Source: an uncultured delta proteobacterium
GTDB taxonomy: Bacteria > Desulfobacterota > Desulfobacteria > Desulfobacterales > UBA2156
NCBI GenBank assembly: GCA_963736855.1
Contig: CAVTQK010000021.1
Coordinates: 608,001-672,000, forward strand
Direction: 5' to 3'
Length of the DNA stretch: 64,000 nucleotides
Shown: in pieces, positions 1 through 64,000 of the stretch
How the letters are laid out: each line of letters begins with the position of its first letter
Numbering within the stretch: the first letter of the stretch is position 1
Program-made: the position numbers and the translations under genes
The notes under the pieces: model-generated
The model's database searches: none
The model's input: only the letters and a program-made list of their open reading frames with translations
Told to the model about the DNA's origin: nothing

Positions 1-1359
1 AAATGGGGCTTGCGTGGCATATTTGAATAAAAAGGGGTCCCCTGCGGCCAAGGCAATGTCAAGATACGCCGTATTCCCTCCGGTACCGGTCAAAGGAAGA
101 TGGTCAACCGCTCCAGTGAGTTTATTCAGGCTTATTATCTTAGACCGATCGACTCCCGAAGGCGCCCTGGAAAAATCAAACGCGATGCGTATTGTTCCGG
201 GGTCCTCCCGATTGATGGGAATATCCCCGTGGGTGTGCCGGACGTTTTGAACCATGACGTAAAACTCTCCGGAATCGTCTCTAAAAAATCCTGCCAGAAT
301 TTCAAGATATTCATGACCGGGTGCAGGTGCGATGTCGGTGACATACGGATCGCCTCCGGCGCCCCGCGACCATGGCACCGCGCCGGGAGGGATATAATAG
401 CTGGTGGTGGGAACATACCGGACGTCGGTACTGGTCATCTGTGTGATGGCCCTCCCTAAGCGGGTCATCTCCACGTTGATCTGAGCCGCAATCGCCCACA
501 GGCTGGTCTTGGGTGCATTGAAATCGGCTTGCCTGGTGAAAAAAATCGGATCGAGTACATCGTTTTCTGCGATCTGGTAGATAAACCAGGTATGGCCGGT
601 ATATCCATAAACAAGCCCCATGAATGCCTCCCATCGCAAATCCGATTCCGAAATCACATCTTCCCGGTCCGAATAATGGGAATAAAGATAGCGCCAATAG
701 GGTTTGTTGAACCTCAGGCCGGCCCGACGGAATTTTGCAAGATGTTGATATACGCTGCTGGTCCAGGTATAAACATCGTGGCTGATCACATCACCGTCCA
801 TATTCTGCCCATAATATTCGATCATCTGGTCGACCTCCGGTGCCAGAAAAGAAAAATTCATAATCAAAAGAGCGTCTGGGTCATAGGCTCTGATGGCATT
901 GATTCCCGTTTCGCACTGGAAGAATTCGGCCAGGGTCATGGGTTCATCTCCGATCTGGTAACCAATCCTGCCTGCGGCATTTGCAGGATACCCCCCGACC
1001 AACATTCCGTTGGACCGACTGGTGCCGTCCGGTTGCATCCAAGAGACGAAACGAAAACTCGGATTTCCCACGGCAGCCCATGCGTCCATCTCTTCGGGAA
1101 CGCCGTCTTCCCACAGGTGGACGGCATTGGCATAAAACCCGTTGAAATAGTCGTTGACGAAGCGCGCCGGCGGCGGCCCCATGGAAACAGTGAGGCCGCT
1201 GATGAGCATGGGGTTATTTCGGATCCACCGGATTCCGCGGGTGAGTGTCGGCGGTGACCATGGGTCCTCTGATGGGGGGTCATATTCGGTTTCAATGCAT
1301 CCCAAAACTGTCAAAGCAGCCAGCAGAATAGTTGCTTTTATTAAAAACGTTCGAATCAT
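1..1359 (-). CDS. Lipoprotein, possibly glycoside-hydrolase-like (3' end beyond window edge)
   Basis: Manual translation from ATG 1359, preceded by GGGAG: MIRTFLIKATILLAALTVLGC (lipobox), with an internal YQIGDEP motif. Open to position 1. Absent from the ORF track because it is truncated. Confidence 0.75.
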   Translation of the reverse strand, partial: MIRTFLIKATILLAALTVLGCIETEYDPPSEDPWSPPTLTRGIRWIRNNPMLISGLTVSMGPPPARFVNDYFNGFYANAVHLWEDGVPEEMDAWAAVGNPSFRFVSWMQPDGTSRSNGMLVGGYPANAAGRIGYQIGDEPMTLAEFFQCETGINAIRAYDPDALLIMNFSFLAPEVDQMIEYYGQNMDGDVISHDVYTWTSSVYQHLAKFRRAGLRFNKPYWRYLYSHYSDREDVISESDLRWEAFMGLVYGYTGHTWFIYQIAENDVLDPIFFTRQADFNAPKTSLWAIAAQINVEMTRLGRAITQMTSTDVRYVPTTSYYIPPGAVPWSRGAGGDPYVTDIAPAPGHEYLEILAGFFRDDSGEFYVMVQNVRHTHGDIPINREDPGTIRIAFDFSRAPSGVDRSKIISLNKLTGAVDHLPLTGTGGNTAYLDIALAAGDPFLFKYATQAPF

Positions 1360-1392
1360 CTTATCTCCCATATTCTTTTAGGTGCCGAATTT

Positions 1393-1547
1393 TGATGAAA
1401 TCGCAAAAACTCAAAATTCGGATGGCAAAGCAAAAAGTTCAAGTTCAAGGCGTCGCAAATCCCGTGTGATGAGGCGTACTTATCGTACGTCGAAATCGCA
1501 ACGGGATGAAGCGCAACGCAGAAATTGGACTTTTTACGAAGCCATCA
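1393..1547. mobile_element. MITE-like element with imperfect TIRs and ATTT target-site duplication
   Basis: Ends are TGATGAAATCGCAAAAA and TTTTTACGAAGCCATCA. ATTT flanks both sides (1389-1392, 1548-1551). Internal hairpin core. The same ends recur at 30328-30519. Confidence 0.75.
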
Positions 1548-1550
1548 ATT

Positions 1551-4232
1551 TTAAAGAGTCGTTGAGCTCAAGTCGATGGTCAAATCGTACACTCCGGATT
1601 CCCGATTGTATTCCATCGCAAATCCCATCTTTTTTCCAAGTCGCTGCATGTGAATATTTTCCTGCAGAACACCACCCCACACCTTCTCGATGGATCGGCC
1701 CTTGGCAACGCGCAGCGCATGCTCCAGGAGAACGGCACCGATTCCTTTCCCCTGCCATTGATCGGCGATGACGATGGCAAACTCAGCCTGCTTTCCGTCC
1801 GGATGGGAAATAATCCTGGCCACCCCGAGAATCCTCTCCTCTTGTTCTTTTTTTTCCAAAGCCACCAGGGCAACTTCTCTATCGTAGTCGATCTGCGTCA
1901 GTTTTGCCAGCATTTCAGGAGTAATGGTCTTCATATGATAGAAAAACCGATAGTAAATGGTGTTCGGTGAAAGTCTATAAAATAAAGCCTCCAGCAGCGG
2001 GGCATCTTCTGGTATGATGGGCCGAATGAAAAGGGGAATGCCGGTCCGGGTGGTTATGGAGGCCTCCTGATCCTGCGGATACGGACTGATGACCAGATGC
2101 ATCGGCGAAGGTTTGGTGCTTCGTTTCAACACCAGACGGGCATCCAGGGCGTAAGGGATTCCGTCTTTAACCGCCACAGGGTTCATATCGAGTTCGGCGA
2201 TATCAGGAAAATCCATGACGAGCTGGGCCAGCCTTACAAGCATCTCCTCCAAAAGGGCCATGTCTGCAGGAGGGCGATTCCGATAACCTTGCAACAGTCG
2301 GTATGCCCGAGTCTCCTCCATCAGCCTTCGGGCCAGGAGACGATTAAGGGGTGGAAGGCCGATGGCGCGATCCTTGAGGATTTCGGTGAAGATGCCGCCC
2401 AAACCGAACAGGATCACCGGACCGAAATTTTCATCCCGTTTGGCGCCAATCAAGAGTTCGTAATCCGGGCGTACAATGTACGGCTGCAAAGAGACGCCCA
2501 TGACACGGGCATCGGGGTTATAGGCTTTGGCGCCTTGCATGATACGGTGATAGCTCTTCCGGATCTCTTCCGGGCTGTTTAAATCAAGATGAACGCCGTC
2601 GGCTTCCGTTTTGTGAGTGATATCCGGTGAGATCAGCTTCATGACTAAAGGATACCCCAGACTTTCGGCTCTGGATACGGCCTCTGATTCCGACAAAGCG
2701 AACTGTACGGGAGTGACTCGGATGCCGTAAGCCTCCAGAACAGCCTTGGAAGCATCTTCCGTCAGCGTTGGACCCGGGCCGTTCAGGCCGGCGGCAATGA
2801 GGTCGGCAGCCCGATCCTTGTCGCAGGAAATCCTTTTTAAAAAACGCGGCGGGATTTCCATTAGCGTTTCGAGGTTCCTGGAATAGGCAACCATATAAAG
2901 AAACGCTCGGACGGCTTTTTCCGGTGTATCGTAGGTCGGTATGCCGGCCTGGTTCAGGATTTCGATCCCCTTCTCGACACCCTTTCCTCCCATCCACGAC
3001 GTGAAGACCGGGACCTTTTTACCGGAAAGGCTTGTCGCCACCTTTTTTGCAACATCGGCGGGATCGGACAGGGCCAGGGGAACCATAATGACAAGAATAC
3101 CGCCCGGGCTTTCTTCTTTCAGGCAGATTTTCAGAGTTTTCTCGTAGAGGTCTGCAGTGGCATCCCCGATCATGTCGATGGGGTTGTTCCGGCTCCACAA
3201 TGGAGGCAGAACGTCATCCAGCGCTTTCAGGGTCTCAGTACTCATGGAAGCAGGCTCGATACCGTACTGGGCAAGCGCATCGGCAGCCATCACACCCGGT
3301 CCTCCGCCGTTGGTGATGATGACCAGATCGGAACTCCGGGGCCGAACTTGCTTGGCCATCAATTCCGCACAATCGAACAGCTCCTCGAAGGTATCCACCC
3401 GGACAATCCCCGCCCGCTTGAACGCCGCATCGTAGACGGCATCTTCTCCTGCCATGGCGCCGGTGTGGGATGCCGCCGCCCGTGCTCCTGCGGCACTGCG
3501 TCCGGATTTAAGCGCCACAATGGGCTTCACCCGGGATACCGCCCTCGCCGCGCTCATGAACTTCCTGAAGTGGGTCAAGCTTTCGATGTAAAGGAGAATG
3601 CTTTTGACCTTGGGATCGTTTCCCAGATAATCGATGCAGTCTCCGAAATCCACGTCCAGCATGGAACCGATGCTGATAAAATGACTAAAACCGAAGTTTT
3701 CCTGAATGGCCGCATCAAGAATGGCGGCACATAGCGCGCCACTTTGAGAGATAAAAGCAAGGTTCCCGGACTTGGGCATTCCCAAGCTGAAGCTGGCGTT
3801 GAGGTTGAGCGATGGAATGATTATACCGACGCAGTTGGGACCCACGATGCGAAGGTTCCCTTTCCTTGCTTTTTCCCAGATTTTTCCTTCAAGAGCTTCC
3901 CCTTTTTGACCGATTTCTTTTCCTCCCGCCGAAACGATGACCGCCCCTTTCACACCTGCCGTGACACAGGCATCGATCACATCCGGGACGGTTTGCATCG
4001 GAGAAGCGATCAGGGCCATGTCCACAGAGAAACCGATATCCGTGACATTCGGAACGGCTTCTTTTCCAAAAATGGATCGGTGGTTGGGATTGACGGGGAT
4101 CACCGTCCCTTGATATCCACCTTCAATCAGATTTTTCATCAAGGCCCATCCGATTCTCCCTTCCCTTTCGCTGGCACCGACCACGGCGATAGATTCGGGT
4201 TCAAATGTCCGATCCAGGTTAGAAATGCTCAC
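1551..4232 (-). CDS. pat: Bifunctional acetate-CoA ligase family / GNAT protein lysine acetyltransferase (Pat/PatZ type)
   Basis: 893 aa. CoA-binding N-terminus (IAVVGAS, GPNCVG, SQSG, ASHTGAM), ATP-grasp region (HKTE..GV, DMNP) and C-terminal GNAT domain (QWQGKGIG). Confidence 0.9.
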   Translation of the reverse strand: MSISNLDRTFEPESIAVVGASEREGRIGWALMKNLIEGGYQGTVIPVNPNHRSIFGKEAVPNVTDIGFSVDMALIASPMQTVPDVIDACVTAGVKGAVIVSAGGKEIGQKGEALEGKIWEKARKGNLRIVGPNCVGIIIPSLNLNASFSLGMPKSGNLAFISQSGALCAAILDAAIQENFGFSHFISIGSMLDVDFGDCIDYLGNDPKVKSILLYIESLTHFRKFMSAARAVSRVKPIVALKSGRSAAGARAAASHTGAMAGEDAVYDAAFKRAGIVRVDTFEELFDCAELMAKQVRPRSSDLVIITNGGGPGVMAADALAQYGIEPASMSTETLKALDDVLPPLWSRNNPIDMIGDATADLYEKTLKICLKEESPGGILVIMVPLALSDPADVAKKVATSLSGKKVPVFTSWMGGKGVEKGIEILNQAGIPTYDTPEKAVRAFLYMVAYSRNLETLMEIPPRFLKRISCDKDRAADLIAAGLNGPGPTLTEDASKAVLEAYGIRVTPVQFALSESEAVSRAESLGYPLVMKLISPDITHKTEADGVHLDLNSPEEIRKSYHRIMQGAKAYNPDARVMGVSLQPYIVRPDYELLIGAKRDENFGPVILFGLGGIFTEILKDRAIGLPPLNRLLARRLMEETRAYRLLQGYRNRPPADMALLEEMLVRLAQLVMDFPDIAELDMNPVAVKDGIPYALDARLVLKRSTKPSPMHLVISPYPQDQEASITTRTGIPLFIRPIIPEDAPLLEALFYRLSPNTIYYRFFYHMKTITPEMLAKLTQIDYDREVALVALEKKEQEERILGVARIISHPDGKQAEFAIVIADQWQGKGIGAVLLEHALRVAKGRSIEKVWGGVLQENIHMQRLGKKMGFAMEYNRESGVYDLTIDLSSTTL

Positions 4233-4424
4233 GCTTTTTTCCTCCGTATTGATTTAACCGGAATATTTCCTCGGCCTGTAAAAATTAGGCACCGCTTCAG
4301 GAACATGTCAAATGTTCTGTTTCGCGTCAAGGGATTCCCTTCTTGTCCCAGCTTTAAAAAAAAGATATGGAAAACACATTGGTTTACAAAAGAACTCATT
4401 CGTTCACGCTTCTGGGGTAATCGT

Positions 4425-6119
4425 ATGGAGTTGTGGTCGGTTCTAGCTGAAATTCTTCTTCTGGTAGGACTTGCCCTTGCCTTTGGCACGCTTTCCAAAA
4501 GGCTCCGGCAAAGCCCCATCATCGGCTACTTGGCTGCCGGTGTCGTCGCCGGCCCCATCCTCTTTAATAAAGACGCCGTCACCACCATGGCAGAACTCGG
4601 TATCGATTTGATGCTCTTTTCCATCGGGTTGGAATTTTCCGTTAACCGCCTGAAAGCCATGGGCTCCCGGATCCTCGGTGCCGGTGTCTTACAGATCGTC
4701 CTGACGTCCCTGCTCTTTGTCCCATTGCTTTTTCTGGCCTTCCCCCTGGGCCTATCCTTGACGCTGGGCATCCTCTTGTCGTTCAGTTCAACGGCTGTTG
4801 TGCTCAGAGTCCTGATTGAAAACACCATGCTGGATTCGGTTCGCGGAAGAATCGCATTGGCCATTCTTCTGGTTCAGGACCTGGCAGTGGTACCGTTTCT
4901 GCTGATCTTGTCATTTTTCAGCCCTGCATCCCAGGAAAGCTATGTCCTGATTCAGGCGGCAAAGACTGTTGCCGGTGCCGCGGGCCTGATTTTCATATTT
5001 TATCTTGCGTTTTACCAGATGATACCGAAACTCATGATGACCCGCGGGTTTTTTACGGAACGCGAGTTGGTGGTGCTCCTGGCGATCCTTTCAGCCTTAG
5101 GGGCCATCTGGGGTGCCCACGCCCTCGGCTTATCAGCGGCTTTGGGTGCGTTCATTGCCGGTATGCTGCTGGGGGAATCTCCCTTTGCTTCCCAGATCCG
5201 TTCGGATATCGGATCCATCCGTATCCTGTTTTTGACACTCTTTTTTACTTCCATCGGTATGTTACTCGATCCCCGCTGGATGCTCTCTCATATCCATCTG
5301 GTTGCGATTTCGACCCTCCTCATTTTTTTTATTAAGACCCTTGCGGCCTCCGGAAGCGCCCTTTTCGCCGGCCTCACCCGGAGCCAGGCTCTGGCTACCG
5401 GGATCACTCTGGCTCAGATCGGTGAATTTTCGCTGGTCGCCGCCTCTACTGCTGCTCAAAATCGGATCATCGGGGAAGAGACCCTCACATTTGTCGTCGG
5501 CGTGACCGTCCTGTCTTTGTTCCTGACACCTTATATGGTGGTCTATGCCCAGCCTCTTGCCGGCTTTTTAATAAAAAGTCTCGCCGGTGAAAGATCTATA
5601 CCTGAAGAAGAATCCCGATCCGGCGCACCTGATATGATTTGCGGTATCTGCATTATCGGCTTCGGGCCTGCCGGCCGGCGTGTCGCCGAGGCGCTGATGA
5701 AAAAAAACCGGCATCCGGAGATCATCGAGCTGAACCCCAACAGCGCCAAGAAAGCTCAAGATATGGGATTAATTGTCCATCAGGGAGACGCCACTTCCTT
5801 AGATTTCGTTAAACATTGCAGAATCGAGGGGTTCCGGGTGGTGGTCATCGCCATTCCCGATCCGTCCTCGGCGCAGACCCTCATCCGCCATGTGCGGACC
5901 CTTTCTTCCGACTGCATCATCGTCGTGCGCGCCCGGTACGACATCAGCTGCCAGTCCCTTAAAGCGGCCGGAGCCGATGTCCTGGTCAATGAAGAACATC
6001 TTGTCGGGGAAAAGTTGGCCGAAGCGCTATCAGCCGTTATGGAGAAAGACGGGGCGTGGGAAATGGCCTGTGGCATCGCCGGATCGCATGCGGGACCAAA
6101 GCCTTCTCAGGAGAACTGA
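4425..6119 (+). CDS. CPA2-family (Kef-type) cation:proton antiporter with C-terminal TrkA-N domain
   Basis: Motifs AELG..LMLFSIGLEFS, SSTAVV, QDLAVV, QIGEFS and TrkA-N IIGFGPAG. Start moved to ATG 4425; the ORF-track extension overlaps pat on the opposite strand. Confidence 0.88.
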   Translation: MELWSVLAEILLLVGLALAFGTLSKRLRQSPIIGYLAAGVVAGPILFNKDAVTTMAELGIDLMLFSIGLEFSVNRLKAMGSRILGAGVLQIVLTSLLFVPLLFLAFPLGLSLTLGILLSFSSTAVVLRVLIENTMLDSVRGRIALAILLVQDLAVVPFLLILSFFSPASQESYVLIQAAKTVAGAAGLIFIFYLAFYQMIPKLMMTRGFFTERELVVLLAILSALGAIWGAHALGLSAALGAFIAGMLLGESPFASQIRSDIGSIRILFLTLFFTSIGMLLDPRWMLSHIHLVAISTLLIFFIKTLAASGSALFAGLTRSQALATGITLAQIGEFSLVAASTAAQNRIIGEETLTFVVGVTVLSLFLTPYMVVYAQPLAGFLIKSLAGERSIPEEESRSGAPDMICGICIIGFGPAGRRVAEALMKKNRHPEIIELNPNSAKKAQDMGLIVHQGDATSLDFVKHCRIEGFRVVVIAIPDPSSAQTLIRHVRTLSSDCIIVVRARYDISCQSLKAAGADVLVNEEHLVGEKLAEALSAVMEKDGAWEMACGIAGSHAGPKPSQEN

Positions 6120-6139
6120 AGGCGAGCTCCTGAAAAGAT

Positions 6140-7381
6140 TTAATCCGCTTTTGAGAGATGGTCGCGGATGTTTCCCATCCCTTCCAGTCGAAATCTCTTT
6201 TTGCGGCCATAGGTTTCTACCATATCACAAGCTATCCGATTCTTTTCGATTTGTTCCGGAGCGATTTCGGTCCGGAAACCGACGTAAAACGGCCCCAGCT
6301 TTATGGCTTTGCCCCGGTATGTCTCATGAATCTGGGTGAACGGATGGGCGAAAAGCCAGCGCATCTGCATGGCTTCCAGCGAGCCTTCAGGCATTTTGTC
6401 GAAAAACTCCTCCAGTTCCCGAATATCTTCATCGATGAGGTTGTCCCATCCGAGTATAAAATTTCCATTGACCCGGATTCCATGTGAAACACAAAGCTGT
6501 AAGGTTTCGATCATTTCCTCTTTATCGAATCCTTTCCTCATATAACGCAGCATCCGATTGGAAGGAAATTCCACCCCGATACCGACCATCATATCGGGAA
6601 ATTCCCTTGTTGCGCTATCCAAAACCTCTTTCAGGGCAATATTCTCCGGCCTTGCAGGCCGCATAAATACCCGATATTCCAAGTCGTTCCTTACTGGAAG
6701 CTTCGGGAAAAGGGTGCGGATATGGGCGGGAGTCAGAGATCCCGTATTCAATCGGATGATCTTCTTTCCTGCATGATCAATCTCTTTGAATTCGAAATTA
6801 AAAATATCTCTTTTTCTCGCTAAGGTGCTGTCATGATGGGCAATGTTGCAATAGATGCACTTCCGCCAGTAGCAACGGTTGTCCAAGGTGTACGATAAAT
6901 AGATCGGACTGGTCGTCGGCACCGCCTCGGGGACGTCCAGTCTCCATTTTCCGGAAAAATTGGGGACGTCGAACCAATCTTCCACGCTCTTTCCGGTGAT
7001 GGTGAGGTTGGTTGGAAATACCGTTCCGGGTTCCAACTGAAAGTATATGGGATCCCACCCATTGCGTCCGCTGCATTGTTCGGCTGCCACGGGTCCCCCC
7101 ACCACGAAGCGGATCTTCGGATAAAGCCCGGCCCATACATGCGCCTGGTAGAGATGGTTCAGGTATACGGCCGAAATATAGACCGTTCCCTCATCGATGG
7201 GAAGCGCTCTTCCTGTATAGGTGGACTCATCATACCATTGATCGATATCGTTTTCATGGGTCATCCAGAAAAAAACTCCACGAGCCTTGCAAATGTCATA
7301 GGCGTCTGAAAATCCATTGCACAGGTCATAGTATGAATCCTTGACCGGATTATAAAATTGCAAAAAAATCATTTCGTTCAT
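6140..7381 (-). CDS. Radical SAM protein (B12-binding-domain-like N-terminus)
   Basis: 413 aa. CxxxCxxC (CYWRKCIYC), VVGGP, GVEFPSNRML..MRKG and GNFILG motifs. Confidence 0.75.
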   Translation of the reverse strand: MNEMIFLQFYNPVKDSYYDLCNGFSDAYDICKARGVFFWMTHENDIDQWYDESTYTGRALPIDEGTVYISAVYLNHLYQAHVWAGLYPKIRFVVGGPVAAEQCSGRNGWDPIYFQLEPGTVFPTNLTITGKSVEDWFDVPNFSGKWRLDVPEAVPTTSPIYLSYTLDNRCYWRKCIYCNIAHHDSTLARKRDIFNFEFKEIDHAGKKIIRLNTGSLTPAHIRTLFPKLPVRNDLEYRVFMRPARPENIALKEVLDSATREFPDMMVGIGVEFPSNRMLRYMRKGFDKEEMIETLQLCVSHGIRVNGNFILGWDNLIDEDIRELEEFFDKMPEGSLEAMQMRWLFAHPFTQIHETYRGKAIKLGPFYVGFRTEIAPEQIEKNRIACDMVETYGRKKRFRLEGMGNIRDHLSKAD

Positions 7382-7475
7382 CCGTTGATTTCCTTTCTTT
7401 GAGCATTAACATACACACTAATGACGCAATAAACCGAATCAAGTCAATTTTAAAAAAATAGAGGGAAAAAGAATA

Positions 7476-7867
7476 ATGAACCATTCCCCTATGATCAGAG
7501 CCGAACTGGCCGTAACATGGGCAGAAAAGGATGCCGCGCATCGGGATCGAACCTTTGTTCGCACAATCAATTTCTGATCCGTCCCATCGAGGTCTTTTCA
7601 GATATCGCCCGTATCCTGAAACCGGGGGGAATTTTCGTGAATACGTTTTCGGATCGATGGTTTTCGCCCAAGGTGATCACCCTCTGGGAAGAATTGCATC
7701 CCTTCGAACGGATGGGACTTATCCTTGAATACATGAGAAAAACCGGCCGATTTTTCGATCTTCATACCGAATCTATCCGAGGTGACATTCGGCCTCCGGA
7801 TGATAAATACGCCGGCGTCAAGGCAGACTCCGATCCGGTCTTTGCCGTATGGGGAAAACGCAAATAG
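7476..7867 (+). pseudogene. SAM-dependent methyltransferase-domain gene with a large internal deletion
   Basis: N-terminal stub MNHSPMIRAELAVTWAEKDAAHRDRTFVRTINF* (7476-7577) is joined out of frame to the C-terminus (ARILKPGG..FSDRWF..VWGKRK*). Confidence 0.65.
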
Positions 7868-8118
7868 CCCTATGGGGCTCCGGATTTCTTCCGAACGCCC
7901 CGGTATTTCAGCATGAGAGAGGATCTGAAGTCGGAGCCCACAGGCATTTGGTCAACCTGGAAAAAGACGACTCTAGAATCACTTCGGCTGTCTCCAGCGC
8001 TTCACGAGACTTGAATCCAGACCCCAGAGCCTGAAAAAGGGCATCGTGCCGGGATACAGCACACCCCAGTTTCTCATATGCAATCGGATTTCATGGCTTT
8101 CACCGCCCCGGAATTTTC
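7680..8118 (+). repeat. Left direct repeat (copy of 12402-12934, lacking ~95 bp)
   Basis: Base-by-base match to 12402-12934. Contains the methyltransferase 3' end and the 3' end of the Cys-rich gene. Confidence 0.95.
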
Positions 8119-8120
8119 AT

Positions 8121-8335
8121 GTCCAGTTGGTTGAGAAGCCGGCCTGACAAAGTTAGCCGACCGTCAGAATAGAGTTTTGCATTCATTCGGGTACCATATG
8201 AGTGAAGCGTAAACAGGGTGACAGCAGGCCGTAATGCGAAATGGGTGAAGGCGTTCAGCCTCGAAAACGTTTATGTTGTGGAGTAAGCCCAAGTGATTAA
8301 GAACACTGACCAAACCAACCTGAAATATCGCTGTT
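8121..8335 (+). ncRNA. Group II intron domain I fragment (5' half remnant)
   Basis: Motif string AGTTTTGC..TGAAGCGTAAACAG..GCAGGCCGTAA..GTGAAGGCGTTCAGCCTCGAAA, recognised as typical of bacterial group II intron domain I. No GUGYG 5' end seen. Confidence 0.55.
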
Positions 8336-9310
8336 GCAATTCAACCGGCTACGCAGGTGGTTTGTCGAAACGGTGAATTGTATCGGATATTGAAGGCCTT
8401 TATATCAAAAAAGCCGCCTCTTTGTAAGAAACGAGTTGCGAGGAATTTATCGACATCCGGGCTTTGGAACGGCTTTTCCGGCACCATGTGCTTACGATGC
8501 TTCTGGACAAAGGCAAGATCACAAAAGACATGATTGCCCTGTTGAATAAATGGCGGCATACCGGATTCAACGTGTACGGCGGCCCGAAAATCCTCCCCTG
8601 GCAAAAGGTGTCCATGGAAAACCTGGCCCGGTACATCATCCGGGCATCGTTTTCCCAAAAGCGCATGACCTATGTTCCGGAAGCGGGGACGGTGATCTAT
8701 CAATCCAAAGACGGCCGACACACAAAGCAACGCATCCCGCGGCTTGCGCAAAAAAGCCGGGGTGGATGAGATCATCCCTTCCCTGCTCGAGCCCGAAATG
8801 ACCGATAGGGCGTTTCGGAAAAATTGGCCACGCCTGATTCGGAAGGTCTATGAAGTCGATCCGCTGATCTGTCCCAAATGTCAAGGACGAATGCGGGTGG
8901 TCGCGTTCATAGAAGATCCGGATGTGATCCGAAAAATACTCAAACACTTAAACTTGTGGGATCTGAAACGACCACCCAGGCCCGTTGCCCATGCCCCGCC
9001 GTCGGAGGTAAGCCCGACATACGACGAACCCCTCGCACCTTCCACCGATGATTATATCATCGATCCGGTTTATCCCCTGGATTCCTATTTGTAAAAAAAA
9101 CGGCGAAAGATGAAGCGCCGATCTATGCCCGAATCTGCCAAATTAACGGCCATTTCCTGGTTAAATTCCGATTGACAGCTCATCCTCTTTCCGATAATTA
9201 AAACCCGTCCGTCATAAGAAATGCATGCCCCCATATCTTGGGTCGCAGATGATGCCAATATACAATTTATTTTTCCGCTTAATCCGCTTGGAAAAAACGA
9301 CTTCTTATCA
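8336..9310 (+). mobile_element. IS91-family element remnant (internally deleted transposase plus 3' non-coding end)
   Basis: Fragments WRHTGFNV..ENLARYIIRASFSQKRM (8464-8769) and W.RLIRKVYEVDPLICPKC..VIRKILKHL (8744-9094). Boundaries approximate. Confidence 0.8.
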
Positions 9311-9316
9311 TTTCAT

Positions 9317-10111
9317 TATATCGCCTTTCTCTATTTCATGCGCCTGGAGCAGGGACGGATCTTCTTTGTGCTGGATTCGGATGAAAGCGGCGAGCAGGCT
9401 CTGCCGGGACGCGTATACGCCGATGTGCCCACCCTGATGCGTGCCGGGTTTATGGAGCCGGCCGTGGACGACAAGCCCAGTCAGGACGAATGGGGCGTAT
9501 TTTTATCCGGCTATGCACCGCTGCTGAATGGTGAGGGCAAATACCTTCTGGGAATCGATATGAATGCCGAAGAGGTGGACAAAAAGCTCTCTTCCCTGCG
9601 CTTAACCGGCATGATCTCGCTTATCGGCTCAATCCTTCTGGCCCTTTTGTTTGCCCTTGCCCTTTCCCGCGGGCTGGGCTAGCGCATTGCGGTGCTGACA
9701 TCGCGCTGCCGCCACATTACCGCCGGCCGATTCGAGGAAAAGCTTGAGATGCGCACCCATGACGAGTTCGAGAACCTGATCGAAGCCTTCAACACCATGA
9801 GTGATGGGCTGGGCCTTGCCCGCGGCCAGGCCGAAAAAGCCATTGCGCAATTGAGCGATGCCCGGGACAACCTGGAAACCCGTGTCCGGGAGCGGACCCG
9901 TGAACTCGAGCAAGCCCTGGAAAAGGTCCAGGTGCTAAGCGTCATGCTGCCCATCTGCTGTTCGTGCAAGAAGATCCGTAACGACCAGGGATACTGGCAG
10001 CGGGTGGAGCAATTCATGGAATTGCACACCAGCGCGCGCTTTACCCATGGGTTGTGTCCGGAGTGCGCTGTCCTGCTTTACGTAGACATCTTGTCCAAAC
10101 CCAAAACTTGA
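9317..10111 (+). pseudogene. 5'-truncated membrane sensor (periplasmic domain-TM-HAMP) with C-terminal Cys-rich tail and an in-frame TAG
   Basis: ORFs 9221-9682 and 9692-10111 are in the same frame, split by TAG at 9680-9682. Motifs DEWG.FLSGYAP, HAMP (DEFENL..AFNTM) and LPICCSCKKIR..HGLCPEC. The 5' end abuts the IS91 end. Confidence 0.75.
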
Positions 10112-10121
10112 CTTAAATCAA
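10108..10121. promoter_or_regulatory. FNR/CRP-family-like palindrome upstream of hdrC
   Basis: TTGAC-TTAA-ATCAA against the FNR consensus TTGAT-N4-ATCAA, 36 bp before the hdrC start. Confidence 0.4.
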
Positions 10122-10156
10122 AGACAGCGAACTTGTCTTTGCGCTATCCATAGACC

Positions 10157-10747
10157 ATGTCAAATTCAACTGTTACGACAACCCAACCCATGATCCAGCT
10201 CAAGGGAAACCCCCTTAATCTTTCCCGGATGATCCGGGATCGCACGGGAGTGAATCCGAATCTGTGCTTTCATTGCCTGTGCTGCGCCAGCGGGTGCCCC
10301 TTTATCGGGGCCATGGACTTACACCCCAACCAGGTGATCCGCCTGGTGCAGCTGGGCCAGACCCACGAGGTTCTGCGCTGCTCGGCCATCTGGGCCTGCG
10401 TGGGTTGCCATACCTGCTCTTGCCTGTGTCCCATGGCCATTGACATGTCGGCCGTCATGGACGCCCTGCGGCAGATCGCTATCGAAAACGGTATCATACC
10501 GGCCCAACCCCAGGTGCTGGCCTTTCACCAGGAGGTGCTCGCCTCCATCGAGCGCTACGGCCGGACCCATAAGCTGGAAATCATGCTGCGATTTAAGGCC
10601 CGCACGGGAGATTGGTTCAAAGATATCGACGTGGGGCTGAAAATGCTGGCCAAGCGCAAACTCGACCTTACGCCCTCGCGGGTGAAAGCCATTGCCGAGA
10701 TCAGGCAAATCTACCAGCAGAGCCGCAAGGAGTGGCCCCATGGCTGA
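10157..10747 (+). CDS. hdrC: Heterodisulfide reductase subunit C-like 2x[4Fe-4S] protein
   Basis: CFHCLCCASGCP and WACVGCHTCSCLCP motifs. Overlaps the hdrB start. Confidence 0.88.
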   Translation: MSNSTVTTTQPMIQLKGNPLNLSRMIRDRTGVNPNLCFHCLCCASGCPFIGAMDLHPNQVIRLVQLGQTHEVLRCSAIWACVGCHTCSCLCPMAIDMSAVMDALRQIAIENGIIPAQPQVLAFHQEVLASIERYGRTHKLEIMLRFKARTGDWFKDIDVGLKMLAKRKLDLTPSRVKAIAEIRQIYQQSRKEWPHG

Positions 10748-11597
10748 CAACCCGGCAAAAACCTATTCCTATTTTCCCGGCTGTTCCCTGGCCACCTCGG
10801 CCAAGGAGAACAACCAGTCCCTGATCCAATTCTGCCGCCGGCTGGGCATCGAACTGGTGGAACTGACCGATTGGAACTGCTGCGGCAGTTCATCGGCCCA
10901 CAGCATCAACTCCAGCCTGGCCGCTCTCCTTTCAAACCGCAACCTGGCCCTCGCTCCCAGCGGCCGGCCCTTGCTGGTAGCCTGTCCAAGCTGCATGCTG
11001 CGCCTTACGGAAGCCAAGCTGCATTTGCAAAACGACCCTGTCGCCCGAAGGAATTACGAGCAAGCCTGGGGCCGGAAAGTGGATGATTCCCTGGAGATCA
11101 TCCATTTCTTCGAGCTATTTGACCGCCTGGGGTTTTCAAACTTGATTCCGGGCGCCGAGCAGAGTCTTTCCGGGCTCAAGATCGCCCCCTACTATGGCTG
11201 TATGCTGGCCCGTCCCCCGCATATGCGTCACCTGCCCAACCACTACGGCCTGATGGAACGCGTATTGGGTCAATTGGGCACCGAAACGGTTTCCTGGAGC
11301 TATGCCGCGCGCTGCTGCGGGACATTTTTATCCGTGGCGCGGCCCGATGTGGTCAGCCCCCTGGTGGATCAGATCGTCGATGGGGCCTCTGCGGCCGGGG
11401 CGGATTGCATCGTCACAGCCTGCGCCATGTGCCACCTGAATCTTGAGGTGCGCTGCACGCGTAAACAACCGCTGCCCACCTTTCATTTCTCCGAAATCCT
11501 GGCCCTGGCCCTGGGCGCCACTGCCCACAACCACTGGTTTACCCGCCACCTGGTCGACCCGCGGCCCATGCTCAAAGCCAAAGGCTTGATCAGCTGA
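10740..11597 (+). CDS. hdrB: Heterodisulfide reductase subunit B (CCG domains)
   Basis: YFPGCS, DWNCCG, CPSC, YYGC, CCG and TACAMC motifs. ATG 10740 with AAGGAG RBS. Confidence 0.9.
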   Translation: MADNPAKTYSYFPGCSLATSAKENNQSLIQFCRRLGIELVELTDWNCCGSSSAHSINSSLAALLSNRNLALAPSGRPLLVACPSCMLRLTEAKLHLQNDPVARRNYEQAWGRKVDDSLEIIHFFELFDRLGFSNLIPGAEQSLSGLKIAPYYGCMLARPPHMRHLPNHYGLMERVLGQLGTETVSWSYAARCCGTFLSVARPDVVSPLVDQIVDGASAAGADCIVTACAMCHLNLEVRCTRKQPLPTFHFSEILALALGATAHNHWFTRHLVDPRPMLKAKGLIS

Positions 11598-11698
11598 AAA
11601 GCCACATCGTACAAAAAGAAAACAGTTACCCGGGAACATCCCGGTTAACCGTTTAGGAGGAGAACAGATGCAAGAATGATTAGGCTGGCATTTATAGG

Positions 11699-11714
11699 AG
11701 CAAATCGTATGCCA
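11699..11714 (-). promoter_or_regulatory. Sigma-54 -24/-12 promoter-like motif (orphan)
   Basis: Minus strand reads TGGCATACGATTTGCT, i.e. GG-N10-GC in TGGCA..TTGC context. Confidence 0.45.
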
Positions 11715-11745
11715 GGCGAGGCCAAAATGCCGGGGTAGTGGTTGT

Positions 11746-12053
11746 TGATTGCCCTGTTAAATAAATGGCGGCATACCGGATTCAACGTGTACGGCGGCCC
11801 GAGAATCCTCCCCTGGCAAAAGGTGTCCATGGAAAACCTGGCCCGGTACATCATCCGGGCATCGTTTTCCCAAAAGCGCATGACCTATGTTCCGGAAGCG
11901 GGGACGGTGATCTATCAATCCAAAGACGGCCGACACACAAAGCAACGCATCCCGCGGCTTGCGCAAAAAAGCCGGGGTGGATGAGATCATCCCTTCCCTG
12001 CTCGAGCCCGAAATGACCGATAGGGCGTTTCGGAAAAATTGGCCACGCCTGAT
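11746..12053 (+). mobile_element. Second IS91 transposase fragment, 308-bp copy of 8531-8838
   Basis: Near-identical to the first copy (two substitutions seen) and carries the same internal deletion junction. Confidence 0.92.
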
Positions 12054-12378
12054 GTTGAAATCCCACCAACGCGGGATGGAGGGAAGGGGTTGACAGGCAA
12101 GTGTATCGAGGAGGGGAAACAATGCAGGACACAGAGCCTATAAGAGCATTGTCAACGGAACTGAATCGACTATCGGAGATTGCGGCAAGAGATTCACTCT
12201 TGGATTTATGCCGCAGGTATGTGAACCTGCTTGAAGAGTCCCGCCAAGGCGGGATTCTGTGAGGGGCCGGGGCCAACGGATACATGGTTGAAATAGAGTG
12301 GCACCGCCGGGAAACCAGGCGGCAAACAGAGAAAACAAACCTCAACCTGTAGTATCGGGAGAATCCGGTCTACTCGAC
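12054..12378 (+). ncRNA. Group II intron 3' half remnant (DIII, start of DIV with RT stub, altered DV, DVI)
   Basis: GGAGGGAAGGGGTTGAC (DIII-like); GAGGGGAAACA..CAGGACACAGAG; RT-like stub (M)STELNRLSEIAAR; GAAGAG..TTCTGTGAGGGG; terminal TCTACTCGAC. Confidence 0.75.
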
Positions 12379-12401
12379 TCATTATCATTCATTTTATCAT
12401 T

Positions 12402-12934
12402 CCCTCTGGGAAGAACTGCATCCCTTTGAACGGATGGGGCTTATCCTTGAATACATGAGGAAAAGCGGTCGATTTCTCGATCTTCATACCGAATCGATCC
12501 GGGGTGATATTCGGCCTTCGGATGATAAATACGCCGGCGTCAAGGCAGACTCCGATCCGGTCTTTGCCGTATGGGGAAAACGCAAATAGCCCTATGGGGC
12601 TCCGGATTTCTCCGAACGCCCCGGTATTTCAGCATGAGAGAGGATCTGAAGTCGGAGCCCACAGGCATTTGGTCAACCTGGAAAAAGACGACTCTAGAAT
12701 CACTTCGGCTGTCTCCAGCGCTTCACGAGACTTGAATCCCGACCCCAGAGCCTGAAAAAGGGCATCGTGCCGGGATACAGCACACCCCAGTTTCTCATAT
12801 TCAATCGGAATCGGCGGATACGTTGCATCTTTGAAAAAATAGGTCCCAGGTCCTTTCCACCCGACCGCCCTGAACGACCAGCTTTGTCGGAGGTCAAAAA
12901 AGAATTTCATGGCTTTCGCCGCCCCGGAATTTTC
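12402..12934 (+). repeat. Right direct repeat (copy of 7680-8118)
   Basis: Direct sequence match. Includes the orphan 3' end of the methyltransferase (12402-12589). Confidence 0.95.
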
Positions 12935-13534
12935 CTGTATCTCTTTGAGGTGCAGGTTCCTTCCCAACCGGCGATCGACTTCTGAACAAACGGCATCGAG
13001 AAATGCAGCATCTGTGATCACAAGTCCATAGAGATACCAGTCGGTACATACTGCCCTGACGATCTCTTTACGATCGGCGGAAAGGTTTCGGCAGGGCGGG
13101 CAGAAGTATTCCCGACATGCCAGACCGCCGTAAAAACTCAGCCCTCTGAAATCGATTCCCCGGTTTCCATCCGATAGAGGATGCAGCAGGCACCCCACTC
13201 GAGAACGCTGCTTTCCGACAAGACCCAAAAAAGGACAGCGATAAAAATCCGGATAGATACCCGGATCCGATTCCAGATGCTCCATTCGGAGCCGAAACGC
13301 CTCGATGGCATCTGCAGCGCGGGGAATCTCCTGGAATTCCCGGGTTCGAAAGGAAAGGATTTTAAGGAGTGTTTCCCGGGAGGCATCCGCACGATTGTAA
13401 AGTCCGCAACAGGCTCCGCAGGATACAGATTCTGAAACCTGGCAAAGATACACACCCCCTGGAACCGTTGCTTCAGGGTGTTGAAAAACCGACCTACGCT
13501 TTTCCACGACGCCTTGACCATTCATAAAGGGCAA
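12629..13534 (-). CDS. Cys-rich hypothetical protein (possible Fe-S/Zn binding)
   Basis: 301 aa. Motifs LC..SCGACCG, CPFLG, GCLLHP and AC..YFCPPC. Overlaps the end of the rsmG fusion. Confidence 0.75.
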   Translation of the reverse strand: MPFMNGQGVVEKRRSVFQHPEATVPGGVYLCQVSESVSCGACCGLYNRADASRETLLKILSFRTREFQEIPRAADAIEAFRLRMEHLESDPGIYPDFYRCPFLGLVGKQRSRVGCLLHPLSDGNRGIDFRGLSFYGGLACREYFCPPCRNLSADRKEIVRAVCTDWYLYGLVITDAAFLDAVCSEVDRRLGRNLHLKEIQENSGAAKAMKFFFDLRQSWSFRAVGWKGPGTYFFKDATYPPIPIEYEKLGCAVSRHDALFQALGSGFKSREALETAEVILESSFSRLTKCLWAPTSDPLSC

Positions 13535-14969
13535 CGGCCATCGCCACCGCCGCGTTTAAAGAGTCGATCCCCTGCTCCATAGGGATGGAAACGGCGCGAT
13601 CTCGTAAGCCTTCAGGCAATCCCTGGCCCTCCATTCCGGCCAGCAGCCCGAAAGCTTCCGGAAAACGGATTTTACGCAGATCCCGACCTTCAGCCGACAG
13701 GGCGATGACCGGGATATCCGGCGGGACTGCTTCCAGCGCCGGTCCCTCTTTTAACGGCAAGGTGAGGGCGGCACCCCCCGAAGCCCGCAGCGCCTTGGGA
13801 TGAAACGGGTGCGCGCTCTCCTGAAGCAGGATCCCCTGAGATGCCCCGAAGGCTGCCGCAGACCGAATGGCGGCCCCGACATTCTCCGGATCCTGGAAAG
13901 GCAGGAGCACGCTGCATCCTGGGGGAAAACCTTCTTCCGGTTGCCAGAGGGGTATCTCCGGCACACGGATCACCAATAGCGGGCTGCGGGTCCCATAGGC
14001 ATCCAGTACATCGAACAGGTCCGGGGCAAGGCAATACCATTTCATTAAAGCCGGTGCCCTCGGAGGAGGCGGCGTCCGGTCCCCACGGCTGATCCATGCT
14101 TCACATCTGTCCGGATGTTTTTGAAGAATTTCTAGGACTTGTCGGGTACCGCAAGCCAGGGCCTTCCCCGCTTTCCTCACCCCCCTGCTGGTCAAAAGCT
14201 TTTTGAGATCAATGAAAATCGGATTTTGGGGACTCGAAATAGCGTGCAGGGTGTTTTGGGCCGATGCGCTTTGCCGTACCGCGCAAACCGGGGCGTCAAG
14301 CCTTCGAAAAATCACCAAACGTCGCTGGTGCCGAATTTCGGGGAGGGTATAGGCTTTGTCGAAAAAAAGGGCATAGGCGTCCTTGAAACGCTTTGTCGCA
14401 CGCGCCACTTCCGCCTCAGAGCCCGGTCCCTTCATGAAGATGGCCATCCCTCCCTGATTCAAGGATCCCCGGATGCGATCGAGGGTCTCGTCGATGGGTT
14501 CTACGGCCCGGGTGATGACGGCTTCCACCGGTATTTCGGTCCGTTCTGAAATGCTGCCCGCATGTACCCGGATTCCCTTCAATCCCAGCAGGGCAATGGC
14601 CTGATTTAAAAACAAAACGCGCTTTCCCCGGCTTTCCGCCAAAATGACCTCAAGGTTTGGCCGAAAAATCTTCAAGGGTATCCCCGGCATCCCGGGCCCG
14701 GTACCCAGGTCGAGAAGTGGAGATGGAAGATCGATCATCGTAGCGGGAAAAAAGGAATCGACGTAGAGCTTCAATATCATATTGGTGAAATTGTGAACCC
14801 GTGTGAGGTTCAATTCGGAATTGCGGTCCCTCAAGAGGGTGTGATAAGTCCACAGCTGCCGGAGCTGGGGAGCGGAAAGCGTAATCCCGCAGCCTTGCAA
14901 AAGGGTATCCATCCTTTCTACGGTGGCCGTCTTTTCAGGTTCGGCAACAAAACGGTGCATCTTACTCAT
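13494..14969 (-). CDS. rsmG: 16S rRNA m7G527 methyltransferase RsmG fused to a TrmH/SpoU-family RNA methyltransferase
   Basis: N-half: NLTR..DS, LDLGTGPGMPGIPL, ES..KR..FL, TRAV, MKG. C-half: QDPENVGAAIRSA, G.EGQGL, SIPM..IDSLNAAVA. Start approximate. Confidence 0.88.
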   Translation of the reverse strand: MSKMHRFVAEPEKTATVERMDTLLQGCGITLSAPQLRQLWTYHTLLRDRNSELNLTRVHNFTNMILKLYVDSFFPATMIDLPSPLLDLGTGPGMPGIPLKIFRPNLEVILAESRGKRVLFLNQAIALLGLKGIRVHAGSISERTEIPVEAVITRAVEPIDETLDRIRGSLNQGGMAIFMKGPGSEAEVARATKRFKDAYALFFDKAYTLPEIRHQRRLVIFRRLDAPVCAVRQSASAQNTLHAISSPQNPIFIDLKKLLTSRGVRKAGKALACGTRQVLEILQKHPDRCEAWISRGDRTPPPPRAPALMKWYCLAPDLFDVLDAYGTRSPLLVIRVPEIPLWQPEEGFPPGCSVLLPFQDPENVGAAIRSAAAFGASQGILLQESAHPFHPKALRASGGAALTLPLKEGPALEAVPPDIPVIALSAEGRDLRKIRFPEAFGLLAGMEGQGLPEGLRDRAVSIPMEQGIDSLNAAVAMAVALYEWSRRRGKA

Positions 14970-15018
14970 ATCGCAGTCCATAGGTCGGAGATGACGCGGT
15001 CTTGCGCGATGCGCCTTT

Positions 15019-15786
15019 ATGAAAGGGTTCCCATCGGTGACTTCGATGCATTTTTTCCACCATCGCTGGCCTGTTTTTTTCGAAGACAACCATGTTCTCT
15101 CCCTTTACAAACCGGCCGGTCTTCTCATGCAGGGAGACCGAAGCGGTGCGCCGTGCATTCTCGATCTGGCCCGATCCTGGATCAAAGAGCGTCATCACAA
15201 GCCGGGACGGGTCTTTCTCGGGCTGGTCCACCGCCTGGACCGCCCCGTGGCCGGTATTGTGCTTTTCGCCCGCACCTCTAAGGCCGCATCCCGACTCAGC
15301 GCCCGGATTCGCGAGGGGCGGATTAGAAAAGCTTATATTGCCATCCTGGAAGGAATACCCCCCTCACCTTCAGGAGACCTGGTTCACTTCTTTGAATGCG
15401 TGAAGGGAAAAAACCGCATTCAAAGCATGCCGGGAAAAGGCATCAAGGAAGCCCGCCTTAGCTTTAAGGTTCTGGAAAGCGCCGGTAAACAAACTCTTGT
15501 AAAAATCAATCTGCAAACCGGACGCAAACACCAGATCCGTCTTCAGTTCGCCCAAATCGGATGCCCGGTGGTGGGGGACGTGCGTTATGGCGCTTCAGCA
15601 CCCCTTTCCGGCCGCCAAATCGCTCTCTTTTCCCAAGAAATCGCTTTTCAGCATCCCACACGGCCGGAGGAAATTACCCTGTCATCCCCCCTGCCGGAAG
15701 GATGGCCCTGGGGTTCCGGTATCGCTGCGACGGATGCGCCGCTTTGGAATTGGGATGATTTTGCCCTTCCCATTATTTCCGGGTAA
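15019..15786 (+). CDS. RluA-family pseudouridine synthase
   Basis: KPAG, HRLDRPVAG, TGRKHQIR and PVVGD.RYG motifs. Confidence 0.92.
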   Translation: MKGFPSVTSMHFFHHRWPVFFEDNHVLSLYKPAGLLMQGDRSGAPCILDLARSWIKERHHKPGRVFLGLVHRLDRPVAGIVLFARTSKAASRLSARIREGRIRKAYIAILEGIPPSPSGDLVHFFECVKGKNRIQSMPGKGIKEARLSFKVLESAGKQTLVKINLQTGRKHQIRLQFAQIGCPVVGDVRYGASAPLSGRQIALFSQEIAFQHPTRPEEITLSSPLPEGWPWGSGIAATDAPLWNWDDFALPIISG

Positions 15787-17458
15787 GCTGCCGGTATCGG
15801 ATGCGACGGGGTATCTCGGCCGCAGTCCCTAAGCGTTTGCGCCGGTCGGTCTCATAATCCGAATAATTTCCCTCAAACCAGGCTACCCGGCTTTCGCCTT
15901 CAAAGGCAAGGATATGAGTGGCGATCCGGTCGAGAAACCACCGGTCGTGGGTGATAACCACCGCGCACCCCGCAAAGTTTTCGAGCGCCTCCTCAAGGGC
16001 CCGCAGAGTGTTCACATCCAGGTCGTTGGTGGGCTCATCCAGAAGCAGCAGGTTGGCCCCGGATTTGAGCATCCGGGCCAAATGGACTCGGTTGCGTTCC
16101 CCCCCGGACAGCATTCCCACCTTCTTTTGCTGATCGTTTCCGGAAAAGGCGAACCTTGCCACGTAGGCCCTGGATTTAACCTGTACTTTTCCCAATTCGA
16201 GGATGTCTTTACCATCCGAAATCACTTCCCAAACGGTTTTTTCAGGATTCAGACTTTCCCGGCTCTGATCGACATACGCTATTTTCACCGTTTCCCCGAA
16301 CCGGAATGCGCCCGAATCCGGCTCTTCCTGCCCGGTAATCATTTTAAACAATGTGGTTTTACCCGCGCCGTTAGGCCCGATAACTCCTACAATGCCCCCG
16401 GGAGGCAGAGAGAAAGACACATTCTCCATGAGGAGCCGATCCTTGAACCCCTTGGTCACGCTGTTGGCTTCCACCACCAGGTTCCCCAGGCGGGGGCCTG
16501 GAGGGATATAGATCTCCAAGTCTTCCTGGCGCTGGATGCTGTCCTGGGAAAGGAGTTTTTCATATGCGCCGATCCTGGCCTTGGATTTGGCTTGTCGCGC
16601 CTTTGGACTCATTCGGATCCATTCCAGTTCACGCTCCAGCGTCTTCCGGCGTTTGCTTTCGCCTTTTTCCTCCACTGCCAGACGGGCTTTTTTTTGTTCG
16701 AGCCAGGACGAATAATTTCCCTTCCAGGGGATGCCGCGCCCTCGGTCGAGTTCCAGGATCCAGCCGGCCACGTTATCAAGGAAATAGCGGTCATGGGTTA
16801 CGGCGATGACGGTTCCTTCGTAGTTTTGCAGGTGATGCTCCAGCCATGCGACGGTCTCTGCATCCAGATGATTTGTCGGTTCGTCCAGCAGCAAAATGTC
16901 CGGTTTTTGGAGCAGAAGACGGCACAGAGCCGCGCGCCGGCGCTCGCCCCCTGAAATGACTTTGACCGGCGTGTTTCCTTCAGGACACCGCAAAGCATCC
17001 ATAGCCATTTCCAGGCGGGAATCGATATCCCATGCATTCAAGGCGTCGAGTTTTTCCTGGATCACCCCCTGGCGCTCGATGAGACGGTTCATCTCGTCAT
17101 CCGAAAGGGGTGCAGCCAATGCTTCGCTGATCCGGTTGAATTCCTTCATGAGATTCACGGTTTCCCGAACCCCTTCCTCGACGATTTCCCTAACGGTCTT
17201 GGTCTCGTCCAGAACCGGCTCCTGCTCCAGAAAACCCACTGTATGACCCGGAGAAATGACGGTTTTACCCAAAAATTCGGTGTCAATGCCGGCCAGAATC
17301 CGCAACAGGGAGCTCTTTCCGGAGCCGTTAAGCCCGATAACACCGATCTTTGCGCCGTAAAAATAGGAAAGGGAAATGTCTTGAAGGATTGGACGTTTGT
17401 CATAGTACTTACTGACTCCGATCATGGAATAGATGATTTTATCCAACTGCTCACCCAT
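15773..17458 (-). CDS. ettA: Energy-dependent translational throttle protein EttA (ABC-F)
   Basis: 561 aa, two ABC cassettes. GAKIGVIGLNGSGKS, ELDRGRGIPWKGNYSSWLEQK and IPPGPRLG. Confidence 0.95.
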   Translation of the reverse strand: MGEQLDKIIYSMIGVSKYYDKRPILQDISLSYFYGAKIGVIGLNGSGKSSLLRILAGIDTEFLGKTVISPGHTVGFLEQEPVLDETKTVREIVEEGVRETVNLMKEFNRISEALAAPLSDDEMNRLIERQGVIQEKLDALNAWDIDSRLEMAMDALRCPEGNTPVKVISGGERRRAALCRLLLQKPDILLLDEPTNHLDAETVAWLEHHLQNYEGTVIAVTHDRYFLDNVAGWILELDRGRGIPWKGNYSSWLEQKKARLAVEEKGESKRRKTLERELEWIRMSPKARQAKSKARIGAYEKLLSQDSIQRQEDLEIYIPPGPRLGNLVVEANSVTKGFKDRLLMENVSFSLPPGGIVGVIGPNGAGKTTLFKMITGQEEPDSGAFRFGETVKIAYVDQSRESLNPEKTVWEVISDGKDILELGKVQVKSRAYVARFAFSGNDQQKKVGMLSGGERNRVHLARMLKSGANLLLLDEPTNDLDVNTLRALEEALENFAGCAVVITHDRWFLDRIATHILAFEGESRVAWFEGNYSDYETDRRKRLGTAAEIPRRIRYRQLTRK

Positions 17459-17584
17459 CTGTCGTCATCTCCTTTTTTGATCAGTGGAAGAATTCGAGAG
17501 TTATCTTGATACACGATGTCATACGACGGATCAACAGGATCATTCCGCTGGGTCGTAAAACGATCTGTGGATTGAAAAGCGTCA

Positions 17585-17613
17585 TTGACATGTCATGAGG
17601 ATTAGCATAAATT
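17585..17613 (+). promoter_or_regulatory. Sigma-70-like promoter overlapped by the palindrome TGACATGTCA
   Basis: TTGACA-17 bp-TAAATT upstream of 17674. Confidence 0.45.
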
Positions 17614-17673
17614 TTTTAATTCTTTTTTAAATAGAAAAGGGCGTTTCCCCCCAGACAACAGAAGCAAAGCTAT

Positions 17674-18375
17674 ATGATCATGGCCGGAAAAAATCCGTCT
17701 GAAGACTCCAACACCGTCGATGCCCTCATCGCCAAAAGCGGTATCATCAACAGACAGATTTTGAAATTCTATCGATATATGCGGTCAAGCGGATCGGGAG
17801 AAATCCCCTCCTCGAACGCCTCTCGTCTGGAACGGACGCACGATATAGTCCGCCGATACTTTGCGGCGGTTCGGATAAATACCCTTGCCGACCTCTTATA
17901 CACCTATTACCTTGGCGGTTCTCTCACCCGCCAGGATCAATTGACCTTCGCGAAAATTCACGGAATGGAGCATCGGGCCTATTTCCTAACCGGTTTCAAT
18001 GCCCTTTGCTGCGGAATTCCCACCGCGGCGATATATTTCCTGGTGGGTGAAGGATTTCAGATCCTCTCGCGGGTTCACTCCTTAACCGAGTTGCCCGCCC
18101 TGTTCGTCGGAAACGCCTCCTTCGGAATCGGTGGAATCAGTTTGGCCGTAGATCTTTTTCGGATGTTCGATGCCTTCTGGAACAAACGTTGCTGGGCACC
18201 CTTCGGCTTTCTTCCCGCGTTCATTAATTTCCCTACCTATCTCAAGATCGGCTATAACAGGATCAAGGCCGGGCGGACTGCAAAAGGGGCTTGCGAAAAG
18301 ACAAAGGCTGATACCCGATTGCCGGGATCGGTACCCGACCGGATATTTACAGGACAAGGAAATAGACATGAGTAA
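17674..18375 (+). CDS. Hypothetical membrane protein
   Basis: 233 aa with 2-3 hydrophobic segments. Its stop overlaps the oadG start. Confidence 0.6.
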   Translation: MIMAGKNPSEDSNTVDALIAKSGIINRQILKFYRYMRSSGSGEIPSSNASRLERTHDIVRRYFAAVRINTLADLLYTYYLGGSLTRQDQLTFAKIHGMEHRAYFLTGFNALCCGIPTAAIYFLVGEGFQILSRVHSLTELPALFVGNASFGIGGISLAVDLFRMFDAFWNKRCWAPFGFLPAFINFPTYLKIGYNRIKAGRTAKGACEKTKADTRLPGSVPDRIFTGQGNRHE

Positions 18376-18514
18376 TTTGACCTTCGGTTTGACAATGATC
18401 GTCTTCGGCATGGGGGGCACGGTGCTAGCTCTTGCCTTGTTCAGTATGCTGATGACGGTCCTGAAAAAGGTTTTTCCCTTTGAAAAAGAGGATACGAAAA
18501 AAGGGAATGCGTAA
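18368..18514 (+). CDS. Na+-translocating decarboxylase gamma/delta subunit (OadG family)
   Basis: 48 aa with a single TM (GLTMIVFGMGGTVLAL), AAGGA RBS, directly before the beta subunit. Confidence 0.75.
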   Translation: MSNLTFGLTMIVFGMGGTVLALALFSMLMTVLKKVFPFEKEDTKKGNA

Positions 18515-18550
18515 TATATACAAACACCTAACTTGCATGCGGGTGGAAAC

Positions 18551-19690
18551 ATGTTTCAAGCGATGATCGATGGACTCTTCGGACTCACGACGGGTTTTAC
18601 CAGCCTTCACTGGTCAAACCCGGTAATGATCGCCGTCGGCGGTCTTCTTCTGTATTTAGGAATTAAAAAAGATATCGAACCCCTCCTGTTGGTACCTATC
18701 GGTTTCGGCGCCATCCTCATCAACATCCCCGCAGCCGGACTCATGGAAGAAGAGGGATTCCTGAGGGTGATTTACAATATGGGCATCGCCACCGAGCTTT
18801 TTCCGCTTTTAATCTTTATCGGTATAGGTGCCATGACGGATTTCGGTCCTTTACTGGAAAATCCGAAGATCTTTCTTCTGGGTGCCGCGGGACAATTCGG
18901 CATTTTTTTGACCATCGGGCTGGCCCTGCTCTTTGGGTTTTCCCAACTGGATGCGGTAGCTATCGGCATCATCGGCGCCTGTGACGGTCCCACGGCCATC
19001 TATGTTTCATCCAAATACGCCCCCCATCTGCTAGGGGCCGTTTCAGTGGCTGCCTATTCTTACATGAGCCTGGTGCCGATCATCCAGCCCCCGATCATGC
19101 GGGCATTGACCACCCAGAAAGAGCGAATCGTCCGCATGGACGTCGAGACGACGCCTGCCTCCAAAACCGCAAGGATCCTGTTTCCCATTGTCGTAACCAT
19201 TGTCGGCGGGCTCATTGCCCCCCAGGGGCTTCCGCTTTTGGGAACGATCATGCTGGGGAATCTGATGAAGGAATCAGGGGCCGTCGCCCGGCTGAGCAAG
19301 GCTTCCGAAAATGAGATCGCCAACGTGGTCACCTTACTCCTCGGTATTTCCATTGGCGCCACCATGGAGGGGAAAGCTTTTTTGAAGTTCCAGACCCTGC
19401 TCATTCTTGCGTTTGGATTTCTGGCCATCTGCCTCGATACGGTTTGTGGCGTACTTTTTGGAAGGCTCATGTGTGCCATGACAGGGGGAAAGATCAACCC
19501 TCTCATCGGTGCTGCCGGAATTTCCGCCTACCCCATGGCCGCCCGCGTGGTTCAGCGGGAAGGGGTGAAGTATGATAAACACAACTTCCTCCTCATGCAT
19601 GCCGTCGGAGCCAATACCGGCGGCCAGGTAGGTTCGGTGATGGCCGCAGCCATCATGCTGTCGGTATTGAAAGGTATAGGCATTATCTAA
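18551..19690 (+). CDS. oadB: Na+-translocating decarboxylase beta subunit (OadB/GcdB/MmdB)
   Basis: EPLLLVPIGFG, GAMTDFGPL, IGIIGACDGPT, AAYSYMSLVP and NPLIGAAG motifs. Confidence 0.93.
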   Translation: MFQAMIDGLFGLTTGFTSLHWSNPVMIAVGGLLLYLGIKKDIEPLLLVPIGFGAILINIPAAGLMEEEGFLRVIYNMGIATELFPLLIFIGIGAMTDFGPLLENPKIFLLGAAGQFGIFLTIGLALLFGFSQLDAVAIGIIGACDGPTAIYVSSKYAPHLLGAVSVAAYSYMSLVPIIQPPIMRALTTQKERIVRMDVETTPASKTARILFPIVVTIVGGLIAPQGLPLLGTIMLGNLMKESGAVARLSKASENEIANVVTLLLGISIGATMEGKAFLKFQTLLILAFGFLAICLDTVCGVLFGRLMCAMTGGKINPLIGAAGISAYPMAARVVQREGVKYDKHNFLLMHAVGANTGGQVGSVMAAAIMLSVLKGIGII

Positions 19691-19764
19691 AATCGTTTAG
19701 GGATCCATCGTTCGTCCATCTTGCAAGTCCTCAAGAAGGCTCTATCGGATGAAGGGGAATCCGT

Positions 19765-19793
19765 TTGACAGGGATTCAGGTTAACTTTATAAT
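19765..19793 (+). promoter_or_regulatory. Consensus sigma-70 promoter for the TRAP operon
   Basis: TTGACA-17 bp-TATAAT. The -35 box sits inside a GAATCC..GGATTC inverted repeat. Confidence 0.75.
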
Positions 19794-19843
19794 TCGTTAT
19801 GCTTTGGGTTCTATTCAATCTATCTGAGAAAAGGAGGATCACA

Positions 19844-20824
19844 ATGAAAAAAACTTGGCTGGGTGTGGGTCTTTTGCTGATACTGCTTGTGTTTGTTTCG
19901 GCGCCTTTAGCCGCGGATAAGGCTGGGTGGCCCAAAGGGGTAACCATAGGAGCGGCTCCGGTCGGCGGCACATATTACATCTGGGCTGGCGGTTATGCAA
20001 AACTGCTTCACGATAAAATGGGAATCCCGGGCAACGTGGAAGTAACCGGCGGCCCGGTGCACAACACCCAATTGGTCGATCTCAAAAAGCTGGACTTCGG
20101 CATGGTCACCGCAGGCCCGGTGTGGGAAGGATTCCATGGAGAGGGTTGGGCCAAAGGGAAAAAGCACGAAAATGTCCGGGTGATTTTTCCCATGTATACC
20201 ACTTACTTCCAGATGTATTCCCTGAGTAAAACCGGTATTAAAAGCATTCTGGACCTGAACGGAAAAAGTGTCGGCGTAGGTCCTGTCGGCGGGACACCGG
20301 CAACGTACTGGCCGATCATTTTTGAGGCGGGCGGTATCAAGCCGGGAAGGATCGTCAACGCCGGATCGGCGGACCTGAATTCGCAGTTAAAAGACGGAAT
20401 GCTCGATGCCAATGGGCAGTCAGTGGGTTTGCCCTGGGTGACGATTACCGAAATCGAAACCACTCATGATGTGAATGCCTATGGCGTTCCGGCAAATGTT
20501 GCCGACAATTTCGTTAAAAAATATCCATACTTCTCCAAAGGATTCATTCCCAAAGGAACTTACAAGAGCAATAAAGACAAGGACATCGAAACGTTGACCG
20601 TGTGGAATTTCATGACCGTGCATAAAGATACTCCGGACGATTTCGTTTATGCTGTTTTGGATGCGACATTTAAAAATGTGGACATCCTGATCGCAACCCA
20701 CCCATCGGCTTCGGAAACAAAGGCGGAAAACATCGTCTTCAGCCCGGTCCCGCTTCATCCCGGCGCAGTGAAGTACTACAAAGAAAAAGGAATCAAGCTT
20801 CCCGATCAGCTGCTTGCCAAATAA
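19844..20824 (+). CDS. TAXI-family TRAP solute-binding protein
   Basis: Signal peptide, GGTYY, TGGPVHN and VPLHPGAVKYYKE. AGGAGG RBS. Confidence 0.92.
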   Translation: MKKTWLGVGLLLILLVFVSAPLAADKAGWPKGVTIGAAPVGGTYYIWAGGYAKLLHDKMGIPGNVEVTGGPVHNTQLVDLKKLDFGMVTAGPVWEGFHGEGWAKGKKHENVRVIFPMYTTYFQMYSLSKTGIKSILDLNGKSVGVGPVGGTPATYWPIIFEAGGIKPGRIVNAGSADLNSQLKDGMLDANGQSVGLPWVTITEIETTHDVNAYGVPANVADNFVKKYPYFSKGFIPKGTYKSNKDKDIETLTVWNFMTVHKDTPDDFVYAVLDATFKNVDILIATHPSASETKAENIVFSPVPLHPGAVKYYKEKGIKLPDQLLAK

Positions 20825-20911
20825 TCGCTTGCAGAAAAATCGGGAGCAACAAAGCGTGCGGATGTCCACATAACAAGGGGGGCCATCCGCACTTTTTTCT
20901 TGTAAGCGATT
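20823..20911 (+). terminator. Intergenic stem-loop with U-tract after the SBP gene (attenuator/stabiliser)
   Basis: GTGCGGATG..CATCCGCAC-TTTTTT nested inside AATCGCTT..AAGCGATT. Confidence 0.55.
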
Positions 20912-20965
20912 TGCTAAGCCACGGAAATGCCTTAGATACCTGGACCCGTAAAAAGGAGAGAACCC

Positions 20966-22915
20966 GTGCCTGATGTCCAACCAGTAGATCTCAAGGAAGT
21001 CGAAAAGAAACTCGAGGAGATGCATATCAAGGACCTCGAGATCGGCGGGAAAAGGGAGCTCAAAGGTCCCCTCGCGGCCGCCGTTTTCATCATCGGCATC
21101 CTCATGAGCCTGTTTCACATTTATGTTCTCACCATACGACCCATCGATCCCTGGTATTTTCGCTCCATGCATGTGGTCTTTGCCGGCATGCTGGTCTTCG
21201 CCCTTGTGCCCGGGTGGAAAGGAGCCGGAAAAAACAGAATGCATATCCTCGACTATGTGTTGATCCTCATGCTGATCGTGCCTGTGGTCTACATTTTTAT
21301 CGATTTCGACGACTGGATTTATCGTGTGGGAGTTGTCCCTACTTCCTGGGATTTCTTCTTTTCCACGCTCTTTGTGATCGCGGTCTGGGAAATGGCAAGA
21401 AGAACAACGGGATGGTCTCTCGCCATCTTGTCCGCCGTTTTCATTCTCTACGGACATTTCGGAAATTACATGCCCGGACTCTTTTACCATAAAGGGTATG
21501 CCTTTGACCGGATGATGACCTATCTCTTCAGCCTGGACGGTATCTTCAGCCTCCCGGTACTCGCCTCCGCCCATTATATTTTCCTTTTCGTCCTTTTCGG
21601 CGCCTTTGTGGAAGCGTCGGGCGCAGGAAAATTTTTCGTCGATTTCGCCCGCTGTGCCGCCGGTCGCCTTCGGGGTGGGCCTGCCAAGGTGTCCATCATT
21701 TCCAGTGCCTTGATCGGTACAGCCTCTGGATCCTCCGTCGCCAATGTGGTGGTAGACGGCGTGTTCAATATCCCCCTGATGAAGGCCAGCGGCTTCAAAT
21801 CCTCCGTGGCCGGTGCCATAGAAGCAATGAACTCCAGCGGCGGACAGATCGTTCCCCCGGTCATGGGCGCCGGTGCATTTCTTATGGCTGAAATCCTGGG
21901 AGTACCTTATTCTCAGGTGGCCTTGGCCGCCATCATCCCGGCCGTTTTGTATTATGTGTCCGCATACTGGATGATCGATTTTTACGCCGCCTCGGAAGGA
22001 TTGGTGGGACTGCGTAAGGAAGAGCTGCCGGTTTTTCGGAAAATCATGGCCGAAAAAGGGTACCTCCTGGCGCCCATCGTAATCTTGCTGTTCTGCCTCA
22101 TGGTATTGATGTATTCTCCCTACCGCAGCGCCCTTTACGGAATTATTTCACTGATCATAGCCAGCTGGATCCGGAAAAGCACCCGGATGAGCCTCAAGGA
22201 CATCATCAAGACCCTTTCCGATGGGGCCAAAGGATCCATGGAGATCGCGGCCACCTGCGCTACAGCGGGAATTATCGTCGGGGTTCTGACCCAGACCGGT
22301 CTGGGTCAGAAGTTCGCCATGATCATTTTCAGTTACTCCGGCGGCTATCTTTTACTGGGCCTAATTTTCACTATGATCATCGCCGTCGTCCTGGGTATGG
22401 GGATGCCGACGACCGCGGCGTACGCCATTTCAGCCTCAGTTCTGGCGCCCGCACTGATCCGGGAATTCCATGTGGCTCCAATGGCTGCCCATATGTTCAT
22501 CTTCTATTTTGCTTGTCTATCCGCTCTGACCCCTCCTGTTGCACTGGCTTCATTTGCCGCTGCGGCCATTGCCTCGGCAAGACTCTGGGATGTGGGATGG
22601 ATGGGAATGAAATTCGCACTGGCGGGATTCCTGATTCCCTTTATGTTCGTCTATGGTCCGTCCATGGTGTTGGTGGGTTCTGGAACCGAAATCACGCTGA
22701 CCATCATCACCGGCATAATCGGAGTAACCGCACTCGCTGCAGCGGTTCAAGGCTACCTCTTGAAAAGAGCGAACCTGCTGGAGCGAATCCTTCTTCTGAT
22801 CGCAGCTCTGGCTCTCATCAAGCCCGGATGGATGACCGATATGGCCGGCGCAGCGATTTTGATCGTCGTTGTAGTATTTCAATTCATTAAGCGAAGACAG
22901 GCTACTGGAGCGTAA
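20966..22915 (+). CDS. TRAP fused 4TM/12TM permease
   Basis: GGPAKV, GSSVANV, GGQIVPPVMGAGAF, LGMGMPTTAAY and TPPVALA motifs. Confidence 0.93.
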   Translation: MPDVQPVDLKEVEKKLEEMHIKDLEIGGKRELKGPLAAAVFIIGILMSLFHIYVLTIRPIDPWYFRSMHVVFAGMLVFALVPGWKGAGKNRMHILDYVLILMLIVPVVYIFIDFDDWIYRVGVVPTSWDFFFSTLFVIAVWEMARRTTGWSLAILSAVFILYGHFGNYMPGLFYHKGYAFDRMMTYLFSLDGIFSLPVLASAHYIFLFVLFGAFVEASGAGKFFVDFARCAAGRLRGGPAKVSIISSALIGTASGSSVANVVVDGVFNIPLMKASGFKSSVAGAIEAMNSSGGQIVPPVMGAGAFLMAEILGVPYSQVALAAIIPAVLYYVSAYWMIDFYAASEGLVGLRKEELPVFRKIMAEKGYLLAPIVILLFCLMVLMYSPYRSALYGIISLIIASWIRKSTRMSLKDIIKTLSDGAKGSMEIAATCATAGIIVGVLTQTGLGQKFAMIIFSYSGGYLLLGLIFTMIIAVVLGMGMPTTAAYAISASVLAPALIREFHVAPMAAHMFIFYFACLSALTPPVALASFAAAAIASARLWDVGWMGMKFALAGFLIPFMFVYGPSMVLVGSGTEITLTIITGIIGVTALAAAVQGYLLKRANLLERILLLIAALALIKPGWMTDMAGAAILIVVVVFQFIKRRQATGA

Positions 22916-22916
22916 A

Positions 22917-23990
22917 TTGGCCGGATCGTATCGAATCGCCGTCATCCCCGGCGATGGGATTGGAAAAGAAGTCGTCTCCATCGGCATCGACTGTCTGAAA
23001 ACCATCCAGGAGCTGCTCGGCTCCATAAAGTTCGAGTTCGTCTATTTTCCGTGGGGTAGCGAGTTTTTCCTGAAACACGGCAGAATGATGCCTGACGACG
23101 GGCTGAAAACGTTGGCTGTCTTTCAGTCCATCTATTTAGGCGCAGTGGGAGACCCCCGAGTTCCGGATCACGTCACGCTCCATGGTCTTTTGATCCCCAT
23201 CAAGATGGGCTTTGATCTCTATGCCGGACTGCGACCCGCTTTTCTTTTCCCTGGTGTTGAAAGCCCTCTGGTACATGCCTCGGAAACAGGGATCGATATT
23301 GTGGTGATCCGGGAAAACAGCGAAGGAGAGTATTGTCCCATCGGGGGCAGACACGGCCGGATGGAACACCACCTGGCGGTCCAGACCGCCCTGTTTACCA
23401 GGATCGGCTGTGAACGCATCATCACCTATGCCTTCGAGTATGCCAGGACGAAAAAGAGAAAAAAGGTGACCTCCATCACCAAATCCAATGCCCAAATCTA
23501 TGGAATGGTCCTTTGGGATGAAATTTTTAAAGAAACGGCCGCCAGGTTTCCGGATATTTCAACGGAATCGAAACTTGTCGATGCCGCCTGCCACGATGTG
23601 GTTCGAAAACCGGAATCATTTGATGTCATCGTCGCCTCCAACCTCTTTGCAGACATACTTTCCGATCTCACCGCGGCGATTGTCGGGGGCCTGGGGATTG
23701 CCCCCGGTGGAAGTTTCAACCCCAAGGATCAGAGTCTCCCCGGACTCTTTGATCCCGTACATGGGTCCGCTCCGGACATTGCCGGGAAATGGATCGCCAA
23801 TCCTCTGGGAGCCGTACTGACCGCCTCAATGATGCTGGAGCAACTGGGGGAGACAGAGGCGGCAGGACTCATTTACAAGGCGGTGCGCATAAACTTAGGC
23901 GAAAAAAAAGTGAGAACCCGGGATCTGGGGGGAAAATCCGGCACCAAAGAAGTCGGCAAAGACCTTATTCGCATCCTGAAATCCTTTTGA
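22917..23990 (+). CDS. Tartrate/D-malate dehydrogenase-like enzyme (isocitrate/isopropylmalate DH family)
   Basis: IPGDGIGKEV, VPDHVTL, RENSEGEY, TKSNA, SNLFADILSDL and PVHGSAPDIAG motifs. Confidence 0.85.
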   Translation: MAGSYRIAVIPGDGIGKEVVSIGIDCLKTIQELLGSIKFEFVYFPWGSEFFLKHGRMMPDDGLKTLAVFQSIYLGAVGDPRVPDHVTLHGLLIPIKMGFDLYAGLRPAFLFPGVESPLVHASETGIDIVVIRENSEGEYCPIGGRHGRMEHHLAVQTALFTRIGCERIITYAFEYARTKKRKKVTSITKSNAQIYGMVLWDEIFKETAARFPDISTESKLVDAACHDVVRKPESFDVIVASNLFADILSDLTAAIVGGLGIAPGGSFNPKDQSLPGLFDPVHGSAPDIAGKWIANPLGAVLTASMMLEQLGETEAAGLIYKAVRINLGEKKVRTRDLGGKSGTKEVGKDLIRILKSF

Positions 23991-24027
23991 TCGAACCGCA
24001 CGAAACCAAAATTGTGTAGGGACTTCG

Positions 24028-25435
24028 ATGGGTATTTTGGCCATCGATCAGGGAACCCACGCCACCCGGGCAATGCTTCTGGACGACCGGGGTGCTGTCC
24101 TGGCCTCCCGTTTTATCCCGGTTTCCCTTTGCCGTCAGGGACGCAACCGAGTGGAACAGGACCCGACGGAGATCGCCGAATCCGTTCGCATTGCAATCAA
24201 GAAATCTCCTTTCGATTCGCAGCGTTCGATCCCATGAAATTGCAGCAGCCGGGATGGCCACCCAGCGATCCAGCATCGTGGCATGGGACCGAAGGAACGG
24301 AAATCCTCTCTCTCCGGTCTTAAGCTGGCAGGATCATCGCCGCGCCGTATGGCTCAATAAGATTCGCACTCATTCCGAAAAAATTAAAACCATCAACGGT
24401 CTTCACCTGACTCCCTACTATGGCGCCAGCAAAATGCGATGGTGCTTAGAAAACCTTCCGAAAGTCCGCCTGGCATACAGAAACGGTTATCTGGCCATAG
24501 GTCCCCTTGCCAGCTTTCTGATCTTCCATTTGCTCAAATCAAATCCCGTAGTCGTGGATCATGCCAATGCCCAGCGTACGCAGCTTTTTTCCCTGAAAAG
24601 CCTGAACTGGGATCCGTGGCTTTGCTCTCTTTTCGGCGTTCCTGTGGAACTCCTTCCCCGCTGTCTTCCCATTTGTCATAACTATGGAATCCTCAAGCAT
24701 GCACAGATTCCGCTCTTGACCGTCAACGGCGATCAGACCGCCGCTTTCTTCTCCCGCGGCAAACCTCAATGCAATACCGCCGTCATCAACATCGGAAGCG
24801 GAGCCTTTGTCCTGAAATCCACGAGGAATCGGCTGATCGCGGATCCGGAGCTTCTTTCCGGCATCGCCGACAGTACTTTCGGAAAAGTAGAATACGTCAT
24901 GGAAGGAACCGTCAACGGTGCCTCTTCCGCTTTGGCGTGGGCTGTAAAAAAATGGAACCTTCCAGATCCCGAAAAGAACTTGGACTCTTGGCTGACGCAA
25001 TCCGGAGAGGTCCCTATATTCATCAACACCATCGGAGGCTTAGGTTCGCCGTGGTGGAAACCCGGTCCGCCGGCATATCTTGTGGGTCCCGAAGCACCTT
25101 GGCAGGTCGCTGCGGGTGTGTTGGAAAGCATCCTCTTCATGCTCATGGTCAACATGGAAAGGATAGCCCAAACCGGCAAGGCTTTCCGACGGATTCAGAT
25201 CAGCGGCGGGTTATCCGGCTCTGACGGTGTATGCCGGCGCCTTTCCGACCTGACGCAACTTCCGGTTTACCGTCCTGCAGAAACCGAAGCCACCGCCAGG
25301 GGAATTGCTTGGCTGGCCCTTAGACGACCGCCCCGGTGGCCAGAACCCGGGCGCGGAAAATGGTTCCACCCTCACCCGAATCCGCATATACAGGAGCGCT
25401 TCCGAAAATTTAGGTACCTGATGGATGCCCTCTAG
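24028..25435 (+). CDS. FGGY-family kinase (glycerol kinase-like), +1 frameshift near 24200
   Basis: LAIDQGT..VEQDP in one frame; ATQRSS, SWQD, GDQTAA and EATARG in the +1 frame. Confidence 0.8.
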
Positions 25436-25436
25436 G

Positions 25437-26522
25437 CTACCGGGAACCAATCTGCTTTTGGCTGTCTTTATCGAAGAGATGGATATGCTGAGGAGAAACG
25501 GAAAGGTGCAATTCCGCACCTTTTTCCACGCGGACGTTCTCGGTGAGGCGAACCGTCAGCGGGGAGTCAGCCTCCAAGAGCCGACCGTGCACCAAGGTAT
25601 CCGCACCGAGCATCTCCGCGTGGTCTACTTTGAATCGGATGGGGCCTGAAGGATCCGCGGCAAGCTTCAGGTGTTCCGGGCGCATCCCCACGATGACCGT
25701 TTTTTCCCGGTATTCCGGAATTCCCTTTTCCGGCAGTGGTAGAAAGAGATTTCCCGAAAGCACCACCGCTTTTCCATCTCCGGTCACCCTTGCATCGAAA
25801 AAATTCATGGCCGGAGAGCCGATGAATCCTGCCACGAATGTATTGGCCGGCAATCCATAAATCTCCAGAGGTGATCCGATCTGCTCGGCGGAACCGTTTT
25901 CCATGATCAGGAGGCGATCTCCCAGGGTCATGGCCTCCACCTGGTCGTGTGTGACATAGATGCTCGTAATGTGCAGGTCTTCGTGGAGTCTGCGGATCTC
26001 CAGCCGCATTTGGACCCTTAACTTGGCATCCAGGTTGCTCAGGGGCTCGTCGAATAAAAAAGCCTTGGGCTCCCTCACGATGCAACGTCCCATGGCCACC
26101 CGTTGTCTCTGCCCTCCGGAAAGCTCCCTCGGTTTTCGATTCAACAATTCAGTCAGTTCCAGAACCCTTGCGGCAGCAAGAACCCGTTTTTGAATCTCGG
26201 GTTTGGGCATCCGCCGGATCTTGAGCCCGTAAGCCATATTGTTGAATACGGTCATGTGGGGATAGAGAGCATAAGTTTGAAAAACCATGGCGATATCCCG
26301 GGCAGCCGGCTCCAGGTCGTTGACCCGTTTTTCGTCGATTAAGATTTCCCCTGAAGTGACCGCTTCCAGCCCGGCGATCATCCTCAGCACCGTCGACTTC
26401 CCGCATCCGGAAGGCCCCAGAATCACCAGGAATTCACCATCGGCGATATCGCAGGAGATGCCATGGATGATCTCGGTTTTACCGAAGGACTTGCGTATAT
26501 CTTTCAAGTTGATTCGGGCCAT
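25437..26522 (-). CDS. ugpC: sn-glycerol-3-phosphate ABC transporter ATPase
   Basis: GPSGCGKS, LSGGQRQRVAMGR, FDEPLSNLDAKLR. Operon context. Confidence 0.93.
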   Translation of the reverse strand: MARINLKDIRKSFGKTEIIHGISCDIADGEFLVILGPSGCGKSTVLRMIAGLEAVTSGEILIDEKRVNDLEPAARDIAMVFQTYALYPHMTVFNNMAYGLKIRRMPKPEIQKRVLAAARVLELTELLNRKPRELSGGQRQRVAMGRCIVREPKAFLFDEPLSNLDAKLRVQMRLEIRRLHEDLHITSIYVTHDQVEAMTLGDRLLIMENGSAEQIGSPLEIYGLPANTFVAGFIGSPAMNFFDARVTGDGKAVVLSGNLFLPLPEKGIPEYREKTVIVGMRPEHLKLAADPSGPIRFKVDHAEMLGADTLVHGRLLEADSPLTVRLTENVRVEKGAELHLSVSPQHIHLFDKDSQKQIGSR

Positions 26523-26531
26523 AGCACACCC

Positions 26532-27374
26532 TCATTTTTCCGTTTCGGTGATGCCTCGGACGAACTGCTTTTGCATGAAGATGACGATGAGCACCGGCGG
26601 CAGCATAGCCAGCATGGTTGAAGCCATGATGATATGCCATTCCGCCTGCCCTTCCCCCACATCCAGCATGCGTTTGATCCCGATCAACAGGGTATAATAG
26701 CGTTCGTCGGTGGTGATCAGAAGCGGCCATAAATATTGGTTCCAGCCGTAGATGAAGAGAATGACGAAAAGCGCTGCAATGGATGTTTTCGACATGGGAA
26801 GGAGGATATCGAAAAAAAACCGCAGCGGCCCTCCCCCGTCGATGCGATGGGCTTCACACAGCTCGTCGGGAACGGTCAAGAAAAACTGCCGGAATAAAAA
26901 GGTGGCGGTTGCCGATGCGATCAATGGGAGAATGAGGCCGGTGTAGGAATCGAGGATCTTGAGATCCGAAGCCACCTTATAGGTCGGCAGAATTCGAACT
27001 TCTACCGGGAGCATCAACGTAATAAAAATCATCCAGAAAAAAAACATGCGCAAGCGGAATCGAAAATAGACCACCGCGAAGGCGGCAAAAAGCGAGATAA
27101 CGATTTTCCCGATTGTGATTCCCAGCGCCATGATCAGGCTGTTAAGCATCATGGCGCCGACGGTTACGCCTACGTCTCTCGGACCCACGGTAATGGCCCG
27201 AAGATAATTTTGAACCAGGTGCCGTCCAGGGAGCAGGGGGAAGGATCCGGTGATCTCATCGAGAGTGTGAGTCGAGGCGACGAAGGTCACATATATGGGG
27301 AAGGCCACCACCACGATTCCGGCGATGAGCACGGCATGGGTAAAAAGGGTCAGCCAGGGGCGACGCTCGACCAT
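26532..27374 (-). CDS. ugpE: G3P ABC permease
   Basis: MVERRP, TLMLPVEVRI, ASATATFLFRQFF and YGWNQYLWP. Confidence 0.93.
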   Translation of the reverse strand: MVERRPWLTLFTHAVLIAGIVVVAFPIYVTFVASTHTLDEITGSFPLLPGRHLVQNYLRAITVGPRDVGVTVGAMMLNSLIMALGITIGKIVISLFAAFAVVYFRFRLRMFFFWMIFITLMLPVEVRILPTYKVASDLKILDSYTGLILPLIASATATFLFRQFFLTVPDELCEAHRIDGGGPLRFFFDILLPMSKTSIAALFVILFIYGWNQYLWPLLITTDERYYTLLIGIKRMLDVGEGQAEWHIIMASTMLAMLPPVLIVIFMQKQFVRGITETEK

Positions 27375-27375
27375 T

Positions 27376-28257
27376 TCAGTAGTGCACCTTTCGCTCGATG
27401 TACCGAAACTGGATGACCGTAAGCCCGATGACGATGACCATCAGTATCACGGATTGCGCGGCGGACCCGCCCAGATCCAAATTCAAAAATCCGTCGTGAT
27501 AGACTTTGAAGACCAGAATGTTGGTGGCTTGGTTTGGACCTCCTCTCGTGAGGGCATGCACCACCCCGAAGGTGTCGAAAAAGGCGTACACGATATTGAC
27601 CACGACAAGAAAAAAGGCCGTGGGTGAAAGAAGTGGAAAGACGATGGTCCAAAACCGTCTAAACGGACGGGCTCCGTCCATGGCCGCCGCCTCGATGAGG
27701 GATTTGGGAATGGCCTGCAGGCCGGCTAGAAAAAAAAGAAAATTATAAGATATTTCCCGCCATGCCGCCGCAAGGATTACCAGCAGGAGGGCCTGTCCTC
27801 CATTGAGCGTGTGGTTCCACTGGTAGCCCAGCTTCTCCAGATAGAAGGTCACGATCCCGACAGTAGGGTTAAAGAGGAAAAACCATAAGGCCGCCGCCAC
27901 TACCGGGGCCACGGCATAAGGCCATATGATGAGGGCCTTGTAAACCGTAGCTCTCTTGATGACGCGATCCGCCATTACCGCCAGAAACAAGGCCATGGAC
28001 ATAGCCGTGGCAGCCACGGAAAAACTGAAGATTACGGTGACGCGGATGGAGTGAAGGTATATCGGATCATTGAAAATATCGATAAAGTTTTTCAACCCGA
28101 CGAACCGGGAGGAAAGCCCGAACGGATCTTCCTGCAATACACTCTGAAAAAGGGCTTGGGAAGCAGGCCAGAAAAAAAAGACCGCCGTGATGAGAATCTG
28201 TGGGGCGACCAAAAAATACGGAAGCACCCGGTTGTCGAAGACGACGCGCTTTTCCAT
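27376..28257 (-). CDS. ugpA: G3P ABC permease
   Basis: [25 protein letters not shown] and YAFFDTFG. Confidence 0.93.
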
Positions 28258-28283
28258 TCCGGTTCTGGATTCCTATCTATAGG

Positions 28284-28320
28284 ACCGGATCCCCTCCCCG
28301 GATCGGGGGTGAGGATCCGG
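28284..28320. other. Intergenic hairpin between ugpB and ugpA
   Basis: CCGGATCC..CCCC GGATC GGGG..GGATCCGG. Confidence 0.55.
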
Positions 28321-28380
28321 ATCGTTGAGTGAATCAAGCTTCCCGGATTATCAGCCAGGTAAAATCAGACCATGCTTTTA

Positions 28381-29706
28381 CTATTTGTTGGCCTGCTCGA
28401 ATTTTTCCAACAGTCTGTTCCCCTCGGCCACGGCATCATCGAGTCCCTGCTTGGCGCTCTTCTTCCCGACAAATATGGCTTCCAGTTCGCCGTCGATAAT
28501 ATCTCGCACCTGAGCATGGTTTCCGAACCGCAGTCCCTTGGAATTTTCTGTAGGAGCATTTAGAGTCATCTGTTTCAGGGCGGTTTCCATACCGGGATTT
28601 TTCTCGTAAAAGCCTTGATTTTTCGTCAATTCATAGGCCGCCAGGGTGATGGGGAGATACCCCGTGAACTGGTGCCAATCCGCTTGAACTTCGGGTTTGG
28701 ACAGATAATTAAAGAAGGCGGCCACCCCTTTGTATTCTTCAGGTTTATGTCCGGTCATCACCCACAGGCAGGCGCCGCCGATGATGGTGTTTTGAGGAGC
28801 CCCTTTGACATCCGGCCAGTAGGGAAGCGTGCTCGTCCCGAATTCAAACTTGCTGGTGCTTTTAAAACCGGCATATCCGGCCGACGACTCCGTATACATG
28901 GCAACCTCTCCGGAAGAAAATTTTGCATTTCCAAGATTCGCCCTGCCGCCATAAACGAAGATGTTGTCCTTCTGCCATTCCGAAAGTTTCTCGACGTGCT
29001 TGACATGAAGGGGGCTGTTGAAAGCGTAACGGGCATCCATTCCCCCGAAACCGTTGGATTTGGTTCCAAGAGGGATGTTATGCCAGGCACTGAGGTTTTC
29101 CACGTGGATCCATGAGATCCAGGCAGTGGAAAACCCTGACTTGCAGACCCCGGCTTTGACGAGTTTCTTGGCGGCGTCCTCCATCTCGGGCCAGGTTTTT
29201 GGGGGTTTGTTCGGATCGAGTCCGGCCTTCTTGAACATATCAATATTATAATATAAAATCGGGGTGCTGCTGTTGAAAGGCATAGAGAGCATTTTGCCGT
29301 CCGCCGTGGTATAATATCCGGTTACCGCCGGCAAATAGGCCTTCGGATCGAAGGGCAGACCCGATTCGGCCATGACCTCATAAACCGGCTTTATGGCTCC
29401 TTTAGCAGCCATCATGGTGGCCGTGCCGACTTCGAAGACTTGCAGGACATGGGGTGGGTTCTTCGACCGGAAGGCCGCGATCCCTGCGGTCATGGTATCA
29501 GCGTAATTGCCCTTGTAAGTACCGATCACCTTATAAGCGGTCTGGGACTTATTGAAATCTTCAACGTAACCGCTGAGTTTTTCGCCGAGTTTGCCCCCTA
29601 ATGCATGCCACAAATTAATTGCGACGGGTTCGGCAAAAACTGAAAAGGGGAAGAACACCAGAACTGCGATCACCCATGCCAATTTAAATTTTTTCAAAGC
29701 GACCAT
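28381..29706 (-). CDS. ugpB: G3P-binding periplasmic protein
   Basis: QVFEVGTATMMAA, SMPFNSSTP, APQNTIIGGA and SKGLRFGN. AAGGAGG RBS before ATG 29706. Confidence 0.93.
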   Translation of the reverse strand: MVALKKFKLAWVIAVLVFFPFSVFAEPVAINLWHALGGKLGEKLSGYVEDFNKSQTAYKVIGTYKGNYADTMTAGIAAFRSKNPPHVLQVFEVGTATMMAAKGAIKPVYEVMAESGLPFDPKAYLPAVTGYYTTADGKMLSMPFNSSTPILYYNIDMFKKAGLDPNKPPKTWPEMEDAAKKLVKAGVCKSGFSTAWISWIHVENLSAWHNIPLGTKSNGFGGMDARYAFNSPLHVKHVEKLSEWQKDNIFVYGGRANLGNAKFSSGEVAMYTESSAGYAGFKSTSKFEFGTSTLPYWPDVKGAPQNTIIGGACLWVMTGHKPEEYKGVAAFFNYLSKPEVQADWHQFTGYLPITLAAYELTKNQGFYEKNPGMETALKQMTLNAPTENSKGLRFGNHAQVRDIIDGELEAIFVGKKSAKQGLDDAVAEGNRLLEKFEQANK

Positions 29707-30056
29707 AGAGCCTCCTTTCACATTATCCATTGTTTCGTTTTCATGTTTGGAGTTTCCGGAACCTACCCGTACGGAGGTTAAAACCGTATTAAGATCAATT
29801 GAGGAAATGATTCGGTTTACCTTGGATCCAACATTTGTCTTTTAACCTGAGAAACATAAACAGGTGATTATTCCCTATCAAAAAGCGCTTTCCGGGTCAA
29901 TGAAACCTTTTTCCCCGTTTCCAGCACCTTTCTTCAGGATGTAGTTTGACGCGGGTATGTTTGGAGGCGTTTTCGCGCCACCCCGATCGGCAGCAAGACG
30001 GTGAGGAAATGGCGGTGTGCAGATACCAGATTGGAATAGTCGATCAATAATAGGAA

Positions 30057-30137
30057 GGCGGCCCGTTTTGAACTTTAGCTATAGCGTTGGGATCCTGGAG
30101 GGAGGATTGTTTTCGCTTAAAGCTGAATCGGGCCGCC
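30057..30137 (-). ncRNA. Candidate small RNA hairpin with a CCUCCCUCC loop
   Basis: 9-bp perfect GC stem GGCGGCCCG/CGGGCCGCC plus extended pairing around an anti-SD-like loop, in an intergenic region. Confidence 0.3.
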
Positions 30138-30327
30138 CACATCAAACTGCCAAGAGATACGGCAAGTCTATTATCGGAATTTGCTTAACCTGTTCTTTAA
30201 AAATTAGGACTTTAAAATCATATTCGATATTATTTGTCAATATTTTCTTTAAAAGATATTCATGTTTATTTTTTTATTCTATTTAAAACCATAAATTACT
30301 ATAAATAACTTTTTTTTGAATAAATTA

Positions 30328-30519
30328 TGATGGCTTCGTAAAAAGGTTTTATGAGCGCCATCCAAGTCTTTTCGGAAAAAGAGAGGCAAAGGGTTGAGCG
30401 TTAAAAATCTCAAGCTGTTTGAGGCATTTGTGCCGAGTTCTTGAGATTTAGCGAAACCCTTTGGATCTTCCGAAAAGACTTGCGGCGTGAGAAAAATAGG
30501 CCTTTTTACGATTTCATCA
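30328..30519. mobile_element. MITE-like element, same TIR family as 1393-1547, ATTA target duplication
   Basis: TGATGGCTTCGTAAAAAGG ... CCTTTTTACGATTTCATCA, with ATTA at 30324-30327 and 30520-30523. Confidence 0.75.
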
Positions 30520-30567
30520 ATTATGGATATCAGGTTTAATTTCCTCAAGGAAAAAGCAAAGCTTGGG

Positions 30568-31788
30568 CTATCGTGTAAGAGGATTGTCGCTTTTGGAAAT
30601 AAATGCTGAAAGAAAGCCACCGCTTGCGATCAAAAGACCCACGACGCCAAATGCGATTTCAAAAGAAGCGACCTCTCCTAGGGTGCCGATCAGAGTCGGA
30701 ATAATCCCTCCCCCGGTTAAGATTGCTATCGGAACTGTCATGGAAATAACCACGTTCCGGAGATCCGGGGGGCTATTCAGAGAAAGCACCGCAAAACCCG
30801 CGGGGAAAAAGCATACCGCGATGACGGGTTGTAGAAAAATCAGCAAAACCATGTAAGAGCAGGGTGCCAGACCGATGAGCATCGTTGTTGCTCCGCTGAG
30901 AATAAAGACCGTAATCATAATGCGTTTTGGCCCCAGCCGGTCCGTCAGCCACCCGCCCCAAAATACCACAACAGCGCCGGCGATCCGGGACATAGAAACC
31001 AACAAGTTCGCCGCGCTTCTTTCGAAACCATGGGAGCTGACTAGAAAAACCGGAAGCATTGCAAAAAGCCCCATGGTACCGCTGATGCCGAGCCCGAAAA
31101 GCAAAACCATCAGCCAAAAAGAGGGTTTCGAGAGGATCGTCTTAAGAGAAGAAAAGTTCGGGGGGTTGCCACAAAAATCACCGCCGCGGCCGAATTTCAA
31201 AAAGAGGCCCATCTGCACCAGAGACGTCAGGCCTAAAATAAAAAAAACTCCCCGCCACGAAAAGTACCTCATCACGGCTTCAGAAATAAAAGGGGCGGCT
31301 ACAAAGCCGATATTGGGGGCCAATTCATGGATGGCAATCGCCTTTCCCCAATGTCGGCTATGGAATGTGGAAGTTATCATCACGATGGCGGAAGGAAGGT
31401 AAAGCCCTGCTCCCAACCCGATAAAAAACAGGGCGATGCGGGTCCCGTCAAAACCCAAGCTTATGGAAGTTCCGATAAGGGCTACACCTACCGCGCTCCC
31501 GGAGACCAAAACAGTCTGCCGGTGGGAAAACCTCGCCGAAAAAAAGCTCGAACCTAGAAGTGAAACAAAGTATCCTGAAGAAATGAACAAGAAAAGGGAG
31601 CCGGCCTGGGAATGGCTTATGTCCAAGTCTGCTTCGACGTCCGGAAGCAGGGGGGACAGAACAATTCTGGCCATGAAATTGATAAAAAAAATCGAGGTCA
31701 GCAGGAATAGAAAACCGATGCGCGCATAAAAACGTTCAGACGGCTCGTCTTGTGCAACATTTATGGAATCTTTTCTATGCATCGGCAA
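30568..31788 (-). CDS. MFS transporter
   Basis: 406 aa, about 12 TM segments, GWLTDRLGPKR motif A. Confidence 0.88.
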   Translation of the reverse strand: MPMHRKDSINVAQDEPSERFYARIGFLFLLTSIFFINFMARIVLSPLLPDVEADLDISHSQAGSLFLFISSGYFVSLLGSSFFSARFSHRQTVLVSGSAVGVALIGTSISLGFDGTRIALFFIGLGAGLYLPSAIVMITSTFHSRHWGKAIAIHELAPNIGFVAAPFISEAVMRYFSWRGVFFILGLTSLVQMGLFLKFGRGGDFCGNPPNFSSLKTILSKPSFWLMVLLFGLGISGTMGLFAMLPVFLVSSHGFERSAANLLVSMSRIAGAVVVFWGGWLTDRLGPKRIMITVFILSGATTMLIGLAPCSYMVLLIFLQPVIAVCFFPAGFAVLSLNSPPDLRNVVISMTVPIAILTGGGIIPTLIGTLGEVASFEIAFGVVGLLIASGGFLSAFISKSDNPLTR

Positions 31789-31890
31789 TCAATCTATTTT
31801 CCTTGCCGATCCCGTTTTCGATCACCTGGATCGGATTCACTATTGATGTTCGAAGTGAATGGCCGGGAAAGGTGCCCGACGTGCCACGGG

Positions 31891-32766
31891 TCAGTCAGCG
31901 GGTGGAATCAGCAGTGTCGGAAAAATCGATTTGACCGCCAGTGCCATAGGAATGGTGCCGATGAGTCGTTCCTTCCAGGAGGCTTGGGTCGAAGATCCCA
32001 CGACAATCAGGGTGGACCGGCATTCACAGGCTGCTTTTTCGATCTCTTCGACAGGTTTTCCGGCATAAACATGCGGAACGGCAGAGATGCCGTCTTTTTC
32101 AAATTGCTCACAGACTTCTTCCAATCGGCTGCGGGATTCCTTGCGCGCTTTTTGGACGGTCATACCCGATAAGCTCTTGAGGCTTTTTTCTTCGATCACA
32201 TGCATGACGTGGATTTCGGAAATGATTCCCTTGAGTGCTTTGAGATAAAGCATCAATCGCTGGCTTGCCGGCGACCAATCTATAGCCAAGAGGGGGCGCT
32301 CAAACGGCCGTTCTGCTTGTTGAGGGTCCTGGTGGAGGTATTTATAAACCAGCACCGGCGTTTTTGACCTGCGGATGATTTCCACGACATCGGATCCCGA
32401 ATAGATCTGTTCCAGCATCCCCTGCCGGGGTCTGCCAATGACGATCAAATCCACTTTTTCCTTTTCGCAAGTGGTGATAACCTGATTGACCAGGTTTCCT
32501 ACTGTGATATAGGCGCCAACTTCCAAACCAATCTCGAAAAGATGTTCGGCCCAATCGATGAACCGAATATTGGCCATTTCTCTGAGCTTGACCTCTTCGT
32601 CCTTTCGGTAGCCTGTTCCACGGTGCAAGGCGACCTTTTCCCGCTCAATGACATTGAGGAGAACGATGTGAGCCAGTCCTGCCTGCCTGAGATCCAGCAA
32701 AGATTGCAGGGCATCGAACCATAGCTGCTCAAATTTGGTGACAAATAGAAGTTTTTTGATATTCAT
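31891..32766 (-). CDS. Universal stress protein (tandem USP domains)
   Basis: DLIVIGR..GSDVVEIIR..PVLV; second domain LIVVGS..PTLLIP. GAGGAG RBS. Confidence 0.88.
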   Translation of the reverse strand: MNIKKLLFVTKFEQLWFDALQSLLDLRQAGLAHIVLLNVIEREKVALHRGTGYRKDEEVKLREMANIRFIDWAEHLFEIGLEVGAYITVGNLVNQVITTCEKEKVDLIVIGRPRQGMLEQIYSGSDVVEIIRRSKTPVLVYKYLHQDPQQAERPFERPLLAIDWSPASQRLMLYLKALKGIISEIHVMHVIEEKSLKSLSGMTVQKARKESRSRLEEVCEQFEKDGISAVPHVYAGKPVEEIEKAACECRSTLIVVGSSTQASWKERLIGTIPMALAVKSIFPTLLIPPAD

Positions 32767-32927
32767 ATCACACTCCTCAGCACTTCGGGCAAACACATTT
32801 TTGTAATAAAATTTAAACGTTATGGCATTCTACCGTTCAATTCAGGAACTCATGTCCAATATCTGCATTCTGAACGCCTTTGAATAGTTGTATATCTGCT
32901 TAGCCGTCACCTTACCGCATAGCAATT

Positions 32928-33320
32928 TCAACCGATCAGCTTCCGAACCGCCTGCGCAAGTTCTTCGGCTTCAACCGGCTTTTCGAGATACACCTCAGGC
33001 TCCGGAACTTGTTCTCCTCCAAATTCGGTTAAGGCTTTCTGGGACTTCAGGAAAGATTTTTTGGCAATTCCTGAAAGAATGATGACGCGTGTCTTTTCTA
33101 TGGTCTTGTCCGTCTTAAGCTCCCGGTAGAGACGGATTCCACTTTGTTTGGGCATCAGTACATCCAAGATCACCAGTTCCGGCTTTTCTTCCCTGATCTT
33201 TTTCAGCCCTTCTTCCCCGTTTTGCGCGGTGATCGCCGTATATCCGTTTTCCTCAAGAATGGAGACAGTAAATGTTATAATATCCGGGTCATCATCTACT
33301 ACCAAAATCTTTTTGCTCAT
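32928..33320 (-). CDS. Single-domain response regulator
   Basis: KKILVVDDD, ILDVLMP and YLEKPV. Confidence 0.92.
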   Translation of the reverse strand: MSKKILVVDDDPDIITFTVSILEENGYTAITAQNGEEGLKKIREEKPELVILDVLMPKQSGIRLYRELKTDKTIEKTRVIILSGIAKKSFLKSQKALTEFGGEQVPEPEVYLEKPVEAEELAQAVRKLIG

Positions 33321-33497
33321 GTCGGTTCCTCTTGAAGTAATTGAAATCTTTCACCCTTAAAAACACAATTTCACCAGAAGAAAAAAATCGCTTCAAACCT
33401 GAATCGTTGCGGTAAGGAATTGCTTGATTCTCACCTTAAGAAAAACCCTCCTCTTACTCCAAAGAAACATGATGGATGCTCTGTTCAGAATTCTGAA

Positions 33498-35018
33498 CTA
33501 GACAGGTTTGTCCTTGAAAGGGATCCTTAGAGTAAAAATCGTCCCTTCGCCCAATTCGGAAGAGAAAGAAATGCTCCCGCCATGTTCTCTTACAAGCTTA
33601 CTCGTAACCAAAAGTCCCAGGCCCGTCCCTTTCGGACCTTTGGTACTGAAAAACGAGGAGAACGATTTTTGTTGGACTTCATCGTCCATCCCACAACCGT
33701 TATCTTCGACTTCGAATCTAATCCAATTGCCCGCTTCCCGTTTTGACGCAAGCCTGACCCTAAATGATTTTTCGGTATTTTCATCAAATAAACAGGCATC
33801 GATGGCATTGGTCATCAAATTCAGCAGGCAGCGGTGAAGAATCCGCTGGTCCATGAAAACATCGCCGATGGATGGATCGAATTCCTTGAGTATGGCAATG
33901 CTATTTTCGTCGGCAAGATCTTTGAGAAGTTCACAGACGTCATCGGCAATCTTATTGGGTGCGCATTTTGCGTATTCGGGTTCTCTTTCTTTGGAATAGG
34001 TGAGGAGATCCAAAACCAGGTCAGAGGTTCGCCCGATGTTTCTTTCGATCATCTTCCAACCATTTTTTAACTTCTCTGAGTCATTTTTGTCAAGACCGAG
34101 ATCGACGAGATAGCTTCCACCCTTAAAACCATGTAAAATATTCTTGATGCAGTGGGCCATTCCCGCCACTGTCTGTCCGATGGCCGCCAATCTTTCAGAT
34201 TGGACTAGTTCCCTTTCCAGACGTTTGATCTCCCTTAAATCGTGGAAGAATGCGACACTTCCCATCACCTTTCTTTTCTCCCTCAAGATCTTCCATGAAA
34301 AGCGAACCGGGATGATTTCCCCATCTTTGGAGTGCAGAATCGTTTCGGTCCATGGCAACTTATCTTTAATCTGCGCATCTCCGTTGTCGCAGTACAGAAG
34401 CTGTTTGATCTCCGAAGAAAAGAGATCTCGAATGTCCTTCTGCCGGATGACCTCCGAACGAGTATAACCGAAGATCTGTTCGGCCGAAGGATTAAAGATG
34501 ACAATTTTCCGGTCATTGTCGGCGGCAACAATACCGTCGTTGGAGCTGATGATAAGTTTTTCCTGGAAATTCGATTTGCGTTTGACTTCCTCCGTGGCAA
34601 TCAATACCATGTTTTCAAGATCATATGTGTACGCCCTGAGTTGCTTCCGAATGGTCATTTTTTCCTTGGCCCGCCTCAGGGCCACGGAAAGCGCTTCATC
34701 TTTGACCGGTTTGTTTATGAAGTCCGAAGCCCCGTGTTGGAGGGCATCAATGGCGGAGTCGATGTCTCCGTGACCTGTGATGATGATCACCTCCGTGTCC
34801 GGATTCATCGCCTTGATTTTCTTTAAGAGGGTCAGGCCATCGATGCCCGGCATTTTTATGTCCGTGAGGACGATATCCGGCATGATCGACTGATATTTCT
34901 CAAATCCCTCTTCACCGCTCAATGCTCCGATCACATCATAGCCGTCGAGCTTCAGGGACATGCTCAATACCCGGACATTGGCTTCTTCATCATCGACGAC
35001 CAATATCTTTTCCATCAC
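33498..35018 (-). CDS. Hybrid REC-PAS-histidine kinase
   Basis: REC (LVVDDE, TDIKMP), PAS, H-box AHCIKN, N-box NLMTNA, FSTKG.KGTGLGL. Confidence 0.92.
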   Translation of the reverse strand: MMEKILVVDDEEANVRVLSMSLKLDGYDVIGALSGEEGFEKYQSIMPDIVLTDIKMPGIDGLTLLKKIKAMNPDTEVIIITGHGDIDSAIDALQHGASDFINKPVKDEALSVALRRAKEKMTIRKQLRAYTYDLENMVLIATEEVKRKSNFQEKLIISSNDGIVAADNDRKIVIFNPSAEQIFGYTRSEVIRQKDIRDLFSSEIKQLLYCDNGDAQIKDKLPWTETILHSKDGEIIPVRFSWKILREKRKVMGSVAFFHDLREIKRLERELVQSERLAAIGQTVAGMAHCIKNILHGFKGGSYLVDLGLDKNDSEKLKNGWKMIERNIGRTSDLVLDLLTYSKEREPEYAKCAPNKIADDVCELLKDLADENSIAILKEFDPSIGDVFMDQRILHRCLLNLMTNAIDACLFDENTEKSFRVRLASKREAGNWIRFEVEDNGCGMDDEVQQKSFSSFFSTKGPKGTGLGLLVTSKLVREHGGSISFSSELGEGTIFTLRIPFKDKPV

Positions 35019-35030
35019 GTGTTGCCACCT

Positions 35031-38000
35031 TCAGGATGCGACGGGGAACCGAAGCTCAAAGGTCGTTCCTTTACCCACTTCGCTGCGTACGCTGATCGTC
35101 CCATTGTAATCCTTCACGATGCCGTAGCTGATGCTCACTCCCAAACCGGTCCCCTTTCCTACCGCTTTTGTTGTAAAAAAGGGTTCGAAAATTTTGTCCA
35201 TGACCTCACGGGTCATACCCGTCCCCGTATCGCATACGGTCGCAACGACCGTATCCTTTTCGGTATATGAGCGGATGCACAACTTCTTTTGGATAGCTGC
35301 AGGGCTCACCCTTCTTTCTTGTTCATCCATCGCATCTAAGGCATTGGTCACCAAATTAATGAATACCTGTTCCAGACGGTTGCTCTCAGCCAAAATATCC
35401 GGCAAATGTGGAGCTAAGTCCAAAACAAGTTCCACGTGATGCATCTTGAGCTGATGTCCCATAACTTCAAAGACATCTCGGATCGGATCATTGATATTCA
35501 CCCGACTTTGAACACCTTCGGACATGCGGGAAAAATCCCTCATGTGTTTGATGATTCCCGAAGCCCGCTGAACATTTTGGCTGATATCGTCAGCTATGGA
35601 TCGGAGATCCTCGGCTTTCAAAGAAACCCCCTTGTTAAATGTTTTTAACAGGGTGTCCGCACACACTTGAAGGACATTTAAGGGTTGATTAATTTCATGG
35701 GCCATTCCGGCGGCCATAAACCCCAATGTCGTCATTTTACCGGCCTGAATGAGCTGCGCTTCCTTTTCCACGCTTTCCGATATATCGGCTGTTGAGGCGA
35801 TGAGCACATCCTTTTGGTTGTAATTCGATCGGCTGACGTGAATATTAACGAAAAACGGTGCTCCGCCTTTACGAAAATGCCGCTTTTTAGAAAGAAGGAC
35901 GGGGTTGCTATTTGAAATGGTCCTCAGCCCCCTGATGATTTCTTCGTCATCTTTTTCTCCGACATCTAAAAAAGACATCCCGAGAATTTCTTCCCGGTCG
36001 TATCCATAGCAATCCTGCGCGCGATCGTTCAAATCGAGAATTTCGAAATTGTCGCTATCGAGGATAAAAATGGGATTCGGATCATTATTGAAGAGGGAAC
36101 GGTACTTCTTTTCCGATTTTCGGTACTGTTCATAGAGTTGATAATTTTCCAAAGCCGCGCCGATGCGATTTCCGATCAGGCTCAGGATATTTTTTTGTTC
36201 GGTGGTGAAATTCTGTGAGGCTTTACTGCCGATCTGGATGACACCAAAAACCTGCCCATTTTTGTTGCTCAGGGGAATCAATGCAAGAGATTGGATTCCC
36301 GCGTTCAAGAAGCGCTGCATGCCCTTATATTTTTCGAAAATGATATTCTCGTAAATGACCACATGACTTTGCTTTATGGCCTGATATAAAAGCTCGGACA
36401 GATCCTGCCCATTCTCCTTCCCGTAAAAGATAGCTTCTTTCCCATAAAAATATTTCAAGACGAACCGACTGCCGGTTTCCTTGAGAAAAATACAGAAGCT
36501 GTCCACGGCAAGGTAGTTGAAAATCTCCGTCACCGTCTCCTTCAAGCTTTCTTCGAGTTTCAGCGAAGACCCTAAAGCGGTAGAAATGGCGGCAAGCGCC
36601 GCAAGCTGGCGATTATGCCGTTCACGATCTTCTTCGGCCTTTTTATCTTCGGTTTTATCCCACAGAGTCTCGATTGCACCGATGATCGTACCGTCCGGAG
36701 CTTTGATGGGGGCGGCCGTGAAATAACACCACTTGCCTCCATTTCCCAATTTCGGAAAAAATGCTTCCGCCTCGTAGGCATCTTGGATTAAAGCGGATTT
36801 CCGCCATTGAGTCCCATAAAGTTTCCGGATCTCTTCTTCGGAAATCTGATCTAATATGACATCCGCCATGGATGGCCTTTCCTGTTCCCAGAATGGCTCC
36901 CACTGACGATTGGTACCGATCATGGCTTCCGCTGGAAACCCGGAAAGCTTTCCCATGGCATGATTCCAATGGGTCACCCGGTGATCCCGATTAATGACAA
37001 AGGTTGGGATCGTACTTCCCTGGATGATTTGGGTCATGATCCGTTCACTCTCTAAGAGCTTTTCGGTTCGCAGGTCCAGCTCTTTTGTGTAGTGCTCTAG
37101 CTGCCTTTGGGCTCGCCTTTCCTCGGTTTTATCCCACAGAGCTTCAATGGCCCCAATGATGCTGCCGTCTGAATCCCGTATAGGGGCGGCCGTGAAAAAG
37201 AGCCACTTTCCTTCGTCTCCCAGATGATGAAAATACCCTTCGGTTTCAAAGGCCCCCTCGATGAGGGCCGATTTTCGCCATAGGGTGCTGTAATATTTGA
37301 AGACGTCCTCCTCTCTGATTTCATCAACGATCAAATCGGCCATGGTGTGGCGCTTCATGGATCGAAACGGCTTCCAGTGATCACTTGTTCCGACCATTCT
37401 CTTTGCAAGGTATCCGGTCAACTTCTCGCAGGCCCGGTTCCACTGGGTCACAACATGGTCTTTGTTGATCACAAAGGTCGGTACGGTGCTTGCCTCAACG
37501 ATCTGGCCCATCGCCTTTTCACCGGCTCTCAATGCGTGACAGACACGCCTCGATTCTACATGCCTTTCCCTGGCCACAGTGGATTCGGCATCGAGAAATT
37601 CCCAGAACATCCCGGCGATCGCTTCTGGATCCTTTTTTTTCAACCCCCGCCAATGCTGAATCTGAAGCCTCCTTTCCTCAATTCTCAAAAGGTCCAGGAT
37701 CAGCTGGGCTTCCAATCGATCGAGTAGCTTGAGCCCTGACGGCAGGATCTCCTCCAATGCCTTGAATGCCGACTCATCCCCTCTGAGATCCAAAAGAAGA
37801 TCCATTTCTTTAATCATTAATAGGTCTGAGGAATTTTTTACGATAAAAATATTTTTTTCTTTTGCGAAACGAATGCCTTCCCCATCATCATCCGGATCCG
37901 CCACTCCTACAATTTCCGGGCGGATGGAGTCCAGCGATAGTCTAAAGAGGATTTCTAGAAAGGACCGGCAAAGCCTTTTTCCACCGATGATTCCGATCCG

Positions 38001-38132
38001 AGAGCCGGGGAGCAAGGATCGAATCCGCATCATCGGATTTGTTGTGTCCGACATCGCTAATGGCTCTTGGGAAGGACCTGATAACTCGTCTTGAACCGGC
38101 TCCGGAAAAATTCCGTTTTGCGATTTTTTCAT
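35031..38132 (-). CDS. Cytoplasmic multi-sensor histidine kinase (Rossmann-like-PAS-PAS-GAF-PAS-HisKA-HATPase)
   Basis: AHEINQPL, NLVTNA and FFTTK..GKGTGLG. Two similar PAS repeats. Start uncertain (38132 or 38054). Confidence 0.9.
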   Translation of the reverse strand: MKKSQNGIFPEPVQDELSGPSQEPLAMSDTTNPMMRIRSLLPGSRIGIIGGKRLCRSFLEILFRLSLDSIRPEIVGVADPDDDGEGIRFAKEKNIFIVKNSSDLLMIKEMDLLLDLRGDESAFKALEEILPSGLKLLDRLEAQLILDLLRIEERRLQIQHWRGLKKKDPEAIAGMFWEFLDAESTVARERHVESRRVCHALRAGEKAMGQIVEASTVPTFVINKDHVVTQWNRACEKLTGYLAKRMVGTSDHWKPFRSMKRHTMADLIVDEIREEDVFKYYSTLWRKSALIEGAFETEGYFHHLGDEGKWLFFTAAPIRDSDGSIIGAIEALWDKTEERRAQRQLEHYTKELDLRTEKLLESERIMTQIIQGSTIPTFVINRDHRVTHWNHAMGKLSGFPAEAMIGTNRQWEPFWEQERPSMADVILDQISEEEIRKLYGTQWRKSALIQDAYEAEAFFPKLGNGGKWCYFTAAPIKAPDGTIIGAIETLWDKTEDKKAEEDRERHNRQLAALAAISTALGSSLKLEESLKETVTEIFNYLAVDSFCIFLKETGSRFVLKYFYGKEAIFYGKENGQDLSELLYQAIKQSHVVIYENIIFEKYKGMQRFLNAGIQSLALIPLSNKNGQVFGVIQIGSKASQNFTTEQKNILSLIGNRIGAALENYQLYEQYRKSEKKYRSLFNNDPNPIFILDSDNFEILDLNDRAQDCYGYDREEILGMSFLDVGEKDDEEIIRGLRTISNSNPVLLSKKRHFRKGGAPFFVNIHVSRSNYNQKDVLIASTADISESVEKEAQLIQAGKMTTLGFMAAGMAHEINQPLNVLQVCADTLLKTFNKGVSLKAEDLRSIADDISQNVQRASGIIKHMRDFSRMSEGVQSRVNINDPIRDVFEVMGHQLKMHHVELVLDLAPHLPDILAESNRLEQVFINLVTNALDAMDEQERRVSPAAIQKKLCIRSYTEKDTVVATVCDTGTGMTREVMDKIFEPFFTTKAVGKGTGLGVSISYGIVKDYNGTISVRSEVGKGTTFELRFPVAS

Positions 38133-38154
38133 CCTTAAATGTTCCGGTAATATT

Positions 38155-39042
38155 TCATGGTACCAAAAACACCGGCAATTCGGAAAGCTCGGCCACACGG
38201 TGGGAAACGCCTCCCAACCAGTATTGTTCCATCCAGTCCTTTCCCGTTTTGCCAATAATGATCAGGGTTGCTTCAGTCTCCCTCGAAATCCGAAGAATCT
38301 CAGGAACCGATTTGCCGATGGAAATGCGAATTTCCACCGGTATTGACTCGGCCTGCAACCGCCCGGAATAAGCATCGAGTCGACGCCGGCTTTCCTTCTC
38401 AATCTCTGCAACACGTGACGGATCAAGCCCTTTGATCAGCTTAGAATCCATGATGTGGGCGACGACGGCGCTCTTGACCAATCCCTTCAGAGCGGTGATG
38501 GCTGAAAGACCTCGCTCTGAAGGGGCAGACCAGTCTGTTGCAAGCAAGGGACGCTCGAAAATCCGGTTGTTCTTCCGGCATAGGACTCCTTCGCCGGATT
38601 CAAACTGCACCATATATTTTCCCATCAGAACCGGCACTTGGCTTCGACGAAGAATATCCAGGATGTGTGATCCGATATAAATTTTTTCAAAGGTCGTCCG
38701 CTTTTTTGCACCCGTCACGATAAGATCCACTTTTTCTTCTTCTGCGATTTTTAAAATGGAAGGGTTTAAGATGCCGGTTTTAATACGAATGGTGCTTCGG
38801 ATTCCGGCTGCGTGAATGGTTTTTTGCCAATCCTTAAAACGGCTCTTGGCCTCCAACTGAATCCGTTTTTCCACATCCTTTAAATACCCGCCGTAAGGGA
38901 CGAATCCGACATCTTCCCTGGGGATGATATAGACAAGGACCACTTCCTTCAGGCCGGCTCTTTTCAGGTGCAACAAGGCGTTCAGGGAATTAAATGCGTA
39001 TGCCCTGAACTGGGTGTGGAAAAGAATCTTCTCGAATTTCAT
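38155..39042 (-). CDS. Universal stress protein (tandem USP domains)
   Basis: DLIVTG..GSHILDILR and LLATDWS..LGGVSHRVAE..PVFLVP. Paralogue of 31891-32766. Confidence 0.9.
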   Translation of the reverse strand: MKFEKILFHTQFRAYAFNSLNALLHLKRAGLKEVVLVYIIPREDVGFVPYGGYLKDVEKRIQLEAKSRFKDWQKTIHAAGIRSTIRIKTGILNPSILKIAEEEKVDLIVTGAKKRTTFEKIYIGSHILDILRRSQVPVLMGKYMVQFESGEGVLCRKNNRIFERPLLATDWSAPSERGLSAITALKGLVKSAVVAHIMDSKLIKGLDPSRVAEIEKESRRRLDAYSGRLQAESIPVEIRISIGKSVPEILRISRETEATLIIIGKTGKDWMEQYWLGGVSHRVAELSELPVFLVP

Positions 39043-39051
39043 CTTCTCCTC

Positions 39052-40614
39052 CTATCTAAAAAAGACCACGGTGACAATCAGAAAGACAGGGATCAGAAAG
39101 ACCAGGCTGTATTTGAGAATATAGCCGAAAAAGGAGGGCATGGGAGTCCCGGCTTCTTCGGCAATGGAGCGTACCATGAAGTTGGGGGCGTTTCCGATGT
39201 AACTGACGGATCCGAAGAAAACGGATCCGGCGGAAATGGCAGCCAGATAAATACTTCTTTCAGTCATCAGCAAGGGAACCGCTTCAACTTCCGGCATACC
39301 GGTGTAAAAGCTGCCGATGGCGGTATTGAAGAACGTCAGATATGTCGGCGCATTATCCAAAAAACTGGAGAGTGCTCCGGACACCCAGAAATAATGATAC
39401 GGTTTCTGAACGGAATCGATCAAAGCCGCCAGAGCGCCCGTTGAACCCGCCTTCAGGATTGAGAGACAAGGGATCATGGTGATGAAAATCCCGATGAAAA
39501 GATAAGCGACTTCGATGATTGGAGCCCACGAAAAATCGTTGTCCTCCCGGACACGGATGGAAGTGGTCATCAGGGAAAGGACCCCCATGAGGATGAGAAG
39601 GCCATCCCTCACCCAATCCTGAACAGCCCGATGGATTCCAAGAGTGCTGATCTCCCCCCAGTCCACGATTCCACTAAACAAGACGGCGCCGATGATTCCC
39701 AGGAGGAAGAGGAAGTTGTGGTAACCTTCCAAACGGAGAGGTTCTTTCTCTTCAACAGAAACTGTGGCGGTTAAGTGCTCTTTTCGATAAAAATACATGT
39801 CCAGGATAAAATAGGCCGTCAGCAGCAATACAGACGCCAACAACATTTGCGGAAAGATCTTAAGGGTCCAGAAAAAACTGACGCCGTGGAGGAAACCCAA
39901 GAAAAGTGGCGGATCACCCAAAGGAGTCAGTGAACCCCCGACGTTGGCAACCAGGAAAATAAAAAAGACGACCATGAACGTCCGATTCTTTCGGTGTTTG
40001 TTGGCCTTGAGAAAGGGTCGGATCAGCAGCATGGCCGCCCCTGTCGTCCCCATCCAGGAGGCAAGCAAAGTCCCGATCGCGAGTATGACGGTATTGACCA
40101 CAGGTGTTCCCCGAAGGGATCCCCTGAGCAAGATTCCTCCGGAAACGGTAAACAGGGACCACAGCAGGATGATGAAAGGGATGTAATCGGCTAAAATGAT
40201 ATGCAAAATCTCGTGTAGCGCCACACCCTTGAAGGCAATCACAAAGGGAAGCCCTAGACATACCGCCCAGAAGGCGGAGACCTTCCCGAAATGGTGATGC
40301 CAGAATTCGGGCAACAGCAGCGGAAAGAGAGCGATAGAAAGAAGCATGCCGATAAAGGGGATGCAACTCCAGATGGGCAACACTTCACCCAAATTGACAT
40401 GACCGGATTGGGCATGTATCTTTTCATTTACTGGGGAATGATTGTCTTCCACCGCCTGCAGATGTGTCGCATCCCGTTGGGCAATCGGTGCCGTTTCCGA
40501 TGCCGTTGTCTCGTGTACCAACTCCATTTTCGACGCAGAAGCCGTGAAGGAGACCAGAAAAATATCCAAAAGGATCAACACGGCGGCAAGACATGACGCT
40601 CTCATCGGACCCAT
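39052..40614 (-). CDS. Putative sodium:proton antiporter / ion-transporter superfamily protein
   Basis: GTTGAAMLLIRP, NVGGSLTPLGDPPLFLG, SSFLDNAPTY and YIGNAPNFMV. True start may be 40605. Confidence 0.85.
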   Translation of the reverse strand: MGPMRASCLAAVLILLDIFLVSFTASASKMELVHETTASETAPIAQRDATHLQAVEDNHSPVNEKIHAQSGHVNLGEVLPIWSCIPFIGMLLSIALFPLLLPEFWHHHFGKVSAFWAVCLGLPFVIAFKGVALHEILHIILADYIPFIILLWSLFTVSGGILLRGSLRGTPVVNTVILAIGTLLASWMGTTGAAMLLIRPFLKANKHRKNRTFMVVFFIFLVANVGGSLTPLGDPPLFLGFLHGVSFFWTLKIFPQMLLASVLLLTAYFILDMYFYRKEHLTATVSVEEKEPLRLEGYHNFLFLLGIIGAVLFSGIVDWGEISTLGIHRAVQDWVRDGLLILMGVLSLMTTSIRVREDNDFSWAPIIEVAYLFIGIFITMIPCLSILKAGSTGALAALIDSVQKPYHYFWVSGALSSFLDNAPTYLTFFNTAIGSFYTGMPEVEAVPLLMTERSIYLAAISAGSVFFGSVSYIGNAPNFMVRSIAEEAGTPMPSFFGYILKYSLVFLIPVFLIVTVVFFR

Positions 40615-40864
40615 CCTCCCTTTTCTCTATTCTGATGCATCCAATACCTATATTTGACTTAGATTCAGGAGATGCTATTTACCCTGCTATTGTAAAAGCA
40701 AATGCCTTGTTATCATTATTTTTTTCTATACCTTGTCATGTTTTTATGCAGCCGCCGTGTTTAATAAATGAGAAATGAGTGTCAACCTAAAAGAGCCGGG
40801 AGATAATGCCGGACGGCTCCTCGGGGACCGTCATTTAGACCGATTTGTAAAACGAGAATCGGAG

Positions 40865-41167
40865 CTATCGACCTATGGCATAAGGGGGGTCATCAATGTG
40901 CGTCGACCGACACAGTGGGCAATGGCCGGGTTTTCCAAAGTGCTTTCGATCCCTGAATAGAAATCCGCAATCCATGCATCGGAAGGGATAGGCAGTCAAT
41001 CGTTTCCCCTTGGACTTCATCGTTCTTGAAATATGGGAAAGATGGTCGGCCAAATCCCTATTGCTGATTCGGAGTTGCTTGGCAAGTTCCCGAAATCCTA
41101 CCGTTCCTTCTTCCAACAGCAAAATGATTTTTTGTCGGACCGTCACCGCTGAAAAGACCTTCTCCAT
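40865..41167 (-). CDS. Small HTH regulator with Zn-ribbon (COG3357-like)
   Basis: TVRQKI..HTH..HLSHI..C..CGF.F..P.HCP.C.S. Confidence 0.8.
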   Translation of the reverse strand: MEKVFSAVTVRQKIILLLEEGTVGFRELAKQLRISNRDLADHLSHISRTMKSKGKRLTAYPFRCMDCGFLFRDRKHFGKPGHCPLCRSTHIDDPPYAIGR

Positions 41168-41222
41168 CCCATCGGATCGTCATGAAAATCAAATCTTACT
41201 CTATCAGGAATCGCGGAACTGC

Positions 41223-41459
41223 CTATTTCCGTTGAGAGGCTTCTTTCAACAACAGTTTGAATCCCTTCAGAGTCCCTTTCCAGCCTGCTTCTTCACCCAA
41301 CATCACCGCAACAATGACATCCTTTTCCACACTGATCTCCAAAACGATCTCTTCATTTTGAACTTTAAAAACCGCCTCGCCCCATCGCTGGGCAGGCAAT
41401 CCCGTCACCTCACAGTCTAAATCGGTCCGCAGTTCTCCGGTCATCCGGATATCGTCCAT
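41223..41459 (-). CDS. Hypothetical protein
   Basis: 78 aa with GGAGG RBS, in operon-like order. Confidence 0.7.
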   Translation of the reverse strand: MDDIRMTGELRTDLDCEVTGLPAQRWGEAVFKVQNEEIVLEISVEKDVIVAVMLGEEAGWKGTLKGFKLLLKEASQRK

Positions 41460-41497
41460 TTTTTGCCTCCGCTATTGACACATTGGATTTGCCGGTT

Positions 41498-42424
41498 TCA
41501 GGGAACCATCCACACCACACGATCCACTGTATTCTTGATGATATGATTCGACACGCTCCCCATATAAAAAGATCGTCCTGTCCCTCGCCTCCCGATAACG
41601 ACTGTTCCGTAATCCTGTTCCTTGGCTGTATCCAGAATCGTTTTACCCACGGCCAATTTTCGATCCACTTCCATGTGTGTGATTCGTTTTTCATCCACAT
41701 GATGATCCTTTAGTCTGCGACGTACCTGCCCGTAAAAGCCCTCAAGACACATACGATTCCCCTTTTTCACTATTCGTTCCGTGGACTCCACGTCGTCACC
41801 GAAATCCACAACACAATAATCTCCCAGCGTCGGCCGAACATGAAAGAGGGTAATTCCTACGGAAGGGTTCCCGCCGACCATGAAAAGAACATGATCCAAC
41901 GCTTTCAACGCCGAAACCGAACCATCCACCGCTACCATGAATCGGGTATTGAAAGATTTCCCGGAAACGATCCAAACGGGGATGGGAGAATGTTCCACAA
42001 GCTTGGAGGAAACGCTTCCCATCACCCACTTCTGCAATCCCGAAATGCCTCTCCTCCCCATAATGATGGCATCATATTGGCCTGCCAATCCCTTGTCGAT
42101 GATGTCTTTAGCCAACCCGGTTATCTTTTGGGACGTATAAGTTTCAACCCTCTCGATGGGGAAATCCGAATGTGCCAACACATCCTTACACCGATCAAGG
42201 ACCCTGACAGCCTCCTGTTGATTTTTCTCGATTACCTTTTCAAGGGCCTTTTTCGCTTTCAGGTTTTTCCTTGCCTCCTCCGCCAAGAAGTCCGAAACCG
42301 TTGGCTGGACATGATAAAGTGTTATTGACAGATCCGGTATTACCTCGAACATGGTCCTCAGATATGAAAGACACGTCCGGGTATGCATCGAATCATCTAC
42401 AGCCACTAAAACTTTGTGTTCCAT
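41498..42424 (-). CDS. Universal stress protein (tandem USP domains)
   Basis: VLVAVDDS, MGRRG..MGSVS, VAVDGS and GRRG..MGSVS. Confidence 0.9.
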   Translation of the reverse strand: MEHKVLVAVDDSMHTRTCLSYLRTMFEVIPDLSITLYHVQPTVSDFLAEEARKNLKAKKALEKVIEKNQQEAVRVLDRCKDVLAHSDFPIERVETYTSQKITGLAKDIIDKGLAGQYDAIIMGRRGISGLQKWVMGSVSSKLVEHSPIPVWIVSGKSFNTRFMVAVDGSVSALKALDHVLFMVGGNPSVGITLFHVRPTLGDYCVVDFGDDVESTERIVKKGNRMCLEGFYGQVRRRLKDHHVDEKRITHMEVDRKLAVGKTILDTAKEQDYGTVVIGRRGTGRSFYMGSVSNHIIKNTVDRVVWMVP

Positions 42425-42633
42425 TTTCGAATTCCTTTCACATTTTTCCGACATCCTTGTGATGGTCCCTACCCCCAATCAATGGTAACCTAAATTGATC
42501 GTTTTCAATTTGGCAAAAAAGAATTGTGTTTGAATATCCTTTTGTTGGAACGGAGTTGACCCTTCCAATTGCCTACCTATCGGCTGTACCATAAAAGGCA
42601 TGCAGTGAAATGATTTGCCAAATTGAAAACCCC

Positions 42634-42745
42634 TTGGGATTTCCGATTTCACCGCATCTGCTGCGTTGCCGAAAGCTCGACGTACGAATTGTACGCCTTC
42701 GCTTCCGGACGCCTTGCATCTGCGGCAAATTCGAAAATCGCTCAA
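42634..42745 (-). repeat. Palindromic repeat sharing a conserved core with the 1393 element
   Basis: Minus strand reads GATGCAAGGCG..AGGCGTAC AATT CGTACGTCGA..CAACGCAG inside a long outer stem. Confidence 0.7.
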
Positions 42746-42876
42746 TTTAAGTGTTACTCGTCTTTGGAACTGAATTCCGGCCTCAAAGTCCAGCTCTCAT
42801 TGACACGGTTTTTTTTTTAACATATTACACGATCATTTTTGTGCCAATCAACCCTTTTCCGAAAAGGAGACACCCT

Positions 42877-43578
42877 ATGAATCCGACGAAATTCCTGAAA
42901 TGCCTTTTGATCGTGCTTTTTCTGGGGGTTGCTGTCATTTCTCCCGCATGCGCCGATCTTTATTGGGAATCACTTCAAAAAAGCGAGGGGCTCCCCGGCA
43001 CCCCTGACGGTACCCAGACCGTGAAAAACTTTATGACGGCCAACGCCACGCGGTATGAGGCTAGAGACAACATCACCATCGTCGATCTGAATAAGATGAA
43101 AATGTACAACCTGGACCCGAAGGCCAAAACCTACAACGAAGTTGATCTGTCCAAGATGGGACAGGTCCCGGAAATGGAAGGAGAGGCTGGAAAGCAGTTT
43201 ATGGGGATGGTCAAGGGGCTCATGGGCAGCATCAAAGTAACCCCCACGAAAGAAACCCGAACGATTTCCGGGTATGCCTGCACAAAAAATATCGTCAGCT
43301 TCATGGGGACCCAGTCCGAAAACTGGGTGACCCGGGATATCAAGGGATTGGATGAAATGATGGGCTATGGGAAACGATTCTCGGAAGTCATGAACCAGAA
43401 TCCCATGATGCGGCAAATGAACGTTTCCGCCATGATCCAGGATCTCAAAGGGTTCCCTGTAGAAACCACCGTGAATATGATGAATGGGAAAATGACGACC
43501 ACCCTTCAAAAATTCGAACAAAAAAATCTAAGTGCGGAACTCTTCAAGGTTCCGCCGGGCTATAAGAAAACCGAGTAA
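42877..43578 (+). CDS. Exported DUF4412-like protein
   Basis: Signal peptide, T.ETRTISGY.C and LFKVP.GY. AAGGAG RBS. Upstream TTGACA-17-TATTAC. Confidence 0.75.
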   Translation: MNPTKFLKCLLIVLFLGVAVISPACADLYWESLQKSEGLPGTPDGTQTVKNFMTANATRYEARDNITIVDLNKMKMYNLDPKAKTYNEVDLSKMGQVPEMEGEAGKQFMGMVKGLMGSIKVTPTKETRTISGYACTKNIVSFMGTQSENWVTRDIKGLDEMMGYGKRFSEVMNQNPMMRQMNVSAMIQDLKGFPVETTVNMMNGKMTTTLQKFEQKNLSAELFKVPPGYKKTE

Positions 43579-43715
43579 TTTTGTCAAAAACCACCCCGGT
43601 AAGCGAATTCCGCATCCCCCTAGCGATATCGAAGGCCGAAACACCCGCTGGCTGGGGGGGGGATTTTTGAATCACCACCAAAATCGCATCCAAGCAACAT
43701 GACAACGGAGGAAAG

Positions 43716-44471
43716 ATGAAAACAAGAGTTCTGGCAACCCTTTGCATCTGGATCTGGCTTGTCGCCCCTGCCTGGGCCATGTTCGAAGTGGAGGGATTTT
43801 TCTGGTTTATGAAACCAGAGGGGGAAGCATCCGTGGGGATCGATGGCCTTCAAGGAACAAAGGCAGACCTTGAGACGGATTTCGGTTATGATGATACGGA
43901 AAACGTTCCGGGGCTTCGGTTCATCGTCGGAAATACTCATCAGTTCGGATTTTCGGGTTTTCAGGTGGACGCTTCGGCGGAAAACACCATCGACCGGACG
44001 ATCTTTTTTATGGACAAGGAATTCCGTTTCAATGAACGAGTCTCGACCTCTTTTGAGGTCACGGTGCTCCAGGCCTTTTATCGATTCAACATGGGTCCGG
44101 AAATCTTTCATGGAGGGCTCATCGCCGGCGGGGAATACATTTCCGCTGAAACCGCCGCTTCATCCCCACGCCTGGGGCAGGCAAAGGCCGACCTGGAAAC
44201 AGGTATGTTTCTTCTCGGAGCCTTTGCCGAAACCAACCCCCTGCCGTTTCTGAGACTCAAGGCCGCATTGATGGGCGGCACTTTCGATGTCAGTGATGTT
44301 GAGGCGCGCTATTTGGATTTTGAATTCTCCGCTATGGCCAAAATCCCGCCGGGCTTTCACCTAGGTGCCGGGTATCGTTACATCGACATCGATGCGGAGG
44401 ATACCCAGTTCCCTCTGGAGATCAATCTCGCCTTTAAGGGTCCCTTTATCTTCGTGGGTTTTGAATGGTAG
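43716..44471 (+). CDS. Outer-membrane beta-barrel protein
   Basis: Signal peptide (AWA), amphipathic strands, AGYRY and C-terminal GP..FVGFEW. Confidence 0.75.
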   Translation: MKTRVLATLCIWIWLVAPAWAMFEVEGFFWFMKPEGEASVGIDGLQGTKADLETDFGYDDTENVPGLRFIVGNTHQFGFSGFQVDASAENTIDRTIFFMDKEFRFNERVSTSFEVTVLQAFYRFNMGPEIFHGGLIAGGEYISAETAASSPRLGQAKADLETGMFLLGAFAETNPLPFLRLKAALMGGTFDVSDVEARYLDFEFSAMAKIPPGFHLGAGYRYIDIDAEDTQFPLEINLAFKGPFIFVGFEW

Positions 44472-44493
44472 AAGCCGCGCTGGAAATTTGAAA

Positions 44494-45648
44494 TCAGACG
44501 CCGGCCTGCTCCTTTGGCCGCTGCAGATAGTCGGATACATCGCGCACTTTTTCCGGGTATCCGGCTATGTAGCTTTCCGTCATCTGGTAGGCCTTGTCAT
44601 CAGGGAACTGTTTCGGGGGGTGCTTGCAGAAATAGGCGGAAGGACCCTCAAGGACGCCTCCTTTTCCCCTCTTGAGAGCCAGCTTAATGCATCGGATGGC
44701 ATCGATGGCTACCCCGGCCGAGTTGGGCGAGTCCTCCACGGAAAGCCGAAGCTCGAGTTCCATGGGCACATCCCCGAAAAGCTTGCCCTCCATACGAATA
44801 AAGCAAACTTTGTTGTCTTTCTGCCAGGGGACATAGTCGCTGGGTCCGATGTGGATGTTTTCATCTCTCAGCCGGCTGGATGCCACGGATTGAACCGCCT
44901 CGGTTTTTGACTCCTTTTTGGATGCGAGCCGTTGCCGATTGAGCATATTTAAAAAATCCGTGTTTCCACCCGTATTGAGCTGATAGGTACGCTCCAGTTT
45001 GACACCCCTTTTTCGAAAAAGATCCGTAAGGACCCGATGGGTGATGGTGGCACCCAGCTGCGATTTGATATCGTCCCCGATGATGGGAATCCTTTTCTCT
45101 TCAAACCGCTTTATCCATTTCGGATCGCTGGCAATAAACACCGGAATATTATTAATAAAAGCTACATTGGCCTCCAGAGCGCACTCTGCATAAAATTCGG
45201 TCGCCTTTTGCGATCCGACGGGCATGTAGTTGAGAAAAACATCGACCTTGGCGGCTTTCAGGGTGGCAATGATATCCTCCCGGTCCGGCTCCGGGGTATC
45301 GGCTATAACGAAACGGGCATCTTCGTCATATTCTTTCATATGCTCAGATACGCCATCCAGGACCCGGCCCATCTGAACCATGACACCCGATTCGGGGAGG
45401 TGATCGCAAAATATCCGGGTACAATTCGGTTTGGTAAAAATGGCCTGGTTGACTTCTTTATCCATCTTCCGCTGGTCGATATCAAAAGCAGCGACTACTT
45501 CAATGTCCGAGGGTTTGTAGCCTCCGATATCCCAGTGCATGAGACCGATAGCATCGTGAGGATTCTTGTCCCGGTAATAATAAATCCCTTGAATCAAAGC
45601 GCTCGCACAGTTTCCTATCCCCGCAATGGCAACTCTGATTCTATCCAT
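44494..45648 (-). CDS. ino1: myo-inositol-1(3)-phosphate synthase
   Basis: GIGNCAS, PVGS, IGDDIKSQLGAT, QLNTGGNTDFLNM and EDSPNSAG. Confidence 0.95.
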   Translation of the reverse strand: MDRIRVAIAGIGNCASALIQGIYYYRDKNPHDAIGLMHWDIGGYKPSDIEVVAAFDIDQRKMDKEVNQAIFTKPNCTRIFCDHLPESGVMVQMGRVLDGVSEHMKEYDEDARFVIADTPEPDREDIIATLKAAKVDVFLNYMPVGSQKATEFYAECALEANVAFINNIPVFIASDPKWIKRFEEKRIPIIGDDIKSQLGATITHRVLTDLFRKRGVKLERTYQLNTGGNTDFLNMLNRQRLASKKESKTEAVQSVASSRLRDENIHIGPSDYVPWQKDNKVCFIRMEGKLFGDVPMELELRLSVEDSPNSAGVAIDAIRCIKLALKRGKGGVLEGPSAYFCKHPPKQFPDDKAYQMTESYIAGYPEKVRDVSDYLQRPKEQAGV

Positions 45649-46013
45649 CTTGTCACGCCTCCGTTTTATCTGCTCTTTTCATATTCTTTCACGCTAGATT
45701 TTTATATTCAAATTTCAACCAAAACTCAACATAAATCGGTTTTTACAAGGTCACAGCATGGGGTCTTCAGGCAAACCCAACGGATGGCCATTTTCTTTTT
45801 GGCGACGAAATCAGTCTCCAAAACATTCTGATTTACGCCTGGTATTTCTTGAAAGGCTCAACTCCTTCGGTTCATTTGCCATTTTCCGCGGGGTGTGATG
45901 TAATGCAAATTTAGAACCAGCCGGAATATCAGCGGCTTGCAGACCGAAATCGGATTAGACACTGTCCGTGCGAATCCTTTAGCAGTGCCAATGAAACCTT
46001 TTATAGAGAAAAT

Positions 46014-46709
46014 ATGCCGTTTGCAGTTCGAAACATCACCGTGAAGTTTCCGGGTGCCACCCGATTAGTCATTAACGATTTATCGTTTGATCTGCCCGTC
46101 CCCGGATTTCACGCCCTGTTCGGTCCCTCGGGAGCCGGCAAAACGACGATGGCCCGAGTGATTACCGGTGACCTGCGGCCCTTGTCCGGCGGAATCCATG
46201 CGGGAGGCCTGTCTATCTTTTTATATACCTATAACCTGGAGCGGCTGCCGGACTGGTCCACGGTGGGCAGCCATCTTGATAAAGTGACTCCACCAGGCCG
46301 TGAAGGTCTCCGAGAGGACCTTATCCGTATTTTCAGGCTGGAGGAATGCATTCTGAAACGTTTTTCCCTCCTGTCTCTGGGCCAGCAAAACCGCGTCAAC
46401 TTGCTGCGCTACCTTCTTCAGGATTTCGATCTGCTCATCATGGATGAAAGCCTGGGTAACGTGGATGAACCGACCCGGGAAAAAATCCTCTTTCAGATCA
46501 AAGAGATGTTCCCGACGTCCTATTTTATTTACATCTCCCATAATGTTGTGGAAGTTGCCCGATTTTGCCGATGCGTCGTGGTGCTCAGAGGGGGCAATCG
46601 CTCACCTCAATCCTATACGATCCTGGGCCAGGATGCCCGGGCAGGGATTCAACCGGATCCCCAAAAACTGGAAAGGACCATGCTCGAGATCGTCAATGCT
46701 TCTTCATAG
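46014..46709 (+). CDS. ABC transporter ATPase (nitrate/sulfonate/thiamine-precursor type)
   Basis: GPSGAGKT, LSLGQQNR, LLIMDE and ISHN. Confidence 0.8.
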   Translation: MPFAVRNITVKFPGATRLVINDLSFDLPVPGFHALFGPSGAGKTTMARVITGDLRPLSGGIHAGGLSIFLYTYNLERLPDWSTVGSHLDKVTPPGREGLREDLIRIFRLEECILKRFSLLSLGQQNRVNLLRYLLQDFDLLIMDESLGNVDEPTREKILFQIKEMFPTSYFIYISHNVVEVARFCRCVVVLRGGNRSPQSYTILGQDARAGIQPDPQKLERTMLEIVNASS

Positions 46710-47451
46710 GCGCATTTATCAATTTTTCATCATCTATTGCCTGGCTGTGGGTGCATTATTGCTCCTTAAATATACCCTTGCCCTATCGGATTACGTCATC
46801 CCCGGCCCTCGGACCCTGTGGCTGACTGCCATGGAAACTGTCGGGCAGTATTTCAAGGACGTCATGGATACCCTCTTAGTGGCGGTGATCGGCCAATTTA
46901 TTTCAATCGTGTTGGCTTTGGTTCTGGGTATTTTCGGCAGGAGTTCGACCTGGTTCGGATCCTTCATCAAAGCAGCCGCATACAACATCCAGGCGTATCC
47001 CATCGTAGCCATTGCACCCATTATCTTCATTCTGCTGGGTGACGGTCTGATTTCCCGCCTCCTGATCGCCGCCATGATTTGTTACTTTCCCCTACTGCTC
47101 TCAGTCATCGGCATCATGTCCGAACCGGTCGTCGACGTCGAACACTTCTATCGGGTCACTCGTCGCATGCGCTGGCAGTTGGAGGTGAAAATCCGTGCCT
47201 TTGAGAACCTCAGTCAACTGACCACGGTGATCGCCGGGAGCGCGACCCTGGCCATGGCGGGAACCATTGTTGCCGAGTTTATCGTGGCCGACGCCGGAAT
47301 CGGATACGCCATCCGGATCGCCCTTTTTCAAAGCGATCTTCCTAAAATTCTGGTTGCTCTCTTTTTAATCGGGATGACGCTGTCGATTTATCAGGGCATC
47401 CTGGAAGTCGCTGGGTTCCTCATTAAAAGCGCCTGGATCCAAAAGAAATAA
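46696..47451 (+). CDS. ABC permease (SsuC/ThiX-like)
   Basis: QAYPIVAIAP and IVAEF..AGIG. Confidence 0.82.
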   Translation: MLLHRRIYQFFIIYCLAVGALLLLKYTLALSDYVIPGPRTLWLTAMETVGQYFKDVMDTLLVAVIGQFISIVLALVLGIFGRSSTWFGSFIKAAAYNIQAYPIVAIAPIIFILLGDGLISRLLIAAMICYFPLLLSVIGIMSEPVVDVEHFYRVTRRMRWQLEVKIRAFENLSQLTTVIAGSATLAMAGTIVAEFIVADAGIGYAIRIALFQSDLPKILVALFLIGMTLSIYQGILEVAGFLIKSAWIQKK

Positions 47452-47462
47452 AGGAATCCATT

Positions 47463-48473
47463 ATGAAATATGCATCGAATCCAAACCCATCTCTCCTTCA
47501 TGGATATATTTTTTTAGCAGCTTTGTTGCTGATAATGTTGCCGGCTGAAGAACTCCATGCTGCTGAGCGCGTGAATTACCGTTTGAAATGGATCTTCAAT
47601 GCAAGTGTTTTGGGAGACATTTACGCTGACGCTTTCGGCTTTTTTGCCGAACAGGGACTGTCGGTGGATGTCAAGGCCGGAGGACCGGAGCGGGATGCCA
47701 TCATGGAGCTCGAGCTTGGCCGAACGGAGTTCGGTGTCGCCTCAGCCGATCAGGTTATTCGGGCGCTATCCAAGGGAGCCCGCCTGGTGGTAGTGGCTCA
47801 ACTTTTTCAAATCAATCCGATGCAGTGGATGTACCGGTCGGATCAGATGCACATCCAAACTCTTAAGGATCTAAAAGGACACAGACTGGGAGTTACTTTT
47901 GGAGGAAACGATGAGGCGATCCTGCGCACCCTTTTGGCCAAAGGCGGTCTCACCGAAAATGATTTTACGCTGTTCAGCGTACGAAATGATTTTACACCTT
48001 TTTTGATAAAAAAAGTTCATTTTTGGCCTGTCTATCGAAACACGCAGGCTGTTTTTTTGGAAACCAAGTTAAAGGATGCCGGGGAGCGCATTTCGTTTTT
48101 CGATCCCGCGGCATTTGGGGTTAAATTTGTCGCCAATTCGGTCATCACCTCCAGAGACATCCTTGAAAAACGTCCTGAACTGGTGCGCCGTTTCATGCGG
48201 GGTCTTATCAAAGGGTGGCAAGCTGCCCTCGAGATGAAAAACCGGGACAAGGCCCTCGAGATCCTGCAACGTTACGAAAAGGGGACTCCGTCAGCAATTC
48301 TCAAAAAACAAATCGAACTCACCCGGAGCCTGGTCCATCCCGATCCTGGGGTCCCCATCGGCACCATCGACGTGGCGGCCTGGCAGCAAACCGAAACCAT
48401 CATGAGCCTTCAGAATCAGATCAGCGCCCCTGTCGAAGTCGAGCGCGCCATCGTACAGATTCTCCCCGATTGA
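47463..48473 (+). CDS. NMT1/THI5-like ABC substrate-binding protein
   Basis: LKW..NA, GFFAEQGL.V..GG and PELVRRF. Confidence 0.82.
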   Translation: MKYASNPNPSLLHGYIFLAALLLIMLPAEELHAAERVNYRLKWIFNASVLGDIYADAFGFFAEQGLSVDVKAGGPERDAIMELELGRTEFGVASADQVIRALSKGARLVVVAQLFQINPMQWMYRSDQMHIQTLKDLKGHRLGVTFGGNDEAILRTLLAKGGLTENDFTLFSVRNDFTPFLIKKVHFWPVYRNTQAVFLETKLKDAGERISFFDPAAFGVKFVANSVITSRDILEKRPELVRRFMRGLIKGWQAALEMKNRDKALEILQRYEKGTPSAILKKQIELTRSLVHPDPGVPIGTIDVAAWQQTETIMSLQNQISAPVEVERAIVQILPD

Positions 48474-48565
48474 TGCCGGATGCGATGGGCACCGTCATGT
48501 ATCTTTAAGAGCAGACGGCACCTGTTCCCAGGTGAATCTTTGGACGCTCTCACTATCTTATTTCT

Positions 48566-48724
48566 TCAATCTTCGGGCTTTGCAGCCGAATCCTCTCCAT
48601 CATCCGAATCTTTTTCCGACGATGGTTCGTCTTTGTTGAACTTGCGTTGTCTTTTCAGCTCTTTTTTCTTTTTCCTGGCCAACTCTTTCTGTCTTTTTTG
48701 AAACTGATAGTTCGATCTGGCCAC
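48566..48724 (-). CDS. 52-aa basic/acidic small protein (not in ORF track)
   Basis: AAGGAGGTGA RBS and GTG start. MARSNYQFQKRQKELARKKKKELKRQRKFNKDEPSSEKDSDDGEDSAAKPED. Confidence 0.8.
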   Translation of the reverse strand: MARSNYQFQKRQKELARKKKKELKRQRKFNKDEPSSEKDSDDGEDSAAKPED

Positions 48725-48829
48725 GTCTTCACCTCCTTAGAATGTATTTTAATCTTAAAGAACCCTTTTGACCCTATCGCTCGAGATAAAAATCCGGTCA
48801 GCATGTTTTAAGAAAACACGATAAAAACA

Positions 48830-48862
48830 AAAGGGCGTCCCAAAGATTAGGGATGCCCTTTC
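48830..48862 (-). terminator. Intrinsic terminator after cspA
   Basis: AAAGGGCGTCCC..GGGATGCCCTTT hairpin with a U-rich tail on the minus strand. Confidence 0.75.
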
Positions 48863-48879
48863 GATTTCGGTACCCTACG

Positions 48880-49080
48880 CTAAATCACCTTGACATTCAC
48901 GGCAGCGGGGCCTTTGGGTCCTTTTTCAATTTCGAACGTAACCTGGTCGCCCTCATTGAGAGATTTGAATCCGGTCCCATCGATGGCCGAATGATGAACA
49001 AAAACATCCGGCCCGTCTTCCTGTTTAATGAAACCGTACCCTTTTGAATTGCTGAACCATTTCACGGTTCCGTTGGGCAT
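48880..49080 (-). CDS. cspA: Cold-shock protein
   Basis: GTVKWF, KGYGFI (RNP1) and DVFVHHS (RNP2). Confidence 0.96.
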
Positions 49081-49272
49081 GTTACCCTCCTCCTTTCCAT
49101 TTTTTAATTCTCAAAGTTTCAACCTGGAGGAGGCAACACCGAAAGTGTATTATTCCTTCAGAGCGAAACCGCCCTGCCAGACTATGGCAGGACTTTACTG
49201 ATTGAAATCCCTTTATCCTTTCCGAATGATGAAAGCAAGAAAATTGTCAATTGCCGGTTTTCAGGAATTTGC

Positions 49273-50373
49273 CTAATCGCCATAAATGCGCTTGCCCCAT
49301 CGAGTATCTGTAAAGTCGGCCAGATTGACCGATTCCTGTTTTACAAATCCGGTGCCCAGCGCTTGCCGGCTGAAAAGTTCGAGGATCGCTACCAGGCTTG
49401 CCGCAGTAGAAAGCTGGATGGCGGAAAATCGCTTTCCATCAATAAAATCCCCGTAAATTTTCTTGACGAAGTTGCGCTGATGGACTCCCTTTTCATCCTC
49501 ACCCACCACGTTGATATAAAGGATGACGACGTCGTTTTCCGTGGTAGGGACTTCCTGATCAAAAATTTGGGTGAGCAATTGTTTATTATCGATGAGGTTT
49601 AAATCGTAAAGCAAAAATTTCATGAGATCCCGGTGGCCGGGATACCGGATCGTCTTATAGTTCAGATCTCGGATCCTGCCCTCATAGGTCTCACACAGGG
49701 TGCCGACACCGCCTGAGGTGTAAAAAGCTTCATACTCGGTGCCGTCGAGTGTGAGACGTTCGATCCCCTCCAATGGTTTGGCTTTAAGGGGTTGTCCGTC
49801 GAACAAATGATCGCAAAGACGGCAATACTCATTGATCAAACCTGCGGTGTTCCAGCTTAAATAATATTTCATGGCATTGCTGGCATACAGGGGGAGCGCT
49901 CCAACCCTCAATTCTAGACTTCGAACCGAGTGGAGTTCCTGGGCAAGGCTTGCGCCGATAATATTGATCGCCCCGGGCGCAAGACCGCATTGAGGCATGA
50001 AGGGAATTTTCGCCCCTTTCGCAAGGTTGCGGATCGCTTCTGTAGTCTGCACATCTTCGGTCAGGTCAAAATAGGCTACCTCCTTTTTTGCGCACAACGC
50101 AGCGATTTCTTTGTTCAGATAAAACGGAGCGGCACTCACTATGGCGTCTTTGCCGTTGATAAATGAATCCAGTTTTGCAGCATCGGTGAAATTAAAAGAT
50201 GAAAAGTGATGCCGATCTCGGAATGCGTCCGGAAGATGGCTTCTGCTGTCCGCCAGGACCACCTCACGGCAAAATGGGCATGATTCCAGCATAACCGCAA
50301 TGGTTACTCCGACTTTTCCAGCACCTAAGATTCCGATCTTCAACGCTTTTTCCACTGTTTTTGCATCCTCCAA
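49273..50373 (-). CDS. Saccharopine dehydrogenase family (lysine 6-dehydrogenase-like)
   Basis: GAGKVG, YFDLTED, CGLAPG, GLINEY and YKTIRYPGH. Confidence 0.85.
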   Translation of the reverse strand: MEDAKTVEKALKIGILGAGKVGVTIAVMLESCPFCREVVLADSRSHLPDAFRDRHHFSSFNFTDAAKLDSFINGKDAIVSAAPFYLNKEIAALCAKKEVAYFDLTEDVQTTEAIRNLAKGAKIPFMPQCGLAPGAINIIGASLAQELHSVRSLELRVGALPLYASNAMKYYLSWNTAGLINEYCRLCDHLFDGQPLKAKPLEGIERLTLDGTEYEAFYTSGGVGTLCETYEGRIRDLNYKTIRYPGHRDLMKFLLYDLNLIDNKQLLTQIFDQEVPTTENDVVILYINVVGEDEKGVHQRNFVKKIYGDFIDGKRFSAIQLSTAASLVAILELFSRQALGTGFVKQESVNLADFTDTRWGKRIYGD

Positions 50374-50467
50374 TAGGAATATGAAAATAAGGCGATTTAT
50401 AAAAAGGATCGTTCAAGAAATCTGTGGAACCCTCTGTTGCTCATTGAAAATGGCGGGTTCCAAGCGG

Positions 50468-51853
50468 CTATGGAAAAATCTTTCCCGGATTCAAAATGCC
50501 GTTGGGATCAAAAAGGGCCTTGATACCCTGCATCCACTTCAGGCTTTCGCCGTGTTCGATTTCCATAAATGCGCGCTTCCCGATACCTACTCCGTGCTCC
50601 CCGGTGGCGGTACCACCACAGCTCAGGGCCCTCTCCACCATCCGACCGGCTATCCCCTCGATCCGCTTCCAGACCGCCGTATCCTCCTTTTTTCCCACAA
50701 GGTTCAGGTGCAGGTTCCCGTCTCCGGCATGGCTGAAGATGTACCCCGTCAAGCCGCTTTGCTCCATCTCCTTTTGGGCATGAATGATCATTTCCGGATA
50801 CGCCGATGCCGGCACCGCGACATCCACCACCAAAACCCGGCATCCGGGGTGTTTCCTTAGGATCATCTCTCCCAACTCATGCCGGGCTTGGAAAATCCGG
50901 TCGTGCTCCTCGCGCCCGATTCCCGGATAAAACGATACGCTTTTTACTTCCGCACAAATTTCCTGAGCCATATGTACCACGTGCAGGAGATATTCCCGGG
51001 AAGGCCCCTGAAATTCCATAAAAAGTGTAGGGAAAGTTTCAAGACCGAGATTCCGCTCCTGATTCATCAAGGGAATGCATTCGGATCCCATAAGCTCCAA
51101 GGCTGACGGGTCAAGCCCGGCGCGGATGATCTCGCAGACTCCTCTTCCTGCCGCTTCCAATGACGGGAAAGCGGCGATGGCGGCGGAAAGGGCTTCCGGG
51201 AGCCCTGCCAGGCGAACAGTGGCCTCCACTACCAGGCCCAGGGTTCCTTCAGACCCGACAAAAAGATGGAGAAGATCATACCCCGAGGAAGTTTTGGATG
51301 CGCGGGTCCCCGTCTTAATGAGTTCCCCGTTAGCCAGGGCAATGGCCATTTGCAGAATGCAGTCTTTTGTCGCCCCATACCGGATGGTGTGCGGACCGCT
51401 TGCGTTGTTGGCGATCATACCACCAATGGTGGCCCGCGCCCCGGGGTCGGGTGGAAAAAAGAGCCCCCTGAATTTGAGTTTTTCATTTAAATCCTGATAA
51501 ATGACCCCCGGCTCCACGTCGGCCTGAAAATCTGCCTCGCGAATGTCGAGAATCCGGTTCATCCGACAAAAATCGACGACCAGGCCCCCGTGAACCGGGA
51601 TGGGGTTGCCTTCCATGCTGGTTCCGGCCCCCCATGCGGTGACAGGAATCCGGTGTGTGTCGGCGAAGGCAAGGATCCGGCAAACTTCATCCCGGTTTAC
51701 CGGCCATATCACTGCATCCGGACGCTTAGGGGTATGAAAAGATTGATCCGCCGAGTGAAGATCCAGGTAGGATTCCCCTGTTGAAAACCGATCCGGTGCC
51801 ACCATGGATCGGAATGCATCCGTGTGATGGCGGTTCATGGAGGAAAAGTCCAA
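50468..51853 (-). CDS. FAD-linked oxidase (D-lactate dehydrogenase/GlcD-like)
   Basis: GAGTSMEG, PPDPGA, GSEGTLG, HAGDGNLH, GEHGVG and DP.GILNPGK. Confidence 0.9.
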   Translation of the reverse strand: MDFSSMNRHHTDAFRSMVAPDRFSTGESYLDLHSADQSFHTPKRPDAVIWPVNRDEVCRILAFADTHRIPVTAWGAGTSMEGNPIPVHGGLVVDFCRMNRILDIREADFQADVEPGVIYQDLNEKLKFRGLFFPPDPGARATIGGMIANNASGPHTIRYGATKDCILQMAIALANGELIKTGTRASKTSSGYDLLHLFVGSEGTLGLVVEATVRLAGLPEALSAAIAAFPSLEAAGRGVCEIIRAGLDPSALELMGSECIPLMNQERNLGLETFPTLFMEFQGPSREYLLHVVHMAQEICAEVKSVSFYPGIGREEHDRIFQARHELGEMILRKHPGCRVLVVDVAVPASAYPEMIIHAQKEMEQSGLTGYIFSHAGDGNLHLNLVGKKEDTAVWKRIEGIAGRMVERALSCGGTATGEHGVGIGKRAFMEIEHGESLKWMQGIKALFDPNGILNPGKIFP

Positions 51854-52012
51854 ATGCCGCTCCCGATGATAAAAACGTTTTTCTTAAAGATTTCAGAAGT
51901 TTTTACCGAGTCTTCGCTCAAAAGTCGCACCCGATGATATTTTTATCACAGCTTCGCTTTTTACCATCCGGCCTGACCCCAAGACAAGCTTTTCTAAGGG
52001 TACGGGATTCCG

Positions 52013-52041
52013 TTGACATCGGAATTCCTTTTTCCTATAAA
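52013..52041 (+). promoter_or_regulatory. Sigma-70-like promoter of the liv operon
   Basis: TTGACA-17 bp-TATAAA. Confidence 0.6.
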
Positions 52042-52118
52042 AAGTCTCGACAAAGTGAGGGTTCTGCATCGTGATGCACCTGACTATCGTATTAAACGCA
52101 TAAGAACAAGGAGGAGCC

Positions 52119-53358
52119 ATGAAAGTCACCAAAAATGGTCTTTGGGGAATCGTTGCGCTGGGGATTTGCGCGCTCGTTGTCGTTTCATCGATGTTTCTGC
52201 CCGCAAGCGCCCAGGCCCGCAACATTAAAGTCGGCATCATCGACTGTTACAGCGGCCCCGCTGCGGTCTACGGCAATGATGCGCTCAACGGCTTTAAAAT
52301 GGCCCTTGAAGAGATCAACAAGGAAGGCGTGCTGGGCGGCAAAATTGAGTTTACCACACGCGACACCAAATTCAAACCGGACATTGCATTGAACATGGCA
52401 AAGGAACTGGTGTTGAACGAAAAAGTCGACATCCTGGTCGGAACCATCAACAGCGCTGCGGCCCTGGCCGTGTCCAAGACCATCGCCAAAGAAGAAAAGA
52501 TCCCCTTCATCGTATGGATTTCCAAGGACGAGAAGATCACCGGCGCCGAAGGACACCGCTACGTCTTCTCCACGGCGGAAAATACGGCCATGGCCGGCAA
52601 AGCCGGCGGTGTGGGCCTGGCCAAGAAGCCTTATAAAAAATACTGGATTGCCGGTGAAGACTACGCATACGGCCATGCCATTGCGAATTCAGTCTGGAAA
52701 AATCTGAAGGCCCTGAAACCTGAAGTTGAAAATATCGGGGAGTCCTGGTGGAAAATAGGAGAGCCCGAATCTAGTTCCTTATCTCACCTCCATCATGGGG
52801 GCCAAACCGGATGCGGTCATTTTCTGCACGGGTGGATCAGGTATGACGAATGCCATGAAAGCGCTCAAGGCAACCGGAATGGCAGCGAAAATCCCATCAT
52901 GGTTTCATACGGCCATCGATCACTCGGTTTTAAAACCACTGGCAGCAGAGGCTCCGGAAGGTGTCATGGGGACTATCCAATATCTTTTCTATCACCCTGA
53001 AACACCTGAAAATAAAGCTTTTGTAGACTCTTTCCAGAAAGCCTACGGAAATCCGCCGGGATTCCCAGCCTTCAATGCGTATCTGACCGCCCAGTTCATC
53101 GCGCAAGGGTTCAAGAAAGCCGGCGCCATCGACCGGGAGAAATTCATCGACGCCCTGGAAGGTCTGAAGGTGAAAAACCCTGTCGGTGGATTGGTGGAAA
53201 TGCGCGCGTGCGATCACCAGGCGGTTTATCCCATGTATTTCGGAGTCACGAAAAAAGATCCGAAGAATAACTTCGTCATCGCAAGCGACATCTCGGCTCT
53301 AACAGGCGAAGAAGTCATGCCGACCTGCGATGAGATCCAAAAAGCCCGTGGCAAGTAA
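52119..53358 (+). CDS. Branched-chain amino-acid-type ABC substrate-binding protein, +1 frameshift near 52768
   Basis: EEINKEGVLG and DYAYGH in the first frame; KPDAV..MRACDHQ in the +1 frame. Confidence 0.85.
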
Positions 53359-53464
53359 AGGCTATCCGAAACCAACCGGTACGCCGGCTTTTTCAGTAGC
53401 GTTTTTAGGCCTGCGTACCGGTTATCCATTTAAACCACCCCTCGGCATGCAGGGTTGATGGGAT

Positions 53465-54361
53465 ATGGAAGCTTCGCAAGCGGCATTCCTGTCCGCCATC
53501 GGAAACCATTTTTTGGTCGGCATCAGCCGGGCCATGATCCTCTTCGTGGTTTCCGCGGGATTGAGTTTCATACTGGGCGTTCTGAGAGTACCCAATGTGG
53601 CCCATGGGTCTTTATACATGATCGGCGCTTTTGTCGCCCACGGCCTGACGACTTTTTTCGGAGGTGGTTCCACCGGCTTCTGGTTTGCTCTCCTGCTTTC
53701 TCCGTTGGTGGTAGCACTCATCAGCCTGGTGGCGGAGCGCGCTCTTTTCTGCCACCTCTACGAACGGGAACATTTAATGCTCCTGCTGTTTACCTTTGCC
53801 CTTATGCTCATCCTGGGGGATCTGGTTAAAATTTTCTGGGGCGCAGATTACCGGTCCGTGACAGCCCCGAAACTGCTCCAGGGTTTTATAACGGTCTTCA
53901 GTTCGCCCATTCCCAAGTATAACCTTTTCCTTTTGGTGATGGGTCCGATTATCGCTGTGGCGCTCTATCTCTTTTCAAACAAGACCCGCCTCGGCAAGAT
54001 CGCCCGCGCCGCCGCCGCCGACCGGGAAATGGTCAGCGCCATCGGCATCAATGTGAGCTGGGTCTTTGCTTTTGCCTTTATTTTGGGATGTTCTCTCGCG
54101 GGCCTCGGAGGAGCGCTGGTCTCTCCCACCGTGAGCGTCACCCTCGGTATGGACCATGACATCATCATTGAAACCTTTCTCATCGTGACTATCGGCGGCC
54201 TTGGAAACATGTGGGGGGCCATGGCGGGATCCCTCATCTTCGGCCTCACCCAATCCTTTGGAGTATTGTTTTTACCGCAGTTTGCCATTGTGTTCCCCTA
54301 CATTGCGGTGGTCATCGTATTGATCTGGAAACCTCGTGGGATGCTCAAGTCGGTCTGGTAG
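53465..54361 (+). CDS. livH: LivH-like permease
   Basis: GLSFILGVL..NVAHG, IGGLG and P.G motifs. Confidence 0.88.
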   Translation: MEASQAAFLSAIGNHFLVGISRAMILFVVSAGLSFILGVLRVPNVAHGSLYMIGAFVAHGLTTFFGGGSTGFWFALLLSPLVVALISLVAERALFCHLYEREHLMLLLFTFALMLILGDLVKIFWGADYRSVTAPKLLQGFITVFSSPIPKYNLFLLVMGPIIAVALYLFSNKTRLGKIARAAAADREMVSAIGINVSWVFAFAFILGCSLAGLGGALVSPTVSVTLGMDHDIIIETFLIVTIGGLGNMWGAMAGSLIFGLTQSFGVLFLPQFAIVFPYIAVVIVLIWKPRGMLKSVW

Positions 54362-54372
54362 GAGTCCAAGAA

Positions 54373-55338
54373 ATGCGCGCCATCGATTTCCAGAAAGGGA
54401 GAACCCCGATATTCAACAGCATCCTATTGGCTCTTTTGATACTTGCGCCTGCATTTTTACCCGCATTTTATATCTACATCTTCTCCGTGATCTTTGTCAC
54501 CGCCATCCTGGCCGTGAGCCTCAACCTGGTTGTGGGGCACGGAGGGTTGTATCAATTTCATCACGGGGTCTTTTACGGCATCGGCGCCTATACTTTGGCC
54601 CTGATTCTGACCAAAACCGGCCTTCCGCCCTGGGTCGGATTCATCGCCGGTCCCGTATGCGCCGCTCTCGCCGGCTGGCTTATCGGTTTGTTTTGCGTTC
54701 GGCTGAGCCGCCTGTACTTCGGTATGCTCCAGATCTCATTGGGATCCCTGATCTGGGCCGTGACCTTTCGTTGGTACGCCTTGACCGGCGGGGATGACGG
54801 CATCCACGGCATAAAGCTTCCCGGCATCCTTTCGGGCATCACCCGATCGTACTATGTGATCCTCATCGTCTTGTCGGTCTGCCTGATTGCGCTTTACAGG
54901 ATCTATAAGTCTCCATTCGGAATCACTCTCCGGGCGATCCGAGACAACCCGGAGCGATGCGCCGCCGTCGGCATCAACGTGAGGCGGCATCAACTTTTTG
55001 CCATCGTCATCGCAACCTTCTTTGCCGGAGTAGCCGGTGTCTTCTTCGTCGTGGTCGAACGGTCTGTTTTTCCGGATTTGATGTTTTGGGTGCTGTCTCT
55101 GGAAATCATGATCATGTGTCTTTTAGGTGGATGGTTTACTTTCTCCGGACCGATTTTGGGAGCAGCGATCATGGTTTCTTTGAGGACCTTCGCAGGTGTC
55201 TACACGGAATACTGGACCCTGATCCTGGGTGTTATTCTGATCCTATTGATCTTTTTTCTTCCCGAAGGTGTGATGGGATTTATCGCGCTGAAGCTTAAGC
55301 GCAGGGAACTCCTTCTGGAAGCCAAACAGGACATCTGA
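54373..55338 (+). CDS. livM: LivM-like permease
   Basis: SLNLVVG, TGGDDG, SPFG..LRAIRDN and PEGVMG. Confidence 0.88.
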   Translation: MRAIDFQKGRTPIFNSILLALLILAPAFLPAFYIYIFSVIFVTAILAVSLNLVVGHGGLYQFHHGVFYGIGAYTLALILTKTGLPPWVGFIAGPVCAALAGWLIGLFCVRLSRLYFGMLQISLGSLIWAVTFRWYALTGGDDGIHGIKLPGILSGITRSYYVILIVLSVCLIALYRIYKSPFGITLRAIRDNPERCAAVGINVRRHQLFAIVIATFFAGVAGVFFVVVERSVFPDLMFWVLSLEIMIMCLLGGWFTFSGPILGAAIMVSLRTFAGVYTEYWTLILGVILILLIFFLPEGVMGFIALKLKRRELLLEAKQDI

Positions 55339-56073
55339 ATGCTTCGGGTTGAAAATGCACAAAAAGATTTCGACGGGTTCAAGGCGGTCAACGGGGCTAG
55401 CCTGTCCGTAGAAAAAGGGGAAATCGTGGCGGTCATCGGGCCCAACGGTGCCGGTAAAACGACCCTTTTCAATCTGATCACCGGTCAACTCAAACCCAAC
55501 GGAGGAACCATCACCTTTCTCGGAGAGGATATCACATCGATGCCGTCCCACCGCATCTGTAAAAAAGGGATCGCCCGATCTTTCCAGATCGCCAATATTT
55601 TCCACCGGCTGTCGGTTTTCAGAAACGTCCAGGTCTCCGTGCTTTCCCAAAAAAACCGAAATCTGAACCTGTTTCTTTCCTCCGACTCCTTTTTCGTCAA
55701 GGAAACGCAATCCATCCTGGAAAATGCAGGACTCGCAGACAAGCATCAGGAGATTGCAGGATCCCTATCCCATGGCGATCGTCGATTGCTTGAGATCGCC
55801 ATCGCGCTGGGAAATGAACCCCGGTTGTTGATATTGGATGAACCCACAGCAGGGATGTCGCCGGAGGAAACCGCCACCACAATATCCCTGATCAAGCGCC
55901 TTGCCGAGACTCGGGGTCTGACCATTCTCTTTTGCGAACACGACATGGATGTGGTTTTCGGCGTCTCCCACAGGATCATGGTGATGGAACAGGGCCGGAC
56001 TCTGGTTCAAGGAAAGCCTGAAGAAGTCAAAAACAATTTGGAAGTCCAGCGGGCTTACCTGGGAACCGAATGA
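55339..56073 (+). CDS. livG: LivG-like ATPase
   Basis: GPNGAGKTT, GIARSFQ, DEPTAGM, EHDM and AYLG. Confidence 0.9.
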   Translation: MLRVENAQKDFDGFKAVNGASLSVEKGEIVAVIGPNGAGKTTLFNLITGQLKPNGGTITFLGEDITSMPSHRICKKGIARSFQIANIFHRLSVFRNVQVSVLSQKNRNLNLFLSSDSFFVKETQSILENAGLADKHQEIAGSLSHGDRRLLEIAIALGNEPRLLILDEPTAGMSPEETATTISLIKRLAETRGLTILFCEHDMDVVFGVSHRIMVMEQGRTLVQGKPEEVKNNLEVQRAYLGTE

Positions 56074-56768
56074 TGCTTGAACTGCATAATATCCACACTT
56101 TTTACGGGTTAAGTCATATCCTTTTCGATGTCAGTTTCACGGTCAATCGCGGCCAGGTTGTATGCCTCCTGGGTCGAAACGGCGCCGGCAAGACCACCAC
56201 CCTGAAAAGCATCATGGGACTGACTCCTCCGCGAATGGGGAAAATCCTTTTCAAAGGAGAGGTCATCTCCGGAAGACCGCCTTACATCTTGTGCCGGAAA
56301 GGGATCGGCTACGTACCCGATGACCGGCGCATCTTTGCCGATCTCACCGTTTTCGAAAACCTGGAGATTGCCTCACGCAAACGGAAAGAGTGGGAATATT
56401 GGGACATTCAGCACGTCTTTGATCTTTTTCCATCTTTACGGAAATATTCGACCCGAAAGGGGGGGTTATTGAGCGGGGGCGAGCAGAAAATGCTGGCCAT
56501 CGCCCGGGCCCTGGTGGGAAACCCGGAATGCCTCCTACTTGACGAACCCACAGAGGGGCTGGCCCCGAGCATGGTCCAGATCTTCAGAGATCGGATCCGA
56601 CTCTTGAAGGAATCCGGATTGACCGTCCTTCTGGCCGAACAAAATGTGAAGTTCACCTTGAGTCTCAGCGAATATGGGTATATCATCGACGACGGCAGAA
56701 TTTATTATCAGGGAACCGTCGCCGAAATTCGGGAAAATGAAGACATCCGTAAGGTTTGCGGTATTTAA
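56070..56768 (+). CDS. livF: LivF-like ATPase
   Basis: GRNGAGKTT, LSGGEQ, DEPTEGLAP and EQN. Confidence 0.9.
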   Translation: MMLELHNIHTFYGLSHILFDVSFTVNRGQVVCLLGRNGAGKTTTLKSIMGLTPPRMGKILFKGEVISGRPPYILCRKGIGYVPDDRRIFADLTVFENLEIASRKRKEWEYWDIQHVFDLFPSLRKYSTRKGGLLSGGEQKMLAIARALVGNPECLLLDEPTEGLAPSMVQIFRDRIRLLKESGLTVLLAEQNVKFTLSLSEYGYIIDDGRIYYQGTVAEIRENEDIRKVCGI

Positions 56769-56794
56769 GTATAAACTATAAAAGGAAAGTATCC

Positions 56795-57154
56795 ATGAAT
56801 TTTTTTCAGATTAAAGGGATTCCGACAACCGATCTGGCTGAAGGGGTGTCGATCCGGCTGGTTCCGGCAGACAGGATGAGCCTGGTCTTTTTCTACCTTT
56901 CCCCCGGCGCCCGGATACCGGAGCATGCACACTTCCATGAACAGATGGGAATGGTCCTGAAAGGATCCATCCTTTTGACCATCGGAGACGAAGAAAGGAC
57001 CGTTTTGCCTGGTATCGCCTATCGGGTCCCGCCTGACGTCTTGCACAGCGGACGTTGCCTTGAAGAGGGTGCGGAAGTGATAGAGGTTTTTTCTCCTCCC
57101 CGAAAAGACTTGTTGGAAAAGATCGGAGGCATCACCCTCGGAGGCTGCACATGA
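56795..57154 (+). CDS. Cupin-domain protein
   Basis: PEHAH.HEQ..G, P.DVLH and FSPPR.D. Confidence 0.88.
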   Translation: MNFFQIKGIPTTDLAEGVSIRLVPADRMSLVFFYLSPGARIPEHAHFHEQMGMVLKGSILLTIGDEERTVLPGIAYRVPPDVLHSGRCLEEGAEVIEVFSPPRKDLLEKIGGITLGGCT

Positions 57155-57765
57155 AAAATTTATTGTATAAAATGATCATCAATAGCGCCACCGATTACTG
57201 CTATCAAAATTGTTTAGAATACGTTCGTGACAAAGCGTCCATCCTGGATGTGGGTATCGGAAACGGCGTGATGATGGACCATTTTCACAGACTCATCAAG
57301 GACAAGGGACTCCATATCACCGGCATCGACATCAACAAAAACTACCTGCAGCACTGCGCCAGCAACATTCAGCAATTCGATCTTGAAAATCACGTGACGA
57401 TTCACTGCCAGCCGGTAGAAACATTCGATCCTCCCCAAGAGACCCGCTTCGATTACATTTTTTTCACCATGAGCTTCATGCTTTTCAAAAATCAGAATCT
57501 GGTGCTGGATCGGGTTCATGAGTGGCTCAAACCCAACGGCGAAATCCTTTTCTTTCAAACCGTTTTCACGGGAAAGGTCCCGCTTATCGAATTTATCAAG
57601 CCGAAGCTTAAATTTGTCACCACTATCGATTTCGGAAAGGTGACTTATGAGGATCAGTTTTTAGGCTTATTGCAGTCCAAAAACCTCAGTGTCACGGAAA
57701 ACCGCTTGATTAAAAGAGAATGGTTCAAAGGCGAATACCGCATGACCGTCGCCTCTTTTTCATAA
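57151..57765 (+). CDS. Class I SAM-dependent methyltransferase
   Basis: [18 protein letters not shown] and LKPNG. Confidence 0.88.
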
Positions 57766-57811
57766 ACGCTCACACCCAAAAACAAGGGAAAACCACGGAG
57801 GGAAAAAACAA

Positions 57812-58522
57812 ATGTCTAAAACTGAAGCATCGAGCTGGATGACCCGGCGTCATTTCCTCAAAACAGCCTCCGGCGCGGCCTGCATGATTCTGATGGGAGA
57901 TCTTTTCCATCACGTTTTCGCCGCAGATGTTTTTACTCTGCCACCCCTTCCCTACCCTGAAAACGCCCTGGAGCCGGTCATTTCCGCTAAAACTCTGAGC
58001 ATCCATTACGGTCGGCACCACCAGGGATACCTCAACAATTTAAACAAGCTGGTCGTCGGCAAGCCCTATGCCGAAATGGCCCTGGAAAAAATCGTGCTGA
58101 CAACCGCGGAAAAGCACGGCGAGCAACTATTTTTCAACAACGCCGCCCAGGCCTGGAACCACGACTTCTATTGGAAAAGCCTCAAGCCTGACGGCGGCGG
58201 AGATCCCCCCGACGCCTTGAAACAGAGAATACAAAGATCTTTCGGAAGTATCGAGGCCTGCAAAAAACAACTTGCCGAGGCAGCCATTTCTCAGTTTGGA
58301 AGCGGATGGGCATGGCTGGTATCGGACGGAAATGCCCTCAAGGTCGTTAATACCGCCAATGCCGAAACACCTCTGACCGCAGGACTGAAACCGCTTCTGA
58401 CCATAGACGTCTGGGAACATGCATACTATCTCGATTACCAGAATCGGCGCGCAGACTACGTCCAGGCCGTTATCGAAAAGAGGATCAACTGGGGTTTTGC
58501 AATGCAGAATTTGAAAATTTAG
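57812..58522 (+). CDS. sodB: Fe/Mn superoxide dismutase with Tat signal peptide
   Basis: [39 protein letters not shown] and DVWEHAYY. Confidence 0.93.
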
Positions 58523-58678
58523 AAGCCTTTCCACCTATTGCAATTCAACGATGATAAGCGCATATCCGAGCTGCAGGTAACCCATTGATCCGGAATTCCC
58601 CGAGCGGACATCCCCGCCTCAGATCATGGTTTTTTCCTGTCCGGATGCTTTCCGAATCGCTTTTCCCCATGCCCTGAA

Positions 58679-59894
58679 ATGCTTTCCACGATCATTTTCA
58701 TCCTGACCTATATCGGCGTCGCGATCGGGCGGGTTCCGGGCCTGGTCATTGATCGTGTCGGAATCGCCCTTCTGGGTGCCATCGCCATGGTGGTTTTCGG
58801 CATTGTCACCATGGAGAACGCCGTCGCTGCCGTTGATTTCCCGACGATCCTCCTCCTTTACGCCCTGATGGTCGTATCCGCCCAGCTCCGATTGGGAGGA
58901 TTTTATACCTGGACCGTCTCCAAGGTCTTAAATCTGCTCCCCCGCCCCCGATTGTTTTTGCTGGTGAGCATGATCGTGAGCGCCCTTTTATCGGCGGTTT
59001 TGGCCAACGACATCATCTGTTTTGCCTTCACCCCGGTTCTGGCTCTTTCCCTGAATCGGGCGGGACTCAACCCCATGCCCTTTTTGATCGGGCTTGCGGT
59101 CTCCAGCAACATCGGCTCCGCGGCCACCCTGATCGGGAATCCCCAGAATATGCTGATAGGTCAGGTCGGAAAGCTTCACTTCGCACAATTCTTTCTCTGG
59201 TGCGCCCCTCCCTCCATCATCAGTCTTTTGGGAAGTTACCTGATCCTCTTGGCGTTCTATCGAAAAAAGATGAACTTGCATCAACCGGTTGCATCCCAGG
59301 TGGCGGAAGAGGCATGGCCGGTGTTTCAATATTTGGTGGACAACTAAGGGGCTTGTTTCCATCGGAATTCTTGTAATTCTCTTCTTGACTCCGATCCCGA
59401 GAGAGATATCGGCCATGGCTGTTTCAGGGGTCTTGCTATGCAGCAGGAAGTTGAAAACCCGATCCATTTTGGGACTCATCGATTGGCATTTGATCATCCT
59501 GTTTTGCGCCCTGTTTATCGTCATCGAAGGGATTTCAAATGGCAATTATCCGAAGCTGGTGATAGAGTATTTGAAATCGAGCGGGATCGACCTGCATAAC
59601 CTTTATATCCTGGCCGGCGTCTCCGCGGTGTTGAGCAATCTAGTAAGCAACGTTCCGGCAACGATGCTCCTGCTTCCGTTTTTGGATCCGACAAACCCGG
59701 TGGAATGGTATTCACTGGCCGTTTCCAGCACCTTTGCCGGAAACCTGATCCTCATCGGGAGCATCGCCAATCTCATTGTGGCGGAACGGGCCTCTCCATA
59801 CGGCATTGCGATGACCTTCAAGGAACATGCTGTCGTCGGGATTCCCATAACGATATTCTCCCTGATGGTCTTGTTCCTATGGACCTGGGTATAG
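58679..59894 (+). CDS. ArsB/NhaD-type anion permease, +1 frameshift near 59325
   Basis: DR.GIALLG, SNIGSAATLIGNPQN; then SNLVSNVPA and AGNL..GSIAN in the +1 frame. Confidence 0.85.
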
Positions 59895-59909
59895 GGTAAA
59901 GGAGACCTC

Positions 59910-60626
59910 GTGCATCTTGATCGTGTCGTTTTTCATCCGGATCGCTACCCGACTGACTGCCATTATCCCTTCAACCTCCCCTTATTTCATCAGACCCGGG
60001 AAATTGTTTTCGATTCTCCCATTACTCTCTTCGTGGGTGAAAACGGATCGGGCAAATCCACTCTTCTGGAAGCCCTCGCCCATCAATGCGGCATCTATAT
60101 CTGGAGAAGAGAAATCGGAAGGCGCTTTGAAAACAATCCCTTCGAAGACAAGCTCTGCCGGTACATTTCGGTCAAATGGGCAGACGGCCGGGTTCCGGGA
60201 TCCTTTTTCGGGTCATCCGTGTTCCAGGATTTCGCACAATTTTTAGAGGAGTGGGCGACTGTGGACGCCGGGCAGCTCGAATATTTCGGGGGAAAATCCT
60301 TGATCACGCAATCTCACGGACAATCCATCATGTCTTATTTTAAATCCCGGTATCGGATTAAAGGGCTATATCTCCTGGACGAGCCGGAAACAGCCCTTTC
60401 CCCCGCCACCCAACTCGAGCTTTTAAAATTATTGACAAAAGAGGGAAAAGCGGGACACGCTCAGTTTATCATCGCCACTCATTCCCCGATCCTGTTAGCC
60501 TGCCCCGAGGCATCCATTTACAGCTTTGACCATATCCCGGTAACCGCCGTGAAGTACGAGGAAACGATGCATTATCGAATCTATAAGGCCTTCATGAATG
60601 ATCCGCATGGATATATCACCGATTGA
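59910..60626 (+). CDS. AAA/ABC-type ATPase (COG3910-like)
   Basis: GENGSGKS, QSHG, LLDEPE.ALSP and ATHSP. Confidence 0.88.
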   Translation: MHLDRVVFHPDRYPTDCHYPFNLPLFHQTREIVFDSPITLFVGENGSGKSTLLEALAHQCGIYIWRREIGRRFENNPFEDKLCRYISVKWADGRVPGSFFGSSVFQDFAQFLEEWATVDAGQLEYFGGKSLITQSHGQSIMSYFKSRYRIKGLYLLDEPETALSPATQLELLKLLTKEGKAGHAQFIIATHSPILLACPEASIYSFDHIPVTAVKYEETMHYRIYKAFMNDPHGYITD

Positions 60627-61876
60627 TCCTGCGTTAAAAAAAGCCGCCGCCCTTCACTGGGCATGGGTGATTCTGGCGATCAGCTTTGCCAACCTGTTCG
60701 TTAATTATTCCGTCCGTCTCGGGTATGGGGTGGTTCTTCCGGAGATGATCCAAAACCTGGGGTTGACTCGGACCGCCGGCGGATCCATCTATAACGCCTA
60801 TTTATTTGCTTATATTTTGCTGACCCCCCTGACGGGTCTGCTCACGGATCGTTTCGGAGCCCGACCCGTGATTTCGGCCTGCGGCGTCATCTTGAGCCTC
60901 GGAGTACTCCTGATGGGCACCACAGGAGACTCTGTGGACGGCCTGCCTTTTTTATGCAGTCGTGGGAGTCGGCGCCACCGGCATGTGGACACCCGTCATC
61001 ACCGTAGTCCAACGCTGGTTTGATCCCCGCCGGAGAGGACTGGCTCTCGGTATCATTTCGACCGGATACGGATTTGGGTTAGCCGCCATGGGAGCGGTAT
61101 TCCCATGGATCGTCCGGCATTTCGACTGGCGGTATGCCTGGTATATCTTGGGCTTCGCGGCGCTGGCCATGGTTGTCGTGAATTCTGTTTTTTTGCGCAG
61201 CGATCCCGAATCGGCAGGTTTTCAGCCCTGGGGCCGAACCGATCCCGACAAGTCCCCTCCCCTTGATTTAAAGCCCAGAGAAATTGCGTCCCACCGCTTT
61301 TCCTCGATATTCACGGACATGACATTTTGGAAGATCGGTCTTTCCTATTTTTGCATATCCTATGCCCTTTACGGCATCACCACCTTCATGGTCGATTACG
61401 CCAGGACTCAGATGGGAATCCCCCTGGAAAAAGCGAGCCTCCTGGCAACAGTGCACGGCTTCAGCCAGGTGGCCGGTGTCCTCACGGTGCTCCCGCTCTC
61501 GGATCGCCTGGGTCGAAGGAAAATGATCCTGGTATCCAACGCCTTTATCACCGTATCCCTGGTGGGAATCCTGATGTCTCGAAGTCCTGGCCTGCTGTAT
61601 GGAATGGTGGGGCTCCTGGCCATTTTTTACGGGGCGACTTTCCCCATTTACGGTGCATGTGCGGGGGATTATTTTCCGAGAGCTGTGATGGGTACGGTGA
61701 TCGGGGCGTGGACCCCTTTCTACGGGGCAGGAGCCATCCTGTCCCATTGGGTGACCGGCTGGTTGAGGGATACAACAGGTACTTATGACCTTGCATTCAC
61801 CCTGAATACCGCCGCTGCAGCATTGGGATTTGTGCTTTTCCTTTTCGTCCGAAAAAGGCACCAAGAAAGTCCATGA
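60607..61876 (+). CDS. MFS transporter, +1 frameshift near 60925
   Basis: GLLTDRFGAR; then WF..RRGLALG and LSDRLGRR in the +1 frame. Confidence 0.85.
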
Positions 61877-61973
61877 CGCGCTTTTAGGAAACCATCGGAT
61901 ATTTCATCATCTTTTTCCATCAATCGCGCCACTCTTTGTCCGAAATCCCGCCCTCTCGAAAACTCGCATGATC

Positions 61974-62008
61974 CTTGAAATATCAAATATAGAGTTTGAT
62001 TTTTCAAG
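61974..62008. promoter_or_regulatory. Inverted repeat (operator-like) upstream of the DUF4143 ATPase
   Basis: CTTGAAATATCAAA-7 bp-TTTGATTTTTCAAG (13/14 match). Confidence 0.5.
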
Positions 62009-62030
62009 ATAGATCATTTAAGGTGCCCCC

Positions 62031-63176
62031 ATGAACCTTATCGATAGAAAAACGGACCGTTCCAGGTTAATCAAGCTTATTTCTGTATTTCCCGTCACGG
62101 TGATCCTGGGTCCTAGGCAGTGCGGAAAAACGACGCTGGCAAAAACGCTTGATGCTGATGCTTATTTCGACCTGGAAAACCCCCAGGATCTTGTCCGCTT
62201 GGAGCATCCTCAGCTTGCACTGGAAGACCTGACAGGACTCATCGTCATCGACGAGATCCAGCGGTTGCCCGATCTTTTTACGCTTCTGCGCTACCTGGTG
62301 GATCAAGGTAAAAACCGCAAATTCGTTATCCTGGGAAGCGCCTCTCGGGATTTGATCCGTCAGAGTTCGGAATCTCTCGCCGGAAGGATCGCATATCTTC
62401 AATTGGGCGGATTTCGCCTCAGCGATATCGATCCCGGGGCCATCAAGAACCTATGGTGGCGTGGAGGATTGCCCCGATCCTTCCTTTCGGCGTCGGACGA
62501 TGAAAGCCTGCTCTGGCGCAGCCAATACATGACGACCTTTCTGGAACGGGACATTCCCCAGTTGGGGATCACGATTCCGGCCCGAACGCTGCGCCGCTTT
62601 TGGATCATGTTAAGCCACTACCATGCCCATATCCTGAACTATGCGGAGATGGGCCGATCTTTCGGTGTCTCCGATATGACCATCCGGAAATACTGCGATA
62701 TTCTGGAAGGCACATTCATGATCCGCATCCTCCAACCCTGGTTCGTCAACATCGGAAAACGTCTGGTGAAGCGGCCGAAACTCTATCTTCGCGACTCCGG
62801 GTTGTTCCATGCCTTGCAATCCATCGAAACCCCGGATCAGTTGTACGCTTCGCCCCGGCTCGGCGCCTCCTGGGAAGGTTTTGCCCTGGATTGCGTCTGC
62901 CGAACCTTGGAAAAGGAAGACGGGGATCTCTATTTCTGGAACACCCACGCCGGTGCGGAACTCGATCTTTTCTGGCAGGCGCGCGGACAAAGCTGGGGGG
63001 TGGAATTCAAATATGAAGACGCCCCACGGTTGACTCGATCCATGAAAACGGCAGTAGAAGACCTCAAATTGGAACAGCTTTGGGTCGTCTATCCCGGGAA
63101 AGCGGCTTATCCTCTCACCGAAAAAATCCGGGTGATCCCTCTTGCAGACGTCCGCGACACCTGGAACTACGGATAA
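62031..63176 (+). CDS. AAA_14 ATPase with DUF4143 domain
   Basis: GPRQCGKTT, IDEIQ, ESLAGR, RGG.P, KRPKLYLRDSG and ELD..VEFK. Confidence 0.9.
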   Translation: MNLIDRKTDRSRLIKLISVFPVTVILGPRQCGKTTLAKTLDADAYFDLENPQDLVRLEHPQLALEDLTGLIVIDEIQRLPDLFTLLRYLVDQGKNRKFVILGSASRDLIRQSSESLAGRIAYLQLGGFRLSDIDPGAIKNLWWRGGLPRSFLSASDDESLLWRSQYMTTFLERDIPQLGITIPARTLRRFWIMLSHYHAHILNYAEMGRSFGVSDMTIRKYCDILEGTFMIRILQPWFVNIGKRLVKRPKLYLRDSGLFHALQSIETPDQLYASPRLGASWEGFALDCVCRTLEKEDGDLYFWNTHAGAELDLFWQARGQSWGVEFKYEDAPRLTRSMKTAVEDLKLEQLWVVYPGKAAYPLTEKIRVIPLADVRDTWNYG

Positions 63177-63390
63177 CTGAGAACATGGAGACGCCATCGA
63201 TCCATGGACACCGGCATCATTTAAAGCAAATCAAGGATTCAGGGTTCATCCTTGATGTAGGAAAAGATAGAGGTCTCACCGGGTATTCAAAACCCGGCCC
63301 CATTTAAATACTTTTAAATTTCATTTATAATAGTAATGTTCGTGAAAGGGGCCATTCTGAAACCGCAACCGGCATCAAGGAGGTGCTGAT

Positions 63391-64000
63391 ATGGGAAAAA
63401 TTCGAGTGTTGATCAGTTTGATTGTTTTAACCCTGGGGCTCTTTTCATATCCAGGGATTCCCGGAGCCTTTGAGTTGCCGGAAAGCCTCCTTGATGTCCT
63501 TCACGAGCGTTCCGAGAAGCAAAGCAATCTTGAGGTGAAGATCTCAGATGCTCTGGGTAATATCGGCAAGAACGTATTGCTCGAAAATGTCCGCGGCGTA
63601 AAGGAAATTGTGGCCTTCCAGAGTGTGGCCCCGTCCGTTGTCTGCATTTTAAGCGACGACATAATGGGCAGCGGCGCCATTATCAGCAGAGAAGGGCTTT
63701 TGATTTCCAATTGGCATGTCGTAAATAACTCAAAAAAAGCAGTTGTTGTATTCAAACCCAAGGACAGCGCGGAACTGAAACGGGAGCTTGCCTTCAGGGC
63801 AACTGTAATCAGAATCGATCCGGTTCGAGACCTGGCGCTTTTAAAGATCGACAGCCCTCCGAAAGATATTTCCTTTATGGATTTGGCGGATCCATCCAGC
63901 ATTTCGATTGGCCAGGACGTTCATGCCATTGGCCATCCGGAGGGAGAAATCTGGACCTATACAAAGGGTTTTATCAGCCAGATCCGACCCGGTTATGAAT
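63391..64000 (+). CDS. Exported trypsin-like serine protease (partial, runs off the window)
   Basis: AAGGAGG RBS, signal peptide, GSGAII..SNWHVV, DLALLK and IGHP.G. Manual translation. Confidence 0.85.
   Translation, partial: MGKIRVLISLIVLTLGLFSYPGIPGAFELPESLLDVLHERSEKQSNLEVKISDALGNIGKNVLLENVRGVKEIVAFQSVAPSVVCILSDDIMGSGAIISREGLLISNWHVVNNSKKAVVVFKPKDSAELKRELAFRATVIRIDPVRDLALLKIDSPPKDISFMDLADPSSISIGQDVHAIGHPEGEIWTYTKGFISQIRPGYE

Follow-up and report, generated by a model that had tools for sequence, protein, structure and literature searches.

A decayed composite of IS91-family and group II intron fragments around an hdrC-hdrB gene pair in an uncultured delta proteobacterium

We identified an island in which layers of broken mobile DNA enclose intact and apparently foreign hdrC and hdrB genes (Table 1). 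It lies in a 64 kb window, by which we mean the whole stretch of DNA analyzed; all coordinates are positions within this window, 1-based. In the reading that we prefer, with a probability of about 0.5, these dead layers were built around hdrC-hdrB by IS91-family activity and homologous recombination, with a group II intron as a passenger. The island now has no part able to move autonomously and is a decayed composite of known parts, plus one little-described target rule. The nested anatomy originally predicted at 7680..12934 is real. All layers are present, but they are less symmetric than had been proposed: a deletion junction marks the left edge of the intron, 192 intron nt are missing at the supposed split, neither end of IS91b is present, and 12379-12401 represents the last part of an IS91 end. 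With an IS91-type end as the 3' exon of the intron, the island terminates on its right side in an IS91 junction. No Rfam family matched the window at its gathering score; candidate matches to RsmY, Histone3 and Six3os1 scored far below gathering and were rejected.

Table 1. Coordinates of the island, its layers and the adjoining genes
Feature	Position	Strand	Description
Methyltransferase pseudogene	7476..7867	+	N-terminal stub joined at 7573/7574 to 3' part; ~0.8 kb deleted
Left repeat	7680..8122	+	Methyltransferase 3' end (allele A) and 3' end of convergent 301-aa gene; 94-nt deletion
Group II intron 5' piece	8122..8309	+	Intron nt 25-235, domain I; EBS2 8268-8272, EBS1 8298-8303; true 5' end missing
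Linker	8310..8448	+	8356-8439 has a 78% copy at C15:424106
IS91a	8449..9310	+	Dead IS91-family fragment; N-terminal half absent; intact right end ...AAAAAACGACTTCTTATCA
Short stutter after IS91 end	9311..9317	+	
HAMP sensor pseudogene	9318..10111	+	5'-truncated, TAG at 9680; left cargo edge at ATATC site
hdrC-like gene	10157..10747	+	Intact; two CxxCxxCxxxCP motifs
hdrB-like gene	10740..11597	+	Intact; two CCG domains; stand-alone HdrCB clade
Donor-derived tail	11598..11745	+	Right cargo edge; evidence from X3 record 22
IS91b	11746..12053	+	Internal 308-nt copy of IS91a (8531-8838); same internal deletion; no ends
Group II intron 3' piece	12054..12378	+	Nt 428-751 of unsplit G005 mini-intron; domain VI; 3' end CTACTCGAC
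Intron 3' exon	12379..12401	+	Last TCA of IS91-type end and stutter; true right island edge
Right repeat	12402..12938	+	Methyltransferase 3' end (allele A') running into intact convergent gene
301-aa Cys-rich hypothetical gene	12629..13534	-	Intact; convergent to methyltransferase

The paired IS91-family fragments

Both IS91 fragments were similar to Y2 HUH transposases (Pfam Y2_Tnp, E 4e-7 and 2e-6; PF04986 above cut-off), with an additional weak match to NF033538 (E 6e-6, positions 183-281 of 356). This similarity places them in the IS91 family, and neither has the whole transposase and both ends that autonomy requires. They share 308 nt at 99.35% identity, and IS91a carries an internal deletion of ~100 nt near 8717/8726. 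A pair of fragments had been called and both are real, but the left one, claimed as 8336-9310, was assigned to 8449-9310. Part of the linker before it (8356-8439) is likely an IS91 left-arm remnant, as IS91-end sequence follows its homolog in the sister-species genome G005; matches of 8310-8460 outside this genome (2/250) were due to chance, in unrelated genes.

The IS91 right end is downstream of the transposase and is conserved in ~45 copies; the genome contains many such ends, in clusters. The oriIS of IS91 is also downstream of the transposase (PMC13181058). IS91, IS801 and IS1294 have in common with the island elements the Y2_Tnp/NF033538 similarity, the lack of target duplication and a conserved right end beside a short motif. 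However, the end motif in the island is TATCA-like, not CTTG/GTTC, stutter repeats follow the ends, and the transposase is fragmentary. A search for intact copies elsewhere had been suggested; we found neither an intact transposase of the IS91a/b subgroup nor an intact intron RT in the genome, in which no RT scored over the cut-off. One intact IS91 transposase, at C24, was rejected as a relative because it did not resemble the IS91a piece (E 0.37).

A group II intron lineage and its target site

Sister species G005 carries one unsplit, 751-nt, ORF-less intron that matches both window pieces, which are collinear and non-overlapping on it. The 3' piece was correctly placed at 12054-12378 and corresponds to nt 428-751 of this copy. 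The 5' piece is indeed group II domain I (Rfam group-II-D1D4-6, 42.2 bits, E 1e-9, gathering score of 49 not reached), but spans 8122-8309, not 8121-8335, and starts at intron nt 25. In three small trees the window pieces grouped with the G005 mini-intron (bootstrap 60, 100 and 88). Since both pieces belong to one lineage, the objection that they might come from different intron classes, raised with the original prediction, does not apply. Identity of the pieces to the intact relative L095 was 86-92%; the 5' piece was 89.8% identical to the G005 copy and 92.0% to intact L106, and is thus no closer to G005. Intron_gpII had no match in the window at E up to 5.

The window intron is a dead, non-splicing passenger. 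Nucleotides 1-24 are absent, domain V is replaced by a plain hairpin, and ~1.2 kb of ORF is deleted, leaving an RT start stub at 12122-12196. The intron/IS91 hybrid vehicle that had been postulated does not agree with an intron that has no 5' end, RT or domain V and whose lineage homes, by its junctions, into IS91 ends.

Membership of the lineage among group II introns follows from the domain I-IV fold, the domain V/VI match and the RT-maturase of intact L095, which scored above gathering with both RF02005 (125.8 bits) and RF00029 (52.8 bits) and whose RT reached 339.9 bits with TIGR04416 (cut-off 300). Judging from its length (387 aa), the RT has no obvious endonuclease tail; its best plasmid matches were 48-50%, and among viral contigs there was a single truncated RT fragment but nowhere the junction pattern. 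All 15 distinct 5' junctions ended in YTYYTA (18 rows, from which two duplicates and one non-intron match were dropped), and 16/17 distinct 3' ends at >=80% identity started with TCA, versus 1/14 more distant ones. EBS1 pairs 6/6 with the 5' exon in seven of nine readable cases, and L100 has a compensating TAGGAA/TTCCTA EBS1 pair. IS91 right-end sequence adjoins the intron at 8 of 14 sites with enough flank, with the transposase upstream in two; the other six have the motif and no detectable adjoining IS91 sequence, and the target sites come from few genomes, nine of them from one family. In the window copy, all five positions of EBS2 (CGTTT) pair with AAACG at 9295-9299 in the IS91a end, the 3' exon is an IS91-type end joined to the methyltransferase at 12402, and AAACGACTTCTTATCA was found once in the genome. 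These junctions indicate that the lineage homes to a single target within IS91-type right ends, YTYYTA^TCA, and its insertion would be expected to disable the IS91 origin. The reverse event also has a precedent, in that IS91 is inserted inside an intron of this lineage in L107. Our literature search found no report of group II introns homing to IS91 ends, a target that intron databases or ISfinder notes may already record.

Known introns offer partial parallels. RmInt2 homes to the inverted repeats of ISRm17 (PMC4615759) and E.c.I introns home into IS elements (PMC3522654); both have in common with our lineage a target in part of an insertion sequence and an RT that lacks an obvious endonuclease tail. 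In contrast, the target of our lineage is an IS91-family rolling-circle right end, the IS also enters the intron (L107), and the window copy is dead. IStrons, functional group I intron/IS chimeras (PMC4227781), also fuse intron and IS sequence in one unit, but the remnant in the island is of group II, does not splice and lies within an IS end.

The intron pieces may also be viewed as remnants of two separate IS91::intron units, the right half (IS91b, intron 3' piece and TCA) being a deletion derivative of one IS91 that held the intron in its end, and the left piece a remnant of a second copy; the intron would then never have been split, and the inner duplication might reflect tandem duplication and deletion. 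In L054 and L021, an IS91 body is fused to the 3' part of the intron by plain deletion, the same anatomy as in the right half of the island, so that two intron copies are conceivable. EBS2 fits an IS91a/b-type end, suitable ends are numerous and clustered in the genome, and the 5' piece has diverged more from G005 than the 3' piece (19/187 versus 18/324, p 0.07). We nevertheless regard this explanation as doubtful: the pieces are ordered and non-overlapping on the G005 copy, all three segment trees place the window copy with the G005 mini-intron, and one extra homing event is needed. The preferred reading retains a single intron, opened by an IS91 insertion.

The hdrC-hdrB cargo

The cargo extends from 9318 to 11745 and, judging from its composition and distribution, is foreign. 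Contigs of sequencing run X3 (93-94%) continue natively past both cargo edges, 9318 and 11746: in one, native sequence continues upstream of 9318, and record 22 is 94% identical to 10690-11746 and then diverges. GC3 of the cargo is 0.71-0.76, versus 0.42-0.64 in six flanking genes. At E 1e-60, no cargo match was present in 7/7 genomes of the same family, and the closest matches within the genus were at most 37% identical. The truncated HAMP pseudogene (TAG at 9680) followed by intact hdrC and hdrB had been correctly recognized.

Both proteins contain the Cys motifs characteristic of Fe-S clusters, and have in common with HdrABC heterodisulfide reductases the two-cluster motifs of HdrC and the two CCG domains of HdrB. 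However, the island pair lacks an adjacent HdrA, scores below the NCBIfam cut-offs and belongs to a stand-alone HdrCB clade. An hdrB phylogeny, proposed as a check, gave this placement in a quick tree. The clade was present in 97/301 genomes of the class at E 1e-60. At 24/24 loci of relatives (0.7-1.5 kb flanks), no HdrA-like match occurred outside hdrC; resident-type loci had one in 7/7, and hdrC was seen adjacent to hdrB among the loci listed. The island has no hdrA and does not encode an HdrABC complex, and the pair would need HdrA or another partner in trans. The suggested energy-metabolism module is therefore foreign hdrCB, but of the stand-alone type and in a genome which already has an HdrA-linked HdrCB. 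No sigma-70 promoter was found in 9000-11800, and the literature searched provided no function for stand-alone HdrCB and no title dealing with it.

Outer repeats and assembly history

The outer repeat consists of two matching blocks, 7680-8088 versus 12402-12809 (96.6%) and 8088-8122 versus 12904-12938 (94%). The repeats are real, but their limits are 7680-8122 and 12402-12938, compared with the 7680-8118 and 12402-12934 first given. The left copy bears the deletion, because the 94 extra nt of the right copy are native, being present in G005. Neither outer nor inner repeat is due to chance, as no other direct repeat in the window exceeds 32 nt (65-72% identity). An outer repeat formed as an intron target-site duplication was rejected: the intron 5' end is absent and the 3' exon is an IS91 end.

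Substitutions are concentrated in the first 117 nt of the outer repeat (11, versus 2 in the next 292; p 3e-5), and 8/11 are synonymous (p 0.001). The left repeat, right repeat and G005 are equidistant (11, 9 and 12 differences), i.e., the methyltransferase alleles differ as much as those of sister species. An allele switch within the methyltransferase part lacks significance when taken alone (p 0.07); p falls to 0.005 only if right-hand sites, possibly products of decay, are included. These diverged alleles fit homologous integration, and an older, later-trimmed duplication fits too. With the 410-aa G003 ortholog as query, tblastn matched aa 18-44 and aa 306-409 in the pseudogene. An empty site with an intact methyltransferase had been proposed as a check; no intact copy of this gene was found adjoining the convergent gene, and single-copy junctions occurred only where the methyltransferase itself is broken, in G005 and three metagenome contigs, identical over the aligned stretch. 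In G003 the methyltransferase is intact, but 5 kb of other cargo and no long repeat lie at the junction; the gene is absent at the locus in G002 and G004, and G001 had no match. In the Atlas, the 301-aa gene matched nothing but unnamed clusters.

According to the original prediction, hdrCB arrived on one circle, produced by an intron/IS91 hybrid, that integrated through a single crossover within the repeat. IS91-type capture and a crossover in the outer repeat are both plausible, but the outer repeat can be explained in two ways, of which single-crossover entry of the complete unit is one. In favor of the prediction, the right repeat begins directly at an IS91 end, as expected of a rolling-circle junction, the two alleles have diverged and differ reciprocally from G005, and G005 has the single-copy junction. 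An ordinary IS91 insertion yields the same junction, however, the intron is dead and occupies the end motif, and its left edge was created by a deletion. In addition, there are weak hints of other, longer duplications of the locus with other contents: run X4, a mixed sample, has joints of 7964 to 13427 and of 13515 to 7574, which appear to share one contig, and a repeat contig depth of 48 versus 19-21 for the flanks, and G005 has a second 94% copy of 13370-13686 on unlinked contigs. This scheme is improbable overall, and its strong form, in which the intron contributes to the function of the vehicle, is not supported. Its weak form, a finished 4.7-kb unit entering by one crossover from a related strain, coincides with the last step proposed below; its likelihood is similar to that of an older duplication with subsequent trimming.

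We judged it very improbable that the structure is an assembly chimera of two co-occurring strains with false repeats. The repeats do differ like alleles of two lineages, and no read or contig spans the structure: of the pieces listed, none bridges a junction outside 8140-8492. However, X2 record 11 crosses 8140-8492 with three differences, and each repeat copy has its own junctions, the 94-nt deletion being confined to the left one. The contig has a length of 818 kb, with contamination of 2.8%, and in X3 the two cargo edges are confirmed to be natural breakpoints. Among runs sharing window words the best share was 0.29, with no RNA run among those listed; X1, X2 and X4 covered the cargo sparsely or not at all, from which its absence does not follow.

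Under the preferred reading, an IS91 end would first have landed at ATCA in the methyltransferase, and the intron would have homed into that end and later decayed. A defective IS91 would then have inserted within the intron. Elsewhere, a copy of the same defective IS91, fused downstream of hdrB, may have rolled through hdrB and hdrC to the TATC of the sensor gene, and the resulting circle could have recombined in via the common transposase segment (the ISCR route), giving IS91a-cargo-IS91b. Deletions would have trimmed IS91b, the intron and the left flank, and finally recombination between two diverged methyltransferase/301-aa junction alleles may have produced the outer repeat while leaving the 301-aa gene whole. 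Several unobserved deletions are required by this explanation.

The island geometry, with the origin joined to the far cargo end and a duplicated IS segment on the other side, agrees with the ISCR model (PMC7707992, PMC13181058), and ISCR-style capture likely accounts for the inner duplication. Complex class 1 integrons formed by ISCR1 (Toleman model; PMC7707992, PMC3575428) likewise have an IS91-family element whose origin end is joined to the far end of the captured genes, a duplicated segment on the other side and, as proposed for the island, entry by homologous recombination. In contrast, the island elements are dead fragments, the cargo is metabolic rather than resistance-related, and there is no integron; no ISCR-type circular intermediate and no donor with IS91 fused behind hdrB were found, and the X3 relative has no IS91 at either edge.

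The chances appear even that an undescribed group II intron lineage parasitizes IS91 origin ends in Desulfobacterota and neighbors, freezing them, that IS91s insert back, and that the debris forms an ISCR-like trap for metabolic genes, which here caught HdrCB. The sharp target rule of the lineage at IS91 right ends, for which RmInt2 in the ISRm17 repeats is a known parallel, would allow inactivation of one mobile element by another. Provided that the ISCR route is correct, anaerobic redox genes of environmental bacteria, and not only clinical resistance genes, are transferred by IS91-type capture.

Composition and state of the nested parts

The original prediction of a nest, with outer repeats around group II intron pieces, paired IS91 fragments and a HAMP pseudogene-hdrC-hdrB cargo, was borne out by outer and inner repeats and by IS91, HAMP, hdrC and hdrB profile matches (Pfam and NCBIfam for both the transposase fragments and the three cargo genes). 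No further repeat in the 64-kb window approached these lengths. To judge by the names of homologues, the host is probably a member of the Desulfobacterota.

Features of the island and its surroundings (window positions)
Feature	Position	Remark
Non-coding 157 nt	1392-1548	82% match to host contig C12:461-617, upstream of resident hdrC
Methyltransferase deletion	7573/7574	
Outer repeat, left	7680-8122	96.6% identical to right copy over 409 nt, then 94-nt gap, then 35 nt
Intron 5' piece	8122-8309	nt 25-235 of sister-species intron
IS91a	8449-9310	right end kept
Inner repeat	8531-8838; 11746-12053	99.35% identity
Stutter	9311-9317	
Cargo	9318-11745	
TTGAC-N4-ATCAA box	10108-10121	35 nt upstream of hdrC
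IS91b	11746-12053	
Intron 3' piece	12054-12378	nt 428-751 of sister-species intron
Palindromic insert	12239-12254	breaks domain V
TCA + stutter	12379-12401	stutter at 12382-12401
Outer repeat, right	12402-12938	
301-aa gene	12629-13534	
RsmG-SpoU gene	13494-15089	single ORF fusing RsmG (GidB) and SpoU methylase domains

Both intron pieces lie within one unsplit 751-nt ORF-less intron of the sister species (G005); the window copy has thus lost its 5' end as well as 192 nt from the interior. The window and G005 copies have the RT deletion in common, and in both a plain hairpin replaces domain V; intact relatives (1,980 nt) have a 387-aa RT and a normal domain V. The window copy is incapable of splicing, and the host genome contained no intact intron RT. 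Among 301 genomes of the order, 3 had the 5' piece and 31 the 3' piece. In three small trees the window intron grouped with the G005 copy (bootstrap 60, 100 and 88); by raw identity, its 5' piece was no closer to that copy than to an intact relative (L106).

IS91a is missing two parts: the N-terminal half of its transposase, and an internal stretch that a copy on contig C15 retains. IS91b is an internal copy carrying the same deletion, so the two share a single parent that was itself dead by then. The only full-length IS91 transposase of the host belongs to another subgroup. An active hybrid vehicle of intron and IS91, as in the original prediction, appears improbable.

A second remnant of this intron (L021, C15:563126-563510) spans the RT C-terminus to the 3' end, is followed by a TCA exon and is preceded, at a distance of ~225 nt, by an IS91 3' region. 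Locus L103 has a tandem pair of introns, each inside a separate short copy of the end motif. Very small palindromes of the CCCGCC-n-GGCGGG and CCTGCC types also break, as inserts, domain I of the L053 intron (nt 73-94) and IS91 copies in sequencing run X4; raw, uncontrolled counts in the genome were 59 for CCGCC-n-GGCGG and 9 for CCTGCC-n-GGCAGG.

IS91 right ends as a probable intron target

The G005 intron interrupts an IS91 right end and is flanked by CTTA and TCA. Approximately 45 IS91-type ends in the host genome close with a TATCA-like motif, and in many of them short stutter repeats (TCA plus flanking bases) come next: at least two TCA within 25 nt followed 8 of 25 strict-pattern ends, versus 6% of controls. 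Across relatives, YTYYTA was terminal in all 15 distinct 5' junctions, nine of which came from four genomes of one family and therefore represent separate sites, not separate lineages. TCA started 16 of 17 close 3' junctions, versus 1 of 14 distant ones. EBS1 paired completely in 7 of the 9 cases that could be read, one compensating pair was seen, and IS91 end sequence adjoined the intron in 8 of 14.

The TCA and stutter after the 3' piece mark the right edge of the island as an IS91 end, which joins the native gene at GATCA^CCCTC. In another sample, a joint in run X4 that links 9203 back to 8122 had the same order. In L054 and L021, a deletion has fused IS91 sequence to the intron 3' part. 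The L107:1535 region (G730:C130) shows the reverse nesting, IS91 inside intron, reciprocal of intron inside IS91 end: at a TATC site near nt 455, a member of the same intron family holds an IS91-type element whose right end is intact. The intron is very probably a passenger targeting IS91 ends, since this holds whether an IS91 element captured the cargo or two separate IS91::intron units are assumed.

Homing of introns to IS elements is already known: RmInt2 homes to ISRm17 inverted repeats (PMC4615759) and E.c.I introns use IS genes as homing sites (PMC3522654). In PMC7923331, IS91 appears as a comparison. A literature search of openly available main texts returned no report of intron homing to IS91 ends.

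Locus, repeats and proposed assembly of the island

The genus gene order is K+ exporter-like, radical SAM, methyltransferase, a convergent 301-aa gene and rsmG/SpoU. Comparison of relatives shows this stretch to be unstable: 5 kb of other genes sits at the methyltransferase/301-aa junction in G003, the methyltransferase is lost in G002 and G004, and it is broken in G005 and likewise in the window. The proposed clean empty site was absent from every genome examined; G005 offers a single-copy junction but with that broken gene.

The G005 population (L018:1-1322, L089/L002) has a second copy (94%) of window 13370-13686 or more on a different contig; one of its junctions carries a toxin-antitoxin-like pair, the other a transposase-like end, and the G002 truncation point, 13368, coincides with its start. 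The Cys-rich 301-aa protein had no Pfam or NCBIfam family and fell in unnamed Atlas clusters; CxxCxxCC, present in 12% of one cluster (score 0.76), offers a weak lead.

The outer repeat copies differ by 11 substitutions in the first 117 nt (8 of 11 synonymous) and 2 in the following 292 nt, and are as distant from each other as either is from G005. The two copies are therefore alleles that stem from separate lineages rather than a recent duplicate that has since drifted. The first six allele sites agree with G005 in the left copy and most later ones in the right (p 0.07), weakly suggestive of the pattern a crossover would give. The near-identical middle has to be explained by gene conversion, or else by a donor of the same species that carried a foreign patch. 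Hints of other, longer duplications of the locus come from X4 joints and the second G005 copy. As origins of the repeat, a single crossover and an older duplication trimmed later have roughly the same probability.

IS91 rolling-circle copying runs from a right-end origin through the element and beyond it (PMC13181058); mobilisation of the cargo would therefore have required a copy on the right-hand side of hdrB. The ISCR pattern (PMC7707992, PMC3575428) joins the origin to the far end of the cargo and duplicates an IS segment. From this geometry and the copying direction we infer capture by the IS91b parent. The captured cargo would have recombined into a resident IS91 copy within the dead intron, with deletions afterwards and allele recombination at the flank, a scenario to which we assign a probability of about 0.5. 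Two separate IS91::intron units seem rather unlikely, and an assembly chimera is very improbable. The island works like an ISCR complex locus and is a putative member of that group; its elements are dead, and no circle or donor was found.

The hdrCB cargo

Both edges of the cargo are fixed by contigs of sequencing run X3, 93-94% identical to it, in which native sequence continues to the left of 9318 and to the right of 11746. At the left edge lies an ATATC site. Cargo GC3 exceeds that of flanking genes. HdrB relatives in public assemblies were 95, 84 and 81% identical, then 55-66% across the class; seven family genomes had none at E 1e-60, and genus matches were at most 37% identical. The suggested hdrB phylogeny, built as a quick tree, placed island HdrB apart from the resident, HdrA-linked HdrB. 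No HdrA-like gene occurred within the 0.7-1.5 kb covered at any of 24 relatives' loci, so the stand-alone pair is the native form. The box upstream of hdrC resembles an FNR/Crp-type site and is a candidate for one. The cysteine motifs of hdrCB are intact and, by analogy, the pair would presumably reduce a disulfide with electrons from a partner encoded elsewhere.
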